Virus record (IMG/VR): IMGVR_UViG_3300017960_000013
DNA length: 64,000 nucleotides
Origin: a virus
Direction: 5' to 3' (one strand)
This document shows positions 1 to 64,000 of this stretch, in pieces. How positions within the stretch are numbered: position 1 is the first letter of the stretch; every line of letters starts with the position of its first letter. The position numbers and the translations under genes are program-made. The notes under the pieces are model-generated. The model saw only the letters and a program-made list of their open reading frames with translations, did no database searches and had not been told where the DNA came from.

Positions 1-193
1 TTTTGATCTTTCCTGTTGTTGTTTTTTTGTATGTTATCATCATATATTTGCGCCCAGCAGCGCTTTCGCGGATGACCAGCCGTATGCTACGAAGACCTAC
101 CAACTCGCGGAAACGCCTTTTTCCGCGTCGTTGAACTCTCGACTTCGTCTTTTGCTTTTCAATAAAATCTCGTCGGTTTAACAACCGGCGCAT
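1..193 (-). CDS. hypothetical protein, runs off the window edge (partial)
   Basis: Hand-translated ATG at 193, open to position 1 (MRRLLNRRDFIEKQK...); not in the ORF track. Confidence 0.4.
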   Translation of the reverse strand, partial: MRRLLNRRDFIEKQKTKSRVQRRGKRRFRELVGLRSIRLVIRESAAGRKYMMITYKKTTTGKIK

Positions 194-204
194 ATCAAGA
201 GGCA

Positions 205-552
205 TTAGCTTTGATCCCTATCGCTGGCGGTTACAGGGTCATCAATACCGCTACTGAACGGTTCAATCAGAATCGGGTCAGTCTCTCCCCAATGCTCATT
301 ATAATCTAAGTCTGCTTGATTCCAAGTTGTAATCCTTTGAGCAGGATCATTGGACCACGAGTTACATTGGATTCCAAGATGCGTGTCGAGTTCCTCTCCA
401 GCTTTTCCAGTCCTGCTTGGGAACTGAGCGTTTCTATAAAACCAATAAAACGCCTGACAATACTTACGGTGGACGCACGACCCGCAACCTTGCCCCGGTT
501 CCCTGCGGACGGTTCCCATTGTTGGATACGGAAAGCTTAATGGATCAGACAT
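205..552 (-). CDS. hypothetical protein with a Cys cluster
   Basis: 115 aa, CGSCVHRKYC; co-oriented and abutting its neighbours. Confidence 0.6.
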   Translation of the reverse strand: MSDPLSFPYPTMGTVRREPGQGCGSCVHRKYCQAFYWFYRNAQFPSRTGKAGEELDTHLGIQCNSWSNDPAQRITTWNQADLDYNEHWGETDPILIEPFSSGIDDPVTASDRDQS

Positions 553-737
553 AATTTAGCCGTCTTTGGCAACTTGCCTTTTTTCTTCAAATCACTCCAC
601 ACTTCACCAACTAAGTCTGCATCTTCATACCGCAAAGACTTCATTAGCTTTTTAGTATCCCAGCCTCTCTTGTAACCATCAAGTATTTTTCTTTGCACAT
701 CTCGAACAGCAAGAAATGCAATTCTCTCAATGTTCAT
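537..737 (-). CDS. small hypothetical protein
   Basis: 66 aa, begins MNIERIAFLAV; translationally coupled to neighbours. Confidence 0.6.
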   Translation of the reverse strand: MNIERIAFLAVRDVQRKILDGYKRGWDTKKLMKSLRYEDADLVGEVWSDLKKKGKLPKTAKLCLIH

Positions 738-1009
738 TATTCTTCCCCAACAAAGACATCTAACGCTTCCAAAACATCGGCAACATAAGGGTTGATGGCA
801 GTTTCAAACAAATCCTTGATCTTTGCCTTTGCGTCTTCCTCTGCCTTACTCGCCGTTTCAACATTGGGCAATTGTTCTTCAATCGCTTTGATTGAAACCA
901 ACATCTTGTCAATTGCCTCATCAATCTGTGATAAGGCTGGGTTATCTTCTCCACCCGTTGGTTGAGCAATTCTTTCTGCCATATCTGCCATCCTTTTCAT
1001 ATCCATCAT
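737..1009 (-). CDS. small helical hypothetical protein
   Basis: 90 aa, begins MMDMKRMADMAERIAQ; overlaps the upstream stop codon. Confidence 0.65.
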   Translation of the reverse strand: MMDMKRMADMAERIAQPTGGEDNPALSQIDEAIDKMLVSIKAIEEQLPNVETASKAEEDAKAKIKDLFETAINPYVADVLEALDVFVGEE

Positions 1010-3312
1010 TCTGCTCCCATGAAACTCAATGCGACTTTCTCTGCCAGTTCTTGCGCTTTCAAGTCTTTGTCTTTATCAACGTCTTCATCCAAATCCGAAG
1101 GCTTTTTCTTTTTCTTGCTCCACGGTTTCTTCAAATCATAGCGAGGAGGCTTTTCTTTTGGTTCGCTTTTTTTGTACGACCCGCCACCCGTATCATCCAT
1201 CATGTCTTTATCTTTGCGCTTCAATTGCATCCCCTGCGTTGCTTCGCGGATACAAGCAATAACCAAAGAGTCTGGGTCTTCGTCAAATTCGCCACTTCCA
1301 CCTTCTGCTGGTTCTTCTGATGGTGGCGTTTCCTCTTCAGTCTCTTTTTCCTTTTCTACTTCTTCTTCCTCAGTTTCTTCTGGCGCTTCTGTCTTTTCTT
1401 CCGGCCCTTTCTTTTCTTGAAGTTTTTCCATCACACGCTTTGTAACTTTTTCCGCCAATTCTGGGCTGATCTTTTCTTCTTTTGGTTCAGCGTCCTGACC
1501 AAGAAAATAAGAAGCGATACGACTCACCATTGCGGCTGATGCTACTTTGCCCGTTGCATCGCTAAACAGACCTTGATAAAGTTCCCTGACAGAATCAATA
1601 TCTCTCAAGATTCTCTTTTTCTTTGTTCTGCTAATGTCCATTTCATTAAGTTCTTCTTTGAGCAATTTTTCGATTTCAGCAGGAGATTTCCCCATTGTCT
1701 TTGATATTGAATCCATCATCTTCTCGTGCTGTTTGCTTAGCGAAGGTGAAGGTTTCTTCATTACTTTTTCGATTGTTTTCTTTGGTGCTTCCTTCGACTT
1801 TTTCTTAAGCCCAAGGGCTTTTGCTACGTTTTCAGAAAATTTCCTTGCATCAACTTTTCCATCTTCATCAACCGCTTCTGTTTCCGCTTGATCAAGCTTA
1901 GCAAAATCACTCTTGGTCATTGAGCGTTTTTTCTTCTCCCAATCTCCGCTATATCCAATTCCTTTAAACATTCTCGAAAGGAATCCAGACATTGGTCGCG
2001 CTTTGAATTCTCTATCGATTTGTTTTATGTCCAACGGTTTTTCTTCAGGTTCTTTTTCCTCTTCTTTTTCTAACTTTGGTTCTTCTGGGACAACTTCCTC
2101 TTTCTCCTCTTCCAATTTTGGTTCTTCTGGAACAACCTTTTTCTCTTCTTCTTTCTTTACCTCTTCTTTTGGTTCTGGAGTAACTTCTTTCTTCTCAGGT
2201 TCAAGCTCCGCTTCCTGTTCCTTTTCTGGTTCTTTTTCTATAGGCTTTTCCAAATCGACGTTAAGTCTATCTGCAACATCCTTTATCGTTTGTATGTTTT
2301 TCTCTTTGTCTTCGCCTTCTGGAACTGACTTCAAAACGTTCAGCAACGACTGCTTTACTTCCTCTTTATCCTTCTTTGGTTCTTCCGCAGGAGCTTCTTT
2401 TTTTGCAGAAGGTGCACGCATCAAGTCGCCTTCCTTTGCGCGATTTGACATGCGATCTTGTACCGACTTTGGCAAATCTCCGAAACGATAATGCTTGCCT
2501 GTTTTTGTACTGACAACAACTGTATCTTCTGATACTACGGTTTCTGGTTCATCGGTTGCGGCGATTTCTGTAAAACCCCGTCCCTTCATTTGCTCCTTGT
2601 TCTTTGAATCGAGCGGGTTGTCCTTGTCAAACCATTTTGGAATAGGTTTGTCCAACGCCTTTGGCGTTGTTTTTTCCTCTTCTGGTTTTTTAGCCTCTGG
2701 TTCTTCTTTCTTTGGCGATTTTTCTTTTGGCATTTCTCCGGGTCTATTTTCTTGATAACGCACATCACCCGTGCTTTCGTCTTTCCAGCCGGGCAACCCT
2801 TCTTTGTTTTTCGTATTAGTCTTCTTCCAGCCTGCAACAAATGATTTTGCAATGCGAATATATTCATCAGCAATAGCTTTTGCTGAAGCTTGTTTTTCCT
2901 TCCGCTTACGCGGCGGTTTTGTCCGCAAAAGCGTCATCACCATATCAACAACGTTTTCCATCAATCGAAGCTGTTTGTCTTCTTTTGATTTCAGCTCTTC
3001 AATTGCGGCCTTAATTTCATCAATTTCATTGACGCTTTCACCTTTGGATTCCTGAACCACTTCCTCTTGATTCTGTTCCTCTGGTGATAGTGTTTCATCC
3101 TTCTGAGGATGGCCTGAATCAAAAAGCTTTTTGAACTTTTGAATATACTCATCAAGATTTTCTTCAGTGACTTTTGCATCCCAATCAATAGTATCGTCAT
3201 CAGCCGCAATGACAAGATTGTTCATATCATATCTGTCAAAGACTTGTTCGATCACAGCTTGTTTATCGAACGCTTTGGTTTCAATCATTGCAAGCTTTAT
3301 TAGAGCATTCAT
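1006..3312 (-). CDS. large Glu/Lys-rich low-complexity protein (head-associated or scaffold candidate)
   Basis: 768 aa, EEEK/PEEPK repeats, directly downstream of the portal candidate; function inferred from position only. Confidence 0.6.
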   Translation of the reverse strand: MNALIKLAMIETKAFDKQAVIEQVFDRYDMNNLVIAADDDTIDWDAKVTEENLDEYIQKFKKLFDSGHPQKDETLSPEEQNQEEVVQESKGESVNEIDEIKAAIEELKSKEDKQLRLMENVVDMVMTLLRTKPPRKRKEKQASAKAIADEYIRIAKSFVAGWKKTNTKNKEGLPGWKDESTGDVRYQENRPGEMPKEKSPKKEEPEAKKPEEEKTTPKALDKPIPKWFDKDNPLDSKNKEQMKGRGFTEIAATDEPETVVSEDTVVVSTKTGKHYRFGDLPKSVQDRMSNRAKEGDLMRAPSAKKEAPAEEPKKDKEEVKQSLLNVLKSVPEGEDKEKNIQTIKDVADRLNVDLEKPIEKEPEKEQEAELEPEKKEVTPEPKEEVKKEEEKKVVPEEPKLEEEKEEVVPEEPKLEKEEEKEPEEKPLDIKQIDREFKARPMSGFLSRMFKGIGYSGDWEKKKRSMTKSDFAKLDQAETEAVDEDGKVDARKFSENVAKALGLKKKSKEAPKKTIEKVMKKPSPSLSKQHEKMMDSISKTMGKSPAEIEKLLKEELNEMDISRTKKKRILRDIDSVRELYQGLFSDATGKVASAAMVSRIASYFLGQDAEPKEEKISPELAEKVTKRVMEKLQEKKGPEEKTEAPEETEEEEVEKEKETEEETPPSEEPAEGGSGEFDEDPDSLVIACIREATQGMQLKRKDKDMMDDTGGGSYKKSEPKEKPPRYDLKKPWSKKKKKPSDLDEDVDKDKDLKAQELAEKVALSFMGAE

Positions 3313-5273
3313 TTTTTCTCACTCGCAGCTAAGCTAAGGTCACTAACGACTTCCTTGACTTCTTCCTCGGTTGAATCTGCTGGCATTTCTTCAGCAACAG
3401 CGTCAGCCGTCTCTTCGACGATTTGATCCTCTTCTGAACCTTCTCCGCCAGCGCCAAACTCTTCACCAAACGCTTCGCCACCCATTCCACCCGCGCCTTC
3501 TTCCTGCGGCGGTTTAACTTTGAGTCCAAGATACTTTCCAACCTTTTCAACAATGTCAGAACGCTCAGCAAGCTGACGTCCAACTTCATCATTAACGTTC
3601 TCAATCGTCCGATTGAACGTCGGGTCTTTAACGGTAAACAGTTCCCGTTTAATCTGATCATTGATCGTATCGCTGTCCAAATTGTAAAGTTCAAACAATA
3701 CCTCAATCGGCAACGAACCCTTTTGATACAACTGAAACAGATTCTCAAAGACTTCCTGATTGTCCCGAATGCTGAGACGATTGAAACTCAAACGCGGATA
3801 CCAATATTTCCGAATTCCATTTTTGTCTTCTGAATACCATCCCTTCTTATCGGCAACAGGTTTGAACAATTGCTTCTCGACGTACTCTTGAAGCGTTTCG
3901 CGGACAAGCATGAAAACCGTATTCAAAATTTCAACTGTAATCCGGTTGCCGCTGTAAGTTCCCTCGCCCGTCAAAAGTTCTCGCGTTACGCCCAGCCCAG
4001 CAAACACTTGATTCTCGATGTTTTCATATTCGCCAGACAAATCAAGCAGCCGCGATTCTGCCCCCATCATTTCCCACTCCCAATCATAGTTAGTTACAAC
4101 GCTATAATCGGGGTCCATGTAAGACAAGTCAATTTGTTCGCGCAGTTCATTGATCTCGTCATTATTCAAATTGGGCGCACTGATCTTATTTTTCGGCGTC
4201 ATGTTGCGCGTTGCCAAAGCAAGTTGCGTATAGCGGTAATTCTCTTTCTGGAGCATTGGAACCAATACACGCTCCAGCACCGATGCTCCCAAGTCCATAT
4301 AAGGACTTTTGCGTCGCGCAAAATGATTAGTGAAGGACCCGACCTCTCCGCCAGCATAAGGGTCGCTATCCATTACGATACAATCTTGATTGGTGACCAT
4401 ATCAACTACATCTTCAGGAATGTGCTCCATAATCTGTTTTAAGAATTCGTTGCCCTCAAGAGCCTCTGGCATTTCTCTGGACTTCTTGATAATCTCCATT
4501 AGCTTTTCAGGACGATATTCAATACGCGCATTATCGCTGAATGGATATGTGAAACAATTGATTTCTTCTGGCGGAAGCAAAACAATCTTGCTCCACATGT
4601 CGCGTTTTTCATCCCATTCGTGAAACGCAAACACATTACCAATCATGTTGTATTCCCAAAGGATTTCTTGAAGCCTTTGGAACAAGTTAATGCGTTCGCA
4701 CATATAGGTATAAAAAGAATGAATCTCTTCTCTCAAATTTGGGTCTTTGAGCTTTGGAACGGTCAAAGAAAGCTTGCTCATCGGCAAGTCGGAGAGCAAT
4801 TCCAAAGCACGGCCAACGTATGCATCTGTTCTTGCAAAATATCTGTACCACTCATACTTCTCGCGCAAGCTTACGGGCCAATACAGTACACCGCCGTTCT
4901 GCTGATTCATCATGATGAAATACGTTGGGATATCTCGTACTCCACCACCATACATTGTGTTGCCGCTTGCGTAACTCGTATGATAGGCATCCAACGACAA
5001 GCTGCCCCAAATGCCGCCTGACATGGATGTCGTATCCATCATCATTCCGGCTTCGCGTCCACGTCCAGCCATTGCGCTTGTTGCAATTTTCGCAACACGG
5101 GCTTTCTTTTCCATTCTCGCAACGGCTCTGGCTTTTGCCTTGTCCACTGGGCCTTTACTAAGACCGGGAGAAGGCAAACCAAATCTCACAGCGTCTTTAG
5201 TTTTACTCGCCGTCCGTTTACGCGTTGCTTTCTTTTTTGTCGATGCTTTTTTCTTTGCCATAATTGTCTCCAA
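3309..5273 (-). CDS. probable portal protein
   Basis: 654 aa, two genes from TerL; helical core with basic N-terminal and acidic C-terminal tails; size and position fit a portal; likely start MAKKK at ~5261. Confidence 0.75.
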   Translation of the reverse strand: METIMAKKKASTKKKATRKRTASKTKDAVRFGLPSPGLSKGPVDKAKARAVARMEKKARVAKIATSAMAGRGREAGMMMDTTSMSGGIWGSLSLDAYHTSYASGNTMYGGGVRDIPTYFIMMNQQNGGVLYWPVSLREKYEWYRYFARTDAYVGRALELLSDLPMSKLSLTVPKLKDPNLREEIHSFYTYMCERINLFQRLQEILWEYNMIGNVFAFHEWDEKRDMWSKIVLLPPEEINCFTYPFSDNARIEYRPEKLMEIIKKSREMPEALEGNEFLKQIMEHIPEDVVDMVTNQDCIVMDSDPYAGGEVGSFTNHFARRKSPYMDLGASVLERVLVPMLQKENYRYTQLALATRNMTPKNKISAPNLNNDEINELREQIDLSYMDPDYSVVTNYDWEWEMMGAESRLLDLSGEYENIENQVFAGLGVTRELLTGEGTYSGNRITVEILNTVFMLVRETLQEYVEKQLFKPVADKKGWYSEDKNGIRKYWYPRLSFNRLSIRDNQEVFENLFQLYQKGSLPIEVLFELYNLDSDTINDQIKRELFTVKDPTFNRTIENVNDEVGRQLAERSDIVEKVGKYLGLKVKPPQEEGAGGMGGEAFGEEFGAGGEGSEEDQIVEETADAVAEEMPADSTEEEVKEVVSDLSLAASEKK

Positions 5274-5296
5274 GAGATTCTATATTTTCATGCAGA

Positions 5297-5833
5297 CTAT
5301 TCCGCACGTTTGGCACTTATTTTTGAAGTTGTCAAACCACGATGCGCTGCTAACAAAATCCTTTTTATCCTTACGGCCTTGGTTCGTGACGCGCCAATCA
5401 AATCTTTGCAGTTGTTATCCAAAACCTTTCCAAACCGCTCAATATTCATCGCTAAATCATCAATCCCTTTGTTCAATTCTGCCGCAGCTTTCTTGTGTTT
5501 TACAAAAGCTTCACGTTGCTGCGCTTCTCTCTCTTTTGCTTGTTTATCTGCGCTTTTTGCTTTTCTGGCTTTTCTTCTCTTCGTTGTTTCTTTTTGCTCT
5601 TTCTCTTCTTCTGATCGTTTTTCAAAACGCTTTTTTGCTTCTTCAACCATCAAGCGCATTGGATGACCCGGAGGCAAATCATCAAGTTCTGAATGCTTGC
5701 CTTCTCTTTTTGCTCTCTCCTTTTCGATCTTTTCTTTGTCGTCCAGTTCCTTTGCAGCAGAAATAACACGCGACAAATTTCCACTTTTCAAATTTGCATG
5801 CTTGCTCATAATTTCACTCCTTGTGAGTGTCAA
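5297..5833 (-). CDS. coiled-coil hypothetical protein between terminase and portal
   Basis: 178 aa, charged and helical; overlaps the TerL stop. Confidence 0.65.
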   Translation of the reverse strand: MTLTRSEIMSKHANLKSGNLSRVISAAKELDDKEKIEKERAKREGKHSELDDLPPGHPMRLMVEEAKKRFEKRSEEEKEQKETTKRRKARKAKSADKQAKEREAQQREAFVKHKKAAAELNKGIDDLAMNIERFGKVLDNNCKDLIGASRTKAVRIKRILLAAHRGLTTSKISAKRAE

Positions 5834-7644
5834 CGATATCGCGTCCTAACTTTAGGAATTTTCCGCGTAGTAACAGTACCATGTACTTTTTCTCTGCCCA
5901 TACGAAAACGATTCATTGTTGACGTTTGCACAGCTGAGATGTTTGTTGTTCGACCAAGCACAATATTATTACCTTGCTGTTTGAAAGCACTGTACGCTTC
6001 CCAAATAGCACGGGAAACTGCATCTGAAATATCATCATGTGCTCCGCGTTTGTTTGGAGCACGTACTTGAATTTTCTTTTTGGACTTTCGTTCTGCTTCC
6101 AAAAACAAAACTTCACTGGTCATAAGGTCGTCATCGTAAACTTCAAAAAGACCATCGATGTACAAGCTTTTCCAAAGCTCATAAATCTGATCATTCAATT
6201 GATCAGTCACCTGCTTCATGTAGAACTGTTTCAACCCAGCATTGTGAAGCTGTTCAAGTAATCCAAACCCTTCGTGCTGGTCAAACCATCCACTCTTGAT
6301 TGGAAACCATCGATTGAGCCGGACAACTTCTTCTACGATTTTAGCTACTGGAATAATGTCTACATTTGCAAACCGGCGGCAATCTTTATAAATTGTCTTT
6401 TCAACTTCCCAAACATCTGATGATTTTGAATACCAAACATTGGCCCAGTCAACAACAATCTTTTTGCTTTTTACATCCTTATGAGCAATAGCAATTCCAG
6501 TTCCATCATTCTTCAATCCAAGGTCAATACCCATGAAGTAGCTAACGCCTGTTTCGCCTTTTTCTGGACGTACTTTTCCGGGAACCACACAAGCTCTGTA
6601 CTGGTCTTCATCCTCGACCCATGATGTCACTTTGTCGCTGAATTTTGCTTCATATTCTGTGGTGAATCCAATCTTGTCTCGTTTGCGCTCTGCCCTAAGC
6701 AAAGACGAATCAACCGTTGGGTTCATCATCGCGCTGTACATTTGGAACATAATAGTGTGAACGGGGTCGTGCACGCTATCGTTATACAAATCCCAAAATG
6801 CACCGTACTTTGCGTAAGGAGAACTGATACAGACCACTTTGCCATCGCCTTTGAAAGAAGCTGTCGACGGCTTCAAAGCTTTATAAACTTCACTGCCTGA
6901 AAAGCGTCCTTGGTTGTCAATAAAGAACGCCATTTCATCCATGATGATTACAATGTTGTTTCTACCGCGCAAACTATTTGACGAACATCCACCCGCCAGA
7001 CAAGTTAGACTTGCATGTTTCCGTTTTGAAAAGCCTGACTTGTCTGCGTCTGTTTGAAGATTGAAATACGTCAACGTCTGGTTAACTGAACGGTCTCTCA
7101 AGAACGGACAATTCAAAGCCTGCTTTTGAACCATGTCAAAAACGATTCCGGCTTGATCATCCGTTGGCGCAACGTTGGTAACGCAAATATTTGTCCCAGA
7201 TGGGAAGTCATAATAAATAGACGGGTCGCCCCGTTTTACAAGCTTGTAAAGTTCATAGCAAGAAATGCAAGAAGCCAATGAAGACTTTCCACCGCGTCTT
7301 CCAACTACCAAAATCAGTTCTGTAAATTTCTTTCCAGCAACCGTGTTAGTATTGCACATTCCTTCTTCATAAAGAAAATTCAAGAACTCTGTTTCGGTAA
7401 AAGTAAAAAGGATTTTGTCGTTGATGGTGTCTGGAACTTCAATGATCCGGTTCTTATCGTCCAATGGAACACCATAATAAGCTTTCAAGACAAAACGCTG
7501 AGCCGGATATAAACGAAAATTCAACCCCCACGGGGATTCAACAAACGTTATTATATCAACGACGTCAGTTGTGTTGCCAGAAAGGAATTCATCAGTCAGG
7601 CTATCGAAAATATTAGCGTTTTTACGCTTCTTATAACGGGCCAT
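5830..7644 (-). CDS. terL: terminase large subunit
   Basis: Walker A VGRRGGKS, Walker B IIMDEM, motif III ISSP, RNase H-like GIDLG...D and HDDISDA. Confidence 0.95.
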   Translation of the reverse strand: MARYKKRKNANIFDSLTDEFLSGNTTDVVDIITFVESPWGLNFRLYPAQRFVLKAYYGVPLDDKNRIIEVPDTINDKILFTFTETEFLNFLYEEGMCNTNTVAGKKFTELILVVGRRGGKSSLASCISCYELYKLVKRGDPSIYYDFPSGTNICVTNVAPTDDQAGIVFDMVQKQALNCPFLRDRSVNQTLTYFNLQTDADKSGFSKRKHASLTCLAGGCSSNSLRGRNNIVIIMDEMAFFIDNQGRFSGSEVYKALKPSTASFKGDGKVVCISSPYAKYGAFWDLYNDSVHDPVHTIMFQMYSAMMNPTVDSSLLRAERKRDKIGFTTEYEAKFSDKVTSWVEDEDQYRACVVPGKVRPEKGETGVSYFMGIDLGLKNDGTGIAIAHKDVKSKKIVVDWANVWYSKSSDVWEVEKTIYKDCRRFANVDIIPVAKIVEEVVRLNRWFPIKSGWFDQHEGFGLLEQLHNAGLKQFYMKQVTDQLNDQIYELWKSLYIDGLFEVYDDDLMTSEVLFLEAERKSKKKIQVRAPNKRGAHDDISDAVSRAIWEAYSAFKQQGNNIVLGRTTNISAVQTSTMNRFRMGREKVHGTVTTRKIPKVRTRYR

Positions 7645-7645
7645 A

Positions 7646-8245
7646 TCAGCCTAACACTTCCATATCTTCAATTTCGGCCTTTAGTTCTTTGTCCCAAACA
7701 TTCATAGAATCGCGAAGCGTGCGGAAAAACGTATCAGCTACTTCATCAGTATATTGCAAATAAGCAAACGTTTCTTTCACCTTCTTCATAAAGAACTTGA
7801 ACACAACTCGCATCGCTGGGCTATCTACATCAATACCATGCTCTCGGTCAAATGCCATTTTGGTTTGAGCTGCTTTGATTGCCTTTTCCAAAACTTCCGC
7901 ACGCTTCGCCGAAATGACTGAAGAATCTCTCAATGCCCCTTGCTCCCCGGCAAGAAGCTCATTACCCAAAAGATGATCGCCTTCTTTGATGATCTCATCG
8001 ACAAGAGCAAGAATCAAAGACTCCATGTTGTTCTTGCCCTGCTTCCCAAGTTTGTCCGCAAGCCCTTCGGAACCACCATGATACTGCTTAATCAGTTCCG
8101 CACGGTGTTCCATCATCGTCGTAGGATGAGCAGCGAGGCCAACGCCATTCCCACCGTTTCCGCCATTCCCACCTGCATCGACTACCTTCGCTGGAACTTG
8201 CGTAGCGCCTGAGTCTTGATCGGCTTGATCAAATTCGTCTTCCAT
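7646..8245 (-). CDS. hypothetical protein, possible terminase small subunit
   Basis: 199 aa, helical, immediately upstream of terL; assignment is positional only. Confidence 0.45.
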   Translation of the reverse strand: MEDEFDQADQDSGATQVPAKVVDAGGNGGNGGNGVGLAAHPTTMMEHRAELIKQYHGGSEGLADKLGKQGKNNMESLILALVDEIIKEGDHLLGNELLAGEQGALRDSSVISAKRAEVLEKAIKAAQTKMAFDREHGIDVDSPAMRVVFKFFMKKVKETFAYLQYTDEVADTFFRTLRDSMNVWDKELKAEIEDMEVLG

Positions 8246-8247
8246 GA

Positions 8248-9501
8248 TTACACCTTACCAATATCAAAGTTTGCGTCACCCAGTTCAAAATCCAAGTCCT
8301 GCGGCTTTTTGATCTTGTCCAAATCAATCTTATCGGTCCCTTCAAATTCTTTTGCCAGATGCTGCGAAGGGTCTATTTCGTCAAGTATTGCAGAATTAGA
8401 CAACTCAATTTCCAATTGAGGAACAAACTCGTTTACCTCTTGTGCTGCCTTTTGCACGATAGGTTCGTCAACATCAAACAATCCCAGCGTTGGAACATGT
8501 TCCATTTCTTCAACTTGCTGATCTGTCGATTCCAACGTCATTTTCGCCTCAAAAGGACTGCGCTTATCAGTAAGTTGAACTCCCTTCAATTCAGGTTTTG
8601 GATCGTTTCCAAACTGAACATCCATTTCAGAACGTTCCATCGTATAATCTTTTGCGTGATCTTTTGCTTTCAAGCTTGAAAACTGTTTTTCCTTTTGCGC
8701 TTTGACCCGGTTTTCAACTGCGCGCTGAAAAGCTTTTTTCAGCCTTTTGATCGGCGTCCCTTCCTGTGCTTTGATTTCTTCTGCTTCATCTTCGCTCAAA
8801 TAACCAGCATTGGAAAGATCGACCACAGAATCTCCAAGATAGTCTTCGTCAATCAATTCTTCATGAGGACCGGCAGCGAGCAAGACGGGCATATTCAATG
8901 GCTTGTAAACTATTTGGATTTCTGTCGTTTCATCTTTGCTGCTGAGCAGATCATCAATTGAGCCTTTTTTCATTGTCGTGTTCGTGGAGAAACGGCGTTC
9001 AACATGACTTGATCCTGAAACCTGTTCCGGCGTCATCAGAACAAACTTGATGAACTTCTTGAATGGAGACGTTGAAGCAGCCTTGATTCTATTCACATGA
9101 AGCTTTTCATCCCCGCGCAAATCAACAGCAACACACCCAATGATTCCTTCAAAATCCAAAAGCTGTCTTAATTCAGGAACGACATTCGCAATTGTCTCTT
9201 CCAAGAATCTGGAGCGCAATTGAAACAACAATGCTTTTCCCATGATACCCTGATTCATCAAAACACGCGCTGCTTCAACGCACGCTTCTGCGCTACGCCA
9301 AGGCAACTCAATATCCATCTCATCCTTGATAGTCGTTGGAGGACGCTTGTCGGCAGGAATATACACCGAGCTATTCCACTCGATCTCAAGATCGTCTTTC
9401 TTGTCTATGTCCTTGCCACCCTTCGGACGATACGTCTCTGGGTCGTTCAACCATTTTAGATTGGTCAGTGAAACATCTTCCATCGATGATCTGAGGTCCA
9501 T
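8248..9501 (-). CDS. hypothetical acidic protein (head-module candidate)
   Basis: Long ORF; likely start MDLRSS at 9501, behind GGAG. Confidence 0.6.
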   Translation of the reverse strand: MDLRSSMEDVSLTNLKWLNDPETYRPKGGKDIDKKDDLEIEWNSSVYIPADKRPPTTIKDEMDIELPWRSAEACVEAARVLMNQGIMGKALLFQLRSRFLEETIANVVPELRQLLDFEGIIGCVAVDLRGDEKLHVNRIKAASTSPFKKFIKFVLMTPEQVSGSSHVERRFSTNTTMKKGSIDDLLSSKDETTEIQIVYKPLNMPVLLAAGPHEELIDEDYLGDSVVDLSNAGYLSEDEAEEIKAQEGTPIKRLKKAFQRAVENRVKAQKEKQFSSLKAKDHAKDYTMERSEMDVQFGNDPKPELKGVQLTDKRSPFEAKMTLESTDQQVEEMEHVPTLGLFDVDEPIVQKAAQEVNEFVPQLEIELSNSAILDEIDPSQHLAKEFEGTDKIDLDKIKKPQDLDFELGDANFDIGKV

Positions 9502-9551
9502 TTTACTTCTCCTAAGAGATTTTCTTGAGTGCCGACAAAAACAATTCCAAC

Positions 9552-9806
9552 TCATCCACCGTTCAACTCATCTTCCGTAAGTACGTCGGTATCGAAAATG
9601 GGTTCGATATGCTGACCATCTTCACTAACGCGCCAAAGCGCCTGCGTTGTCCGATGAATCAAAAGCTTGCTATCGTCTGTTGAGATAAACATATTGCGAG
9701 CATTCTTTGTGTTTGGCACTCTGGTATAAAATCGTTTATGACCATCAACGCTTTGATCGATTCCAATTGCGCTGTGCCAAACGAAGTCATCGAAAAAGTC
9801 TCTCAT
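9552..9806 (-). CDS. small hypothetical protein
   Basis: 84 aa with a GGAGG-like RBS upstream. Confidence 0.6.
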   Translation of the reverse strand: MRDFFDDFVWHSAIGIDQSVDGHKRFYTRVPNTKNARNMFISTDDSKLLIHRTTQALWRVSEDGQHIEPIFDTDVLTEDELNGG

Positions 9807-9873
9807 GAGTACGTTCCCTCCGCTAAGTCAGAACCACAGCCTGTCTATATAACCTTAAAATATAAAAAAATTT

Positions 9874-10449
9874 TTACGATTTCCAGACCGTGTGATCTTT
9901 GTAGACACGCTTGACCTTGTTCTTGTTACGTCGAACTGCGGAAAAAATCTCGTATGCTTCCCAGTGTTTCAGCCTTCTCATTCGTCGCAATGCTTTGTCA
10001 AATAAGCCTCTTACAAAGATTTGCGACAGACCAAGAACCCTTGCGGTCAAGGTAAAGGAAGTGGTGTAATACATCAAAACAAGAATTTCTATTGTTTGAG
10101 GATCATACTTGCGATTTCTTTGCTCAATGAAGTTTGTGAAAATATCGAAGGCTTGTCTCAAATATGCGATGAATTGAATCCGTTCTCTGATACGACGTAT
10201 ATCATAGCAAAGCGATGGTTGACTTCGCTTTAGGACTCTCTGTACTTCCTTCTGCTTCTTTTTTGAAACGAAAATGAGATACAAAATGTCCCTGTCTTTA
10301 TCGTTCAAAAGATTAAAAATCGAGCGATTACTTGTAATTTCATCGATGTCAAAATGAAAACTTCTGCTTGAACGAACCTTTCTCGGTTGCTCAATGTAGT
10401 CGCTAACGTATTTTATTCGCACAGATTTTTCTCCTATCTCCAATATCAA
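9874..10449 (-). CDS. sigma70 region 4-like HTH transcription regulator
   Basis: LNDKDRDILYLIF..KKQKEVQRVLKRSQPSLCYDIRRIRERI matches the sigma-4 HTH pattern; a second HTH-like segment follows. Confidence 0.6.
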   Translation of the reverse strand: MILEIGEKSVRIKYVSDYIEQPRKVRSSRSFHFDIDEITSNRSIFNLLNDKDRDILYLIFVSKKKQKEVQRVLKRSQPSLCYDIRRIRERIQFIAYLRQAFDIFTNFIEQRNRKYDPQTIEILVLMYYTTSFTLTARVLGLSQIFVRGLFDKALRRMRRLKHWEAYEIFSAVRRNKNKVKRVYKDHTVWKS

Positions 10450-11032
10450 TTGCAGTTGAAATCATGTTTTCTGTCAATTTTTTCCCTTTTTCCACAACTG
10501 GGAATTGAACATAATTCCAAAGGCAATCGCAAATTTCTAAATTTACTTGCCGCAAACTTTCTACAAATTGCCGCGTATAAAGACGAAAGAAAACATTGTA
10601 ACTGTTTTTCCCATTCTTCTTTACCACAATCCCAAACAGGTTTTTCAAAAACCCTGCTTTGACTCGAACCAAATCTCCTATGGAGACATCATCTTTGCTT
10701 TTGATTCTCCACTTTGTAGTCCGCTCAAAACGCGAAATTGAAGAATACGCAACTGGAGAAGGATTCTCTACGGAAGGCAAAACAATAGAAACTACAGAAC
10801 TGTTTTTGATTTCATCTGTATGGTTTTGATAATTGGAACACTTGACAAAAAAATAGCTTTCCGATTGAATCTTGAAACAATCATCAGCCATCCGTTCGCC
10901 GGGAAGTATCAAATCGCAAAAATCATCTGCAAACACCCGCCCCATTTCCTTGAACAAAAAAGACTCAAGGTCTTCCAAGCCACGGGTTTTTTGCCCGTCA
11001 AGGAGAAAACAATACCATTGACGTTTAGCCAT
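10403..11032 (-). CDS. NusG-like transcription antitermination factor
   Basis: N-terminal QWYC (NGN-like start) and C-terminal KOW motif IGDLVRVKAGFLKNLFGIV. Confidence 0.75.
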   Translation of the reverse strand: MAKRQWYCFLLDGQKTRGLEDLESFLFKEMGRVFADDFCDLILPGERMADDCFKIQSESYFFVKCSNYQNHTDEIKNSSVVSIVLPSVENPSPVAYSSISRFERTTKWRIKSKDDVSIGDLVRVKAGFLKNLFGIVVKKNGKNSYNVFFRLYTRQFVESLRQVNLEICDCLWNYVQFPVVEKGKKLTENMISTAIDIGDRRKICANKIR

Positions 11033-11470
11033 TTATCTTTTTGTAAATAACGACCAAAAGCATTCCCTCAAATGATATTGAAAGCGTTCCCACCTGCTCT
11101 GTCCTTCGTTGGGTATTTGCTGCAAAAACCAAAGCAGCACTGCAAGCTTTGGATATTTTTTGCCGCAAATCGAAGGGCTTTTTAGTTCATCATGAAACTT
11201 ACGTGTGATTGATTCTTCTATATGTAAGCATTGATATTCAGAACAAGCTTTTGCACTTTCCGCATCATTACAAATTCGCATGGAATGCTTCGTCTTAGAA
11301 AGAATTTTTGGATTGAGACAAAAACCGATAAACCCGTTGCCTTTTACTTTGTACCGCGTATTATATCGACAGTTCCTATAATCGCAAGACAAAAATTCCT
11401 TCTTTTTCTTGCGTAACTCTCGCTCGTACAACTCATCAAACCGTTCCCGAACCTTCTCTTCCGTTTGCAT
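11033..11470 (-). CDS. Cys-rich hypothetical protein
   Basis: Several Cys clusters; likely start MQTEE. Confidence 0.55.
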   Translation of the reverse strand: MQTEEKVRERFDELYERELRKKKKEFLSCDYRNCRYNTRYKVKGNGFIGFCLNPKILSKTKHSMRICNDAESAKACSEYQCLHIEESITRKFHDELKSPSICGKKYPKLAVLLWFLQQIPNEGQSRWERFQYHLRECFWSLFTKR

Positions 11471-12098
11471 TTGCTTTTCTCTCCATACTTTCAAGAAAAC
11501 CATCGACTGCTTTCTTGCTTTTATGGATATCAATAAGTGGCCTCAGTTCTATCATTCTCTCTCTGCTTTCTGCTACTGTCGGCCACCGGCCAAGTTTGTT
11601 TTTCAACTCAAGATAACGGTCAATTGTTTTCTCCATTGAAAGACTCTTGGCGACAATGACCAAATCCGACCAACCTCTAAAATTGAAATATACTTTGTTG
11701 ATGGATGGGAATATTTCAGGATATGCTTTTCTTGCTCTACGGTATTTCTCTGCCGTCCAGACGTTATACTGGATCAAAAGCTGCGCCATGTACTTTGCAT
11801 CTTTAGGGATTGTGTTGAGCAAATTTGGCTTGTAATCTTCTGGATAGGCTATTCGCTTGAAATTTTCCCAGCTTCCGAAAGCCCGTTCAAAATTATGTCT
11901 ATTGGGATCGCCTTGCTCGCGTGCTCTATCTAATTGCCTCATGGATTTTACACCACGAGACGTCGCCCATTCAATAAGCTCATCGTCTGCAAACTTCTTC
12001 CTTGGCTTATTGTATGAACCTTTTTTGAAATCGAGTCTCAATCGCCGTCGCTGCTCTGGCGACATTGCAAAAATCTCGTCGGTGGTCCTCTTCATCAA
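11436..12098 (-). CDS. protein with homing-endonuclease-associated-repeat-like units
   Basis: Repeated F(G/R)(S/G)W helical units (AFGSWENF, NFRGWSDL). Confidence 0.45.
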   Translation of the reverse strand: MMKRTTDEIFAMSPEQRRRLRLDFKKGSYNKPRKKFADDELIEWATSRGVKSMRQLDRAREQGDPNRHNFERAFGSWENFKRIAYPEDYKPNLLNTIPKDAKYMAQLLIQYNVWTAEKYRRARKAYPEIFPSINKVYFNFRGWSDLVIVAKSLSMEKTIDRYLELKNKLGRWPTVAESRERMIELRPLIDIHKSKKAVDGFLESMERKANANGREGSGTV

Positions 12099-12637
12099 AC
12101 ACCGACGTTCGCGACGTCCTCAACCGTTACGGGATTGCGTATAACGTCATCTTCGGGAATTTCCATTGGGTCTTGGGCTTTGTCGTTTTCCATCCAATTG
12201 GGAATTCCGCCAGCAGCCAAAAATTCTGCTTCGTACAATTCGTAATCGGGCCTTTTGATTTGGCGATAATGATTGCCTTCTGGATCAAAGGCTCCTTCGG
12301 GAATCGCGCACATGATGTGAAATACCGCTAAGTTTTTCCGTTTCTGATCCATCTCCTGCCATGTGTCGTTCGCAACTTCTATAATATACGTTTGATCCAT
12401 CCAAATGCTGAAAGGATAACGTACAGCCCTTAAGCTAAGTGGCCTTCTGTTGCTGCTCTTTCCTTTTGTGTGGACGCTTGAAACCTTGCTAACGTCAAAC
12501 CCAGAAAAAAGGTTTGGAAAAGATTCCACCATTTTCTCCATAGCGTCTGTAACATCTGAATTTACAAAACTGTCAGGGTCTTTGGGCATTTCATCCCTCC
12601 TCGGATTCGATGATAAGTTTTTCTTTGTTTCCGCCAC
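12095..12637 (-). CDS. putative phage metallopeptidase-like protein (degenerate active site)
   Basis: YIIEVANDTWQEMDQKRKNLAVFHIMCAI resembles the W...L..HEL.H family but lacks the Glu. Confidence 0.45.
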   Translation of the reverse strand: MAETKKNLSSNPRRDEMPKDPDSFVNSDVTDAMEKMVESFPNLFSGFDVSKVSSVHTKGKSSNRRPLSLRAVRYPFSIWMDQTYIIEVANDTWQEMDQKRKNLAVFHIMCAIPEGAFDPEGNHYRQIKRPDYELYEAEFLAAGGIPNWMENDKAQDPMEIPEDDVIRNPVTVEDVANVGV

Positions 12638-12935
12638 GGTCCAACCGCTCAGGCAGAACGACGTTCAATTTTTCTTCTTGCCCCATTGTGTCAACGAGAC
12701 TCACTAAAATAACATCATAGGGCGGCGTAGCGTCAACTTCAATCTTGACTTGAGCCTCTCCTTCATTTTCTTTCTGCGCATCAATGACAATGCCCCGAAT
12801 CTTATTTCGGATTTCATTTGCGATAGCGGGCATTTCTTCTTGTGAGGGGATTGCTTTCACAACGATGTAATCATCATACTCTTCCCCTTCATGATTTTTG
12901 ATTGTACTATCTGTAACAACTAAAAGCGTCCTCAT
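12591..12935 (-). CDS. hypothetical protein
   Basis: Likely start MRTLLVV after GGAGG. Confidence 0.55.
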   Translation of the reverse strand: MRTLLVVTDSTIKNHEGEEYDDYIVVKAIPSQEEMPAIANEIRNKIRGIVIDAQKENEGEAQVKIEVDATPPYDVILVSLVDTMGQEEKLNVVLPERLDRGGNKEKLIIESEEG

Positions 12936-12949
12936 AATTTCCTCCAGAT

Positions 12950-14122
12950 TTAGACAAGCTCCGGCTTGCCAGAGTCTATCTTGACGAACCTTCCCCATTT
13001 GTAAGGAAATTCGTCACGTTCCAACTCAGTCGTCAAAACCCAAAGCGTAGGAATGCGATAACGAGTGTTGATATTGGGGGCATAGAAGTCTGTGAAATAG
13101 ATTAATGCATCAAACCGACGTTCAGTTGCAACCAAAACTGGTTCAAGATCAGTACCACCTCGCCCATGAACTTCGCCTTTGAACTTACCCTTGAATTCGT
13201 ACACACGACAAATTTTGCAATCAGCCTCATACATAGTTACAATTGCACCATTTTTCCAAATCCATTTGACCTCGTTGAAAAACAACTTCAGCTGATCATC
13301 GCTGATTGACCCTGAAGTGTCAACCGCAACAGCCAGATTCAAAACGTCTTCCTTGCGCGTTCCCGGACGCGTCCCGAAGCGTTTGCTGACCCGTTTCACC
13401 GTGTAGTCCAAGTTGCTTTCCGTTGCGCTTGCTGCAAACGTTCTCAAAACCTTGTTCCAAGGAATGATCGCCTTTTTCTTCCCCAATAGCATATCAACTT
13501 GTGAAATTACTTCTCCGGGAACGTCTCCGTAATCCTGATTGCACAAATCTCTTGCCTTGGAAACGATGTCTTTGCAAAATTCTTGAAGTAGAGGGTCTTG
13601 AGCTGCTGTTTTCCACATTTCGTGGGAACCAACTTCCTCCATCATCCCACCAGCGCCAAAAGCTCCTTGCTTGCATTGCTTTTTGTATTGCTGATTGTCT
13701 TTTAGATGCGTGTAATACCAGAATGCGCCCTTGCCAGATTCAAGATTGTATTTGTCCGGCAAACAGGCTCCCGGCGTCAAGTTTGAATGGTTGATATGAC
13801 TGTTCACAGCAAGGTCGCAAGCGACATTCCCGCGCACGGGGTCGCTAAATTCCATCTTGATATGGTCAAAAATGATATGAAGCGTTTCATGTTCCAAGAC
13901 GCCCTGAAGGAATGTATGGGCTTGCTCTTCGGTCTTCGCAATTTCAAATATATGCTTGATAAATTCTTCATTGACGTAAAGCTTAATCAACAGTTCATTC
14001 TGCTGCTTTCCAACGCCCATCGTTGGAATTCCGTATTTTGCAGCGCCGTAGACTTTGGTGAGCTGTTGTAAGATGTGACCATAGAAAATCTTGTGGCGAA
14101 TGAGATCGACAATCCCCATCAT
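12950..14122 (-). CDS. HEXXH metallopeptidase-like plus VWA domain protein (DUF2201-type)
   Basis: LEHETLHIIFDH, NVACDLAVN, MIDAS VDTSGS, GRGGTDL, YFTD. Confidence 0.9.
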   Translation of the reverse strand: MMGIVDLIRHKIFYGHILQQLTKVYGAAKYGIPTMGVGKQQNELLIKLYVNEEFIKHIFEIAKTEEQAHTFLQGVLEHETLHIIFDHIKMEFSDPVRGNVACDLAVNSHINHSNLTPGACLPDKYNLESGKGAFWYYTHLKDNQQYKKQCKQGAFGAGGMMEEVGSHEMWKTAAQDPLLQEFCKDIVSKARDLCNQDYGDVPGEVISQVDMLLGKKKAIIPWNKVLRTFAASATESNLDYTVKRVSKRFGTRPGTRKEDVLNLAVAVDTSGSISDDQLKLFFNEVKWIWKNGAIVTMYEADCKICRVYEFKGKFKGEVHGRGGTDLEPVLVATERRFDALIYFTDFYAPNINTRYRIPTLWVLTTELERDEFPYKWGRFVKIDSGKPELV

Positions 14123-14163
14123 TACTTCTTTTTGCGAGTTGATGCTTGATTTCTTTACCACTG

Positions 14164-14484
14164 TCATTCTCCCGGTAATATGATATTGCTGCGTCCCTGT
14201 TTTTGTCTGTTGAGTTCTGCGCAGCGTTCTTTGATGACGTGGACTATTCTATCGTCCTCTTCTCTCAAGACCAAAACCCCAAGGTCATCTGGTTCGAGGT
14301 TCATCGCCATGAAAAGACGATGCCCCAGTTTCATGTTTTCTCGGACGAACGATGGAAGCATCTCTGGTTTGTCTTCGCAGAAATACCGGAGAAGATCGAA
14401 GATGTCACAAGCCTCTCGGATTTCGTTATGCTCGAACTTCCGACCATACAATTCTGACCAATCTTCTTCCGATGGGTTTTTCAT
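14164..14484 (-). CDS. hypothetical protein
   Basis: 106 aa, directly downstream of a TATAAT promoter candidate. Confidence 0.6.
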   Translation of the reverse strand: MKNPSEEDWSELYGRKFEHNEIREACDIFDLLRYFCEDKPEMLPSFVRENMKLGHRLFMAMNLEPDDLGVLVLREEDDRIVHVIKERCAELNRQKQGRSNIILPGE

Positions 14485-14504
14485 AACATGCTCCGCGTTT
14501 ACTA

Positions 14505-14514
14505 ATTATACAAT
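14505..14514 (-). promoter_or_regulatory. extended -10 promoter candidate (TTGTATAAT)
   Basis: Minus strand GATTGTATAAT in an intergenic gap; same motif at 17238, 25624, 32106 and 53369. Confidence 0.6.
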
Positions 14515-14590
14515 CGAAGAAGCAAAATTTATCAAAAAAATATGGGCCGCGTCATTTTTTAGACACGACCCATATTTAGAAAAATCCAGC

Positions 14591-14929
14591 TTAAAAAGCT
14601 GAAGTCGATGAAGAGCATGAAAAGCGCAAAATCGGTGGTTCCGCTCCGCAATCACATCTTTCCATTCGCCAACCGTTCCAATCTGATTTTGCAATTTGAC
14701 CCGTATCTCTGCATTTGGGACACTTTGGCGGAGGTAGCGGGTGTCGACAGGTCGGGCGCTCTCGCTCGTCTTTTACGACCCATCCCGAGCCACTGCACGT
14801 CTGGCACATGACCTCTGGACACCTTTCCCCGTTTGGGCCGCAATAGCACATTACCATCCCATTATTCTTCGGGTCGGGGATAGCCCCTTTCCCGTGGCAC
14901 GTTGGACATAATATATTCATGCTTTTCAC
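14591..14929 (-). CDS. DnaJ-type CxxCxGxG zinc-finger-like protein
   Basis: CPTCHGKG, CQTCSGSG, CPKCRDTG. Confidence 0.65.
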   Translation of the reverse strand: MKSMNILCPTCHGKGAIPDPKNNGMVMCYCGPNGERCPEVMCQTCSGSGWVVKDERERPTCRHPLPPPKCPKCRDTGQIAKSDWNGWRMERCDCGAEPPILRFSCSSSTSAF

Positions 14930-16012
14930 CTATCCTTTCGGAAGTCCTTTCAGATAGCCTTCCTTATCCGATGCGACCATGAAATCCTTGACGCCACCCT
15001 TTTCGATAATCTCCTTCAATTGCTCTTCAAAGCAGAAGTACAACCGGATAACGCCTCCGGCTTTGTCCTGCCATCCTTCAAGCCCGAGATCATCAGGAGA
15101 TAAATCTTGCCGTATCTGCGCTCCTGCGCCAACACTGACGTCTTTGCTTTTCTTTGGCGTTGGGGCTTCAGATTGGCCGCTGATACTACTCCGCAAAGCA
15201 TTGCAATTCACTTTTCCGCTTGTCTTCTCTTCAATTTGAGACACATGAAAAACGTTAACACTCTGTGGGGCAATCAATCCTTTGGACAGCTGATCCCCAG
15301 AAAGGCAGATTGTACTGCTATCGTACGTCTGGTGATCCGACGAGTTGCTTGTCGTGTAAACCATTTGCCCGCCATAGCCACTAAACCCCCGCGTGATTCG
15401 TTGCGGTGGCGTTCTTGAAACTTTGGGCTTGTAAAATGCAAAACCAAAAGCTGGTACGGTGTTTTCTTTTCCAATTACCGCACTGGCAATATCTCGCTTG
15501 TCTTCATCGGTGAAAAAGAATTGCCGTACCGTTCCATCCGGTTGCCTGAATCCATCCCACCAAAGCGTATTGGGATGACAAACGTAATTTTGCGGTGGCC
15601 AAGAGTAGTTGCATTCCTCACAAAAATAGCCATGCGAAAAAGGCTTGTCATGAACAGGACACTTGTCAGCATACTGCTCCAACCCCAAACCTTCAAGCTT
15701 GCGTCCGGTGATAGGATTCATTCCTTTGACGCTGGGAACAATTGTCGTGTTCATTGCATCATTCATCGTCCAATCAAACCACAATCCCCATCCGACATCA
15801 ATAGGACAAACATACGCCCCTGCTTCGCGTACCCAAGAATCCGGTGCGCCGGGCAATGCGGCAATTGGGAAAACGGGAATGGGTTGACCGGGAGGGAGAC
15901 CGTGAACCTGTTCACCTTCAAGACGCTCTGCCTTCATCAATCTTGCCTTGAAGCTGGCATGTTCCATTTCATGAACATAACCACCTTTGGCAAGTTCTTT
16001 TACGTAATCCAT
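14930..16012 (-). CDS. hypothetical protein
   Basis: 360 aa, AAAGGA RBS, internal Cys/His cluster. Confidence 0.7.
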   Translation of the reverse strand: MDYVKELAKGGYVHEMEHASFKARLMKAERLEGEQVHGLPPGQPIPVFPIAALPGAPDSWVREAGAYVCPIDVGWGLWFDWTMNDAMNTTIVPSVKGMNPITGRKLEGLGLEQYADKCPVHDKPFSHGYFCEECNYSWPPQNYVCHPNTLWWDGFRQPDGTVRQFFFTDEDKRDIASAVIGKENTVPAFGFAFYKPKVSRTPPQRITRGFSGYGGQMVYTTSNSSDHQTYDSSTICLSGDQLSKGLIAPQSVNVFHVSQIEEKTSGKVNCNALRSSISGQSEAPTPKKSKDVSVGAGAQIRQDLSPDDLGLEGWQDKAGGVIRLYFCFEEQLKEIIEKGGVKDFMVASDKEGYLKGLPKG

Positions 16013-16038
16013 TTTTATATCCTTTCAGAAAGTGCTCA

Positions 16039-16064
16039 GCCCGTGGGAGTTTCCTCCCACGGGC
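16039..16064 (-). other. perfect 11-bp hairpin with GAAA tetraloop (RNA stability, processing or termination element)
   Basis: GCCCGTGGGAG-GAAA-CTCCCACGGGC on the minus strand, intergenic, with no clear U tract. Confidence 0.6.
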
Positions 16065-16078
16065 CAAACATTTATGAT

Positions 16079-17140
16079 TTAGAAACGCTGTTTCTGGTTC
16101 GGGTTCATCGGGTCCGCATATTGACGCCCTGATGTATCCGACATTCTCACTTTCAGATTTGGCAGAGAGTCAACTTCCTTCCGCTCATCAAAGACGAGCG
16201 CCACATGAGGATAGTTCAACCGCAAACCTTCCAAACCGCCTTGAACAGCAAGACCAATGAATTGGCGAATATCAGGAGTCCTGCTTGTGATCTCCTCCAA
16301 TTCAAGAGCAATGCGGGCAAACTGCATACATTCGTAATCAATTCCTTCCCAGACCTGCTTTGACTTGTCACAGAATCCATCCACAAGCAATGTATCTTTG
16401 TGGAAAGGACAGTGAAAATAAAACATCGCAGGAAATTCGCCAGCACGATAAAGCCGCTTCAAACTGTCGGCGACTTTGTAATTGACAGGCATTGTACGGC
16501 CACGGCGAGCTTCCCGCAACATTCTGAGCGTCGTTTCAACGTCCACAACGGCATCTTCTCTGTTGTTGAAAACAACAAAAGGACGATCATTGCTTCGCCT
16601 TTTAAGCTCGTCAATGATTGAGACCTCACATTCAGGACCGTAAGCTTCAACAAGTTCCTTGTCCTTCATTTGTCCCGGCGTACGGAGCGTTTCCTTCAAG
16701 CCCTGACTGAACTTTTCAAAGCCGCTGCTCAATTCCTTATAAGCAACGTCTGTCGTGGGCGCGGTTCTTTCTGTAAGGATAGCCCAGACACGTCTGAATC
16801 GAACCGCAGGCAGATATGGAGAGCCGCCAGTTTCGCAGAAAACACGTCTCGCTTCTCCCTCTGGACAATCAACCATTAACAACTCATGCGATTCAGCATC
16901 CCTGTAAACTCCAAGCAGGCCAAGTTTGTCCCAGATGTGCTTTGCGGCAAGTTTCTTCCGCTCTTCATCTGAGGCTTTGATAATAAAATTGGGAATGCCC
17001 AAAACGATATGAGCTGCTTCGTTGACTTTTGATTCAAGTTTTTCAACAGTAAATTTATTCGCAGACATGATTTGTTCCTTTCGCTCACTTGCAACCTTGT
17101 TATCGGTCGCGGATTCGTTAGCTTTTGTATCTGTCAACAT
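16079..17140 (-). CDS. hypothetical protein
   Basis: 353 aa; alternative start MSANK at 17068 behind AAGGA. Confidence 0.7.
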   Translation of the reverse strand: MLTDTKANESATDNKVASERKEQIMSANKFTVEKLESKVNEAAHIVLGIPNFIIKASDEERKKLAAKHIWDKLGLLGVYRDAESHELLMVDCPEGEARRVFCETGGSPYLPAVRFRRVWAILTERTAPTTDVAYKELSSGFEKFSQGLKETLRTPGQMKDKELVEAYGPECEVSIIDELKRRSNDRPFVVFNNREDAVVDVETTLRMLREARRGRTMPVNYKVADSLKRLYRAGEFPAMFYFHCPFHKDTLLVDGFCDKSKQVWEGIDYECMQFARIALELEEITSRTPDIRQFIGLAVQGGLEGLRLNYPHVALVFDERKEVDSLPNLKVRMSDTSGRQYADPMNPNQKQRF

Positions 17141-17237
17141 TGACGAATGCGTTTGCTAACAAAACTCGTGTCACCTGTAAGGCCAGTGACGCACCACTTC
17201 AATTCATAGGCGACTCCTTTCTTGCCCCACTCGTCCT

Positions 17238-17265
17238 ATTATACAACCCAGAGATATTTTTTCAA
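17238..17265 (-). promoter_or_regulatory. sigma70-type promoter
   Basis: TTGAAA-N16-TATAAT, with TG immediately upstream of the -10, in an intergenic gap. Confidence 0.7.
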
Positions 17266-17288
17266 CACTTTTTTGAAAAAAGTTTCTC

Positions 17289-18539
17289 TCAAGCCTTTGA
17301 TGAGTCGTAATCGTAGATCAGATTTCCATTCGCATCTGCGTCTGGTCTTGGTTTTAAGATTCCTTCGTACATATAGTAAGGGCTTTGTCCTGCATTTGGA
17401 TTATTCCACAACCAACGCATATAATCCTTGCAAGTATGATTCACAAATGATGCTGCTTTTTCCGCCGAGCCGCGATTCATTCCAATATTCAAACGCCAAA
17501 GGAACGTATCTGCATAAGCCAAGTGAGGATCAATATCATCCCACGTAACATAGCCACGTTTCTTTGCAATCATCAACGCTTCGCACCATTGTCCTTTGGA
17601 ATAACTTCCGGGCCAATCAGCAGGCAGTCCACAACAAGAACCATTATCGCAACGCTCTTTGAAATGAGCATCACTTACATAAAAGCGCATTCCTGCTTCG
17701 CGTGCCGCCTTTTGCATTTCATCGACATAAGGTCGCTTTGTGTTTCTGTTCAAACGCATATAGCCCTGATTGTATGAATTCTTTACATAGTATTTCCAAA
17801 CATCAAAGCCAGCGCACTCACTCATTATTTTTAGACGTTCGCGCAAAATCATTGAACGCCTTTCACAACAAAAAAATTCTGTAGACACGGCCCCAGCGCC
17901 ACGTTTGCCAGATTCTTTGATAAGTTCAATATGACCATTGTTGTGATTCGTAATCCCAATAATGAAAGGTCGCAATCGCAAAGTCGCGCCACCGCAATTC
18001 AAAGCAGTAATCTTTTCAAGGGCTTTAAGTCTTTCTTTTGTCGTAGGAACTCCCGGCTCAATTTTCTTTACAAAATCTTCATTTGTCATGATGATGCTGA
18101 CTTTTACGTTCCAATTCTTTTGACCTTTGAATAGTTCCGTATAGCGAGGATCATCGAGCCACCAAACGCCCTTTGTGCTAAGGCACAATGGATAGTTTAT
18201 TGCCTTGAAAAACCGTAACAACTCTAATCCAACGCCATACTTCTTTTCAAAATTACAAAACGGATCAGACAACGAACCCCATTGCATTGTCTTACCCATT
18301 CTAATAAATGGCCCAAATTGAGATTTTTCTGGATCGCAGAAATGTTTAACTACGCTTTCAATCTTAACAGGCTTGACCCTTTTTGCTAAGTAATTTTCTT
18401 TCCCGTCTCCAACGGCTCGCTGAAACGTACTGAAGCAATATAAACAGCCATATGAACAATTTGAATATTGATCAAACGTCATCGGCATCGAGCAATCGGC
18501 AATTTCTGACGTCCACCTTGGTGCTTGATAATAATCCAT
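17289..18539 (-). CDS. radical SAM protein (spore-photoproduct-lyase-like family)
   Basis: CSYGCLYC CxxxCxxC motif, GSLSDPF, STKG. Confidence 0.85.
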   Translation of the reverse strand: MDYYQAPRWTSEIADCSMPMTFDQYSNCSYGCLYCFSTFQRAVGDGKENYLAKRVKPVKIESVVKHFCDPEKSQFGPFIRMGKTMQWGSLSDPFCNFEKKYGVGLELLRFFKAINYPLCLSTKGVWWLDDPRYTELFKGQKNWNVKVSIIMTNEDFVKKIEPGVPTTKERLKALEKITALNCGGATLRLRPFIIGITNHNNGHIELIKESGKRGAGAVSTEFFCCERRSMILRERLKIMSECAGFDVWKYYVKNSYNQGYMRLNRNTKRPYVDEMQKAAREAGMRFYVSDAHFKERCDNGSCCGLPADWPGSYSKGQWCEALMIAKKRGYVTWDDIDPHLAYADTFLWRLNIGMNRGSAEKAASFVNHTCKDYMRWLWNNPNAGQSPYYMYEGILKPRPDADANGNLIYDYDSSKA

Positions 18540-18548
18540 AACGCGTCC

Positions 18549-19157
18549 TTATAGCACTTGCCAAATATTCTTGAAACCTTCTGCTAACACCGCCCCACAC
18601 ATTGCTCCTCTTACACGCGCAAGCCCAAAAATCGCTTCTGCGCGACAGTACAATTTGTTTGCTTGCGTATGATAATGTTTTATGGCTTTTACTTTCCTTT
18701 CAACATCTTCCTTCTCTACCTCAACAAACACATCCGCTGCAAAAGAGAAATTACTTCTCAAAATTTCATAACCCCAAAGCGTTGTCCCTTTGAAAGCACG
18801 CTTTGCTTCTTCCAAACTTACTTGATGGTCTTGATGTAAGTCGTCTGGCGCTGGCGTAAAAACGACATCTAAATCCAATGTATCACGAGCACGTTCAAAC
18901 GTGCGCAAGATACCAGCTCTTGACGACCAAAGATCGCGATGAGGAAAATTCAAAAGCTTTATATTCTCTTCCAAACCAAGTTCTTTTGCAGCCGCTTGAA
19001 CTTCTGGTTCAATATCAAATTCGCTCCGATCAGTCAATGTTAATATTGATACCTTACAGCCATTCCGTATTAATTTGGAAATAGTTGCCCCGCAACCTAA
19101 TTCTGCATCGTCAGGATGGGGCGCAATGACTAAAACAGAATTCATTGGTTGGACCAT
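18549..19157 (-). CDS. PIG-L/LmbE family N-deacetylase
   Basis: APHPDDAELGCG and HQDHQ motifs. Confidence 0.9.
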   Translation of the reverse strand: MVQPMNSVLVIAPHPDDAELGCGATISKLIRNGCKVSILTLTDRSEFDIEPEVQAAAKELGLEENIKLLNFPHRDLWSSRAGILRTFERARDTLDLDVVFTPAPDDLHQDHQVSLEEAKRAFKGTTLWGYEILRSNFSFAADVFVEVEKEDVERKVKAIKHYHTQANKLYCRAEAIFGLARVRGAMCGAVLAEGFKNIWQVL

Positions 19158-19912
19158 TCTTTCGGCACCCTCATCGTAAATTCATATGGAGAACTTGCGC
19201 GATTTCTTTTTGGGATAAGAAGACCTTTCCATTTATTCATCATGTAATTATACACTTCTTCTTCCAATCCGGATTTCTTCCACGTATCCATACAACCGCC
19301 TGCTGCCTTGCGATAGGTGTAGTCAGACCAAAGATAATCTAAACGTAAAACCCGACGTCCGCTGACTGCACATTGAAGCGTATAATCATAATCCTGTTTT
19401 ACCCTGCATTTTTCATCAAACATCAATTCGCAACGCTTGATAATCATGCAATGACCTTCAACAAACGTGTTAATCGAATGCGGACGCTCTGGACGATAGT
19501 AAAATTCATTGGCCGTTGGAGATTCTCCAATGAGATAAAATCCACTTTTCTCTGCAAGATCAATAGCGTTAAACCATTCGTTCATGTGTTGCTTTGACGA
19601 CCATTTGACCTTTTTCTTTTTGTCACCATCTGCTGTAAAATATCCAACGACCTTTATATCGTCATCAAGTTGGATTACCCAATCACCCATACTTATCTTT
19701 CGCATGATAATATTTCTGATTGGCGTAAGCCCGCCATCTTCAGTATGAGTCTCAATTTTTGCATTTGGTAAATGCTTTTTGTATTCCTCCAATTCGCGTT
19801 CATGAACAAATACCGTTGCGTCTGGGAACAAATTCCAAGTTGTCCCAGCTTCCGCTCGTTCTTTAGATGGGATTACAATAGAAACTTTCTTCCCGCTTTT
19901 TGTTTCATACAT
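19142..19912 (-). CDS. GT-A fold glycosyltransferase (GREB1/TET-associated-like)
   Basis: IVIPSKER, QLDDDIK (DxD-like), KQDYDYTLQ, AAGGC. Confidence 0.75.
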   Translation of the reverse strand: MYETKSGKKVSIVIPSKERAEAGTTWNLFPDATVFVHERELEEYKKHLPNAKIETHTEDGGLTPIRNIIMRKISMGDWVIQLDDDIKVVGYFTADGDKKKKVKWSSKQHMNEWFNAIDLAEKSGFYLIGESPTANEFYYRPERPHSINTFVEGHCMIIKRCELMFDEKCRVKQDYDYTLQCAVSGRRVLRLDYLWSDYTYRKAAGGCMDTWKKSGLEEEVYNYMMNKWKGLLIPKRNRASSPYEFTMRVPKEWSNQ

Positions 19913-19915
19913 GGA

Positions 19916-20608
19916 TCACCTGTTAACTTCGTCAACATCTGAAGGAACATAGACGACCTTATCGCCTTTGATACCCAACCGCTTCATCCAAAAGCTTTTC
20001 TCTTCATCAGTTGTGTAGGTAAGCAAAAAACGTCCTGCTCTGTCGTCAACGCCTTGAATATCAAGTTTAGGTGGGCCTTGTACTTTTTCATCGTCGGACG
20101 ATCCAGAAGAGTCTCCTGACAATTCTGTAGTTGGAATTTGAGATATTTCGCCCGAATCAATTTGAGGCATTTCCAATTGGATTTCGTCAAACCCGAGATT
20201 TTCAGAAATGACCGGCATATCAACTTTGATAGACTTCAATATAGCATCAAGCTTTGTTCTATCCCACGACCCAGCGGCTTTGTCGTTGTTTAAGCTTACG
20301 TTCAAAGCTTTTTCTTTAGCCGAGTTTGGTTCAACCTCAACCCATGTGATGTCGTCAGGATGAATCCAGTCCTGACCCAAATTTTTAAGAGCCTTTATGC
20401 GTTGGTGCCCGCCAATAATACGATTCCCTTGTCTGTTCACGGTGATCGTTGACGTCAATCGAAAGCCCTCACCACGTTCATCTTCTGGAATGGTATCAGT
20501 GTGTTCCTTGATTGAAGCTTTTAAGTTTTCCAGTTCTTCACTCCCAATTATCCTTGGGTTGTAATCAACAACGTTGAGTGATGTCAAGCCAATCTTTTTT
20601 GTGCTCAT
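19916..20608 (-). CDS. ParB/Srx N-terminal domain protein
   Basis: YNPRII, IIGGHQRIKAL, LNVSLNN. Confidence 0.85.
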   Translation of the reverse strand: MSTKKIGLTSLNVVDYNPRIIGSEELENLKASIKEHTDTIPEDERGEGFRLTSTITVNRQGNRIIGGHQRIKALKNLGQDWIHPDDITWVEVEPNSAKEKALNVSLNNDKAAGSWDRTKLDAILKSIKVDMPVISENLGFDEIQLEMPQIDSGEISQIPTTELSGDSSGSSDDEKVQGPPKLDIQGVDDRAGRFLLTYTTDEEKSFWMKRLGIKGDKVVYVPSDVDEVNR

Positions 20609-20619
20609 AATTTCCTCCG

Positions 20620-21420
20620 TTAAGGCGCATCGTTAAAGCGTTCGCAAACAATCGTGAGCGCATCAGCACTCGTTTTCGCACTATATGTTTCTTTCGCCTT
20701 TTTGATGGCGGCTAAAATTTTTTGCCGTTGTTCTGCCGTCACCGCATACGACAGAGGGTAAAGTTGCGGCATATCCGACGGAACAACGGCTTTACCATCT
20801 GTCTCTTCCAATGGCTCTTCCAAAGCAGGACCATCTTCAAAAATGGGTTCTAAGTTGAATTCTGGTTTCCCCTCTGGCTCGTCCTTTCCAGATTTCTCGG
20901 GTTCCTTCTGCGGCAACATTTCTGCTACATCTACGTTTACTTTTTCAAGTTCAATATACGGCAAATCAAGTTTCTCATATAACGCTTCATCGTCAATTTT
21001 GATTCCCCGCAAAAGTTCATCAAGCTTTGGCTGATTCCAAAAACCTCCATAGCGTTCACTATTGAGCGTTATGTTCAAAGACTTTTCTTTAGAGCTATCC
21101 GGTTTAACGTCTACCCAAGTTATATCTTTGACGTGAATCCAATCCTGTCCTAACGACTTCAACGCTTTTATTCGTTGGTGTCCGCCAACAATACGATTCC
21201 CATTGACGTTGACCGTAACAGTGGTAGTCAGCCGGTAACCTTCGCCTCTTGTCTTCTTGGGAATAGCCTTGGTATGTTCTTTTATCGACGCCTTCAGACG
21301 TTCCAATTCTATATCGGTGATTAGGCGTGGATTGTAGGACAACGCCTGAAGCGTATCCAACGATACTTTCGTTTTCATATTTCCTCTGTCGAGAGAGATA
21401 CTTGTCTCAACAATACGCAA
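20620..21420 (-). CDS. ParB/Srx N-terminal domain protein (paralog of the downstream gene)
   Basis: YNPRLI, IVGGHQRIKAL, LNITLNS; likely start MKTK near 21378. Confidence 0.85.
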   Translation of the reverse strand: MRIVETSISLDRGNMKTKVSLDTLQALSYNPRLITDIELERLKASIKEHTKAIPKKTRGEGYRLTTTVTVNVNGNRIVGGHQRIKALKSLGQDWIHVKDITWVDVKPDSSKEKSLNITLNSERYGGFWNQPKLDELLRGIKIDDEALYEKLDLPYIELEKVNVDVAEMLPQKEPEKSGKDEPEGKPEFNLEPIFEDGPALEEPLEETDGKAVVPSDMPQLYPLSYAVTAEQRQKILAAIKKAKETYSAKTSADALTIVCERFNDAP

Positions 21421-21430
21421 ATATAAAATT

Positions 21431-21458
21431 ATTATATGGTTTTCGGGAAGAAAATCAA
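21431..21458 (-). promoter_or_regulatory. sigma70-type promoter ahead of the ParB/GT/PIG-L/rSAM cassette
   Basis: TTGATT-N16-TATAAT on the minus strand. Confidence 0.6.
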
Positions 21459-21467
21459 GAAAAAAAT

Positions 21468-22042
21468 TTAGCGTTTGTTAATTGGCGTGAATTCTCGCGT
21501 GGACAGATGAGCTTTGATTTGATCAAACGAGACCGGAGTGAAATCCCAAGCATCTACACCTACATCGCACGAAAGTGAATCCTTTGGCTCCTCCAAAGTG
21601 CCGTGAGTGTGTCCGTAACAATGCCAAGAGCCAAAATGAGATTTGTCCCAAACCCGCATAGCATAGTGACATAGAATGATTTCTTGATCATTGATCTTGA
21701 TACGCCTCAAATCACGCTTTTCTGAAAATCCATTTGCGCGTCTGACTGCTTGGCGATCATGGTTCCCGTAGATCAAACAAACATTTCCGTTCAAACGCTT
21801 GAGGTAACGCTCAACATCGGCAGGGTATCTGCCCCAACAAAAATCTCCCAAGTGCCAAACAATATCTCCCGCTTTGACGACTTTGTTCCAATTCTCAATA
21901 ATCGCCTCGTCCATTTCTTTCGCCGACGCAAAAGGACGGTTGCAATATTTTCGGATATTATCGTGCCCAAAATTCAGTGGGTGTCCGCAGTAAGCCACAC
22001 TTCCGTAGCTCTGCGAACACCCGTATTCTCCTTTGCATTCAT
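21468..22042 (-). pseudogene. calcineurin-like metallophosphoesterase split by an in-frame TGA and frameshift at the first motif (pseudogene, recoded gene or sequence error)
   Basis: ATG at 22042 reads ...EVWLTADTH-stop; FGHDNI, LGDF, GNHD, CHY and GHTHG continue in another frame 5 nt later. Confidence 0.7.
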
Positions 22043-22078
22043 TCTTAAACCCTTTTCAAAATTCGTGCTACACCCCAT

Positions 22079-22531
22079 CTAAGATTTTTTACTTGCATTC
22101 TTTTTCCTTTTGCCTTCTTCCTTTGCAACTTCTGCTTCTCTCTTCTTACTGTTACGAGTAATCTTTGCTAAAACGCCATCGTGCCTACGTTTATGATCTG
22201 GACAAACGTAAACCTGATCTCGCAAATCGCCGACGAATTTTCCTTTGTAATTGTAAACACAGTGATCTGGACCAGCAGCTCCTCTGCGTAAATACGCAAC
22301 CTGCCAACGGTTACATTTCTTTTTCTCTGTTTTATCGTATCTGTACCAACAGTACATGCGCATTCGGATTCCGTAAAATCCGTCGCCCATTTTGACAAAG
22401 CGGCCAATCCCAAAATACGAATCTATGGGCTTTCCGAGCAGTCTTTCGCAACTTCGAAGGTTATTCCACCTTATGTCCTCGGAGTGCCTCATTTTGGGCT
22501 GTTTTTTAGCTCTCGGATGCGCTTTCTTCAT
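22079..22531 (-). CDS. basic hypothetical protein
   Basis: Co-oriented ORF; start uncertain. Confidence 0.5.
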   Translation of the reverse strand: MKKAHPRAKKQPKMRHSEDIRWNNLRSCERLLGKPIDSYFGIGRFVKMGDGFYGIRMRMYCWYRYDKTEKKKCNRWQVAYLRRGAAGPDHCVYNYKGKFVGDLRDQVYVCPDHKRRHDGVLAKITRNSKKREAEVAKEEGKRKKNASKKS

Positions 22532-22937
22532 CGTCTTCCTTTTTTCTTCTCGGGTCATGCTGGTGTAGCAACTCATGTAATCCGCCAGACAAATCGCATT
22601 TCACGTTGCAATTCTTGTTCTCAGGATACCAATTACATTTTTCTTCATCCCTGCAAAATTCCCTATCTTCTGGAGCACAAGGGTCCGGCGCGACAATGAA
22701 ACGCGGAAGCATAACGGAACTCCCATCCAGCATTGCAAGCATAGAATGAGCAAAACCGGCAAGCCTTTCACGGGTGCTGTCTTTTTCTACTTTGGCCCAA
22801 TAGTCGATCATATTCCAAACGTGCTTCATGAAATGTTCAAACACTTCGTCATACGTCATTTCTCTCGGGCCGTCAGACGTCCTTCTACTGTCGTGAATCT
22901 TATGCCAATTCTCTTCCGCCCTTTCTTTCAAATCCAT
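22506..22937 (-). CDS. hypothetical protein
   Basis: 143 aa with RBS. Confidence 0.6.
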   Translation of the reverse strand: MDLKERAEENWHKIHDSRRTSDGPREMTYDEVFEHFMKHVWNMIDYWAKVEKDSTRERLAGFAHSMLAMLDGSSVMLPRFIVAPDPCAPEDREFCRDEEKCNWYPENKNCNVKCDLSGGLHELLHQHDPRRKKEDDEESASES

Positions 22938-22951
22938 TTCCCTTCCCCTAA

Positions 22952-23149
22952 TTAGTGAATCGAAGCGTCCCCAGTCTGCGAGTCTTCGGATTCAATTATG
23001 TTAGTACTAAACTGAAGACGTTTTGCAGACACATCTTCATTAAACATTTCTACTGCTTCTTTGTGAGCCTTTTCTTCGTTGTATTCATCCAAGCGAATTT
23101 CGTAACAACTTGAAACTTCGACCACAAAGCGATAACGTCCTTCGCTCAT
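22952..23149 (-). CDS. small hypothetical protein
   Basis: 65 aa, coupled to the AAA gene stop. Confidence 0.55.
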   Translation of the reverse strand: MSEGRYRFVVEVSSCYEIRLDEYNEEKAHKEAVEMFNEDVSAKRLQFSTNIIESEDSQTGDASIH

Positions 23150-24471
23150 CGCAGCATCTCCAAAATCTGTTCACGCAGCTTTTCATCCCCAATCAGCCAC
23201 TTCTGATTGCGCCCGTCGTTTTCCGTGCGCTTGGAAAGACGTTTGCACAATGAGTGACGAATGTCCGGAGGAACAACTTCGTTGGTGACGAACTTTTGGA
23301 AGTTTTTGATTCGCGCTGGCGTTTGCTCCGTTTCAGACTGAACCATCGTAGCAAAAAGTCGTTCGCAAGTGATGCCCAAAATATCCGTGCGCGGCTCCTT
23401 GCGCTTCATCAATTTCTTTACGCGGTCAGCAACGTTCTTCTTTCCATCAAGAACATCTTCCGGTTCAATGACGTCTTCCATATCCCTCGTGCAGAACACG
23501 AAAAACGCCGCAACCGTTTCTTCGTCCAAAAGGCTATGGGCGTGAACGGAAACGTCTTTGCGGATACCGCCACCGTCAAGGTCTTCAACGCTTGGAACGG
23601 TTTTCATGTACCGGAAAAACTCAGACAGCGTTCGCGGGTTGGTGCGCTCTTTCCCGATCATCATTTCAGGGTCAAAGAGACAAAACGAAATTCCACGGGC
23701 ATCAAGATTCTGCGACGTGGCCCATTCAGCCCACTGCTTGGCATCTTCCTGAAGCGTGATGTGTTTGATGCGCGTGATAATAGCCGCATCAATTGTCGTG
23801 ACCAGATAATCCTGTTCATCAGGGTTGCCCGTCAAAACGATATTGCAACCGGGAGGCAATTTCCACGACACCATGCCGTAGTTCTGGAGCAACTGCATGA
23901 TGCCCTTGATGATTCGGATGCTGGCGCGGTTGAAGTCATCCAGAAGCAAAATGGCAGGTCCGGGCTTGAGAGGTACCCAATCAGGCGGTGCCATAATCGT
24001 TCTCGGCGTGACGTTGGAATCAATCTGCCAACCGTCTTCCCTGAAGGCAACAACGGTCTGTTCGCGCTGCGGCACCCACTGCTCTTTCCTTTCAGAGTCC
24101 GGGCCTTTGCCCTCAATTTTGTACATCAGGATGCAGTCCATCGGAATGCCGTGAAGGTCGCCCATTTCTTCAAACTGCGCAATTGGAACATCGCGGATGT
24201 CCCAACCATCATACTTCTTGCCACGCCATTCGACGGGCGTGTTTTTGAGTTGTTTTACCAAAGCCGTTTTCCCGATGCCGGGATGCCCCCAGATACACTG
24301 GGCAAAACGCGGCTGACCACTTTGTTCATTGATGTCGTTCAGCTCGAAATTTGTCGTGATGAAAGAGAGCAGTCGATCATACTTCACGCGCTGACCATAA
24401 CAACCTTCGTACGTCTTTTCTTGTTCATTGATTTTCTTTTCTCTACGTCTCGCCATTTTTCTTCCTTTCAT
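23146..24471 (-). CDS. MoxR-like AAA+ ATPase (type usually paired with DUF2201 proteins)
   Basis: Walker A GHPGIGKT, Walker B LLLDDFNRA, LTGNP, R-finger region ITRIKH, NPRT. Confidence 0.85.
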   Translation of the reverse strand: MKGRKMARRREKKINEQEKTYEGCYGQRVKYDRLLSFITTNFELNDINEQSGQPRFAQCIWGHPGIGKTALVKQLKNTPVEWRGKKYDGWDIRDVPIAQFEEMGDLHGIPMDCILMYKIEGKGPDSERKEQWVPQREQTVVAFREDGWQIDSNVTPRTIMAPPDWVPLKPGPAILLLDDFNRASIRIIKGIMQLLQNYGMVSWKLPPGCNIVLTGNPDEQDYLVTTIDAAIITRIKHITLQEDAKQWAEWATSQNLDARGISFCLFDPEMMIGKERTNPRTLSEFFRYMKTVPSVEDLDGGGIRKDVSVHAHSLLDEETVAAFFVFCTRDMEDVIEPEDVLDGKKNVADRVKKLMKRKEPRTDILGITCERLFATMVQSETEQTPARIKNFQKFVTNEVVPPDIRHSLCKRLSKRTENDGRNQKWLIGDEKLREQILEMLR

Positions 24472-24968
24472 TCAATTTCAAATTTCACGCTCATTGTTTC
24501 CTCTTCCCTCACGTTATTTGCGAGCACTTCCGGAGAATCTACTTCTTTGCAATATGCTTTGAAACCCTTCGGATCAACCTTGAATTTCTTTCCAAAGGTA
24601 AAACCCTTTTGATCGAGTAGCATGACAAGCTCCCCAAGCCGCTCTGTAGAAACATTGACCTTCACTTCTGCCTTGACGACGTTTGCAAATTTGCCTTTTG
24701 ACAGTTCACCTTCAAATTCCTTCTGCGCTTCATCGTTAGGCAACTTCAATTCATAAGCAATTCTTTTGGATACCACCGCACAAGCTTTTGTGCCTTCCAA
24801 CCGAACACTTTTCTCGTCAGCTTCAAAGTCGGCCTTATTACAAAGAATTGCTTTTGTGCCTTGCAATTCCAACGCAACATTCTTCGCCGTTTGATCCAGC
24901 CGCGCACCATTGTCGATCAGCGTTGCTGTTTTGTCATCCACAGAAGCAGTCCTGATTGCCATTCTCAA
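24468..24968 (-). CDS. hypothetical protein
   Basis: 166 aa, coupled to neighbours. Confidence 0.6.
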   Translation of the reverse strand: MRMAIRTASVDDKTATLIDNGARLDQTAKNVALELQGTKAILCNKADFEADEKSVRLEGTKACAVVSKRIAYELKLPNDEAQKEFEGELSKGKFANVVKAEVKVNVSTERLGELVMLLDQKGFTFGKKFKVDPKGFKAYCKEVDSPEVLANNVREEETMSVKFEIE

Positions 24969-24973
24969 TCTCC

Positions 24974-25618
24974 CTATTTAATCTTTTCAACGATAGTCGT
25001 ACCGTTGTCGTCCGAGAAACGCCAAGCTACATCAGCCGCTTCCTGCATTGCTTCATGATGGCTGCACATTACCGTTTGCAAATCAAGCCGGTGCGCTATT
25101 TCATGAATAAATTCAGCAGCACGATCGATCCGATCAGTCAAATCCATATGCTTCCACGGCTCATCCAAAACACAAACACGGTCAGTCTGCCGCGAAGCCA
25201 ACAAAACAAGCAACCGCAAAGGAACAGAAATCGTATCGCTAACACCGCCGCCAAATCCATTCATCGTGCGCCGTACAACTCCTTGCGATGTCTTTTTCAA
25301 AAGCTTGATTTCTGTAAAGCTGCGATTATTCTTAACATCATACACAAGCTCAACGCCGTAGTCGTTATCATAAATAAGCGACAACGCTTCAGACACGACG
25401 TTTTCAATTTGGCTTTTCATCTCACCGCGTCTTGAGTTTGCGACATCCTCAAGAAATTGCAGAGCCTCTTGCCCAAGCTCAAGCTGGATCATATTATCCG
25501 AAATTCTTCGTATATGCTCGTCGATCTGCTTGTCCAACGTCTCGTTTTCGATCTGTAAACGAAGCAACGCTTCCTTTCGCTGAATCAATTTGGTCTCTAC
25601 TTTTTGTAGCCTGTTCAT
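24974..25618 (-). CDS. SbcC/Rad50-like ABC ATPase, C-terminal half only
   Basis: Coiled coil, signature-like GFGGG, Walker B VLDEP, H-loop CSHH; no Walker A. Confidence 0.75.
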   Translation of the reverse strand: MNRLQKVETKLIQRKEALLRLQIENETLDKQIDEHIRRISDNMIQLELGQEALQFLEDVANSRRGEMKSQIENVVSEALSLIYDNDYGVELVYDVKNNRSFTEIKLLKKTSQGVVRRTMNGFGGGVSDTISVPLRLLVLLASRQTDRVCVLDEPWKHMDLTDRIDRAAEFIHEIAHRLDLQTVMCSHHEAMQEAADVAWRFSDDNGTTIVEKIK

Positions 25619-25623
25619 GTTTT

Positions 25624-25634
25624 ATTATACAACC
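25624..25634 (-). promoter_or_regulatory. extended -10 promoter candidate
   Basis: GGTTGTATAAT on the minus strand, just upstream of the SbcC-like gene. Confidence 0.55.
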
Positions 25635-25642
25635 TTCCCGAC

Positions 25643-26257
25643 TCATTTTTGCGTGAAAAATTTGCTCGAATCAAAAACACTGTTGGTCCCCACCAAAACG
25701 AAGTGCGTTCCGTGAAAATCAAATTCCTTGTCATAATGATGATGCGCAAATACCCAAAGCTTCGGTTGATGAATTTCAAACATCATCTGAAACGCCTTCG
25801 TAGTTGGATTCAGATGGTCTGAAGTACATGCCCGTATCTGTCCAAGTACTTTCGCCGGGCATTCGTGCGTAGCAACGAAATCTGGCCTATTGGCCTCGTA
25901 AAGCTCAAGGCAATCTGAAAACTGACTGTAGGTAAGCTCTTCGCCTTTCCACCAACTCACGCCGGGAATACGCCGGTCTTTGTCAATGGAATAAGCACCG
26001 CTCACGAAAAACCAGACTTCTTTATTGAGTTGGGCGCTCCCAAAATTACCCAAGTAATTCGGATACGTTTCGCAACCCGTCGGATCATCGTGATTCCCGC
26101 GAATGAATTTATGAGGCGACGGTGTAGCAAGAATTTCTTCGCCACGCCTATCGAAACCAACGCCCATATCTCCAAGCTGAATTGAATACGGCAATTTCTT
26201 GATAATACCTTCGTAGGTATTAAATTCGCCGTGAATGTCGCCAATGAAAAACATCAC
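25643..26257 (-). CDS. metallophosphoesterase (calcineurin-like)
   Basis: GDIHG, LGDMG, RGNHD, HECP, AHHH. Confidence 0.85.
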   Translation of the reverse strand: MMFFIGDIHGEFNTYEGIIKKLPYSIQLGDMGVGFDRRGEEILATPSPHKFIRGNHDDPTGCETYPNYLGNFGSAQLNKEVWFFVSGAYSIDKDRRIPGVSWWKGEELTYSQFSDCLELYEANRPDFVATHECPAKVLGQIRACTSDHLNPTTKAFQMMFEIHQPKLWVFAHHHYDKEFDFHGTHFVLVGTNSVFDSSKFFTQK

Positions 26258-26703
26258 TCCAGTTCCTTCAAGATTTTCTTGACCTGTTCCAATGCGCTTT
26301 CATTCTCTTTGTTTTCAAGCTTTTTCTTTATCTCCAATTCCTGTTTACAGTCAAGCTTTTTCTTTTGACGCTTTGCAATCCTGCTGTTCAAGAACGTCAA
26401 TGCGCCTGTTTGATTTGTTATCTCCTTGTTTTCAATCTTGTATTCAATTGCTTGCCAAAATACTTTGTTCATTTTCTTCACAAGCGTTTCAGCTTCATCT
26501 TTCTTTTCAACCTTCAAAAGTTTTTCCCACGCTTTGTTGTAATGCCAAAGTGTTTTCCACCAATTCTTTTTCTCAAGATATTTTTCAGCCCGTTGAGTAT
26601 GTTCTTCAACGGACAATGATTTTTCTCTCCCGCGTGCTTCGATTAAAGAGCACGACGAAACCACTATCAACAATACTGCACTCAGTTTTCTTGTTTCATC
26701 CAT
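26254..26703 (-). CDS. hypothetical protein with N-terminal hydrophobic or signal segment
   Basis: LSAVLLIVVSSCSLIEA followed by TPR-like helices. Confidence 0.55.
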   Translation of the reverse strand: MDETRKLSAVLLIVVSSCSLIEARGREKSLSVEEHTQRAEKYLEKKNWWKTLWHYNKAWEKLLKVEKKDEAETLVKKMNKVFWQAIEYKIENKEITNQTGALTFLNSRIAKRQKKKLDCKQELEIKKKLENKENESALEQVKKILKELE

Positions 26704-26836
26704 ATCGCTGAAGTATCCTCTCTTTTGACTTCAATTCTTTTTCCTACAACAGAATCAATAGCCTTGTCTTCTGCTTCGGTTGGATTCTCGGCATCAATGT
26801 TGACTATCATTTTGACATTGACAGAAACTGAATACT

Positions 26837-27085
26837 TCATTCTTCGCTTCCTTCTGGTTTCTTGTTTGTCTTTACAGCGATTATAGAACCATCGGGCAAT
26901 ATAATGTTTTGCGTATGCTTCATTTCCTTTTTGACTCGCGTGCGAAATCTTTTACGCCTTTCTATTGCTTCCATTGAGAAGTCTGCTTTCAGAACCTTTT
27001 CAACTTCTTCCGGAGCGACTAACCCATTTTCAATTGCCGATGCGTATGCTTCTAACGTTTCTTTCATATTACAAGGGTCTTCCAT
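26837..27085 (-). CDS. small hypothetical protein
   Basis: 82 aa, co-oriented. Confidence 0.55.
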   Translation of the reverse strand: MEDPCNMKETLEAYASAIENGLVAPEEVEKVLKADFSMEAIERRKRFRTRVKKEMKHTQNIILPDGSIIAVKTNKKPEGSEE

Positions 27086-27086
27086 T

Positions 27087-27335
27087 TCAGTTCTCCAACA
27101 ATTTCATCCGGTTGAGTTGGCGTCGAACGTTTCGCGCCTCCTGCACCGTCGACAGATCAATCCGGTACTCCCGCTTCATCAAGTAAAGCGTCCAGCCACC
27201 TGCCAGCATCGGCGGGAACTTTATGAACTTGCCATTCATCACAGTTTGGTTTCTTCGCCCAAAGAGAATGCCGCGAAGTAGGCGCAGTAGCCCTTTTGAT
27301 AGGCCCAAAAGCCCAACCATGACACATTGCTTCAA
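27087..27335 (-). CDS. small hypothetical protein
   Basis: 82 aa, co-oriented. Confidence 0.5.
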   Translation of the reverse strand: MKQCVMVGLLGLSKGLLRLLRGILFGRRNQTVMNGKFIKFPPMLAGGWTLYLMKREYRIDLSTVQEARNVRRQLNRMKLLEN

Positions 27336-27354
27336 CGAGCCTCACCGACATCGT

Positions 27355-27843
27355 TCACTCCCAACCTTTGAATAAATGGATTAGGTCTTTGAAAAATCCC
27401 GATTCATCGTCCTCTGCTTTCGGTTTGGAAGCGTGGCAAAGGAATGCCGCGTTTATTGGCGCTGGAATTCCAGCCCCTTCAAACGGTTCATCAGCAAAAA
27501 CTCCACCATCATGATCAATGCAAACCAAAAGAGTTTCACCGCCTTCAAGATGGTACAAACCAAAAGCAACGATTCCATCTCCGTTGGGCCATATCTTTTC
27601 ATTATCGTTTGAGTAATAAGCAATCAAATCCTTGTAATGCTTTTCTGCTTCCTTGCTGGAAAGCCGGTAATAAACGGTATCAAGATCAACCGCCAAATTC
27701 CATGGGTCATCGCAAAACTCTCCGCAATGGAGTATGGTGTATTCATTCGGTTGTACCATCATCCCGAAATACTCAATTGGTTTGTTGTGAATGACTTCCA
27801 TCATGCCCTTCCTTCTGCAAACAAACGGAGACACTTTTTGCAT
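27355..27843 (-). CDS. hypothetical protein
   Basis: Likely start MMEVIH behind AGGAAGG. Confidence 0.55.
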   Translation of the reverse strand: MQKVSPFVCRRKGMMEVIHNKPIEYFGMMVQPNEYTILHCGEFCDDPWNLAVDLDTVYYRLSSKEAEKHYKDLIAYYSNDNEKIWPNGDGIVAFGLYHLEGGETLLVCIDHDGGVFADEPFEGAGIPAPINAAFLCHASKPKAEDDESGFFKDLIHLFKGWE

Positions 27844-28136
27844 GTCACGTTCTTTCTTACCGTTGTCGCGTTATCTCCATTAACGAAATAACTGCATGCG
27901 GCAGCGGGCCATTGAGGGTCGGCTCGAAAATGCATTGGTGCGCCTTTTCGGATTTTCTTTTCCCCAACCCTTTCGATGTGCTCGTCGATTTCAGATCGAA
28001 GCTCGTTCAAAATAGAAAGAGCCTCCTTTTTGGGACATGCTCTTTCTACGCGCTCAACAATCCACTTCACGTCATGGAGCGAACCTGTTCTTATTTTCCT
28101 ATTCATCATGTACCTTCCTTTTAATTTCTTCAACAC
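27801..28136 (-). CDS. hypothetical protein with C-terminal CxxC
   Basis: VTCKKC motif. Confidence 0.55.
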   Translation of the reverse strand: MLKKLKGRYMMNRKIRTGSLHDVKWIVERVERACPKKEALSILNELRSEIDEHIERVGEKKIRKGAPMHFRADPQWPAAACSYFVNGDNATTVRKNVTCKKCLRLFAEGRA

Positions 28137-28302
28137 AACATGGACAAAGCGTTAAATCTTCATCCCATTTTTTAGGATTGTCAGGATATTCGTAACATGT
28201 AGCACAAAGACGAAAACCACACTCTTGACAAACATAGTCTTCAAAAAGCGCATTCGCTGGAGTAACTTCTCCGCATTCAGCACATTTCATTTCACTCATC
28301 AC
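28099..28302 (-). CDS. small zinc-finger protein
   Basis: CAECG, CQECG, CATC, CPCC. Confidence 0.6.
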   Translation of the reverse strand: MMSEMKCAECGEVTPANALFEDYVCQECGFRLCATCYEYPDNPKKWDEDLTLCPCCVEEIKRKVHDE

Positions 28303-29186
28303 GCACCCGCTTTTTCACAAAGTTCCTTAATCCTGCGCATGTAACGCATCAATTTGCCTTCTGAAACCACTGCCTCAGACAACGACCCGTAATGATGTTC
28401 GAGACAGTCCATGAGCAATTCTTTGATTGCCTCTTCATCCGGCAACTGCTGAAGCTTGGAACGTGTGTAAAGCGACTCCAAATCCTTTTCTTTTGTCGCA
28501 TACCATTCTTCAATCCGCTCTAACGACCACTCGCCACGGCGAATTTCCTTGAGCTGCTCGCGATTGCGTTCAAGGTTGATATCGCCTTCCGCCATGATCT
28601 GTTCGATTTCGTCAAGCAGCCTGACGATGTTGTAACAAAACTTCGTATCAAATCCGTATTTGTCTACGAGTTCTTTCCGCTTGCCTTCTGGTTCTTTGTT
28701 CTTCGCCTTCTTGAGCTGCGAGCCAGCGTAGTTTTTGAAGCGGTGCCAGCTGCCTTTGTGCAAGAATATTTTCCGTTTCTCCCGCACGATGCTTCCAACC
28801 TGCGTACAATGCAAGATACAGCGTTGCGGCACAAACAAAGAGTCAATGACGTTTGGGTTATTGTTCATCAACAAATTGAAGTACTTGATGATACTGAAAA
28901 TCTGAAAGTCAAACTCTGTATTTTGCTCTTTGTCTTTGACCCCGTGCTCTTGCCACTGATTGAATTTCTCCGGCTGCGTTCCAAAATTGGGAATATACCC
29001 AGCAATGTGCGGAAAGATCATATGCTTGGGCGGGATACAAAACCCGTAAAGGTCCACATCACTTGAATCAGAATGACATCCATAAGCGATGCTACCCATC
29101 ATCGTCAAGTAATGAGTATTGCTGATCACAAACCCCGGTGGATGGATCAATTTCTTATCAGCTAACTTGCGCAAATCAACTTTCAT
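28299..29186 (-). CDS. Pol-beta-superfamily nucleotidyltransferase (RlaP/YcgL-like)
   Basis: GSIAYG..SDSSDVDLYG and NPNVIDSLF motifs. Confidence 0.85.
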   Translation of the reverse strand: MKVDLRKLADKKLIHPPGFVISNTHYLTMMGSIAYGCHSDSSDVDLYGFCIPPKHMIFPHIAGYIPNFGTQPEKFNQWQEHGVKDKEQNTEFDFQIFSIIKYFNLLMNNNPNVIDSLFVPQRCILHCTQVGSIVREKRKIFLHKGSWHRFKNYAGSQLKKAKNKEPEGKRKELVDKYGFDTKFCYNIVRLLDEIEQIMAEGDINLERNREQLKEIRRGEWSLERIEEWYATKEKDLESLYTRSKLQQLPDEEAIKELLMDCLEHHYGSLSEAVVSEGKLMRYMRRIKELCEKAGA

Positions 29187-29261
29187 TTGTCACCTTCAAA
29201 TTCAGGTTGCTGCTCCAAACAATCCGCTTCAAAAGTCAGTCAATCCGGCGTTCCAACGTCC

Positions 29262-29549
29262 TCAAACTATTTTGAGGCCGACGAGAATGCCAGCGCTTAC
29301 AGCCATTCCGATAGTCTTCAGAACAACTTCGTGGTCGAACACAGGGGGCCGGGCAACCATATTTCCATCCTTGTAATAGGTGAAACGAATGGCTTCCCAT
29401 TTGCTGCCGTCGTTCTCTTTGACGAGAACCTGCTGAACCGCGAATTGATAATTCGGATTAGCAGTTTTGACGTCACCCTCTGCTCCGCCAATCATGTCTG
29501 AACGCACTTCACGAACGACAATGTAGTTTGCTGTTTCTTTCAAAGACAT
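29262..29549 (-). CDS. hypothetical protein
   Basis: 95 aa with RBS. Confidence 0.5.
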   Translation of the reverse strand: MSLKETANYIVVREVRSDMIGGAEGDVKTANPNYQFAVQQVLVKENDGSKWEAIRFTYYKDGNMVARPPVFDHEVVLKTIGMAVSAGILVGLKIV

Positions 29550-29706
29550 ATCAACCTACCTTCCTGCGGGAAGTCCAGAGCAGCAACCCTCCTTCAATAA
29601 TCTCGCAACGCTTTGGCGGCAAGTCCAGCCACCACTCCAATAGCAATAAAGCTTCCCAATCCAAGAGCAACTGCGTCGTCTTCTCTCGGTTCCTGATTTC
29701 TCATCG

Positions 29707-38833: not shown

Positions 38834-39855
38834 TACATTGCCTTTGAATATTCGTCCCATCGGCGGTAAGCAAACACGTTTCCCTTATGCCTTACAGAAG
38901 CTTTCCCTTCGCCCATCATATCTTTTGGGTTAACGTTCACATAAAAAGCGCTACCCGTCTGACGGCCTTGTGGCGTCGATTTGCTATCCAAAATAATCTT
39001 CATTGGCCGGTGCTTGACCAAAGAAGGGATCAATTCTTTCAATTGCCTGTCGCTCAATCTATCCAATATGTTGTGAAATTCAGAAGGAACCAAATTCATC
39101 GCTTGATACTTCAATGGATTCTTACTTTTGTCGTGACGGATTCCGGAAACAACCTTATTGAAATCTGTCATGAAATCATTGATGAGTTCCTTCTCCGACA
39201 ATCTATAAACGTAAAAGCCATCCTTTCGAATTTGTCTTTTCTTCTTGAAAAACTCTTGAACTTCCGTTTTTGGTAATCCGTCGATTGCCTTTTCCAGCGC
39301 TTCGTATTTATCAATTTGCCTGCCATACCATGCGTTGAAATTTCTCGCGACAACGTTCAAAAATCCTTCTACAAGATTCTGAAGTTTTTTCTGTTTTATA
39401 TAATGCGATTCTCCAGCGCGTGCGTCAAAGAAAAAATACTCGTCACGGATTGCTTTGAGCAAACGCCCAACTCCACCTTTCCAAGCTTGACAAAGTTCAA
39501 CCTTTCCGTTGCGGTAAGTAAGCTTGACAACAAAAGTACCGTTTGCCTTGCCTTCTTTATCTGTGAAACCAACCTTGAGATCAAATGGCGTATCTTGTCT
39601 TGGAAGTCTGTCTCTATCCCAAAAGAAAACAACAGGATACTTTTTGAGTTTGTACGTCGCTGGTAATATTTCAACCCTTTCGTCTCGCAATGTGAATTCA
39701 ACAATATCCTTGTTAGTTATCTTTTCGGAGAATCCTGCGTTGGGCAAGCTACGATAAATCTTATCCAGCTTTTGATTCTTTTCACGTTCGCTTGCCCCCG
39801 TTACCCGACGGGCAAGTAACGCGTTGATTGTTTTCAACTCATTCAAGACGTTCAT
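38833..39855 (-). CDS. hypothetical protein with degenerate leader
   Basis: MNVLNELKTINALLAR, 340 aa. Confidence 0.7.
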   Translation of the reverse strand: MNVLNELKTINALLARRVTGASEREKNQKLDKIYRSLPNAGFSEKITNKDIVEFTLRDERVEILPATYKLKKYPVVFFWDRDRLPRQDTPFDLKVGFTDKEGKANGTFVVKLTYRNGKVELCQAWKGGVGRLLKAIRDEYFFFDARAGESHYIKQKKLQNLVEGFLNVVARNFNAWYGRQIDKYEALEKAIDGLPKTEVQEFFKKKRQIRKDGFYVYRLSEKELINDFMTDFNKVVSGIRHDKSKNPLKYQAMNLVPSEFHNILDRLSDRQLKELIPSLVKHRPMKIILDSKSTPQGRQTGSAFYVNVNPKDMMGEGKASVRHKGNVFAYRRWDEYSKAM

Positions 39856-40241
39856 AGTCGTTTGTATCCTAATGCTTCAAGCTTTCTTGTTGCTTCGTTT
39901 GTTTTATCCATTGGAACCTTGATCTCAAATTTCATACGCAATTCAAAATCACCGGGAATCGTTATGATGTTCCTGCCAATTTTTGCAAACGTTCTTATTG
40001 TTGACTTATCTGACCTGTATGTTTCTTCAAGCATCTCTTTTTCTTTATAATCTTGTGAAGGATGTTTTCCGTGCGCTTCGTCAGACCAATCGAGGTCTAC
40101 CGACAACGTCCAACGTACTTGCTTCTGCCGCATCCTCCCTCGCGGCATACGCATGAAGTACCATTTTTCGACTTTGTATTTAGCCGTCAATAGCTTTGCG
40201 ATCTTTAGCAATTCAGAAGCTATTTTCATTTCTTGCTCCAA
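39852..40241 (-). CDS. leader-bearing hypothetical protein
   Basis: MEQEMKIASELLKIAKLLTA. Confidence 0.72.
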   Translation of the reverse strand: MEQEMKIASELLKIAKLLTAKYKVEKWYFMRMPRGRMRQKQVRWTLSVDLDWSDEAHGKHPSQDYKEKEMLEETYRSDKSTIRTFAKIGRNIITIPGDFELRMKFEIKVPMDKTNEATRKLEALGYKRL

Positions 40242-40275
40242 ACCTTTTCTCCTCTGGATTCAATTACTTCCATAA

Positions 40276-40635
40276 CTAAATCTCTAAATCTTCGGCACGC
40301 CCGGCAATGAATGCTTTAGCAACCCTTGAAGCAATGACGTCTTCAGATAACATCTCTTGAACTTCGTCCGCGCCCTCTTCAAGAAATTCACGTTCCCCTG
40401 AATCAAAACGATTCAACAATTCTTGAAATTCTCCCACATGAACTTTTTCTTCGTCAGCAATGTCTTGAAAAACCTTTTTAACATATTGCAATTCAGAAGC
40501 ATCCGCATAAGCTTCATACAAGTGAACCGCTTCTTCTTCAGCCGCAATAGATTGCCGAAGCGCCCGTTGTAATTCGCGCAAATTCATTGGGCGACCAAGG
40601 TCTTTCACTTGAAACGGATTGAGAAATTCAGGCAT
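40276..40635 (-). CDS. ferritin-like protein of the encapsulin-cargo (EncFtn/Flp) type
   Basis: LRQSIAAEEEAVHLYE...DIADEEKVHVGEFQELL di-iron ExxH motifs; C-terminal tail VIASRVAKAFIAG. Confidence 0.8.
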   Translation of the reverse strand: MPEFLNPFQVKDLGRPMNLRELQRALRQSIAAEEEAVHLYEAYADASELQYVKKVFQDIADEEKVHVGEFQELLNRFDSGEREFLEEGADEVQEMLSEDVIASRVAKAFIAGRAEDLEI

Positions 40636-40927
40636 CGTCCTTTCCCTCTTTGATAAGTTCCTTTGCAATCTTTACCAGCTCAGCCGCCATATGATGTTCT
40701 GGTGGGTGAACGTCCAAGACATCTTCAATTTCATCCAGCTCTTCCATGATTTCTTCTTGGTTTTCAAGAATCTGCTCAACGGGATCAGCTTCAACAGGCT
40801 CCTCGACGGCGTTACTCATTGGACATTCGGGCGTTCCACCCATCGGCCCGGTTCCATCGGGAATCCCCGGACCCAAAAGCGAACCAGCCAATTTTAACAG
40901 TCGTTGCGCAAGTTGTTTGTCGTTCAT
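40628..40927 (-). CDS. acidic protein with the leader motif at both ends
   Basis: MNDKQLAQRLLKLAGSLLG ... HMAAELVKIAKELIKE. Confidence 0.7.
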   Translation of the reverse strand: MNDKQLAQRLLKLAGSLLGPGIPDGTGPMGGTPECPMSNAVEEPVEADPVEQILENQEEIMEELDEIEDVLDVHPPEHHMAAELVKIAKELIKEGKDDA

Positions 40928-40949
40928 GATTTAACGCTCCATTAAATGT

Positions 40950-41513
40950 TTATGCTTTTTTCACTTCCCAAAAGGTAATTTTTTCTGCGCCACTTCCACG
41001 GGACCAACGGCCATTGAAAGGATAATACCACGGACCTTTGGAACCGCTTGGCAAACTTTCAACCCACATGTAAATTCCGTGACCGTATGGCAAGTTCAAC
41101 TTATCGTCGATTTTCTCAAGCTCTCTCATATTCTTCACGCCATATTTCTTTTTGACGTCTTTCAAAGTATTGAAGACGACTCCGCCATCTCCGTATTTCG
41201 GAGTCACATCGGAATAGCCAAGCAAACGAATTATGTCTTGACCTTGGTTGCCGCCCTTGTAAGACATTCCATATATCTTACCCTTGGCCATTCTATTGGC
41301 GCGTATGGTTCTTACAAATTCATAGCCTTGATAGGTGTTTTTGAAACCGGGTCCAAGCGACGCGCCAGAAATCAATTTTGAGACCTTTGCTATTTCTTTT
41401 GCTGCCGCTTGTTCGTCCCAAATTTCTTTTCGTTCGATACTCCCGTCCTTGTTCCACTTTGTAAAACGGATAACCTCGGCAATCTTCAAAAGTTCTCTCA
41501 CGAGTTTTTTCAT
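40950..41513 (-). CDS. double-leader hypothetical protein
   Basis: MKKLVRELLKIAEVI ... AAAKEIAKVSKLISG. Confidence 0.7.
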   Translation of the reverse strand: MKKLVRELLKIAEVIRFTKWNKDGSIERKEIWDEQAAAKEIAKVSKLISGASLGPGFKNTYQGYEFVRTIRANRMAKGKIYGMSYKGGNQGQDIIRLLGYSDVTPKYGDGGVVFNTLKDVKKKYGVKNMRELEKIDDKLNLPYGHGIYMWVESLPSGSKGPWYYPFNGRWSRGSGAEKITFWEVKKA

Positions 41514-41929
41514 TCTACACCTGCTTCCTCTTCCATTTTCTTAAGGCGCGTATAATAATCAGAAATTTCTGCAAGATGGTCCAAAGCAATACGCTTTGAT
41601 ACTTTTGGGTTGGGCGTATGTTCGTACTCAATTTCAATGCCCATTTTCAATTCTTCAGGGTCGGCGTCTTCTTCTTTGAAGCCTTCCTTGTTTGCAAGAC
41701 CGTCTTTCCAAAACTCAACAAATAAGGTTGCCAACCTGTAAGCCGCTGCTTCAGCTTCATGCTTATCCACGCCTGCCTTTTCTGCCCATTCGTGGAAATC
41801 GTCATCTGAGGGTTTTGGATTTTCATGCAAGAAGTCAGCCACCTTGCCCATCATATCATCAACGACTTCCTCTGCGACAAGTTCTCTTGCAAGCTTGATC
41901 AATTCAACCGCTAACTTTTTGTTTCTCAT
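41510..41929 (-). CDS. leader-bearing protein with DUF5661-like C-terminal domain
   Basis: MRNKKLAVELIKLARELVA; ELKMGIEIEYEHT..IALDHLAEISDYYTRLKKME. Confidence 0.7.
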   Translation of the reverse strand: MRNKKLAVELIKLARELVAEEVVDDMMGKVADFLHENPKPSDDDFHEWAEKAGVDKHEAEAAAYRLATLFVEFWKDGLANKEGFKEEDADPEELKMGIEIEYEHTPNPKVSKRIALDHLAEISDYYTRLKKMEEEAGVE

Positions 41930-42063
41930 TGTTTTGTCCTCTTGCCTTTGATTTCATCACTCAACTGTTCCCGCCTTCTTTCATGCTCGGTCATTTCCTC
42001 ATCCAATGCCATAATCTGCCGAGCATAACGAACCAGCGTTCCTGCTTCAATTTGATGTGCCAT
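41926..42063 (-). CDS. 45-aa internally deleted paralog of 43020..43463 (not in the ORF track)
   Basis: Hand translation MAHQIEAGTLVRYARQIMALDEEMTEHERRREQLSDEIKGKRTKQ. Confidence 0.65.
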   Translation of the reverse strand: MAHQIEAGTLVRYARQIMALDEEMTEHERRREQLSDEIKGKRTKQ

Positions 42064-42074
42064 TCATATTCTCC

Positions 42075-42497
42075 TTAAAGGAATTTACTTACTTTCTTGA
42101 ACTTCATCTCTCCTACTGCATCCATTGCTTCGGCTGCAATGAATTTCAAATCATCTTTGTCTTCGGCAACGTCTTGTAAATCAAAATCCATCCACGCTTC
42201 AAAACGCGGCGCATTCTTACCAAGCAACAACTGCAAAGAACCGGAACTACTCCCTATCCTTCCCCTTCCTACAGCGTCCTCAACTTTTTTCTTGACTGAG
42301 TTTTTCTCATTTGCAATAATACTGCCCAATTTTTGCAAGTCACTGCAAACCCACGAAGCAGCATCCTGATGCTGCAAAAGGTAAATCCAAACAATCTTAA
42401 CGTTACCAAACTGATCGATTTTTGCAAACCTTGAGATTGCTCTTGCTCTATGCAAGCTTTTTGCTATTTTGATTAGTTCAGCAGCGACCTTTTCCAT
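42075..42497 (-). CDS. leader-bearing hypothetical protein
   Basis: MEKVAAELIKIAKSL. Confidence 0.72.
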   Translation of the reverse strand: MEKVAAELIKIAKSLHRARAISRFAKIDQFGNVKIVWIYLLQHQDAASWVCSDLQKLGSIIANEKNSVKKKVEDAVGRGRIGSSSGSLQLLLGKNAPRFEAWMDFDLQDVAEDKDDLKFIAAEAMDAVGEMKFKKVSKFL

Positions 42498-42498
42498 T

Positions 42499-43023
42499 TC
42501 AAACTCCTTGCTTGATCAACCGAATGAAATTCACCAACGTGTTTTCTTCCGTCCCCGACTTTCCATCTGGCGTTTTATAATTGTACTTAATTCTTGGGGA
42601 TGATTTTTCTGGACGCGCATGAAAAATGCTAATCCAAACACCCTTCACTTCAATATTCGTTCCACCCCTTGCTCTAAACTTCGTCCCCTTCTCCAATTTG
42701 TTTGGCAGTTCCAAAGGTATTTCTTTTTTCAAATCAGGCAAATAAATTATCACTACGGGGTTTTCAATATCCCTTACTTTCTTCGCTTCAATACTCAAAC
42801 TCTTGACCTTGATTCCCTTCCGTTCCAAACGCCCAACAGCATCATCCAACGCCTTGCTTTGCTTCTTTGTATGAGTTGCTTCAAACGCGGCATATTCTTT
42901 GTTGGAAGGCTTTGAGCGATAAGCGTATTCTTTTCCCAAAGCGTAAGCTACGTCAGAAAGTTCCGCTGCGAGCAACAACTTAGCTACCTTTACCAATTCA
43001 ACCGCTAACTTTTTGTTTCTCAT
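42499..43023 (-). CDS. leader-bearing protein; C-terminal domain shared with 48193..48465
   Basis: MRNKKLAVELVKVAKLLLAA; KGTKF...GTEENTL.NF. Confidence 0.72.
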   Translation of the reverse strand: MRNKKLAVELVKVAKLLLAAELSDVAYALGKEYAYRSKPSNKEYAAFEATHTKKQSKALDDAVGRLERKGIKVKSLSIEAKKVRDIENPVVIIYLPDLKKEIPLELPNKLEKGTKFRARGGTNIEVKGVWISIFHARPEKSSPRIKYNYKTPDGKSGTEENTLVNFIRLIKQGV

Positions 43024-43463
43024 TGTTTTGTCCTTTTGCCTTTGATTTCTTCGCTCAACTGTTCCCGCTTAATCCTATCAAACTCACTACGTATCCCTTT
43101 TCCCAACTTTTCAAGTTGATTCCAACTATGTTTTACCGTTGAGGCTAATTTCTTTTCTCCACGATTCTCCGCAAGGTCGCCTAATAAACTTAACCCGTCG
43201 TGAATCTGATTTACCAATTCTTTCCGGGCTTCAGCCCTTTTGAACGCTACGTCCAATTCGTCATCCATTGCCTTCATTGCTTTCTTGTCTACGCCGCTCA
43301 AATCTATTCCGGCTTTATGTAAAGCCTTCCATTGAAGATGTTTTGCCACTACTAACAGTTGTTTGGCAAACACTCTTCTTTCGTGCTCTGTCATTTCCTC
43401 ATCCAAGGCCATAATCTGTCGCGCATAACGAACCAGCGTTCCTGCTTCAGTTTGACGTCCCAC
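43020..43463 (-). CDS. helical hypothetical protein
   Basis: 147 aa; internal VFAKQLLVVAKHL motif copy. Confidence 0.65.
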   Translation of the reverse strand: MGRQTEAGTLVRYARQIMALDEEMTEHERRVFAKQLLVVAKHLQWKALHKAGIDLSGVDKKAMKAMDDELDVAFKRAEARKELVNQIHDGLSLLGDLAENRGEKKLASTVKHSWNQLEKLGKGIRSEFDRIKREQLSEEIKGKRTKQ

Positions 43464-43485
43464 CTCATAATCTCCTTAAAGGAAT

Positions 43486-43830
43486 TTACAGCATTGCTCG
43501 TTGTGTAGAATCTCGCGTATTGCTTATTTCAGCGTCTAACTTGCTTTTGAAGCCTCTTGCTTTTTTCAAAGACGCCATTGCCTTCTCTACCAGACGCAAC
43601 GTCTCTTGCGCTGGAATATCAAAAACCATACCGCCCTTTCTGAAATACCGCTTTGCTAATTCAAGCTCAAGCCCTGTACGATGAAGGTCGTATTTGTTTA
43701 TCGCCCTCACCGCATTTTGTAAAGCGTTTTGATAATTCTTCATTGCGTCTTTACGAATCTTCTCAACGTCCACAGCCGACAAAAGACTCGCTACCTTTAA
43801 TAATTCAGCCGCTACTTTTTTGTTTTCCAT
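43486..43830 (-). CDS. leader-bearing hypothetical protein
   Basis: MENKKVAAELLKVASLLSA. Confidence 0.72.
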   Translation of the reverse strand: MENKKVAAELLKVASLLSAVDVEKIRKDAMKNYQNALQNAVRAINKYDLHRTGLELELAKRYFRKGGMVFDIPAQETLRLVEKAMASLKKARGFKSKLDAEISNTRDSTQRAML

Positions 43831-43922
43831 AGCTCTCTTCCCCTCAAGTTTTTTAAGTAATCGCGAAGGCACTCGCTGCTTTTTCTTGCTTGTCTTGTTA
43901 AATATTTCTTTCGTAGCCATGT

Positions 43923-44267
43923 TCAGTCCCATGGTCCCCAATGTTCTGTCGTTGTTATTTTGTCTAATACTTCTTCCGACGTATACCGAACCGTTTTCTT
44001 TATGTTTCCCAATGCATAGTACAATGCTTTTGGCATCTTGATATCTCTGTCGTTTGATTTATCAATAACCATGCCACCTTTTTCAACCCAAGCATGACCG
44101 TATTTGACTCCCTCAATTGGCCCTTGTCCGGTTACTTCTCCATGCACAAGAACCAATGATTTGTCTCCATTTTTACCAAATGCATTGTCGACAATATATG
44201 TTCCCGCTGCTCGATAGCAGTCGCCGCCTTTGTTCTCTGATGGTACCGCAACTCCCATTCGGCGCAT
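43923..44267 (-). CDS. small papain/transglutaminase-like fold protein (Cys-His)
   Basis: GDCY...LVHG...GHAWVE..IDKS. Confidence 0.5.
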   Translation of the reverse strand: MRRMGVAVPSENKGGDCYRAAGTYIVDNAFGKNGDKSLVLVHGEVTGQGPIEGVKYGHAWVEKGGMVIDKSNDRDIKMPKALYYALGNIKKTVRYTSEEVLDKITTTEHWGPWD

Positions 44268-44269
44268 TG

Positions 44270-45349
44270 CTATTCACTCACCGTTTCGCCAATGGCCATT
44301 CCACAATTGTAGTGGACGCCCGGAGCCGCTGAAATCACTACGTTGCTTTGTTCTTCAAACAACATGATGATATCTGAACCCCCAAACATAAAGTAACCAA
44401 ACTCTTCACCCTTATTAAGATAGCTCCCGACCACTGCCGTCATATTGACGCTGCTTACCTGCGCCATTCCGATTGGCAATACTGCTACCAATCCAATTGG
44501 AGAGTCGAATACAATCAAACCACGCGTTTGAGTGAACTCGTATCCAGCCCCGTCAGGAGCTGAAAACTTGCCGTCTTGGATTTTCACTTGCAGATAAACG
44601 TTCTGTTGTATTGCGCGACACTCCAAAACCGTACCACGTACTGGAGCGCGAAACCTGTGATAATCATTCGGCCCCAAAAATGCATGATAGAACATCCCAC
44701 CCTTGAAGCGCTCCTGATATGGACTACCTTCCAGCAAATCCAGTATTTTGTATTTGTGCGTGAGTTTTATGACGACTTCGTTGTCCTCGCCTATCGGGAA
44801 CTTCCGCACGAATGTCGAATCAGCAGACGAACATACAATGTTGTCATCAAACATCCCTGCCACCGGCCTCAAACCCGGCTTGATTTCCCTTGCGAAAAAT
44901 TGATTGAACGTTCTCCAACCGCTCGGATTGGGCATGTAATCGCCAGCCCTGAAAGCAGGATCATCAACAAAGGTTTGCAAGTCTTTTGCAGATTCGTCCG
45001 TGTTCAAAAAACTGCCCCATTGATTTGCAAAATCACGCATCCACTTGTTGAAGCTTTTGCTCTTCTGTAACTTCTTTCCCGGTGGCTGGTTCAACAGCCA
45101 ATAAAATTCGCACAAATGGTAAAGCACTTCCTCGTCGTAATTCTCCCTTGGAATCCACTTTACCAGTTTTTCCAAATAGGCATAGTAACCATTTTTGCCT
45201 TCAAGACCAACAGGAAACTTATCCGCTCCCCTCAAACCTTCCAACTTTGCTTTCTGTTTTGCTTCAGTAATGGAATCCAACAAAAGCTTTTTCCAATTAT
45301 CAGCTTTGTGTTTTTGAAGCAATACTTTAAGCTCAGTGACTATATTCAT
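44270..45349 (-). CDS. psd: phosphatidylserine decarboxylase-family proenzyme with degenerate leader
   Basis: FNQFFAREIK, SSADS, LGPNDYHRFRAP, self-cleavage FGGSDII; begins MNIVTELKVLL. Confidence 0.85.
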   Translation of the reverse strand: MNIVTELKVLLQKHKADNWKKLLLDSITEAKQKAKLEGLRGADKFPVGLEGKNGYYAYLEKLVKWIPRENYDEEVLYHLCEFYWLLNQPPGKKLQKSKSFNKWMRDFANQWGSFLNTDESAKDLQTFVDDPAFRAGDYMPNPSGWRTFNQFFAREIKPGLRPVAGMFDDNIVCSSADSTFVRKFPIGEDNEVVIKLTHKYKILDLLEGSPYQERFKGGMFYHAFLGPNDYHRFRAPVRGTVLECRAIQQNVYLQVKIQDGKFSAPDGAGYEFTQTRGLIVFDSPIGLVAVLPIGMAQVSSVNMTAVVGSYLNKGEEFGYFMFGGSDIIMLFEEQSNVVISAAPGVHYNCGMAIGETVSE

Positions 45350-45588
45350 TTCTTCGTTCCCGCTACAGAATACTTCAAGAGTTCTCTGGTATTCTTCTCG
45401 ATTTCTTCAAAACGTCCTTCCAAAGCTCCCCAATAACGCTTTGGGTCTTTTTTTACGATGTTTTGTACCTTCTTCAAATTGTCAAGCGAACGTTTCAAAG
45501 CGTTAATCATCGTCACGCTTGCCGCGCCGTTCAAAACCTTTGCAATCTTCAACAACTCTTGAGCAACCTTTTTGTTGTCCATATCCAA
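45346..45588 (-). CDS. leader-bearing small protein
   Basis: MDNKKVAQELLKIAKVLNGA. Confidence 0.72.
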   Translation of the reverse strand: MDMDNKKVAQELLKIAKVLNGAASVTMINALKRSLDNLKKVQNIVKKDPKRYWGALEGRFEEIEKNTRELLKYSVAGTKK

Positions 45589-45593
45589 ATCCT

Positions 45594-46130
45594 TTATATA
45601 AACTCAATCGAATCCGAAGGAACGTCTGTGAACCCGTAACTAACGCGTCCTCTTTTGTTGGTCAAGTTTTTCACCCTTGCACCACGGCTTGAATATCCGC
45701 CAAACTCGCCAGTCATCCCAATTATGCCGGGCATCTCTTTCTCAAGCTTTTTGTTTTTGATAATCCTTACCCTGTCGCCTTTTTTGCCTTCCTTGCTTGT
45801 AAAAGATTTAGCCCTTCTCCCGTGCTTCTGAACGTACTTCTTGAACTCCCTCTTGGCTGCGGGTTGTCTCATATTGGGAGCTAACTGATCTACTTCTTTG
45901 CCACCCTTCAATATGATAGGTGTAACTAAACCTCCCCAACGTACTTCAATGGCTAACTCCCAGTCTCCTATTTTGTCAATCACATTGTAACGCTTAGCAG
46001 ATAAAAGTTTGGCTATCTTCAAAAGCTCTTTCGCAACGCCTTTGTTGTCTACTCTTGCGCTGCCGTCCTCATTTAGTTTTGTACGCCGAATGATTTTGGC
46101 TATAATCAACTCACGCGCAACGTCTTTCAT
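45594..46130 (-). CDS. double-leader hypothetical protein
   Basis: MKDVARELIIAKII ... NKGVAKELLKIAKLLSA. Confidence 0.72.
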   Translation of the reverse strand: MKDVARELIIAKIIRRTKLNEDGSARVDNKGVAKELLKIAKLLSAKRYNVIDKIGDWELAIEVRWGGLVTPIILKGGKEVDQLAPNMRQPAAKREFKKYVQKHGRRAKSFTSKEGKKGDRVRIIKNKKLEKEMPGIIGMTGEFGGYSSRGARVKNLTNKRGRVSYGFTDVPSDSIEFI

Positions 46131-46143
46131 TTCTAAAGTCTCC

Positions 46144-46485
46144 CTATAGCTTTTTCAAAACCTTTTCCCATTGCTCTTTTCTCAAAACAATGCGCTGCGG
46201 CGTAATATTTCCGTAATTTACATTGTCCCAATTCTTCACTCCCGTAACTCCAAGCGTCTTTGCTACCAATACACGAATTTCATTTGGAATCACTTCATCC
46301 TGCCAATTCTTTACCTCAAAACCAACGAAAGGCTTTCTGGATGTTCCTGTCTTACGCTTAAACCTCATCCTTGCCTTGGATTCCAACTTCTTCTGTACGT
46401 CCTTAGCAAACTGTATCAACTCCTCACGCTCTTCACTGATTAACAACTTAGCCATCTTCAAAAGTTCAACGGCGACTTTCTTCAT
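46144..46485 (-). CDS. leader-bearing hypothetical protein
   Basis: MKKVAVELLKMAKLLISE. Confidence 0.72.
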   Translation of the reverse strand: MKKVAVELLKMAKLLISEEREELIQFAKDVQKKLESKARMRFKRKTGTSRKPFVGFEVKNWQDEVIPNEIRVLVAKTLGVTGVKNWDNVNYGNITPQRIVLRKEQWEKVLKKL

Positions 46486-46495
46486 TTCAAATCCT

Positions 46496-46927
46496 TTAGT
46501 AATTCTCAAGCTTGAGATGAGCACGCTCCAAATGCTTTGCGTCCTTTTCCCACAACTTCGCCCGACGCTCGTCTTGCTGATTCTCCCTTACATGCTGCGC
46601 TTTGTCATGACAGATTTGCGCAATCGTATCAATCACGCTCTTCAAACCACGATTGTCGATTATCTTCTCCAAATCGTCTTTGTAAGCTCCTGATAAAACC
46701 TTCGCTGTCTTTGGGTCTGAATAACTTTCAACGCCCTTGAAGTTATCTTTCTTTTCCAGCTTGTCAATGAACTTCTTGCGCGCTTTTTCATCCTTGAAAA
46801 ACTTCTGCTTGGTCTTTATGCGATCGTTGCGGTCAAACTCGCTCCAACGCAAACCCCAATCCTGATAACCGGCAGACAAAAGCTTGGAAATCTTCAAAAG
46901 CTCTTGAGCGACTTTTTTGTTTTCCAT
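46496..46927 (-). CDS. leader-bearing hypothetical protein
   Basis: MENKKVAQELLKISKLLSA. Confidence 0.72.
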   Translation of the reverse strand: MENKKVAQELLKISKLLSAGYQDWGLRWSEFDRNDRIKTKQKFFKDEKARKKFIDKLEKKDNFKGVESYSDPKTAKVLSGAYKDDLEKIIDNRGLKSVIDTIAQICHDKAQHVRENQQDERRAKLWEKDAKHLERAHLKLENY

Positions 46928-47148
46928 TACTCCCCCTTCGCTTCCAATCGCTGTACGTCTTTCGCCGCCTTTGTTATCGCATTGGCAATCGAACGCTTCT
47001 TTGCCTTTGTAGCGACTTCTGCTATGCCTTCCAATGCTAAAGAAAAACTGTGATCAGCAGACATTACAAACCGCTCTGCCTTGTCAGTAATCGCCCCAGC
47101 CTTTACCAATTTAGCAACTTTCAAAAGTTCAAGAGCGACTCCATTCAT
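46927..47148 (-). CDS. leader-bearing small protein
   Basis: MNGVALELLKVAKLVKA. Confidence 0.7.
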   Translation of the reverse strand: MNGVALELLKVAKLVKAGAITDKAERFVMSADHSFSLALEGIAEVATKAKKRSIANAITKAAKDVQRLEAKGE

Positions 47149-47158
47149 TTCAAGAATC

Positions 47159-47386
47159 CTATATGAAATAATACAAACCTTCAGCAGCCTTGTCCAACTG
47201 CTTCATCACTGAATCCAACTTGTTTATTTCTGACTTTGAAATCTCACCCTTCAAGTTCGATATGGCATTCCGAGCCTCTATCACTTTCTTGCGAATAGCT
47301 TTCACTTTGCGAACATCCAAGTCCTTCTGACCAACCAAACTCTTTGCTAACTTCAAAAGCTCAGATGCTATTTTTGCGTTTTCCAT
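47159..47386 (-). CDS. leader-bearing small protein
   Basis: MENAKIASELLKLAKSLVG. Confidence 0.72.
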   Translation of the reverse strand: MENAKIASELLKLAKSLVGQKDLDVRKVKAIRKKVIEARNAISNLKGEISKSEINKLDSVMKQLDKAAEGLYYFI

Positions 47387-47397
47387 CGAACTCTTCC

Positions 47398-47733
47398 TTA
47401 TTTGAACGTAATATCAAAAGGCTTCAATACGCCGTTCTTAGCCACAGACCAAATCATCCTTATTGTTCTGAATCCCAAAGCCTTCTTTACGCCATCGTCG
47501 TAACAATCCCATTCTACCCAAGGCGTCTTATCGCGGAATAAATAACCGTTGATTCCTTCCGCTGAACTCCCAGATGTCGAAAATTCAAATTCTTTGTCGT
47601 CTGGAGCTACTACCGTAAACTTGTTGACTACGTTGGCCATCAATTTCTTTTTGATGCTGCTTTTGTTTATGCGCACCCCAACCAAACTCTTAGCCAACTT
47701 CAAAAGCTCAGATGCTATTTTTTTGTTTTCCAT
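47398..47733 (-). CDS. leader-bearing hypothetical protein
   Basis: MENKKIASELLKLAKSLVG. Confidence 0.72.
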   Translation of the reverse strand: MENKKIASELLKLAKSLVGVRINKSSIKKKLMANVVNKFTVVAPDDKEFEFSTSGSSAEGINGYLFRDKTPWVEWDCYDDGVKKALGFRTIRMIWSVAKNGVLKPFDITFK

Positions 47734-48191
47734 TACTTCACCGCCTTCAAATATGACTCCAAATCACTGTAAGACATCGCACTCAACGTCTGAACCTTGT
47801 TTGCAGCCTCCATAATCTTTTTTAGTCTTGCTTTCAATCTTGAACCCTTTGTTCCTAAATCTGGAAACTCTTGATGAGAATAATGCAACTCATCAACCAA
47901 CTTATCCATGTGCGTCGTTGCCCTCGATAATGCCCTTAACGCAATCTTAGCCTTTGTTTTGTCGTCAGTAGCGTTTACTAACTTTGAAGCCTTCAAAATC
48001 TCCTGAGCAACAGCCTCCTCACATTCGTCTTCATTGCTCATAGGCTCGTAAAAACCGTCTTCGTCGCATTCCTGCTCTCGCCGCCTGCGCCTACGACCCA
48101 ATCCAACAGGCCCAGTCCCGTCCGGCTTTCCCGGCCCAAGTAATTGACCAGCCAACTTCAATAATTCACCAGCGATTTTTGTATTTTCCAT
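47733..48191 (-). CDS. double-leader mosaic protein
   Basis: MENTKIAGELLKLAGQLLG ... AVAQEILKASKLVNA. Confidence 0.72.
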   Translation of the reverse strand: MENTKIAGELLKLAGQLLGPGKPDGTGPVGLGRRRRRREQECDEDGFYEPMSNEDECEEAVAQEILKASKLVNATDDKTKAKIALRALSRATTHMDKLVDELHYSHQEFPDLGTKGSRLKARLKKIMEAANKVQTLSAMSYSDLESYLKAVK

Positions 48192-48192
48192 T

Positions 48193-48465
48193 TTACTTCC
48201 CCTGCCGAACAAGCTTCAAGAAATTTTCCAAAGTGTTCTTCTCAGTTCCCTTACGACCTTCTGGCATTTTGTAGCTGTAACTTATCCACGTCATTCCGTC
48301 ACTGGTAAAACTATGCTGAGGAATCCCTACCCAAATCTCCTTCACCACAAACTCAATACCTCCCTCGCCTGTGAACTTCGTTCCCTTCTTAAGCACTGAA
48401 GGCGCCTGCACATCAGCGTTCATAAGCTTTGCTATCTTCAAAAGCTCAAAAGCCACTTTCTTCAT
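48193..48465 (-). CDS. leader-bearing small protein
   Basis: MKKVAFELLKIAKLMNA. Confidence 0.72.
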   Translation of the reverse strand: MKKVAFELLKIAKLMNADVQAPSVLKKGTKFTGEGGIEFVVKEIWVGIPQHSFTSDGMTWISYSYKMPEGRKGTEKNTLENFLKLVRQGK

Positions 48466-48502
48466 TTTCCCCATCCCTGTAAGAAAAGGACGCTTTTCAC
48501 TT

Positions 48503-48811
48503 TTACCAATCTACAGATGGCCCTTTCATCCCCCTGCTGTCCCACCACTTCTTCGCATGCCTTTCAAGTGATCCCCAAAACCCAGCAGAATTCATGTCTA
48601 CGTCTGGATGCTTAGAAGACAACTTATCGTATAATTTCTGAAATCTGTCGTGAAACCTTTGCTGATGTCTCATCGGCGCTTTACTCTTTGCTGACTCAAT
48701 CTTCAAAGCATATGCCTTGGCAAGATTTTTTTTAGCAACGGCAGAAGGGATACCGCTAATAAGTAATTGAGCAGTTCTCAAAAGCTCCTGAGCTATCTCT
48801 TTATCATCCAT
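48503..48811 (-). CDS. leader-bearing small protein
   Basis: MDDKEIAQELLRTAQLLISG. Confidence 0.7.
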   Translation of the reverse strand: MDDKEIAQELLRTAQLLISGIPSAVAKKNLAKAYALKIESAKSKAPMRHQQRFHDRFQKLYDKLSSKHPDVDMNSAGFWGSLERHAKKWWDSRGMKGPSVDW

Positions 48812-48870
48812 TTTCCCAAACCCTTGTAACAAAGACCGCTTTTCACTTTTCAAATTTTTTTGCTCAAATA

Positions 48871-49161
48871 TTATTTCAACCCCTTCAAGTAATCTTCCAT
48901 CTTGGTGGATTCAAAATCCAATTTATTCCACGTCTCATTAAACGTATTTTCTATTGCTTTCATTCTCTTTTTCATCTGCTCGTGTTTCTTGTTACCCTCA
49001 ACTTCAGGAAATAAATCAACAGCATCAACAAATTCCATTTGAGCCTTGTCCAAATGCGTCATCGCACTTCTCAATTTCTTCAAACAAGGCTTTGCTCCCG
49101 GTTTCCCAGATGCCGCTATTCTATTTGCTATCTCCAAAATCTCTCTTGCGATTTTTTCCAT
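48871..49161 (-). CDS. leader-bearing small protein
   Basis: MEKIAREILEIANRIAASG. Confidence 0.7.
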   Translation of the reverse strand: MEKIAREILEIANRIAASGKPGAKPCLKKLRSAMTHLDKAQMEFVDAVDLFPEVEGNKKHEQMKKRMKAIENTFNETWNKLDFESTKMEDYLKGLK

Positions 49162-49271
49162 TTCCCATCCCCTTTTTTGCTTCAAAAAAGCAATGTTATG
49201 CGTCAAAACGAATATATCAAACCAAAATCTACTCTGCCGTATTTTCTCGCATATAGGCTTTAACGAACTTC

Positions 49272-49466
49272 CTACACGCCCTGAATGATAACCGTTCTAT
49301 TTTTAATGTCCCTATCAGTGTCATCTGTATCAATGGTGCCAAAAAAACGTGATCGAAATATCATTGTATTTTTCCATTCTCGAATATTTGATGCTCGAAG
49401 ACCATTGTAAAAAACCATTCTCGAATATTCTGCCGCAAATCGTGTTACGTCAATCTGTTGTGCCAA
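49272..49466 (-). CDS. small hypothetical protein
   Basis: 64 aa, TTG start. Confidence 0.45.
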   Translation of the reverse strand: MAQQIDVTRFAAEYSRMVFYNGLRASNIREWKNTMIFRSRFFGTIDTDDTDRDIKNRTVIIQGV

Positions 49467-49495
49467 AAAAAAGTAACTAACCTATTTTTTAATGT

Positions 49496-49936
49496 CTAAA
49501 GGAACTCCCCCGTGGATAAAAGGCGAGCTACGCGGCGTATCTCAGATAGGACAGTACAGTGTAATAGAAAGTCCGTTGCCACTTTGTTACAGCAATCATC
49601 AGTAGGATGGTCGATCAGCCAGATGTCCCACGGTGAACTTCGACGAGGCTGTTTTATAGACTCTGGGTACTTGCGTGGTCTACGCTGCTTTCTTTTCTTA
49701 CGCGTTACGCCTCCGGGTCTATCAAGCTTCTCAGGGCCATAGCGGTTATATCTCTTACGTTGTTCACGTTTCATTTTGCTTTTATTCTGTCGGTAATACT
49801 TGCGAAGCTTACGACGTTGCGTTGGCGTACGTTTTCCTTTTCCAAATTGATAGGGCTGCTCTTGTTCCATTCTACTAAACCGCTGAATATAAAAAAATAT
49901 TTTCGTTGGGGTGGAGGGTTCTTGTAAAGATGGCAT
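49496..49936 (-). CDS. Arg/Lys-rich hypothetical protein
   Basis: RRKLRKYYRQNKSKMKREQRKR...RKKRKQRRPRK; start uncertain. Confidence 0.5.
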   Translation of the reverse strand: MPSLQEPSTPTKIFFYIQRFSRMEQEQPYQFGKGKRTPTQRRKLRKYYRQNKSKMKREQRKRYNRYGPEKLDRPGGVTRKKRKQRRPRKYPESIKQPRRSSPWDIWLIDHPTDDCCNKVATDFLLHCTVLSEIRRVARLLSTGEFL

Positions 49937-50435
49937 TGGCAGGAAGTTAGAGATATGTGCAATTTAGCAGTATTGTGTTACTGCTTAAGGCAGGTCTATT
50001 ATAGTGCTTAAAGCTTTCTTAATTCGTCGTTATAGTCCTTCGAGTTCTGCGTCAAGAAGCAATTGGCGATTTTTGAGATGCTCCTCAGCAGTTACTGCTT
50101 CCGTAATTACTTCGTACTGCTTAGTTTAGAATCATCTCTACTTCGATCCGAAGTGTGTAGTATGCTTCTTGCCGCAGGATTTAGAGAGGGTCGAGGTGTA
50201 TGACGAGGTGTAATTACCAATAGGTCGTTTTAGGGAGGTTTCGAAGGGGTGATAAGGGAAAGGGCTTTGGGAGTGGTAAAGTACAACGGAGGGGGCTTTA
50301 TCGCGGGAATAAGAGGGGTTCTGGGCAGGTAAAGAGAAGCGAGTCCTCCGGGAAATATTCCTTTTAGCAGCTCTTGGTCACAGAGGTAGCATCAAGGAGG
50401 GTTGGTACGTCCCCGAAGGACTCGCAAAGAAAGCT
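49937..50435. other. ~500-bp non-coding gap with short repeats and a purine/G-rich plus strand
   Basis: No ORF; TACTGCTT x3 (49979, 50093, 50115), CGAGGTGTA x2 (50192, 50204). Confidence 0.55.
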
Positions 50436-50690
50436 TCAGTCACTGTAGATGATTTTTTTCAGTCGTTTTATCGCATTGAAAAGGACCGTCGCCGAGACAT
50501 CGTCATTACCCATGAGTAGATTTTTGGCAAGGGTGTCACAGTTCTGCTTATCTCTGAATTCAAAGACTACCCGTTTGCCATTGCGTTTCGTATCTTGGAT
50601 GGACTGATCTTTGGCAACAAGGTACGCTGCTGTAAGGAAATCCGACGTTTCATACTGCTGCTGTTGTTCCATCGTGGGCCATCCTTTCAT
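50436..50690 (-). CDS. DUF5659-like small protein
   Basis: YETSDFLTAAYLVAK...RNGKRVVFEF; AGGA RBS. Confidence 0.6.
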   Translation of the reverse strand: MKGWPTMEQQQQYETSDFLTAAYLVAKDQSIQDTKRNGKRVVFEFRDKQNCDTLAKNLLMGNDDVSATVLFNAIKRLKKIIYSD

Positions 50691-50697
50691 TATAGAC

Positions 50698-51378
50698 TTA
50701 TATTGCTGTCGTGAGCTTATGTGCTTCTTTCAGGAGTGCGTCGAGTTCTTCCGGTGACATGGAGGCGATGCGTTTTTTCCGGAAGGTTTTGGGAAGTTCA
50801 TCCCAGCGTTGGATCAGGGTGTCGACTGACATATCTTTGCCAAAAATCGAGTAGACTGTTTCCTCGATTTCTCTTGCTTTGTTGGCTCTCAGCACGGAGG
50901 TTTTCATCACAGCTGACTTCACGGGACTTTTTTTGACCAACGCGGGATGTGTTTTAATCGTCCTTCGTCTTTTTCTTCGCGGGGAGAGTCCAGCGCCCTT
51001 ATGCAGCAGCACATCGATGACAGTCTTATCGACACCACCTTCGTGCAGTTCTCGAACGACGACAGGACGCGAGAGTGTCGGAAGTCTTTTATCGACAGCC
51101 CTAAAGACTTTGAAGAAGAGCTTGTTGGAAAAAAGCCGATAGCCATCGCCATTTTTTCGGACTTTATCAAAGGGAGCCATCATGGATTTATCAGAGAGTT
51201 TGCCACAATGGGTCATGGGATAGATGCGAACCCGACGGCCTCCGGGCGAGACTCCAATGCGAAGGAATTTCGGCTTTTGTGCTGCCAGAATTCTGTACAG
51301 CGCAGCAGTCATGTACATTCCTTTTGCTGCTCCGTCATACAGGGATACAAAATCAGACCGATTTTTCTTTTTTGCCAT
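50698..51378 (-). CDS. basic hypothetical protein
   Basis: 226 aa, GGAGG RBS. Confidence 0.65.
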   Translation of the reverse strand: MAKKKNRSDFVSLYDGAAKGMYMTAALYRILAAQKPKFLRIGVSPGGRRVRIYPMTHCGKLSDKSMMAPFDKVRKNGDGYRLFSNKLFFKVFRAVDKRLPTLSRPVVVRELHEGGVDKTVIDVLLHKGAGLSPRRKRRRTIKTHPALVKKSPVKSAVMKTSVLRANKAREIEETVYSIFGKDMSVDTLIQRWDELPKTFRKKRIASMSPEELDALLKEAHKLTTAI

Positions 51379-51441
51379 TACACATCCTCCTTTTCATTGT
51401 TAATTCTTTTCAAAAGAGATATTACGCTAACGTCTCTTGTT

Positions 51442-51786
51442 TCACATAAAGAGTTTGACAGCGTATCCAACAATCAACGCCGCTACTGGTTTCATGAATG
51501 CCCAGACGCACTGGGCCATGAGTGCTTTTTTGGATTCCTCCAGCTCTGTCTTTTTTCCGTCGAAGTTCGGCTTGTATGTCAGAAACGATATGATCATTCC
51601 AAGACCGATAGCTTGCACGAGGGAAAGAGTTTGAACCTTAAACGTCGTAGCGATAAACCATTGCCACAGCTTCATCAGGGCATAGCCATTGATGACGTAG
51701 CTGATTGGCATTAGGATGACTGCACTAACGACTGTGACGAGGCATCCGAGGAGTTCTGTTGCGGTTTTTTCGTCTTTTTCTGTCAT
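51442..51786 (-). CDS. small multi-pass membrane protein
   Basis: Likely start MTEKDEK; about three hydrophobic segments. Confidence 0.65.
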   Translation of the reverse strand: MTEKDEKTATELLGCLVTVVSAVILMPISYVINGYALMKLWQWFIATTFKVQTLSLVQAIGLGMIISFLTYKPNFDGKKTELEESKKALMAQCVWAFMKPVAALIVGYAVKLFM

Positions 51787-52118
51787 TGTGTGGTCCCTTC
51801 TGTGACGGCGGATTTTCCGTCGATTTTTACATCTTTGAACCATTGGGACATCAGGTATGCTACGGAAGCTTCTTTGTGCTCGTGCTGCAAATCCCAGCAG
51901 CGTTGGACTGTTGCAAGGTGTCGTGTCGCTTTTTTTCCGTCGACACCTTCCTTTAGGACAAATTCCGTCGATTTTGGCAGTCCTTCGAAGAACCAGCGTT
52001 GTTGGAGTTTTACCCATGGATTGTGTTGTTTCTTGAACTCGTCTGGGATTTCCTTATACTCCGGAACGATGTCTGCTGTACGAGCCACAAATCCTTTGAT
52101 TTCCTTGACAGGGTACAT
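51783..52118 (-). CDS. hypothetical protein
   Basis: 111 aa, AAGGA RBS. Confidence 0.6.
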   Translation of the reverse strand: MYPVKEIKGFVARTADIVPEYKEIPDEFKKQHNPWVKLQQRWFFEGLPKSTEFVLKEGVDGKKATRHLATVQRCWDLQHEHKEASVAYLMSQWFKDVKIDGKSAVTEGTTQ

Positions 52119-52131
52119 AATTTCATTCCTT

Positions 52132-52338
52132 TCATAGTTCTTTATAAGCGATGGTCTCCTTGACCCGAGCGATTCGGGAGTCTGGCCCCGCCAAACCGTC
52201 TTTTCTCAATCGGCGCAGGTCTTCGCGGGCTTCTTTGCGCGTATCGTAGGTATCGGGGGACTCTGGGGGTTCGCCATCGAGTCCGGGGCAGATGAGTCCC
52301 CACAGGATTCTGGTCGAGCTGTGTTTGAATTTTTTCAT
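52132..52338 (-). CDS. small hypothetical protein
   Basis: Start MKKFKH after GGAG, directly downstream of repeat copy 1. Confidence 0.55.
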   Translation of the reverse strand: MKKFKHSSTRILWGLICPGLDGEPPESPDTYDTRKEAREDLRRLRKDGLAGPDSRIARVKETIAYKEL

Positions 52339-52351
52339 GGTTTTTCTCCAA

Positions 52352-52447
52352 GAAAAGGTTTGCCTTGCAAAATGCAGGTGTCTCAACCACCCTTCAAAAG
52401 ACTTAACCGCATGAATCGCCATTTGCCGTGAACTTTCTTCGCATTTT
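52352..52447 (-). repeat. ~95-bp dispersed repeat, copy 1 (promoter-like), flanked by 20-bp direct repeats
   Basis: Near-identical to 59421..59515; TTTTTCATGGTTTTTCTCCA at 52331..52350 and 52444..52463. Confidence 0.9.
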
Positions 52448-52668
52448 TCATGGTTTTTCTCCAATTAGCTCTTTTCGAGCCGTTGCCCGTAATGCGAGGT
52501 CTGGGACAGGTGTATCGATTTCGCTCATGAAACGCATTTCAGGGGACGTTCGACCTTCGCCAGCACGAAAGCAGCTTCGATAGATTTCAATGGCTTGGTT
52601 GCGAAGTCCCGAGTCTCCCGCAGCGAAGCGAAGAATTGTGGTTTTTTCAGCAGATGTCATTTTCTCTC
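52448..52668 (-). CDS. small hypothetical protein
   Basis: Likely start MTSAEK after GGAG. Confidence 0.5.
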
Positions 52669-53334
52669 CTCCGGGTGTCCGCAGAATATGCACCAGTCAC
52701 CTGATTCGTTCTCTGGGTCGTATTCCTCCGGCAACGGCCAGAGGTCGTCATTGATAAGCCGTATGTGCTGTTTACCGTCTTTTGGGAACGAGTCGTAGTG
52801 GCACACCCCGTCCGGAGAGTAGCGGCAGCGCCATCCGAAAGAAACGCCGCAGCCCTTGCACCACGCGCCAACAGACATCCATTTGTCTTTCCAGTCGCTG
52901 TCTTTTATTCGCTCGAAGTGATGGTGGCAGTTGGTTTTTAGTTTTGCGAGATGTTCGTATAATGCTTCGATTTTCGCACGAGTTTTCTTCGCCTTGGCTT
53001 GGCTGGTTTGGAACTTCACGCAGGGAAGGGTTGCGAGAGGTCCGCCGATGCGAAAGGTTTGCGAAGCTTGCGGGGTGGAGTAGACAGTGATGTGTTGAAA
53101 GCATTCGCCACAGAAGTTCGCCATGTTGCGGGCTTCAAGCCGTTCCCATTGGGCTATCTTGTGTCCGTTTTTCTCCGCGAGTTTTTCTGCTTTTTGCATG
53201 ACCTTATTCAGTGAGTCCATTGTTTGCATCCTTTCATCGGACGGGATATTTCGCGACATAAGCCGCGACCCGATCCATGTAGCGATGTATTCCCGGTCCG
53301 TCAATCCTTGTTGCGTGGAAATGCAATTCGTCAA
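52657..53334 (-). CDS. hypothetical protein with C-terminal Cys clusters
   Basis: CHHH, CKGCG, CRYSPDGVC, CIFCG; TTGTATAAC promoter-like site at ~53369. Confidence 0.6.
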   Translation of the reverse strand: MTNCISTQQGLTDREYIATWIGSRLMSRNIPSDERMQTMDSLNKVMQKAEKLAEKNGHKIAQWERLEARNMANFCGECFQHITVYSTPQASQTFRIGGPLATLPCVKFQTSQAKAKKTRAKIEALYEHLAKLKTNCHHHFERIKDSDWKDKWMSVGAWCKGCGVSFGWRCRYSPDGVCHYDSFPKDGKQHIRLINDDLWPLPEEYDPENESGDWCIFCGHPEERK

Positions 53335-53542
53335 GCATCTCGTGCAACGCTTTATAGACCGCTGTAAAGTTATACAATCCTTCGCGTAATACTTTGGGGA
53401 TTTTTTTGTTTTCGAAGCAGATTTCCAGCGCCCACCCGTCTTTGTGCAGGGCCAGTGTACTGCGATTCATGCCGTCAGGAGGCGTTAATGGCCCGCCTTC
53501 AAGGACCATGTAGTTCGTGCATTCGAGCGCCACGCCGATCAT

Positions 53543-54328
53543 TTACTTCTCTTTCTTCACGAGCCAAATAACGTTGAAGCGAAGAGTAGAGAAACGCGTG
53601 GGTCTGTTTGCGTTCAGATTGACAGTCGTCTTCGCTGTACTTTTAGGGTTGACCCCTGTGAACGTAGCTGACCCTTGCCAACCTCGTGTTGCTGGAGGTA
53701 TCCAGCCTTTGATTTGCACAGTGCAAAATACGATACGTTTGCTTGTGCTGTTGCGAAGGGTGACGCTTAACGTCTTCTCGTCCTTCTTTTTAACCGTGGC
53801 CGAGAGTCCGCGAATCGGTTTGTATTTTCTCGTCTTCTGATTGAATTCGGATTTCTCGCTTTCCCTTTTATACTCCAAGAAGTGTTTCCATCGCTTGTTC
53901 ACTTTGTTGATCTTCCACCAATTGTCTTCGTTGTAATACTGTTGATCTTCTCTTGACGTCTTTTCTGGTTTGTCGGGTTCCTTAACTTCTACTTCGGATT
54001 CTTTCTCTTTCGCCTTGTTCGTAACAGCCCTTTGAATCCACGAGGAGTCCAATCCCTTGCGCAGCGAAGTTACGACGTCCTTGTTCATTTGCAGGATTTC
54101 GAGGAGCTGTTCCTTGTTCTTCAGGGTTTCGTCTTTCTTAACAGCGTTCCGGATTGCAGCGAGTTTGGAGTAGACATCCATCACGCTCTTTTCTTCGGAC
54201 GTAAAGAAGTGATGGACGGCCAGCTGTGCGTCAGCAAGGTATTGCTGACCCTCCTTGATAGTAGGCTTTTCTTCGGCGAATGCGAAGCTTGTGCAGCACA
54301 ACAGTAGCATGATAATCATTCGTTTCAT
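53543..54328 (-). CDS. hypothetical protein with Sec-type signal peptide
   Basis: MKRMIIMLLLCCTSFAFA-EEK. Confidence 0.6.
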   Translation of the reverse strand: MKRMIIMLLLCCTSFAFAEEKPTIKEGQQYLADAQLAVHHFFTSEEKSVMDVYSKLAAIRNAVKKDETLKNKEQLLEILQMNKDVVTSLRKGLDSSWIQRAVTNKAKEKESEVEVKEPDKPEKTSREDQQYYNEDNWWKINKVNKRWKHFLEYKRESEKSEFNQKTRKYKPIRGLSATVKKKDEKTLSVTLRNSTSKRIVFCTVQIKGWIPPATRGWQGSATFTGVNPKSTAKTTVNLNANRPTRFSTLRFNVIWLVKKEK

Positions 54329-54771
54329 TGTTTGTTCTCCCCAAAGGTTTGATGTACTCTTTCTGTCAACCATTCCTTATTCTTATAGTTAGAAACAATA
54401 TCTAAGGCTTGTTCCTTACTTAGCTTTTCCAAGCTCTCCAAGGCTGCTGTTTCATTTTTCATCGAGGTCGCCAACAAAACATTGAGCACATCCTTCTTTC
54501 CAGAAGGATAGATTTCCTTGTACCAAAGGTAAGCAAGTGTGATGTAAATCCAAATCCGAATTTCTTTGTCGGGATGAACATCGCACTTAAAATCGTTTTC
54601 CCATTCTTCTGCGGCTTGTGGATACGCATCACTCAAACTGGCTTCAAACCATTGACACCACTGTTTTTGATTTTCATTGAGTGTGGTGTGGTACCACATG
54701 ATTGTCAAACCGTCTTTAGTTGTGTGGTCATATATTGCGTTTTGAATAATTTTCTGGTCTTCGCCTGACAT
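54325..54771 (-). CDS. hypothetical protein
   Basis: Co-oriented, coupled. Confidence 0.55.
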   Translation of the reverse strand: MSGEDQKIIQNAIYDHTTKDGLTIMWYHTTLNENQKQWCQWFEASLSDAYPQAAEEWENDFKCDVHPDKEIRIWIYITLAYLWYKEIYPSGKKDVLNVLLATSMKNETAALESLEKLSKEQALDIVSNYKNKEWLTERVHQTFGENKQ

Positions 54772-55167
54772 TGTTTTCTCCTTCAAGGGTTCAGCGGGCA
54801 GTCACTGCCGCATTCACAGGGACAGTCACCTTCGTATTCTGTCAGGTATCCGTTTTTCTTGCGATGCGCGCAGCATTGGTCCATCAGCGCTTGTTCCATA
54901 TCGTCCTGCTGGCGAAGATAAGTATCAAGGCTTGATTGGACAGGATCGATCATCGGTTTTTTCCTTCCAAGGGTAAAGTAAAGTATCAATCAGCTTGCTA
55001 TCCAGAACATTCCGGATTTCTTCCTTGGTGATTCTCGCTGACCTTCCGTACTCCATAGCCCGTTGTACCAGCGAACGGCCCTCGTGGGTTTCGTGAGGCT
55101 CCTCGGCGGCGAGAAGCACACATTTGAGGGCGAATAGTAGGCGATTTTTCATGGTTTTCCCTCACGG

Positions 55168-55458
55168 TTAAGTCGCGATAAAAAGCTGGTCGAATTTAGC
55201 TTTGACAATTGCCTCTGCTTTCTTTCTCTCCCCTCCTTTTACGACTTCTGATATTCTGACTTTCTTTATGCAACCATCCTCATTTCCCACAACGTAAATC
55301 TTGCCGTTATCGGTTACCCATCCCAAGATATCTTGAACAGAGAAGTTTTTGCGTTTCTCTTCAATCTGTCGGAAGGTGGCTTTGGTCATTTTGTGATTGT
55401 CAACGCGAATCACTTTGATTTCGATAGTTGCCGTCTGGATTGTCAAATTCTTTTTCAT
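55168..55458 (-). CDS. small hypothetical protein
   Basis: Start MKKNLT after GGGGAG. Confidence 0.55.
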   Translation of the reverse strand: MKKNLTIQTATIEIKVIRVDNHKMTKATFRQIEEKRKNFSVQDILGWVTDNGKIYVVGNEDGCIKKVRISEVVKGGERKKAEAIVKAKFDQLFIAT

Positions 55459-55486
55459 GGTTTCTCCCCACTGGGGAATTCCCCAG

Positions 55487-55765
55487 TTAGAAATACTCTT
55501 TGTAAGTCTCCCAATTGCTGGCTGCTTTGATCTTGTCAACAGGGACACTGTACCAGATTGTCGGGCGCGGGTCAGGCGCTGAGAAGACGTTGAATTCCTC
55601 CTCACTGTACGCCACAGCAGCAGCCGTGAAGGGACCGTTGTCCACCAGCACGACATACATCTCGCCTTCTGGCGCAGGCCAGACAGGGTTTTCGCCGACT
55701 CTTGTGCCGTGCTTGTTCAGGAAGGACTCTTTTTCTTCGGTTGGAGGGTTGATGTAGCATCCCAT
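55487..55765 (-). CDS. small hypothetical protein
   Basis: 92 aa, AAGGA RBS. Confidence 0.6.
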   Translation of the reverse strand: MGCYINPPTEEKESFLNKHGTRVGENPVWPAPEGEMYVVLVDNGPFTAAAVAYSEEEFNVFSAPDPRPTIWYSVPVDKIKAASNWETYKEYF

Positions 55766-55776
55766 TGTTTCATCCT

Positions 55777-55962
55777 TTACAGATCATCAAGGGTTGTTCC
55801 GAGTTCTTCCAACAGCACGCCCAGCTTGTTGTCTGCAATCCGGTGACTGTTCTTCAAATCTTCGTTTGTCGTATTAGGCTCGTAACGCTCCGACAAATCG
55901 AACTCGTAGAACAGCCAGTGGATACATTCTCTCGCGGCTTCACGGAATTGCTTTTCGTCCAT
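55777..55962 (-). CDS. small hypothetical protein
   Basis: 61 aa, GGAGG RBS. Confidence 0.55.
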   Translation of the reverse strand: MDEKQFREAARECIHWLFYEFDLSERYEPNTTNEDLKNSHRIADNKLGVLLEELGTTLDDL

Positions 55963-55965
55963 TGT

Positions 55966-56205
55966 TTATTTCCTCCCCGCTGCCCTAAGCTTTGACAACA
56001 TTTTCTTCGTTGCCCCTTCTCTCATAAAAGAACAATCCGGAGAAAGTGAAACTTCAATGTAATATGTGTTACCAACGCCTTTCTTATAAAATACACCAAA
56101 GACGCCACGAGTTTGAATAAGTTGTAATCGTAATTGTGTTACTTCGTTTTCCGTACAATCCCACATCGTGAAATGAAATGTGGGATAATTGAATAAGAAC
56201 TTCAT
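55966..56205 (-). CDS. small hypothetical protein
   Basis: 79 aa, AAGGAG RBS. Confidence 0.55.
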   Translation of the reverse strand: MKFLFNYPTFHFTMWDCTENEVTQLRLQLIQTRGVFGVFYKKGVGNTYYIEVSLSPDCSFMREGATKKMLSKLRAAGRK

Positions 56206-56346
56206 TCTTCATTCTCCTTATGTGGGCAAACGCTTTCACATTCCCCGACGCCGAGGATTCTTACAACCGCACATTCATCGGCGCATTCAGGGAACGGGAC
56301 GTCTTTAAGCTCTTGAGTTGTCTTCACGCTTTCATTCCTTTAGAAA

Positions 56347-56511
56347 AGGAGGGCAACTCCCGCTCCCGGCTATTTAACTCCGGTCATGACTAACTCTGAG
56401 GCTTCCTCTTTCGAAGGTTTCATCCTATAATTAAGGGCATTGGGAATCCAACCCAATCAGAGCAGACTGCGGGAGTTTGGAAGCTTACTGCGCTTCACGG
56501 TACGCCCTCCT
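56347..56511 (-). ncRNA. candidate structured RNA (~165 nt, multi-branched)
   Basis: Nested inverted repeats AGGAGGGC/GCCCTCCT, AACTCCCGC/GCGGGAGTT and CTCTGA/TCAGAG enclosing three hairpins. Confidence 0.5.
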
Positions 56512-56692
56512 ATTGTGGTTCTGTCTTTGAGGTTTCACTTTCCTCTTTGCTGCAATTCGAACAGAAATCGACACCATCAAAACTGGTCCAGCCTGTAGCC
56601 TTTGCCATATCACGCAAGTGCTTTTCGTCGTCACCCTGTCCGAACTCATAACAACACTTATCACAGGCTAAAGAATATGTCGCTTCGATCAT
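56510..56692 (-). CDS. small zinc-finger protein
   Basis: CDKC ... CSNC. Confidence 0.55.
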   Translation of the reverse strand: MIEATYSLACDKCCYEFGQGDDEKHLRDMAKATGWTSFDGVDFCSNCSKEESETSKTEPQ

Positions 56693-56701
56693 GCTTCCTC
56701 C

Positions 56702-57013
56702 TTACGGCCAACGGGTCATTTCAGTAAGCTGCTTGCCTTTCAGCACGATGGGAACGTCACAGCGAAGGTACGCAATGTCCTCGTCAAGATTTCCGATGTG
56801 GATGGCTTCCAACTGCTTGGCAAACTTCTTGAGACCTTCGCGTGCGCTTTTTACGGTTTCGTTGAAGTCCTTGTCGTCTGAAGCCGGAAGAACTTCCGCC
56901 AGCTCCTCCAGATACTGCTGGCCATTATCGATGGCTACAATAGTCGCGTCGTACTGTCTGAGCAAGAACCGGAACCGTTCCAATGCCTTTCTCTGCTTTT
57001 TCGTCATAGCCAT
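56702..57013 (-). CDS. small helical protein
   Basis: 103 aa, AGGAG RBS. Confidence 0.6.
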   Translation of the reverse strand: MAMTKKQRKALERFRFLLRQYDATIVAIDNGQQYLEELAEVLPASDDKDFNETVKSAREGLKKFAKQLEAIHIGNLDEDIAYLRCDVPIVLKGKQLTEMTRWP

Positions 57014-57246
57014 TTCGCCGCTCCTTTCAGTCTTCTGGAAGGTCAGCTTCTTTGAACTTGTCGCAACTTTCTCCCATCAACTCCACCTGCTCTGCTCCCT
57101 TTTTCGCGGCACACGAAATAAGCATGCGCTTATTCTGCCACTGCATACAGGCGTCGGAATGTTCACACGCGAAGCAGTGGGCGTTTTCCTTCGAGAATTT
57201 GGTATCTGTGTCGCTCATCGGTTCGTCCTCTCGATTGAATAGAGCC

Positions 57247-57918
57247 TCACTCGCCGTTTCTTTTTCGTTCAAAGGCCAAGTCCTCTTCAAAACCGGAGAA
57301 CACGGCTAAAAGCTTCTGAACGTGCTCCGCTGAATACTCTCGGGACGGGTCGATTCGTATCGTGAATTTGCCCCTCCCTTTCGCGTGAATTCCGAACGTG
57401 TGTTTCCCAACGTTGTACGAGCAGCTGGTTGCGTTTTCACGCGGGTAGGTGGCGTTGGGAAAGTGTTTGTGAAGGTCTGCTACCTGTCCCTTTTCGTAGT
57501 TTTTTAGTTTGATCTGCTTGTCAATGAATTCGTGAATTTCATCCATCATAGCGTCGCACCGCTCGTGCATGCTTTTCGCAGCCTTATCCAGATTCTTGAT
57601 CTGGTCAAAATCCGAATTGATGCGGCGTTCTCGGATGCGGTCATCCCCGTTTCCCACGCGGCTGGGCGTAGCCACGATTTTGTTGGTAACTTGGCTTCTG
57701 CTCCAACCGTGGTAAAAACTCTTACGGCGAATGGTGATTTTAACTTCTTCGCCGTACGTCTCTTTGCGGACAATGTGCCAATGTTGCGGTTTCATCTTGC
57801 CCTCATCATTTTCCATGACGAGTTTGTAGACGTTTCCAGACAGGTTGTTGAGCATGACGTGAAATCGCACCCAGAAGTTCCTGCATTCGTCTTGCTTTTT
57901 TGGCAGTAATTCGCTCAT
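57247..57918 (-). CDS. hypothetical protein
   Basis: Likely start MSELLP. Confidence 0.6.
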   Translation of the reverse strand: MSELLPKKQDECRNFWVRFHVMLNNLSGNVYKLVMENDEGKMKPQHWHIVRKETYGEEVKITIRRKSFYHGWSRSQVTNKIVATPSRVGNGDDRIRERRINSDFDQIKNLDKAAKSMHERCDAMMDEIHEFIDKQIKLKNYEKGQVADLHKHFPNATYPRENATSCSYNVGKHTFGIHAKGRGKFTIRIDPSREYSAEHVQKLLAVFSGFEEDLAFERKRNGE

Positions 57919-58283
57919 GATATTTCCCTCACAAACCGCTCTTGGCCAAAGAGTTTTGTCCATTCTTCGATTACGTACTCATAGCGGTATGCAGTCCGGC
58001 TTTCATTGAATGAAACTCCATTGTTCTCGTCAATCCAATCTCTTTTCTTTTGAGCTTTTTCAAGCGTAACTACTTTGATCTCCCATGGGCCTTGCGCCGC
58101 GCACATGTAATGCGGGTGTTGGCACACTGGCGGCAAATCTTTCGCTGCGACAAGCTCTCCATTTTGACTATGGTACATTACCGGAACCGCTTTGATCTTG
58201 AAGAATGTTGAGTGTTCTGAAAATTCCGGTTCAACAGGCTTTGGTCTCGGCTTGACCGTTCCATTACACGCATAGTTACTCAT
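57915..58283 (-). CDS. hypothetical protein
   Basis: 122 aa, AAAGGA RBS. Confidence 0.6.
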   Translation of the reverse strand: MSNYACNGTVKPRPKPVEPEFSEHSTFFKIKAVPVMYHSQNGELVAAKDLPPVCQHPHYMCAAQGPWEIKVVTLEKAQKKRDWIDENNGVSFNESRTAYRYEYVIEEWTKLFGQERFVREIS

Positions 58284-58303
58284 GATCGCATCCTTTCAAT
58301 CCG

Positions 58304-58419
58304 TCAACGGCAGACAGGATTCCCGTACTGGCGAACAGTATGGGCGACACGCCAGCCGCAAGAGACTTAACGAGGGGACAAACCCCGGCCCATTTCGTGG
58401 ACGAATCCTGTCGCCGTCG
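58304..58419 (-). ncRNA. candidate structured leader RNA or ncRNA
   Basis: Long stem 58308..58322 / 58402..58415 enclosing hairpins, one with a UUCG-containing loop. Confidence 0.4.
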
Positions 58420-58442
58420 AGGATTTATTCATGTCCCTCAAG

Positions 58443-58492
58443 AAAAAAATGGGGTGGCTGAATCTCCCGCGCAAAGGAAGACCAGCCACCCC
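58443..58492 (-). terminator. intrinsic terminator
   Basis: GGGGTGGCTG/CAGCCACCCC 10-bp stem followed by a T7 tract on the minus strand, downstream of the DUF6744-like gene. Confidence 0.8.
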
Positions 58493-58511
58493 TGCCGTAG
58501 AGGGAGGACGG

Positions 58512-59402
58512 TTACTTTTTACCTTTGGCCGCTTCCACCTCGCCAATCCGGTTGGCGATGAGGTTGGCGGCGTCATTGATCTCTTCCAGCAGCTCCTCGA
58601 ACTGCTCCCCGAAGCCGGTGATCTCTGAGTAAGCCTTGACGAGCGCTTCGGCTTCCGCCAAGTCCTTCTTGCGTCCCTCAAGCCCACGGACAGTCTTGCT
58701 GGGCTTGGCCACCGAGCGCAGGATGTCGGTCAGCTGCTGCTTCACGGTGCGCTTGGCGCTGTCCCACACCCACTCCAGCGCATTCTCGGACTCGACCTTG
58801 CAGTCGTACCACACGCGTCCGATGCTCAGCGCTGTCGTGAACTTGTTGAGGCGTTCGATTACCTCAACCTGCGGTTCGGGAACAAAGTACAGCCCACCCG
58901 TGGGGATGAGCGCAATGCCCTTGCCCTCGCGCCGAATGATGCGGTAGATGTAGCTGCGGATGTCGCCAGACGTCAGGCCGACGCTGTACAGGTCGAACTC
59001 TTCCTTGAACTCTGCGGCCTTTGAACCTTCGGCCTCAACCTGTCCCGACTCCTTGTTGAGCCGAATGGTTGTGGTCTGCTCGTACCCGAGGATTTCATTG
59101 GCCTCATCACGCGACTCATCGACGATGCCGACAACCGTGCGAATGCCGTTGTCCAGCACCTTGCGTGCGAGGTGGTCGTTGAAGCGACCCGTCTTGGACT
59201 GCCTGCCGTCCTTGAGCGTTTTGCTCACGGCTTTGGCAGCGCGAATGAGCGCCGACTTCGTGGACTTCTCCGGCACCAGCGCGTCGGGCAGGCCTGCGTT
59301 GCGCGCAGCTTCCTTGACCATATCCGACGGGATGACGGTTTCGGTCAATTCGGCCTTGACTTCGTAGCCGATCACTTTGACGTTGCTGAGATATGTTGCC
59401 AT
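58512..59402 (-). CDS. DUF6744-like protein
   Basis: AGLP..LVP, LTSGDIRSYI, TGGLYFVP pattern; start MATYL; GC-rich codon usage. Confidence 0.55.
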   Translation of the reverse strand: MATYLSNVKVIGYEVKAELTETVIPSDMVKEAARNAGLPDALVPEKSTKSALIRAAKAVSKTLKDGRQSKTGRFNDHLARKVLDNGIRTVVGIVDESRDEANEILGYEQTTTIRLNKESGQVEAEGSKAAEFKEEFDLYSVGLTSGDIRSYIYRIIRREGKGIALIPTGGLYFVPEPQVEVIERLNKFTTALSIGRVWYDCKVESENALEWVWDSAKRTVKQQLTDILRSVAKPSKTVRGLEGRKKDLAEAEALVKAYSEITGFGEQFEELLEEINDAANLIANRIGEVEAAKGKK

Positions 59403-59420
59403 GATTTCATTGCCCTCCGC

Positions 59421-59515
59421 GAAAAGGTTTGCCTTGCAAATGCAGGTGTCCAAACCACCCTTCAAAAGACTTAACCGCATGAATCGCCATTTGCCGTGAA
59501 CTTTCTTCGCATTTT
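59421..59515 (-). repeat. ~95-bp dispersed repeat, copy 2 (promoter-like)
   Basis: Differs from copy 1 at only ~3 positions; lies immediately before the RBS of 58512..59402. Confidence 0.9.
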
Positions 59516-59944
59516 ACGCAGTTTTTTTGTGGCCCGTTTCTTGTTCTCGTTCAACAACTTACGCGTCTTATCTCTTCGGCTTATCTTCTCTTTGGGCGGT
59601 TCGGTTAGTTCGAAGGTGATAACGGTGGAAACCTTCGACATGGATTTGAAGACCTCGTCAGCGCCGTAGCCTTTCATCGATAGGTTGCGTAGCTGATCGA
59701 AAAAGTCATCGTCGGTGTCCGTGTCGATGTCGCCATAGACAAACAGCACATTGTTTTCTGAGAGCATGATTTCAGTTGGTTCGCGGAACACGTACTTCTT
59801 GCTCCTGAAGATTATTTCGATTTCATGCCGGAGCACATCGCGGTAAACGTCTTCCACGACACCGCGCACTTTGTCGCCACCCATGCGTTGGGGAAGTTTG
59901 AACTTGACCACCTTGCCAATCATTTCGTAAATCAGGTAGCGCAT
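59471..59944 (-). CDS. hypothetical protein
   Basis: Likely start MRYLIY; the 3' end runs into repeat copy 2. Confidence 0.55.
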   Translation of the reverse strand: MRYLIYEMIGKVVKFKLPQRMGGDKVRGVVEDVYRDVLRHEIEIIFRSKKYVFREPTEIMLSENNVLFVYGDIDTDTDDDFFDQLRNLSMKGYGADEVFKSMSKVSTVITFELTEPPKEKISRRDKTRKLLNENKKRATKKLRKMRRKFTANGDSCG

Positions 59945-60102
59945 TGAATCCCCTTCTGCTCGTTTTTTGTAACATAAAGGACAAGGCTTATTGTCCAATC
60001 GCACTTTGTGCAACACACATAAGCTTGTCCCCACCTTTTGACTTCAAGTGAAGACTTGCATTGCGGACAATCCTCAAGATTAACTTTTGGCATGACTTCC
60101 CC

Positions 60103-60290
60103 TTAGCAGAAAAGCGCCCAAAGAATGTAGCCTACTGACGCGCCAATGATAGTGATAGCGCAAATATACACAAAAGCTTCCCAAACAAATTCGAGAAAAT
60201 CGTCCCAACGATTATTGCGCTCAGGGATGCCTGCTTCCTTCGCCAGCTTAATGATCCTGCCATACGCCTTATCAAACTCGCGTTTCTCCA
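60103..60290 (-). CDS. small membrane protein
   Basis: Likely start MEKREF after AGGAG; C-terminal hydrophobic helix. Confidence 0.5.
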
Positions 60291-60292
60291 TC

Positions 60293-61201
60293 TCAACTCT
60301 CCTTTTTCTTGCTGAGAAGCTTGATGGCGTATTTGCCCTGAAGCTCGCCCAGCGCATCGACAAGACCTTGAAGGTTTTCTTCGCTGTCACCCATCATGGA
60401 AAGGAATCCCTCAATGGCCAATCCCATGCGCTCGCTGAAATGCTTCTTCACGGCGTCACTGTCGTTGGACGGGATTTCAAGCTTGGCTTTCGCTTTCGCT
60501 TTCTGTTCGTCCGCTTTGCCCAAGACAACAGAGAGAGTCTGCCCTTCATTAGCAGACTGGACACGCTTCTCCTTTGACGGCGCAGCTGGGGACGCTTCAG
60601 GCTCGGAATTGACCGCAGGAAAGTTGTTGGGTTTGATACGCTTCTGAATGTCGTCAATCATCTCGCCATCGCTGAAACTTGCCGCACTGTAACTTTCTTC
60701 TATCTCAACGCCATAACGCTTTTTGTAGTTGATGGCATCACTGCTGTTTTTGTCTTTCCAATCGTTGCCGTAAGCCTTCTTGTTGTCGGTGTTCCACGAA
60801 TTTCCAGCCGTGGGAATGTAGCCGCGTAACTGTTTGCCATCCCAGTAGATGATGAAGAACAGCGGGCACTCCCAGTCGCCACCGGCAGTGACGCCCAGAA
60901 ACGTAAGGCCGTATGTATGGAAGCCTGCCAAATCGCAACCAGCATAGCCTTCCCCTCGCTCGGCCTCAAGGTTCTCCGTGTCGAAATCGACCTTGGCCAA
61001 ATCCTTTTCGACGGTCTTGGTCAGGTACGGAAGGTTCAAATGGTATGCATGTTTTTCGACGTTTTCGCGTGCGCTTTTCTCTGGTGGTTTGTTATTGACC
61101 CAGCCTTCATAGTCGCCTTCATAGTCGCGATTAGCGTACGCTGCGTTCAGGATTTTCTGCGCTAACGCTTCGACTGAGATGGGTGCGTAATACCTTGGCA
61201 T
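60293..61201 (-). CDS. hypothetical protein
   Basis: 302 aa, AAGGAG RBS. Confidence 0.65.
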   Translation of the reverse strand: MPRYYAPISVEALAQKILNAAYANRDYEGDYEGWVNNKPPEKSARENVEKHAYHLNLPYLTKTVEKDLAKVDFDTENLEAERGEGYAGCDLAGFHTYGLTFLGVTAGGDWECPLFFIIYWDGKQLRGYIPTAGNSWNTDNKKAYGNDWKDKNSSDAINYKKRYGVEIEESYSAASFSDGEMIDDIQKRIKPNNFPAVNSEPEASPAAPSKEKRVQSANEGQTLSVVLGKADEQKAKAKAKLEIPSNDSDAVKKHFSERMGLAIEGFLSMMGDSEENLQGLVDALGELQGKYAIKLLSKKKES

Positions 61202-61210
61202 GATTACTCC

Positions 61211-61570
61211 TTATCCTACTGCCCGTTGTACCATTTTTTGAAAACCATCCTCAAGCCGTTCACCGTAAGTTTTTGTAGTACGGCCTGAAAAACCGTACCG
61301 CTCGTCTCGCGTTTCTGCTCCCCTTGTAGCGCGATCACTCGCTTTTTCCTCTGCTTTTGTGTGAGAGCAGAATTGATCACCGTGAACTATCCGTCCGCAA
61401 ATCTCACAGACATACTTGTGTTTGTGTCCGTACGTTGAAAGTTTCTGTCCCATTTCCGTTTTCAAGCGGTTTGGCTGTGTTCTACAACTGTAATCAAGGA
61501 ATCCGGCATCCCATAAAAATCCTTCAAGTTCATGAAATGCTTTTTTCATCCTTTCATCCTCAGCGCCCAA
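61211..61570 (-). CDS. hypothetical protein
   Basis: CEICG zinc-knuckle-like motif; start uncertain. Confidence 0.5.
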   Translation of the reverse strand: MGAEDERMKKAFHELEGFLWDAGFLDYSCRTQPNRLKTEMGQKLSTYGHKHKYVCEICGRIVHGDQFCSHTKAEEKASDRATRGAETRDERYGFSGRTTKTYGERLEDGFQKMVQRAVG

Positions 61571-61613
61571 AAGAAAAAAAAGAGGGGCTGGGCTGAGCGG
61601 GACCCAGCCCCTC
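61569..61613 (-). terminator. intrinsic terminator
   Basis: GAGGGGCTGGG/CCCAGCCCCTC 11-bp stem followed by a T8 tract on the minus strand, downstream of the AAA gene. Confidence 0.88.
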
Positions 61614-61659
61614 GCCGCATATGCGCCTCTCCCAATGAGGCGCTACGGAGGGTTGACTG

Positions 61660-62889
61660 TTACTTGCGGAACATATCCTGAATGTCCCGCCCAAAGGCCA
61701 TCATCGCAGCCTCGTTGTAGAGTGCCCGTTCCTCGGGCATCGTCTTGTTGAGCACGCCGTACTTCACCGCCTTGTTGATATCGCCCCAGATTTCGTACGC
61801 GTTGCCAAGGGCGACGACCAACCGTGTGGACAGTGGCGTAGCCGTGTCACCTTGCTTGAGGTGGTCACGCACCTGATTGCGGAATTTCAGGCACTGCTTG
61901 ACGATGCGGTCATCCCCGATTTTGAGCCGCAGGATTTCCTCTTCCGCGTCAACGTTCCAGCTCAGTTCGAAGACAACGTCCACGCGGTCAAGCGTGCTGA
62001 TGTCGAGCGCGTCGGACTGGGCGACGTAGAGGTCATCGCCTTCGCCGGTCAATCCACGGCCAATGGTATTGCCCAAGAAGGCAATCCGCATTCCGCTGTG
62101 AGCGACGACCTTGCGGCCACCGTCGTTGTCCAAGCGGATGAAGCGCTCCCCAGTGAAATCGTCGAGCAGGTTGTTCATGCCCATGGCGATGTTCGGGTCG
62201 CACTGGTTGAATTCGTCGAAGACCAACAGCGCAGGCTTTACCTTTTCCTTCACCATCTTCCCGTCGCGCTCAACTTCGATTTCCTCAACCTCATTGCCGT
62301 CCTTGTCCTTCCCGCACTGGCAAGCACGGGTCACCGGACCGTCTTGATAGACAATGTCACCGTTCTCGATGACCTGTTGGCCGTAAAAGTGCTTGGACAG
62401 CATATCGCGCTTGCAGTTGATGAGGATCAGTTCCATGTCCAGCATCTCAGCGATGCGATGCATCAGGTGCGTTTTGCCGGTTCCCGTCGGGCCGACGATC
62501 ATGGGCTTGAGGCCACCCTTCAGCGCCTCAACGATGTCGCTCAGCTCCTTGGGGTCACGGTACTCGTGGCGCGTCCGCTTGCGCTTCTTGGACTTGACTG
62601 CATCGTCCTTCTTCGATTTCTTGGTGTCAGTCGTGCCCAGTGTGGTCGCCGTGGTAGCACCAGCGGCCAGCGCCGTTCGGGACGTCAGCGTGACGGACTT
62701 ACCGAACGGGTCAAGGCCCACGACCACTTTGTGCGTCCGGACAAGCTCATTCCGGACCTTGGCTTTGCGCCAGTAGTCGATGTGTCCCTCAACCGCAGGG
62801 TCGTCCCACGCGACATCAACCTTGCCATGCTGCTCGGCAAGCTTGACGGCAGCATCAACCGCTGCCTGCTCTTTTGCGTTTAAGCTCAT
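61660..62889 (-). CDS. MoxR/CobS-like AAA+ ATPase (AAA_5 type)
   Basis: Walker A GPTGTGKT, Walker B LVFDEFN, LGNTIG, LDRVD, PLSTR. Confidence 0.88.
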   Translation of the reverse strand: MSLNAKEQAAVDAAVKLAEQHGKVDVAWDDPAVEGHIDYWRKAKVRNELVRTHKVVVGLDPFGKSVTLTSRTALAAGATTATTLGTTDTKKSKKDDAVKSKKRKRTRHEYRDPKELSDIVEALKGGLKPMIVGPTGTGKTHLMHRIAEMLDMELILINCKRDMLSKHFYGQQVIENGDIVYQDGPVTRACQCGKDKDGNEVEEIEVERDGKMVKEKVKPALLVFDEFNQCDPNIAMGMNNLLDDFTGERFIRLDNDGGRKVVAHSGMRIAFLGNTIGRGLTGEGDDLYVAQSDALDISTLDRVDVVFELSWNVDAEEEILRLKIGDDRIVKQCLKFRNQVRDHLKQGDTATPLSTRLVVALGNAYEIWGDINKAVKYGVLNKTMPEERALYNEAAMMAFGRDIQDMFRK

Positions 62890-62934
62890 TTTTACCCTCC
62901 GCTCAAGACATAGGACAAAAAGCGCTCATATCAA

Positions 62935-62983
62935 CCTTCAAAAGACTTAACCGCATGCAACCCCATTTGCCGTGAACTTTCTT
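62935..62983 (-). repeat. 49-bp core of the dispersed repeat, copy 3 (promoter-like)
   Basis: Matches 52391..52439 and 59459..59507 except in a 6-nt central spacer; upstream of the AAA gene. Confidence 0.85.
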
Positions 62984-62992
62984 GACATTTTC

Positions 62993-63685
62993 TTAGGTTT
63001 TTTTGGCCACGTTCGATTGATCCGAATCGTTACTCTCGTTGGGTTCGAACCACACAAACCGCTTCACGTCGAATTCGCCCACGACGCCACTATCGTCCGC
63101 TACGCAAACGAGGTCGCCCTCGCTCGCCACGAGCGGGTAGCCTTTGGATAGGGTAAGGTTTGCCCCGGTATTATTGACGCAATAGGCGAGGGGGAAGTCC
63201 ATTACGCTTCCATCACCAATAGCAAGGCGAAAGTCGGTTAGCGTATGATAGTCGTCGGGGTTCTCCTCGCTGGAGATATTGAACTTGTCGTCCGTTCGGC
63301 TCACCTTGACCCAGCGCCCGGTTTCGATATCGCAGACCAGAATGCCGGTGCGTAGGTTGGTGCCATCGATGATCTCAAAGCACTCATGATTGTAATAGCC
63401 GCCATCCAGAATACCATATTGCGTTTCTGTTGCGCGGTCAATCACAACCACCTGTCCAGTTTCGTAATTGCAGGGAATCGTTCCAAGCCATGCGGCGTAC
63501 ACCATCTCGTATTCCCGAAAACATTCGCCCTCAAACTCGAACTTTTGCCTGTCCTGATTCTCATCAAGGACGTAGAACTTCTTGCGCCCAACTGCATCAA
63601 CTTCAAGAACATCACGCGCTGCATAGATTTTCTCCTCGATGAAATCTCCCTCGTCAGCACCACCCTTGTACTTCATGAAATACAT
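62993..63685 (-). CDS. hypothetical acidic beta-rich protein
   Basis: 230 aa, GGAGG RBS. Confidence 0.6.
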   Translation of the reverse strand: MYFMKYKGGADEGDFIEEKIYAARDVLEVDAVGRKKFYVLDENQDRQKFEFEGECFREYEMVYAAWLGTIPCNYETGQVVVIDRATETQYGILDGGYYNHECFEIIDGTNLRTGILVCDIETGRWVKVSRTDDKFNISSEENPDDYHTLTDFRLAIGDGSVMDFPLAYCVNNTGANLTLSKGYPLVASEGDLVCVADDSGVVGEFDVKRFVWFEPNESNDSDQSNVAKKT

Positions 63686-63698
63686 TGGTCATGCCTCC

Positions 63699-63971
63699 TT
63701 AATCCTCAACACCCAGTTCAAAACGATTGGTGAAGCATTCCTTCGGTTCCCCAAAACGGTCATACACGGTGATGAATTCCGGTTCAGGCACAAGCGGAAT
63801 GTCGTTGAAGTCATAGCCAATGCCTTCGTCGAAGTGATCCTCATAGCCTTTGTTATTGACGCAGACCATGACAAAACGCGACGACTCTTCCTCCTCATAT
63901 CCAGAGCACTGCTCGACAGAGTCGCTCTTGAGAAGGCAGTTGTTGAATCTGTTGCAGCTGGAGCATTTCAT
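63699..63971 (-). CDS. small Cys-containing protein
   Basis: CSSCNRFNNC; GAGGGA RBS. Confidence 0.55.
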   Translation of the reverse strand: MKCSSCNRFNNCLLKSDSVEQCSGYEEEESSRFVMVCVNNKGYEDHFDEGIGYDFNDIPLVPEPEFITVYDRFGEPKECFTNRFELGVED

Positions 63972-64000
63972 GTTATTCTTCCCTCACAATCTTGAAGCGG

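What the first reader, a model, noticed from the sequence alone, without database searches (positions are those of the whole stretch)
17289..21458. Candidate DNA hypermodification operon: 2x ParB-NTD, glycosyltransferase, PIG-L deacetylase, radical SAM
Seen: five contiguous, coupled genes behind their own TTGATT-N16-TATAAT promoter. Established: ParB-like N-terminal domains and GREB1/TET-associated glycosyltransferases recur in phage base-modification loci; PIG-L enzymes de-N-acetylate GlcNAc; radical SAM enzymes perform further radical chemistry. Inference: a pathway that adds an N-acetyl sugar to a base (or to a virion protein), deacetylates it to a cationic amino sugar and modifies it further. 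I do not recall this exact combination being characterised. No hydroxymethylase or TET/JBP gene is visible in this window.
Basis: partly seen in the sequence, partly recalled or inferred. Interest (0 to 1): 0.7.

Follow-up and report, generated by a model that had tools for sequence, protein, structure and literature searches.

The report
Radical-SAM phage DNA amino-sugar operon
A giant uncultured phage carries a five-gene operon that most likely decorates bases in its own DNA with an amino sugar. A radical SAM enzyme and two ParB-like helpers sit where known phage pathways use an oxygen-dependent TET/JBP oxidase, so this may be an oxygen-free route to modified DNA, but no chemistry has been shown.

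Summary
Five tightly packed minus-strand genes (17289-21420) encode two ParB-like proteins, a TET-associated glycosyltransferase (TAGT), an intact PIG-L de-N-acetylase and a radical SAM enzyme (rSAM). The operon lies between the only two strong sigma-70-like promoter matches in the region.

The rSAM resembles spore photoproduct lyase (SPL): VIA-align Z 20. It is a distant homologue of phage M6 gp53, the only rSAM known to work in DNA hypermodification.

Its family (360 clusters at 50% identity) is phage-borne.
- In 46 IMG/VR loci it sits next to a ParB-like gene in about 32 and next to a glycosyltransferase in about 25.
- It is fused to TAGT in both orders, to a GT-B glycosyltransferase, and to a 5-hmdU-kinase-like domain plus TAGT.
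- Some neighbours are thymidine-hypermodification genes (AADT, P-loop kinase, GATase).
- Of 20 whole records, 0 encode a thymidylate-synthase-type hydroxymethylase and 2 a TET/JBP.

Best reading: post-replicative thymine hypermodification in which ParB and rSAM prepare the base, TAGT adds an N-acetylhexosamine and PIG-L exposes the amine. The target and the sugar steps are well supported. The rSAM's exact reaction is inferred.

This scan has noted the same ParB-rSAM-GT module on at least seven other genomes. The PIG-L step and the huge-phage setting are the new parts here.

The parts
21431..21458 (-). Sigma-70-like promoter match TTGATT-N16-TATAAT in the 47-nt gap upstream of ParB1
   Evidence: 10 of 12 consensus positions. 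It is a consensus match only; function is not shown.
20620..21378 (-). ParB1: a ParB/Srx N-terminal-domain protein (252 aa from ATG 21378; the mechanical ORF starts at TTG 21420). Its C-terminus differs from the family's usual one.
   Evidence: PHROG ParB families at E 3e-15. It is 56% identical to ParB2 over the first 151 residues, after which the two are unrelated. The start matches gene calls on other contigs.
19916..20608 (-). ParB2: a ParB-like protein with an N-terminal nucleotide-binding-type domain, a disordered linker and a small C-terminal domain typical of the rSAM-adjacent ParBs. It has no HTH DNA-binding domain.
   Evidence: PHROG hits at E 1e-18 to 1e-19; alignment A2/A3; profile against PDB Noc/ParB at E 3e-17; AF2 model with ParB/Noc/KorB fold hits.
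19142..19912 (-). TET-associated glycosyltransferase (TAGT, GT-A-like) with a DDD metal/donor motif; the predicted HexNAc transferase acting on the modified base
   Evidence: PF20691 at E 1.4e-12, above the cut-off; phrog_842 at E 1e-20; the IQLDDDI motif.
18549..19157 (-). PIG-L/LmbE-family zinc de-N-acetylase, overlapping the TAGT stop by 16 nt
   Evidence: PF02585 at E 9e-18; BshB1-like at E 3e-17; the AHPDD and DDLHQDH motifs are intact; PDB relatives are LmbE/BshB.
17289..18539 (-). SPL-like radical SAM enzyme (416 aa): CX3CX2C at C28/C32/C35, a conserved Cys-Cys at 302-303, and a family-specific C-terminal domain (about 290-416)
   Evidence: AF2 model with pLDDT 91; SPL is the top hit by Foldseek at E 1.5e-8 and by VIA at Z 20.0, rmsd 2.9 A over 258 residues; hhalign to M6 gp53 gives 94.7% probability.
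17238..17265 (-). Second promoter-like match, TTGAAA-N16-TATAAT, in the 148-nt gap after the rSAM stop; it marks the downstream end of the unit
   Evidence: 11 of 12 positions. Consensus match only.

Best explanation
This is a post-replicative DNA-base hypermodification operon of a huge phage. The two ParB-like proteins have a nucleotide-binding-type N-domain and no HTH. They most likely act as DNA-loading or activator partners, as ParB does for the ParB-dependent phage thymine dioxygenases. The SPL-like rSAM most likely acts directly on duplex DNA at a pyrimidine C5-methyl group, probably thymine. It would generate the 5-thymidyl radical and convert it into the handle that the glycosyltransferase needs (5-hydroxymethyl or an equivalent activated methylene). 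On this reading it is an oxygen-independent stand-in for TET/JBP. TAGT then transfers an N-acetylhexosamine from a host nucleotide sugar, and PIG-L removes the acetyl group. The result would be a cationic hexosamine on the base: a 5-(hexosaminyl-oxymethyl)uracil-type nucleobase, with an expected nucleoside mass near 419 u via a 461-u HexNAc intermediate.

Shown: gene order and coupling, domain identities, intact motifs, the SPL-like fold, and family-wide synteny and fusions.
Inferred: the DNA target (about 0.85), the HexNAc-then-deacetylation steps (about 0.6), thymine as the base (about 0.6), and the rSAM as the initiating rather than a tailoring step (about 0.45).
For: 1. Core module. Of 46 IMG/VR loci with an rSAM homologue (29-60% identity), a ParB-like gene lies nearby in about 32, usually directly upstream. 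A TAGT-like gene lies nearby in about 20, and other GTs in more.

2. Fusions among 50%-identity representatives. TAGT-rSAM and rSAM-TAGT both occur (P0003, P0004, P0026, P0011, P0012, P0016, P0020). There is also P-loop kinase3-rSAM-TAGT (P0013, next to an AADT gene), rSAM-GT-B (P0007) and rSAM-FkbM methyltransferase (P0008).

3. Neighbours are hallmark thymidine-hypermodification genes: AADT PF18724, P-loop kinase PF18751, GATase, TET/JBP in three related loci, SAM synthetase, further rSAMs, and replication and terminase genes.

4. Whole-record searches of 20 phage records, 8 of them at least 90% complete. Thymidylat_synt was found in 0/20, Tet_JBP in 2/20 and C5-MTase in 1/20. Six of the eight near-complete genomes carry handle-using genes and only one of those six has a known handle-maker. 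For example, G002 is 100% complete and has ParB, GATase, AADT, kinase and rSAM but no TET or TS.

5. The rSAM fold is closest to SPL, which generates a thymine C5-methyl radical in DNA. It is also a distant homologue of M6 gp53, which acts on DNA (PMC8989533).

6. On the rSAM tree, GT-type and AADT/kinase-type contexts are intermixed (12 changes against a shuffled mean of 14.5). The window's rSAM is about 57% identical to both kinds. This argues for a step shared by both pathway types.

7. ParB architecture (N-domain plus C-domain, no DNA-binding domain) matches the published 5mYOX-associated ParBs (PMC13229309).

8. PIG-L motifs are intact, and the overlapping TAGT/PIG-L pair recurs in L015. 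In the GPI, mycothiol and bacillithiol pathways, a PIG-L-family enzyme acts directly after a GlcNAc transferase (established knowledge).
Against: - No chemistry has been shown for any member of this rSAM family.
- The only characterised relative, M6 gp53, is a tailoring isomerase and not an initiator (PMC8989533).
- No clear auxiliary Fe-S cluster is present to accept the electron that hydroxylation would need. Only C16, C302 and C303 are conserved beyond the SAM cluster.
- Three related loci (L006, L008, L009) carry both a TET/JBP and the rSAM, so the two are not strictly exclusive.
- For this phage only 64 kb of a contig of up to 338 kb is visible. A hydroxymethylase or 5mYOX could lie elsewhere.
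- ThyX occurs in 4-5 of the 20 records, and a ThyX-derived handle-maker cannot be excluded.
- Pfam misses some divergent 5mYOXs (PMC13229309).
- The sugar's identity rests only on the presence of PIG-L.
Confidence: 0.5

Rival explanations
1. The pathway is DNA hypermodification as above, but the rSAM is a late tailoring enzyme like M6 gp53. The hydroxymethyl base would come from a hydroxymethylase or 5mYOX encoded outside the window. TAGT and PIG-L would build the amino sugar. The rSAM would then rearrange or alter the appended group, for example by an O-to-C migration or by sugar dehydration or epimerisation.
For: gp53 is the nearest characterised relative (hhalign 94.7%; PMC8989533). The rSAM is the last gene of the operon. 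No auxiliary cluster is evident. TET/JBP and the rSAM co-occur in L006, L008 and L009. Most of the roughly 338-kb genome is unseen.
Against: The rSAM keeps 45-60% identity in clusters with sugars, with amino-acid transferases, or with neither. That is hard to square with recognition of one specific appended group. ParB plus rSAM is the minimal conserved pair (for example L020-L022). Five of six near-complete genomes with handle-using genes lack TS-type and TET/JBP makers.
Confidence: 0.3
2. The enzymes act on something other than DNA: a virion protein, host cell-envelope glycan or small molecule. On this reading the ParB-like proteins would be unrelated partition proteins or nucleases.
For: PIG-L and GT-A enzymes usually act on lipids, thiols or glycans. 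The PIG-L is closest to BshB/LmbE. No direct evidence of DNA modification exists.
Against: TAGT is a family defined by its association with DNA-base oxygenases. The rSAM is SPL-like and is fused to, or adjacent to, 5-hmdU-kinase-like and AADT genes. ParB is the most constant neighbour. The modules sit among replication and packaging genes.
Confidence: 0.07
3. The rSAM is a true DNA-repair lyase, as JGI/IMG names it for homologues ('DNA repair photolyase'). The operon would be a chance juxtaposition of repair, partition and sugar genes.
For: The fold is closest to SPL. JGI/IMG names homologues 'DNA repair photolyase'.
Against: Repeated independent fusions to glycosyltransferases and a kinase argue against repair. 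So does conserved synteny with ParB and GTs across 46 loci. The SPL relay residue after the third cluster Cys is Phe here, not Tyr. The family also has a 125-residue C-terminal domain that lies outside the aligned SPL core.
Confidence: 0.03

Closest known systems
ParB-dependent phage thymine dioxygenase (5mYOX, TET/JBP clade C1) hypermodification clusters (O'Toole et al., PNAS 2026, PMC13229309)
   Same: A ParB-like protein with an N-terminal nucleotide-binding-type domain and a C-terminal domain, but no DNA-binding domain, sits next to the base-activating enzyme. Downstream partners are GTs, AADT, P-loop kinase and GATase. The clusters lie near replication and terminase genes and act post-replicatively.
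   Different: No TET/JBP gene is found in the operon or the window, and an SPL-like rSAM occupies that position. There are two ParB paralogues with different C-termini. A PIG-L deacetylase is added.
Phage TET/5mYOX + glycosyltransferase clusters that put hexose, HexNAc or heptose on 5hmC (Burke 2021, PMC8256090; Pyle et al. 2023, bioRxiv 10.1101/2023.12.21.572611)
   Same: A TAGT/GT-A-type glycosyltransferase acts on a hydroxymethyl pyrimidine in DNA. HexNAc-modified bases are documented.
   Different: No C5-methyltransferase or TET is present, so the base is probably thymine. A de-N-acetylase is present, and the word 'deacetylase' does not occur in the preprint. The rSAM partner is not mentioned there.
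Pseudomonas phage M6 gp53, rSAM N-alpha-glycinylthymine isomerase (Lee et al., NAR 2022, PMC8989533)
   Same: It is an SPL-like rSAM acting on a C5-methyl-derived position of thymine in DNA, and a distant homologue (hhalign 94.7%, 20% identity over 232 columns).
   Different: gp53 sits between AADT, a PLP decarboxylase and 5-HMUDK, and M6 makes 5hmdU through a dUMP hydroxymethylase. The present family has its own C-terminal domain and Cys-Cys motif, partners with ParB and GTs, and has no BLAST-level relative in 50,697 deposited phage genomes.
Spore photoproduct lyase (SplB; PDB 4FHC/4FHF)
   Same: It is the best structural match (Z 20.0, rmsd 2.9 A, 258 residues). It has the same CX3CX2C placement and works on DNA through a thymine methyl radical.
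   Different: Sequence identity is 13-15%. The residue after the third cluster Cys is Phe, not the relay Tyr. The phage family has an extra C-terminal domain and is fused to transferases, so it is not a repair enzyme by context.
PIG-L/LmbE de-N-acetylases that follow a GlcNAc transferase (PIG-A/PIG-L, MshA/MshB, BshA/BshB)
   Same: The zinc-binding AHPDD and HxDH motifs are shared, and the gene directly follows and overlaps a glycosyltransferase gene.
   Different: The inferred substrate is a sugar on a DNA base. Scores are far below the BshB/MshB equivalog cut-offs (63 against 182 bits), so it is not an orthologue of those enzymes.

Membership tests
ParB-dependent 5mYOX (TET/JBP) thymidine hypermodification cluster | A 5mYOX / TET_JBP (PF12851) dioxygenase gene in the cluster | tested here: not met
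   No PF12851 hit in the five genes, their flanks or about 85 window ORFs. The rest of the contig (up to 338 kb) could not be searched.
ParB-dependent 5mYOX (TET/JBP) thymidine hypermodification cluster | An adjacent ParB homologue with N-terminal NBD and C-terminal domain but no DNA-binding domain | tested here: met
   ParB2 has the NTD, short helices, a disordered linker and a small CTD. ParB1 shares the NTD but has a different C-terminus.
ParB-dependent 5mYOX (TET/JBP) thymidine hypermodification cluster | Downstream enzymes that use a 5-hydroxymethyl handle (GT, kinase, AADT) | tested here: met
   TAGT lies in the operon. Family-wide neighbours include kinase, AADT and GATase.
TAGT (PF20691, TET-associated glycosyltransferase) | Score above Pfam's gathering cut-off over most of the model, plus an acidic DxD-type motif | tested here: met
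   48.4 bits against 27.5, model positions 2-195 of 205. The IQLDDDI motif is present.
PIG-L / LmbE (PF02585) | Score above the cut-off and intact zinc/catalytic motifs (A/P)HPDD and HxDH | tested here: met
   65.4 bits against 28.2. APHPDD at residues 12-17 and DDLHQDH at 104-110.
Radical SAM superfamily, SPL-like (COG1533) branch | CX3CX2C cluster motif and a partial TIM-barrel core closest to SPL | tested here: met
   The CSYGCLYC motif is conserved in the family (C35 invariant, C28 and C32 in at least 90%). SPL is the top hit at Z 20.0, against 15.9 for the next rSAM. The Pfam Radical_SAM score itself is below the cut-off (22.5 against 29.5).
PA0069 / Rv2578c rSAM equivalogs (NCBIfam NF033668, NF038135) | Score above the curated equivalog cut-off | tested here: not met
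   41 bits against cut-offs of 360 and 430. It is a relative, not a member.
M6 gp53-type N-alpha-GlyT isomerase system | rSAM flanked by AADT, a PLP decarboxylase and 5-HMUDK, in a genome with a dUMP hydroxymethylase | tested here: not met
   None of these was found in the ORFs scanned in the window. Homology to gp53 is only remote.
Chromosome-segregation ParB (CTPase clamp) | GERRxRA arginine patch and a central HTH parS-binding domain | tested here: not met
   The motif reads GGHQRIKA in both paralogues. The model shows no HTH domain.
Spore photoproduct lyase (repair enzyme) | Catalytic H-atom relay (Cys140, Tyr98 in the G. thermodenitrificans enzyme) | tested here: inconclusive
   The position after the third cluster Cys is an invariant Phe. 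No residue-level structural alignment was available to place a Cys140 equivalent.

The most novel reading that the evidence does not exclude
With its ParB partner, the SPL-like radical SAM enzyme is an oxygen-independent thymine C5-methyl activating enzyme. It would make 5-hydroxymethyluracil, or an equivalent electrophilic or hydroxylated handle, on finished duplex DNA. That would make it the anaerobic counterpart of TET/JBP dioxygenases, and in this phage it would feed a pathway ending in a hexosamine-decorated, positively charged thymine.
Probability: 0.4. Interest if true: 0.9.

Novelty: new variant of a known kind. Interest (0 to 1): 0.7.

Why it matters
Every characterised route to hypermodified pyrimidines in phage DNA starts in one of two ways. 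One is a thymidylate-synthase-type hydroxymethylase acting before replication. The other is an oxygen-dependent TET/JBP dioxygenase acting after it.

A widespread phage enzyme family (360 clusters at 50% identity) sits in the TET/JBP position. It is fused to the very glycosyltransferases and kinases that need the hydroxymethyl handle. This points to a third, radical and probably oxygen-free entry into DNA hypermodification. Such a route would explain how phages of anaerobes decorate their DNA, would add a new reaction type to rSAM enzymology, and could give a tool for oxygen-free, site-selective functionalisation of thymine.

The PIG-L step adds a predicted free-amine sugar on DNA. That would be a new member of the cationic modifications (putrescinyl-T, aminoethyl-dU and similar) that block restriction and neutralise charge for packaging, which is relevant for a genome of about 340 kb or more.

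The ParB pairing would also extend the recently described 'ParB as activator of a DNA-modifying enzyme' principle beyond dioxygenases.

Tried and rejected
- **ParB2 + rSAM complex prediction**. The job returned 'no answer' (run scores 0.00, 0.50, 0.01). It is neither evidence for nor against binding.
- **Near-identical DNA or protein relatives in 50,697 deposited phage genomes.** None at E<=1e-5. Only four weak fragments (about 22-23% identity) from human-faecal phage contigs appeared at E<=5.
- **Whole-genome search for TET or TS in the window's own phage.** No genome is held, and the longer contigs that carry the identical locus are not searchable.
- **HMM search of the rSAM profile against PDB sequences.** SPL did not appear at E<=1. 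Only the fold comparison showed the relationship.
- **Testing whether the unannotated gene family c8 (about 300 aa, between ParB and TAGT in L023-L026 and L045) is a hidden dioxygenase.** hhalign against the L006 TET gave 0.2% probability, and there is no HxD motif. Its identity remains unknown.
- **Family c36.** It turned out to be a HAD-like phosphatase plus weak APH-type kinase, probably for sugar activation, and not an oxygenase.
- **Census of TAGT loci across IMG/VR**, to measure exclusivity of rSAM against TET against TS. The TAGT alignment was too divergent for the pattern search.
- **PIG-L relatives in IMG/VR by pattern search.** None found.
- **The two unannotated proteins just downstream** (16079-17140 and 14930-16012). 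No hit in Pfam, PHROGs or NCBIfam.
- **Auxiliary Fe-S cluster.** Only three further conserved cysteines were found (C16, C302, C303), which is not enough to call one.

Full report
**What is there**

The 64-kb window is almost entirely minus-strand coding and belongs to an uncultivated huge phage. The identical rSAM protein is recorded on contigs of up to 338 kb. Earlier notes on this genome also call it a giant phage.

Five minus-strand genes lie between 17289 and 21420:
- ParB1: 20620-21378. The mechanical ORF starts at TTG 21420, but ATG 21378 has an AGAGGAAA ribosome-binding site and matches the 252-aa gene call on other contigs.
- ParB2: 19916-20608.
- TAGT: 19142-19912.
- PIG-L: 18549-19157.
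- rSAM: 17289-18539.

The junctions are an 11-nt gap, a 3-nt gap, a 16-nt overlap and a 9-nt gap.

A second match, TTGAAA-N16-TATAAT (11 of 12), lies at 17265-17238 just after the rSAM stop. Promoter-like matches are not enriched overall (13 against 8.5 +/- 2.9). Even so, the two best minus-strand matches bracket exactly this unit.

**Identities**

- TAGT scores above Pfam's cut-off (PF20691, E 1.4e-12) and carries a DDD motif.
- PIG-L scores above its cut-off (E 9e-18) with intact AHPDD and DDLHQDH zinc/catalytic motifs. Its nearest named relatives are BshB/LmbE, far below their equivalog cut-offs.
- Both ParBs hit PHROG ParB families (E 1e-15 to 1e-19). A profile of 28 family members hits Noc/ParB/Spo0J structures at E 3e-17, and sulfiredoxin and serine kinase more weakly.
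- The ParB2 model shows a confident N-terminal ParB domain, a few short helices, a disordered linker and a small C-terminal domain, with no HTH.
- The arginine patch reads GGHQRIKA rather than GERRxRA.
- ParB1 and ParB2 are 56% identical over their first 151 residues and unrelated afterwards. ParB2 has the C-terminal domain typical of the family and ParB1 does not.
- The rSAM has CSYGCLYC. It is weakly related to the PA0069/Rv2578c (COG1533, 'SplB-like') proteins and folds with pLDDT 91.
- SPL is its best structural match: Foldseek E 1.5e-8, and VIA Z 20.0 with rmsd 2.9 A over 258 residues, four Z units above the next rSAM.
- Residues about 290-416 form a family-specific domain with a conserved Cys-Cys (C302/C303). 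Beyond the SAM cluster only C16, C302 and C303 are conserved, so no auxiliary cluster is evident.

**The family and its company**

A profile of 30 homologues finds 360 clusters (50% identity) at E<=1e-30 among 1.84 billion representatives. There is no BLAST-level relative in 50,697 deposited phage genomes. JGI/IMG names several homologues 'DNA repair photolyase'.

In 46 IMG/VR loci, local HMMs find a ParB-like gene in about 32, mostly immediately upstream of the rSAM. They find TAGT-like genes in about 20. Other neighbours include:
- GT-B and GT2 glycosyltransferases;
- the amino-acid:DNA transferase AADT, a P-loop kinase of the 5-hmdU-kinase type, and a GATase;
- a TET/JBP in three related loci, arranged ParB-TET-ParB-rSAM-TAGT-rSAM;
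- SPASM and B12 radical SAM enzymes and SAM synthetase;
- DNA polymerase, primase and terminase.

Fusion proteins are frequent and must have arisen independently:
- TAGT-rSAM and rSAM-TAGT, in at least eight clusters;
- kinase-rSAM-TAGT (P0013, whose gene follows an AADT gene);
- rSAM-GT-B (P0007);
- rSAM-FkbM methyltransferase.

About eleven representatives carry inteins, most of them inserted at the cluster motif.

The same neighbour set (GT, ParB, kinase, AADT, GATase, terminase) is what O'Toole et al. report around phage thymine dioxygenases. There, ParB is an activator needed for action on duplex DNA (PMC13229309).

**Where would the sugar acceptor come from?**

I searched 20 whole phage records that carry the rSAM, 8 of them at least 90% complete.

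| Family | Records with a hit |
|---|---|
| Thymidylate-synthase-type hydroxymethylase (PF00303) | 0/20 |
| Tet_JBP (PF12851) | 2/20 |
| C5-methyltransferase (PF00145) | 1/20 |
| ThyX (PF02511) | 4-5/20 |

ThyX is an ordinary dTMP synthase as far as is known.

Six of the eight near-complete genomes carry handle-using genes and only one of those six has a known handle-maker. The clearest case is G002, which is 100% complete and has ParB, GATase, AADT, kinase and rSAM but no TET or TS.

On a quick ML tree of the rSAMs, GT-type and AADT/kinase-type contexts are intermixed (12 changes against a shuffled mean of 14.5). The window's enzyme is about 57% identical to members of both kinds.

An enzyme that tailors one particular appended group would not be expected to be this indifferent to what is appended. 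An enzyme performing a shared early step would. Together with the SPL-like fold, this makes 'initiator' the leading reading: SPL chemistry passes through the thymine methyl radical.

The counter-arguments are real:
- The only studied relative, M6 gp53, is a tailoring isomerase (PMC8989533; hhalign 94.7%).
- There is no obvious acceptor for the electron that hydroxylation needs.
- TET and the rSAM co-occur in three loci.
- For this phage most of the genome is unseen.

**The sugar steps**

PIG-L-family enzymes characteristically act directly after a GlcNAc transferase (PIG-A/PIG-L, MshA/MshB, BshA/BshB; established knowledge). Here PIG-L overlaps the TAGT stop codon. In L015, a complete 61.6-kb phage, a TAGT and a PIG-L (24% identical to this one, motifs kept) overlap in the same order next to the rSAM.

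HexNAc on hydroxymethyl-cytosine has been shown for other phage GTs, but the word 'deacetylase' does not occur in that work. PIG-L is rare in the family: 2 of 20 records and 2 of 47 loci, counting the window as the 47th locus. It is therefore the distinguishing add-on of this operon. It predicts a free-amine, cationic sugar.

**Literature and earlier notes**

Full-text searches found no paper that links this rSAM family to TAGT or to thymine hydroxylation.

This scan has independently noted the ParB-rSAM-GT module on at least seven other genomes, with the same leading hypothesis. Those are unchecked AI notes. I re-derived the synteny, fusion and absence evidence here on my own data.

**Verdict**

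The DNA-hypermodification reading is well supported by comparative evidence (about 0.85). The HexNAc-then-deacetylation logic is plausible (about 0.6). The rSAM is more likely the initiating, ParB-assisted, oxygen-independent step (about 0.45) than a late tailoring step (about 0.3).

I class the finding as a new variant of a known kind of system. If the initiator role is proven, the enzyme would be categorically new.

Noticed in passing
window 21378-21420: The mechanical ORF for ParB1 starts at TTG 21420. The likely start is ATG 21378, preceded by AGAGGAAA, giving 252 aa. Gene calls on other contigs carrying the identical locus agree.
   Followed up: yes
window 17238-17265: A near-consensus promoter-like element (TTGAAA-N16-TATAAT, 11 of 12) lies in the 148-nt gap after the rSAM stop, ahead of two unannotated genes (16079-17140 and 14930-16012). 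Those genes have no hit in Pfam, PHROGs or NCBIfam.
   Followed up: partly
L043/L044 about 8779-11227; proteins P0006, P0020, P0021, P0024, P0031, P0061, P0067, P0068: Many rSAM homologues carry inteins, some with LAGLIDADG or HNH-like endonuclease domains. Most are inserted at or just after the CX3CX2C motif, and P0067 has two.
   Followed up: partly
L034 and L036 (match 10001-11260): tblastn matches the whole rSAM (41% identity, E 8e-84), yet no intact ORF of at least 70 aa matching the rSAM was called under code 11. This could be a frameshift, an insertion or an alternative genetic code in these contigs.
   Followed up: no
L011:1229-2314, L014:1379-2458, L018:7593-8825: A fusion of a HAD-like phosphatase N-domain ('phosphoheptose isomerase'/PNK phosphatase PHROGs) and a weak APH-type kinase sits between ParB and TAGT. 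It probably supplies an activated (heptose-like?) sugar.
   Followed up: partly
L023:4189-5055, L023:5882-6808, L024:7128-8042, L045:8025-8987: An unannotated protein family of about 300 aa (c8) recurs between ParB and TAGT, sometimes in two copies. It has no Pfam or PHROG hit and no similarity to TET. A conserved RFYE..G.P..D segment is reminiscent of GT-B enzymes (from memory, not tested).
   Followed up: partly
window 21468-21998 and 25643-26257: Two calcineurin-like phosphoesterase genes lie upstream of the operon. Gene calls for the first differ between contigs with the identical locus (148 aa in L048, 176 aa in L049).
   Followed up: no
window 5830-7644: A 604-aa protein with weak terminase-large-subunit ATPase hits (E 1e-4) lies about 9.6 kb downstream of the operon. 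In smaller phages the ParB-rSAM-GT module often abuts the terminase.
   Followed up: partly
window, one ORF among those of alignment A5 (24-64 kb): A rubrerythrin-family hit (E 1.7e-10) occurs among the small-protein genes. Rubrerythrins are typical of anaerobes (from memory), a faint hint about the host's lifestyle.
   Followed up: no
L019:12685-14121 (-) and L031:6934-8274: Some loci carry a second, divergent paralogue of the SPL-like rSAM (cluster c85) beside the main one.
   Followed up: no

What the first reader, a model, noticed from the sequence alone, without database searches (positions are those of the whole stretch)
56347..56511. Multi-branched structured RNA candidate with a cloverleaf-like inner domain
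Seen: an 8-bp plus 9-bp closing helix with a side hairpin (GAAGC/GCTTC) and a CCGG hairpin. An inner CTCTGA/TCAGAG stem encloses three arms (minus strand): TTGGG-TTGGATT-CCCAA with a T-loop-like 7-nt loop, CCT-TAATTAT-AGG, and CTTC-GAAA-GAGG with a GNRA loop. The element starts right at an upstream stop codon and ends in a short U run. Established: tRNA-mimic ncRNAs with permuted arm order, such as bacterial and phage Y RNAs, exist. Inference: an undescribed ncRNA or tRNA mimic. The match to tRNA is imperfect: G at the C56-equivalent position and no D-loop GG.
Basis: partly seen in the sequence, partly recalled or inferred. Interest (0 to 1): 0.6.

Follow-up and report, generated by a model that had tools for sequence, protein, structure and literature searches.

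The report
Branched tRNA-like RNA between phage genes
A 165-base gap between two small genes of an uncultured giant phage folds into a stable branched RNA whose first half keeps the upper half of a tRNA. It has no known relatives, so whether it is a working mRNA-processing signal or a decayed tRNA gene could not be settled.

Summary
The 8+9 bp closing helix, the GAAGC hairpin, the CCGG hairpin and the CUCUGA/UCAGAG stem all have pairing probability above 0.95. The fold scores z -3.0 against shuffles, and the closing helix is the best composite helix in the window.

Rfam and ARAGORN find nothing. The 5' 77 nt nevertheless has tRNA geometry in normal order: a 7-bp acceptor, U8A9 and a T arm abutting the acceptor 3' strand. 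A descriptor for this geometry recovered 16 of 16 real tRNAs and otherwise hit only here. With C56 restored, the T arm plus acceptor strand equals real tRNA-Pro 3' ends. There is no D arm or usable anticodon loop.

The far 3' strand re-pairs the acceptor 5' strand, which is also a Shine-Dalgarno sequence. That clamped fold is 20 kcal/mol more stable.

No homologue could be retrieved, so covariation is untested.

My best reading (0.4) is a non-decoding tRNA-like punctuation or processing module inside a polycistronic mRNA. The main rival (0.28) is a decayed tRNA relic. Earlier notes of this scan report similar tRNA top-half elements in other phages; they are unverified and not sequence-related.

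The parts
56347..56511 (-). whole structured element (165 nt) filling the 182-nt gap between two small ORFs
   Evidence: MFE -62.1 kcal/mol, z -2.97
56504..56511 (-). P1 5' strand AGGAGGGC. It overlaps the upstream stop codon and is also a Shine-Dalgarno-like sequence
56347..56354 (-). P1 3' strand GCCCUCCU (the 'far' partner, anti-SD-like), followed by UUU-C-U
56480..56496 (-). P2 hairpin GAAGC-GCAGUAA-GCUUC. The 5-bp stem and 7-nt loop have anticodon-arm geometry, but position 33 is C
   Evidence: P 0.98-1.0
56469..56477 (-). P3 5' strand AACUCCCGC
56355..56363 (-). P3 3' strand GCGGGAGUU, contiguous with the P1 3' strand. Together they form a 17-nt clamp
56457..56462 (-). P4 5' strand CUCUGA. 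Its UGA is the stop of the 13-codon mini-ORF
56394..56399 (-). P4 3' strand UCAGAG
56440..56456 (-). T-arm-like hairpin UUGGG-UUGGAUU-CCCAA: G53-C61, U54, U55, R57 and A58 are present, and position 56 is G instead of C
56433..56439 (-). 'near' acceptor-like 3' strand UGCCCUU, directly abutting the T stem. It pairs with GAGGGCG (56509-56503) over 7 bp, 2 of them G-U
56433..56509 (-). 77-nt tRNA-sized module: acceptor, U8A9, 46-nt middle without a D arm, T arm
56366..56383 (-). P5 hairpin CCGG-AGUUAAAUAG-CCGG
   Evidence: P 0.95-0.97
56457..56498 (-). possible 13-codon mini-ORF (GUG ... UGA) 7 nt after AGGAGGG. Translating it would unwind P2-P4
   Evidence: not shown to be translated
56510..56692 (-). 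upstream 60-aa Cys-rich ORF; its UAG stop abuts the element
56202..56327 (-). downstream 41-aa Cys-rich ORF with the phage's standard AAAGGA-N8-GUG start

Best explanation
The gap holds a tRNA-derived, non-decoding tRNA-like module (77 nt, 56509-56433). It keeps only the 'top half' that tRNA-processing enzymes read: a 7-bp acceptor stem stacked on a T arm. This module is fused to a 3' extension whose last 17 nt re-pair with the acceptor 5' strand and with a second segment.

The element lies inside a polycistronic mRNA, exactly between a stop codon and the next ribosome-binding site. I propose that it acts in cis as a punctuation, processing or stability element. While the RNA is being made, the first 84-115 nt fold as a four-way, tRNA-shaped junction. 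Host RNase P or RNase Z, and possibly the phage's own CCA-adding enzyme, could cut or cap that junction. Once the 3' clamp is transcribed, it locks the RNA into the more stable closed fold. The closed fold also hides a strong Shine-Dalgarno-like sequence and would block exonucleases.

Shown here: the folds, their statistics, the tRNA geometry and the match to tRNA-Pro 3' ends. Inferred: transcription as one mRNA, any cleavage, and the switch between the two folds.
For: The tRNA geometry is specific. A descriptor (7-bp acceptor with at most 2 G-U, a 20-75 nt insert, a 5-bp T stem closed by G-C, loop UUNRANN, T stem abutting the acceptor 3' strand) hits once in both strands of the window, at this element. 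It hits 0.02 times per shuffled strand. It recovers 16 of 16 ARAGORN tRNAs in other loci and gives no other hit in about 421 kb of real DNA.

With C56 restored, the 21-mer is identical to the 3' ends of tRNA-Pro(CGG) genes in 4 CPR genomes.

The acceptor keeps 7 of 7 pairs and the T arm 5 of 5, while the D and anticodon regions are unrecognisable. This is selective retention of the top half.

The first 84-115 nt have a four-way junction closed by this acceptor as their MFE.

The whole element folds unusually well on the sense strand only, and its clamp is the top composite helix in the window.

Its borders coincide with the upstream stop codon and the next RBS.

The phage encodes a CCA-adding enzyme and an RlaP RNA-repair protein.

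t-elements of this logic are documented in plant mitochondria (PMC1920247).
Against: No homologue was found anywhere I could search, so there is no conservation or covariation evidence.

The descriptor was written after seeing the element, with position 56 relaxed.

The tRNA-like half on its own is not unusually stable (z -1.3).

In the full element the tRNA-like fold is 20 kcal/mol worse than the clamped fold.

Rfam's tRNA model and ARAGORN at default thresholds reject it. The ARAGORN hit at -ps80 is at noise level, with 32 such hits in the window.

All robust pairs are Watson-Crick, as expected for a young or templated inverted repeat.

The region belongs to a lineage-specific insert that is absent from the nearest long relative.
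Confidence: 0.4

Rival explanations
1. It is a relic: a phage tRNA gene that once sat between two ORFs has decayed beyond function. The long-range clamp arose by chance or by a templated (quasi-palindrome) mutation. Nothing is selected now.
For: There is no D arm, position 33 is C and position 56 is G, and both ARAGORN and Rfam reject it. It is a singleton with no homologue. It sits in a variable, lineage-specific region. All 17 clamp pairs are perfect Watson-Crick, with none of the G-U pairs typical of old RNA helices. The gap's frame 2 has start and stop 'grammar' and intermediate codon scores, so the DNA may be decaying coding or tRNA sequence.
Against: Neutral decay should break the acceptor and T stems as fast as the other arms, yet 12 of 12 top-half pairs survive, 2 of them as G-U. 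A composite helix of at least 17 bp is rare. The sense strand folds 7.8 kcal/mol better than the antisense strand. Phage genomes this tightly packed seldom keep 182 nt of useless DNA (gap list).
Confidence: 0.28
2. It is a stable trans-acting small RNA cut out of the mRNA. It would be a tRNA mimic that serves as a decoy or substrate for tRNA-targeting host defences or for the phage's CCA-adding and RNA-repair enzymes, in the manner of phage T4 species 1/2 RNAs or of Y RNAs.
For: It has a tRNA-like top half. A closing stem encloses a compact domain, as in excised stable RNAs. The phage carries CCA-adding enzyme and RlaP genes. M. smegmatis YrlA is cut by RNase P and receives CCA (PMC4201824).
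Against: No promoter or terminator of its own was found (the phage's own terminators carry 7-8 U). No Ro60/TROVE protein was found among the 50 window proteins scanned. There is no YrlA model hit. The RNA-repair genes lie more than 22 kb away. Conservation is unknown.
Confidence: 0.15
3. It is a translational control device. AGGAGGG-N7-GUG starts a 13-codon leader ORF whose Shine-Dalgarno sequence is sequestered by the far anti-SD-like strand. Whether the clamp is open or closed depends on a ribosome terminating at the upstream UAG or translating the leader. When the clamp is open, UCCUUU can pair with the next gene's AAAGGA.
For: The SD-start spacing matches real genes of this phage. The stop codon overlaps the SD, as at other junctions. 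The alternative hairpin UCCUUU/AAAGGA (-4.2 kcal/mol) shares 4 nt with the P1 3' strand. The mini-ORF stop lies inside P4.
Against: About half of the GGAGG motifs on this strand are not starts. The alternative hairpin is no better than shuffles. The 42-codon read-through product has no real homologue. This reading does not explain the tRNA geometry.
Confidence: 0.1
4. It is a DNA-level element, such as a single-strand initiation or origin-like site or a protein-binding inverted repeat, rather than an RNA.
For: All robust pairs are Watson-Crick, so both DNA strands can form them.
Against: Nested, multi-branched pairing is not what duplex-DNA sites look like. The sense-strand RNA folds better (z -2.97 against -1.73). 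There is no GC- or AT-skew change at the site. There are no repeats of it elsewhere in the window.
Confidence: 0.05

Closest known systems
t-elements of plant mitochondria and mitochondrial tRNA punctuation (Forner et al. 2007, PMC1920247)
   Same: A non-decoding tRNA-like structure lies inside a longer transcript at a gene border. It keeps the acceptor and T-arm features that RNase P and RNase Z read. Here the module starts one base after the stop codon.
   Different: This is a phage in a bacterial setting, and no cleavage has been shown. The module carries a 3' clamp that competes for the acceptor 5' strand, which t-elements are not described as having. It is a single copy with no family.
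Bacterial and phage Y RNAs of the YrlA type (Chen et al. 2014, PMC4201824)
   Same: Both have a closing stem formed by the 5' and 3' ends around a domain with a T-arm-like hairpin. Both are possible RNase P and CCA-adding substrates.
   Different: YrlA lies next to a Ro60 (Rsr) gene, carries a GNCGAAN0-1G motif and a D-arm mimic, and its T and D arms are permuted around an acceptor-like stem-loop. None of these was found here.
Phage T4 species 1 and species 2 RNAs (rnaC, rnaD), from my own knowledge and not checked in a paper here
   Same: Phage-encoded stable RNAs of 120-140 nt with tRNA-like ends and extra arms, of unknown function.
   Different: The T4 RNAs lie in the tRNA gene cluster and are known stable species. 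This element is alone between protein-coding genes, and its expression is unknown.
Intercistronic mRNA stabiliser or processing stem-loops (E. coli REP elements, phage T7 RNase III sites), from my own knowledge
   Same: A stable structure sits exactly between cistrons of a polycistronic mRNA and would block exonucleases or serve as a cleavage site.
   Different: Those are simple or bulged hairpins present in many copies. This one is branched, single-copy and tRNA-like.
D-armless mitochondrial tRNAs, from my own knowledge
   Same: Acceptor, anticodon-type hairpin and T arm with no D arm, in a tRNA-sized molecule.
   Different: Those tRNAs decode. Here position 33 is C, there is a 23-nt extra region, and no tRNA model accepts the sequence.

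Membership tests
tRNA (Rfam RF00005 / ARAGORN) | Recognised by a tRNA covariance model or by ARAGORN at default thresholds | tested here: not met
   ARAGORN finds 0 genes in the window. Rfam shows no tRNA hit at E<=10 in 56150-56750. The only ARAGORN hit comes at -ps80, where the window gives 32 hits.
tRNA (Rfam RF00005 / ARAGORN) | 7-bp acceptor stem, with the T stem (5 bp, G53-C61) directly abutting the acceptor 3' strand | tested here: met
   GAGGGCG/UGCCCUU (2 G-U) and UUGGG/CCCAA. The descriptor's only hit in the window is here, and it recovers 16 of 16 true tRNAs elsewhere.
tRNA (Rfam RF00005 / ARAGORN) | T loop U54-U55-C56-R57-A58 | tested here: not met
   The loop is UUGGAUU, so position 56 is G. 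U54, U55, R57 and A58 are present.
tRNA (Rfam RF00005 / ARAGORN) | D arm with G18G19, and an anticodon loop with U33 | tested here: not met
   Only UACCGU lies between the acceptor and the first hairpin. That hairpin's loop is GCAGUAA, with C at position 33.
YrlA-type Y RNA | Encoded next to a Ro60/Rsr (TROVE) gene | tested here: not met
   There was no TROVE hit among the 50 window proteins scanned. These included the 10 nearest neighbours on either side of the element and every ORF of 400 aa or more, by Pfam or PHROGs. The rest of the genome (at least 338 kb) was not available.
YrlA-type Y RNA | Matches the Rfam Y-RNA/YrlA models and carries the GNCGAAN0-1G motif (PMC4201824) | tested here: not met
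   No Rfam hit. The nearest sequence string is UUCGAAAG, which does not fit GNCGAA.
t-element / tRNA punctuation signal | tRNA-like top half located at a cistron border inside a longer transcript | tested here: met
   The module starts at 56509, one base after the UAG stop, and all genes lie on one strand with no terminator upstream.
t-element / tRNA punctuation signal | Endonucleolytic cleavage by RNase P or RNase Z at its borders | not testable with these tools
   This needs RNA end mapping or in vitro cleavage.
Intrinsic terminator | G+C-rich hairpin immediately followed by a long U tract | tested here: not met
   The scan finds none here. The phage's own terminators are simple hairpins followed by 7-8 U. 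Here a branched domain is followed by UUUU-C-U.
Riboswitch or other curated cis-regulatory RNA | Match to a curated family, or conserved aptamer architecture across homologues | tested here: inconclusive
   There is no Rfam match. No homologues are available to define conserved architecture.

The most novel reading that the evidence does not exclude
It is a two-state phage RNA device. A tRNA top-half mimic forms first during transcription and can be cut by tRNA-processing enzymes. A built-in 17-nt antisense clamp then captures its acceptor strand, which is also a Shine-Dalgarno sequence. Timing or translation of the upstream gene would thus decide whether the polycistronic mRNA is cut at this gene border. 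This would be a regulated form of tRNA punctuation not described in bacteria or phages.
Probability: 0.15. Interest if true: 0.7.

Novelty: new variant of a known kind. Interest (0 to 1): 0.38.

Why it matters
If it is functional, it would add to the signs that phages place tRNA-shaped, non-decoding RNA modules between genes to borrow the host's tRNA-processing enzymes for cutting or stabilising their long mRNAs. That logic is so far documented mainly for organelles. The competing clamp would add a regulatory layer. As it stands, this is a single sequence with no comparative or expression support. Its present value is as a well-defined candidate with exact coordinates for RNA end mapping, not as a discovery.

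Tried and rejected
Known RNA families and tRNA finders
- Rfam at gathering thresholds on the whole window, and at E<=10 on 56150-56750, gave only two chance-level hits: mir-317 and NPPA-AS1.
- ARAGORN at default thresholds found none. Relaxed thresholds give noise-level hits, 32 at -ps80.

Searches for homologues, all negative
- blastn 'distant' against GenBank phages.
- An exact 28-mer, an 18-mer and a 17-mer against IMG/VR. The 7 hits to the 17-mer were chance matches, one of them inside a coding region.
- Flanking 238-aa protein. It has one relative, in Logan and not fetchable. There are no loci in IMG/VR, JGI metagenomes or GenBank phages.
- ATPase 5 kb upstream: no close locus.
- TerL gave 12 related huge-phage records. 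Covariance model R1, the tRNA-like 22-mer with up to 3 mismatches, and the flanking protein all found nothing in them.
- The one long relative (253 kb) is syntenic for the ATPase through DUF6744 and then skips the whole 25.6-58.5 kb stretch of the window.
- The 96-aa downstream family gave 13 loci, none with the element.
- There are no paralogues in the window.

Coding readings
- A 42-codon ORF read with TGA as a residue found no word-sharing protein.
- The single HMMER hit (P0025, E 7e-4) is a repeat-inflated match to a spurious-looking repetitive ORF.
- The codon score is intermediate and not significant.

Other readings rejected
- Terminator, sigma-70 promoter and the phage's own 23-nt promoter-like motif are all absent at the site.
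- By eye, hammerhead, twister, T-box, tmRNA, SECIS and intron readings each lack their core motifs, and Rfam agrees.
- A host guess from the tRNA-Pro (CPR) match: four species matching a 21-mer is too thin.

Full report
Context. The window is part of an uncultivated giant phage. It carries a portal, a large terminase, a CCA-adding enzyme and an RlaP RNA-repair protein. Proteins of this region occur on a contig of 338,319 nt. Every gene is on the minus strand and most are packed with little or no spacer. The finding lies in a 182-nt gap (56328-56509). Upstream is a 60-aa Cys-rich ORF whose UAG stop is at 56512-56510. Downstream is a 41-aa Cys-rich ORF that starts with the phage's usual AAAGGA-N8-start signal. 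None of the ten nearest neighbours on either side has a meaningful Pfam or PHROG assignment.

Checking the observation. Folded as minus-strand RNA, 56511-56347 gives -62.1 kcal/mol and z -2.97, with 1 of 200 dinucleotide shuffles as good. The plus strand gives -54.3 and z -1.73. In the partition function these five helices have probabilities of about 0.95-1.0:
- the 8-bp outer helix;
- the GAAGC hairpin;
- the 9-bp second helix;
- the CCGG hairpin;
- the CUCUGA/UCAGAG stem.

Against 532 same-length windows of the phage's own sense strand, corrected for GC, the element ranks fourth. The better ones I folded hold canonical terminators with 7-8 U. The 8+9 bp perfect helix is contiguous on its 3' side and interrupted by a 26-nt hairpin-bearing insert on its 5' side. 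It is the best such composite in the window, and one of at least 17 bp appeared in 1 of 20 whole-window shuffles. The outer architecture is therefore real and unlikely to be chance.

It costs 3.7 kcal/mol more than the MFE. Its T-like hairpin has probability of about 0.5, and its other two arms are below 0.3. All robust pairs are Watson-Crick, so only the energy difference between the strands argues for the sense RNA.

What it is not. Rfam 15 has no match at gathering thresholds, and only two chance-level hits at E<=10. ARAGORN finds no tRNA or tmRNA. The site has no sigma-70-like promoter and no terminator-like hairpin. It lacks the extended -10 motif TGTATAAT that the phage uses elsewhere. 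It also lacks the 23-nt promoter-like motif noted earlier in this window, whose three copies I confirmed. The short UUUU-C-U tail is unlike the phage's own terminators.

A tRNA-like half in canonical order. Relaxed ARAGORN (-ps80) drew a cloverleaf on 56509-56432. The 5' strand GAGGGCG also pairs, over 7 bp with two G-U, with UGCCCUU. That strand directly follows the T-like hairpin UUGGG-UUGGAUU-CCCAA, exactly as a tRNA acceptor 3' strand follows the T stem. U8 and A9 follow the 5' strand, and the whole module is 77 nt.

I wrote a descriptor for this geometry. It hits once in both strands of the window, at this element, and 0.02 times per shuffled strand. In other loci it recovered all 16 ARAGORN-called tRNAs and nothing else in about 421 kb. 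The descriptor is post hoc, with position 56 left free, so the true significance is lower, but the geometry is clearly tRNA-specific.

With C restored at position 56, the 21-mer covering the T arm and acceptor 3' strand matched 6 places in 185,579 species genomes. Four are the 3' ends of tRNA-Pro(CGG) genes of CPR bacteria. The rest of the element does not resemble tRNA-Pro. There is no D arm. The one hairpin with anticodon-arm dimensions has C at position 33. So this is not a decoding tRNA.

Two competing folds. The first 84-115 nt have as their MFE a four-way junction closed by the tRNA-like acceptor, although this half alone is not unusually stable (z -1.3). In the complete element the far 3' strand, GCGGGAGUU-GCCCUCC, captures both the acceptor 5' strand and AACUCCCGC. 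That fold is 20 kcal/mol better. The T-like hairpin is compatible with both folds.

The contested 5' strand, AGGAGGG, is also a perfect Shine-Dalgarno sequence. It overlaps the upstream stop and lies 7 nt before a GUG, the same grammar as real gene starts in this phage. It opens only a 13-codon ORF. Read through its TGA, the 42-codon product has no credible homologue. Its codon score is intermediate. Across the gap this frame carries two stops in 51 codons, the random expectation. When the clamp is open, UCCUUU could pair with the next gene's AAAGGA, but that hairpin is no better than chance.

Homologues. I found none. These searches all failed:
- sequence searches of GenBank phages and IMG/VR;
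- protein-anchored searches with three neighbours in IMG/VR and JGI metagenomes;
- a covariance model (R1) run on 12 related huge-phage records, on 13 loci of a neighbouring protein family and on the window itself.

The only long relative is syntenic up to the DUF6744 gene 2 kb upstream. It then continues with homologues of window genes at 24-25 kb, so the element lies in a lineage-specific block.

Interpretation. Two independent oddities sit in the one sizeable gap of this operon that has no terminator: a rare perfect clamp and a tRNA-specific top half. I give about two chances in three that the structure is under selection.

The selective survival of the top half points to the part of a tRNA read by RNase P, RNase Z and CCA-adding enzymes. 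All 12 acceptor and T-stem pairs are kept, while the D and anticodon regions are gone. The module also begins one base after a stop codon. My best reading (0.4) is therefore a t-element-like punctuation or stability module in the polycistronic mRNA (compare PMC1920247), with the clamp as a competing, more stable state.

The rivals are:
- a decayed tRNA gene with a fortuitous or templated inverted repeat (0.28);
- an excised trans-acting tRNA-mimic RNA (0.15);
- a leader-ORF / SD-sequestration switch (0.1);
- a DNA-level element (0.05).

The Y-RNA analogy fails its tests (PMC4201824). There is no Ro60 gene among the proteins scanned, no model hit and no GNCGAA motif.

Relation to earlier notes of this scan. 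A word search returned several unverified AI notes describing tRNA top-half mimics between genes of other phages. None is a sequence look-alike of this element. They are leads only. They supplied the t-element comparison paper, which I checked.

Verdict. This is a real, well-defined structure with partial, non-decoding tRNA character. It is a singleton, and its function and conservation are untested. Interest is moderate to low until homologous contigs or RNA end maps are examined.

Noticed in passing
window 58284-58511 (minus strand): This gap holds a canonical terminator (GGGGUGGCUG...CAGCCACCCC followed by 7 U). After it comes a 130-nt multi-branched domain closed by a helix of about 22 bp, ending 8 nt before an AAAGGA RBS. 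The whole gap gives -106 kcal/mol and z -4.4 to -5.3, a stronger fold than the target. There is no Rfam hit at gathering thresholds.
   Followed up: partly
window 14485-14590 and 61571-61659 (minus strand): Both gaps hold textbook intrinsic terminators with 7-8 U. The first is followed by a TGTATAAT extended -10 motif. That motif occurs 5 times in the window, all on the minus strand, against 0.9 expected.
   Followed up: partly
window 52391-52413, 59459-59481, 62935-62957 (minus strand): An invariant 23-nt motif, CATGCGGTTAAGTCTTTTGAAGG, occurs three times, each upstream of an RBS. There is no further copy with up to 3 mismatches. It is probably a phage-specific promoter. There is none near the target.
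   Followed up: partly
window 55168-55458 (minus strand): The gene here is 96 aa rather than the 162-aa ORF. It belongs to an unannotated small-protein family with a near-invariant N-terminus (LEIKTATIEIKV.RVDGHKMTKATF.QI) and C-terminus (DQLFIAT). The family occurs in phage contigs, marine and other metagenomes, and a Lamprobacter MAG.
   Followed up: partly
window 28299-29186 and 25643-26257 (minus strand): An RlaP (RNA-repair-pathway Pol-beta nucleotidyltransferase) gene and a metallophosphoesterase gene lie within a few kb of the CCA-adding enzyme (32506-34008). Together they suggest an RNA or tRNA repair module, yet the window holds no tRNA gene.
   Followed up: no
L016 (G003:C1:46000-64000) compared with window 23-64 kb: The 253-kb relative keeps the order 62993-63685 homologue, AAA ATPase, 59471-60034 homologue, DUF6744. 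It then continues directly with homologues of window genes 24974-25618 and 23146-24471. The 25.6-58.5 kb stretch of the window is therefore a lineage-specific block.
   Followed up: partly
window 57247-57963 (minus strand): The 238-aa ORF probably starts at its Met16, giving 207 aa. Both its own database entry and its only relative (57% identity) begin there.
   Followed up: partly
protein P0025 (ENA contig of 6.7 kb, not fetchable): This 208-aa repetitive ORF carries the string LGWIP three times. LGWIP is the translation of the T-arm-like UUGGGUUGGAUUCCC. It could be a spurious ORF across tandem RNA-like repeats. The similarity to the element is inflated by the repeats and is not significant.
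   Followed up: partly
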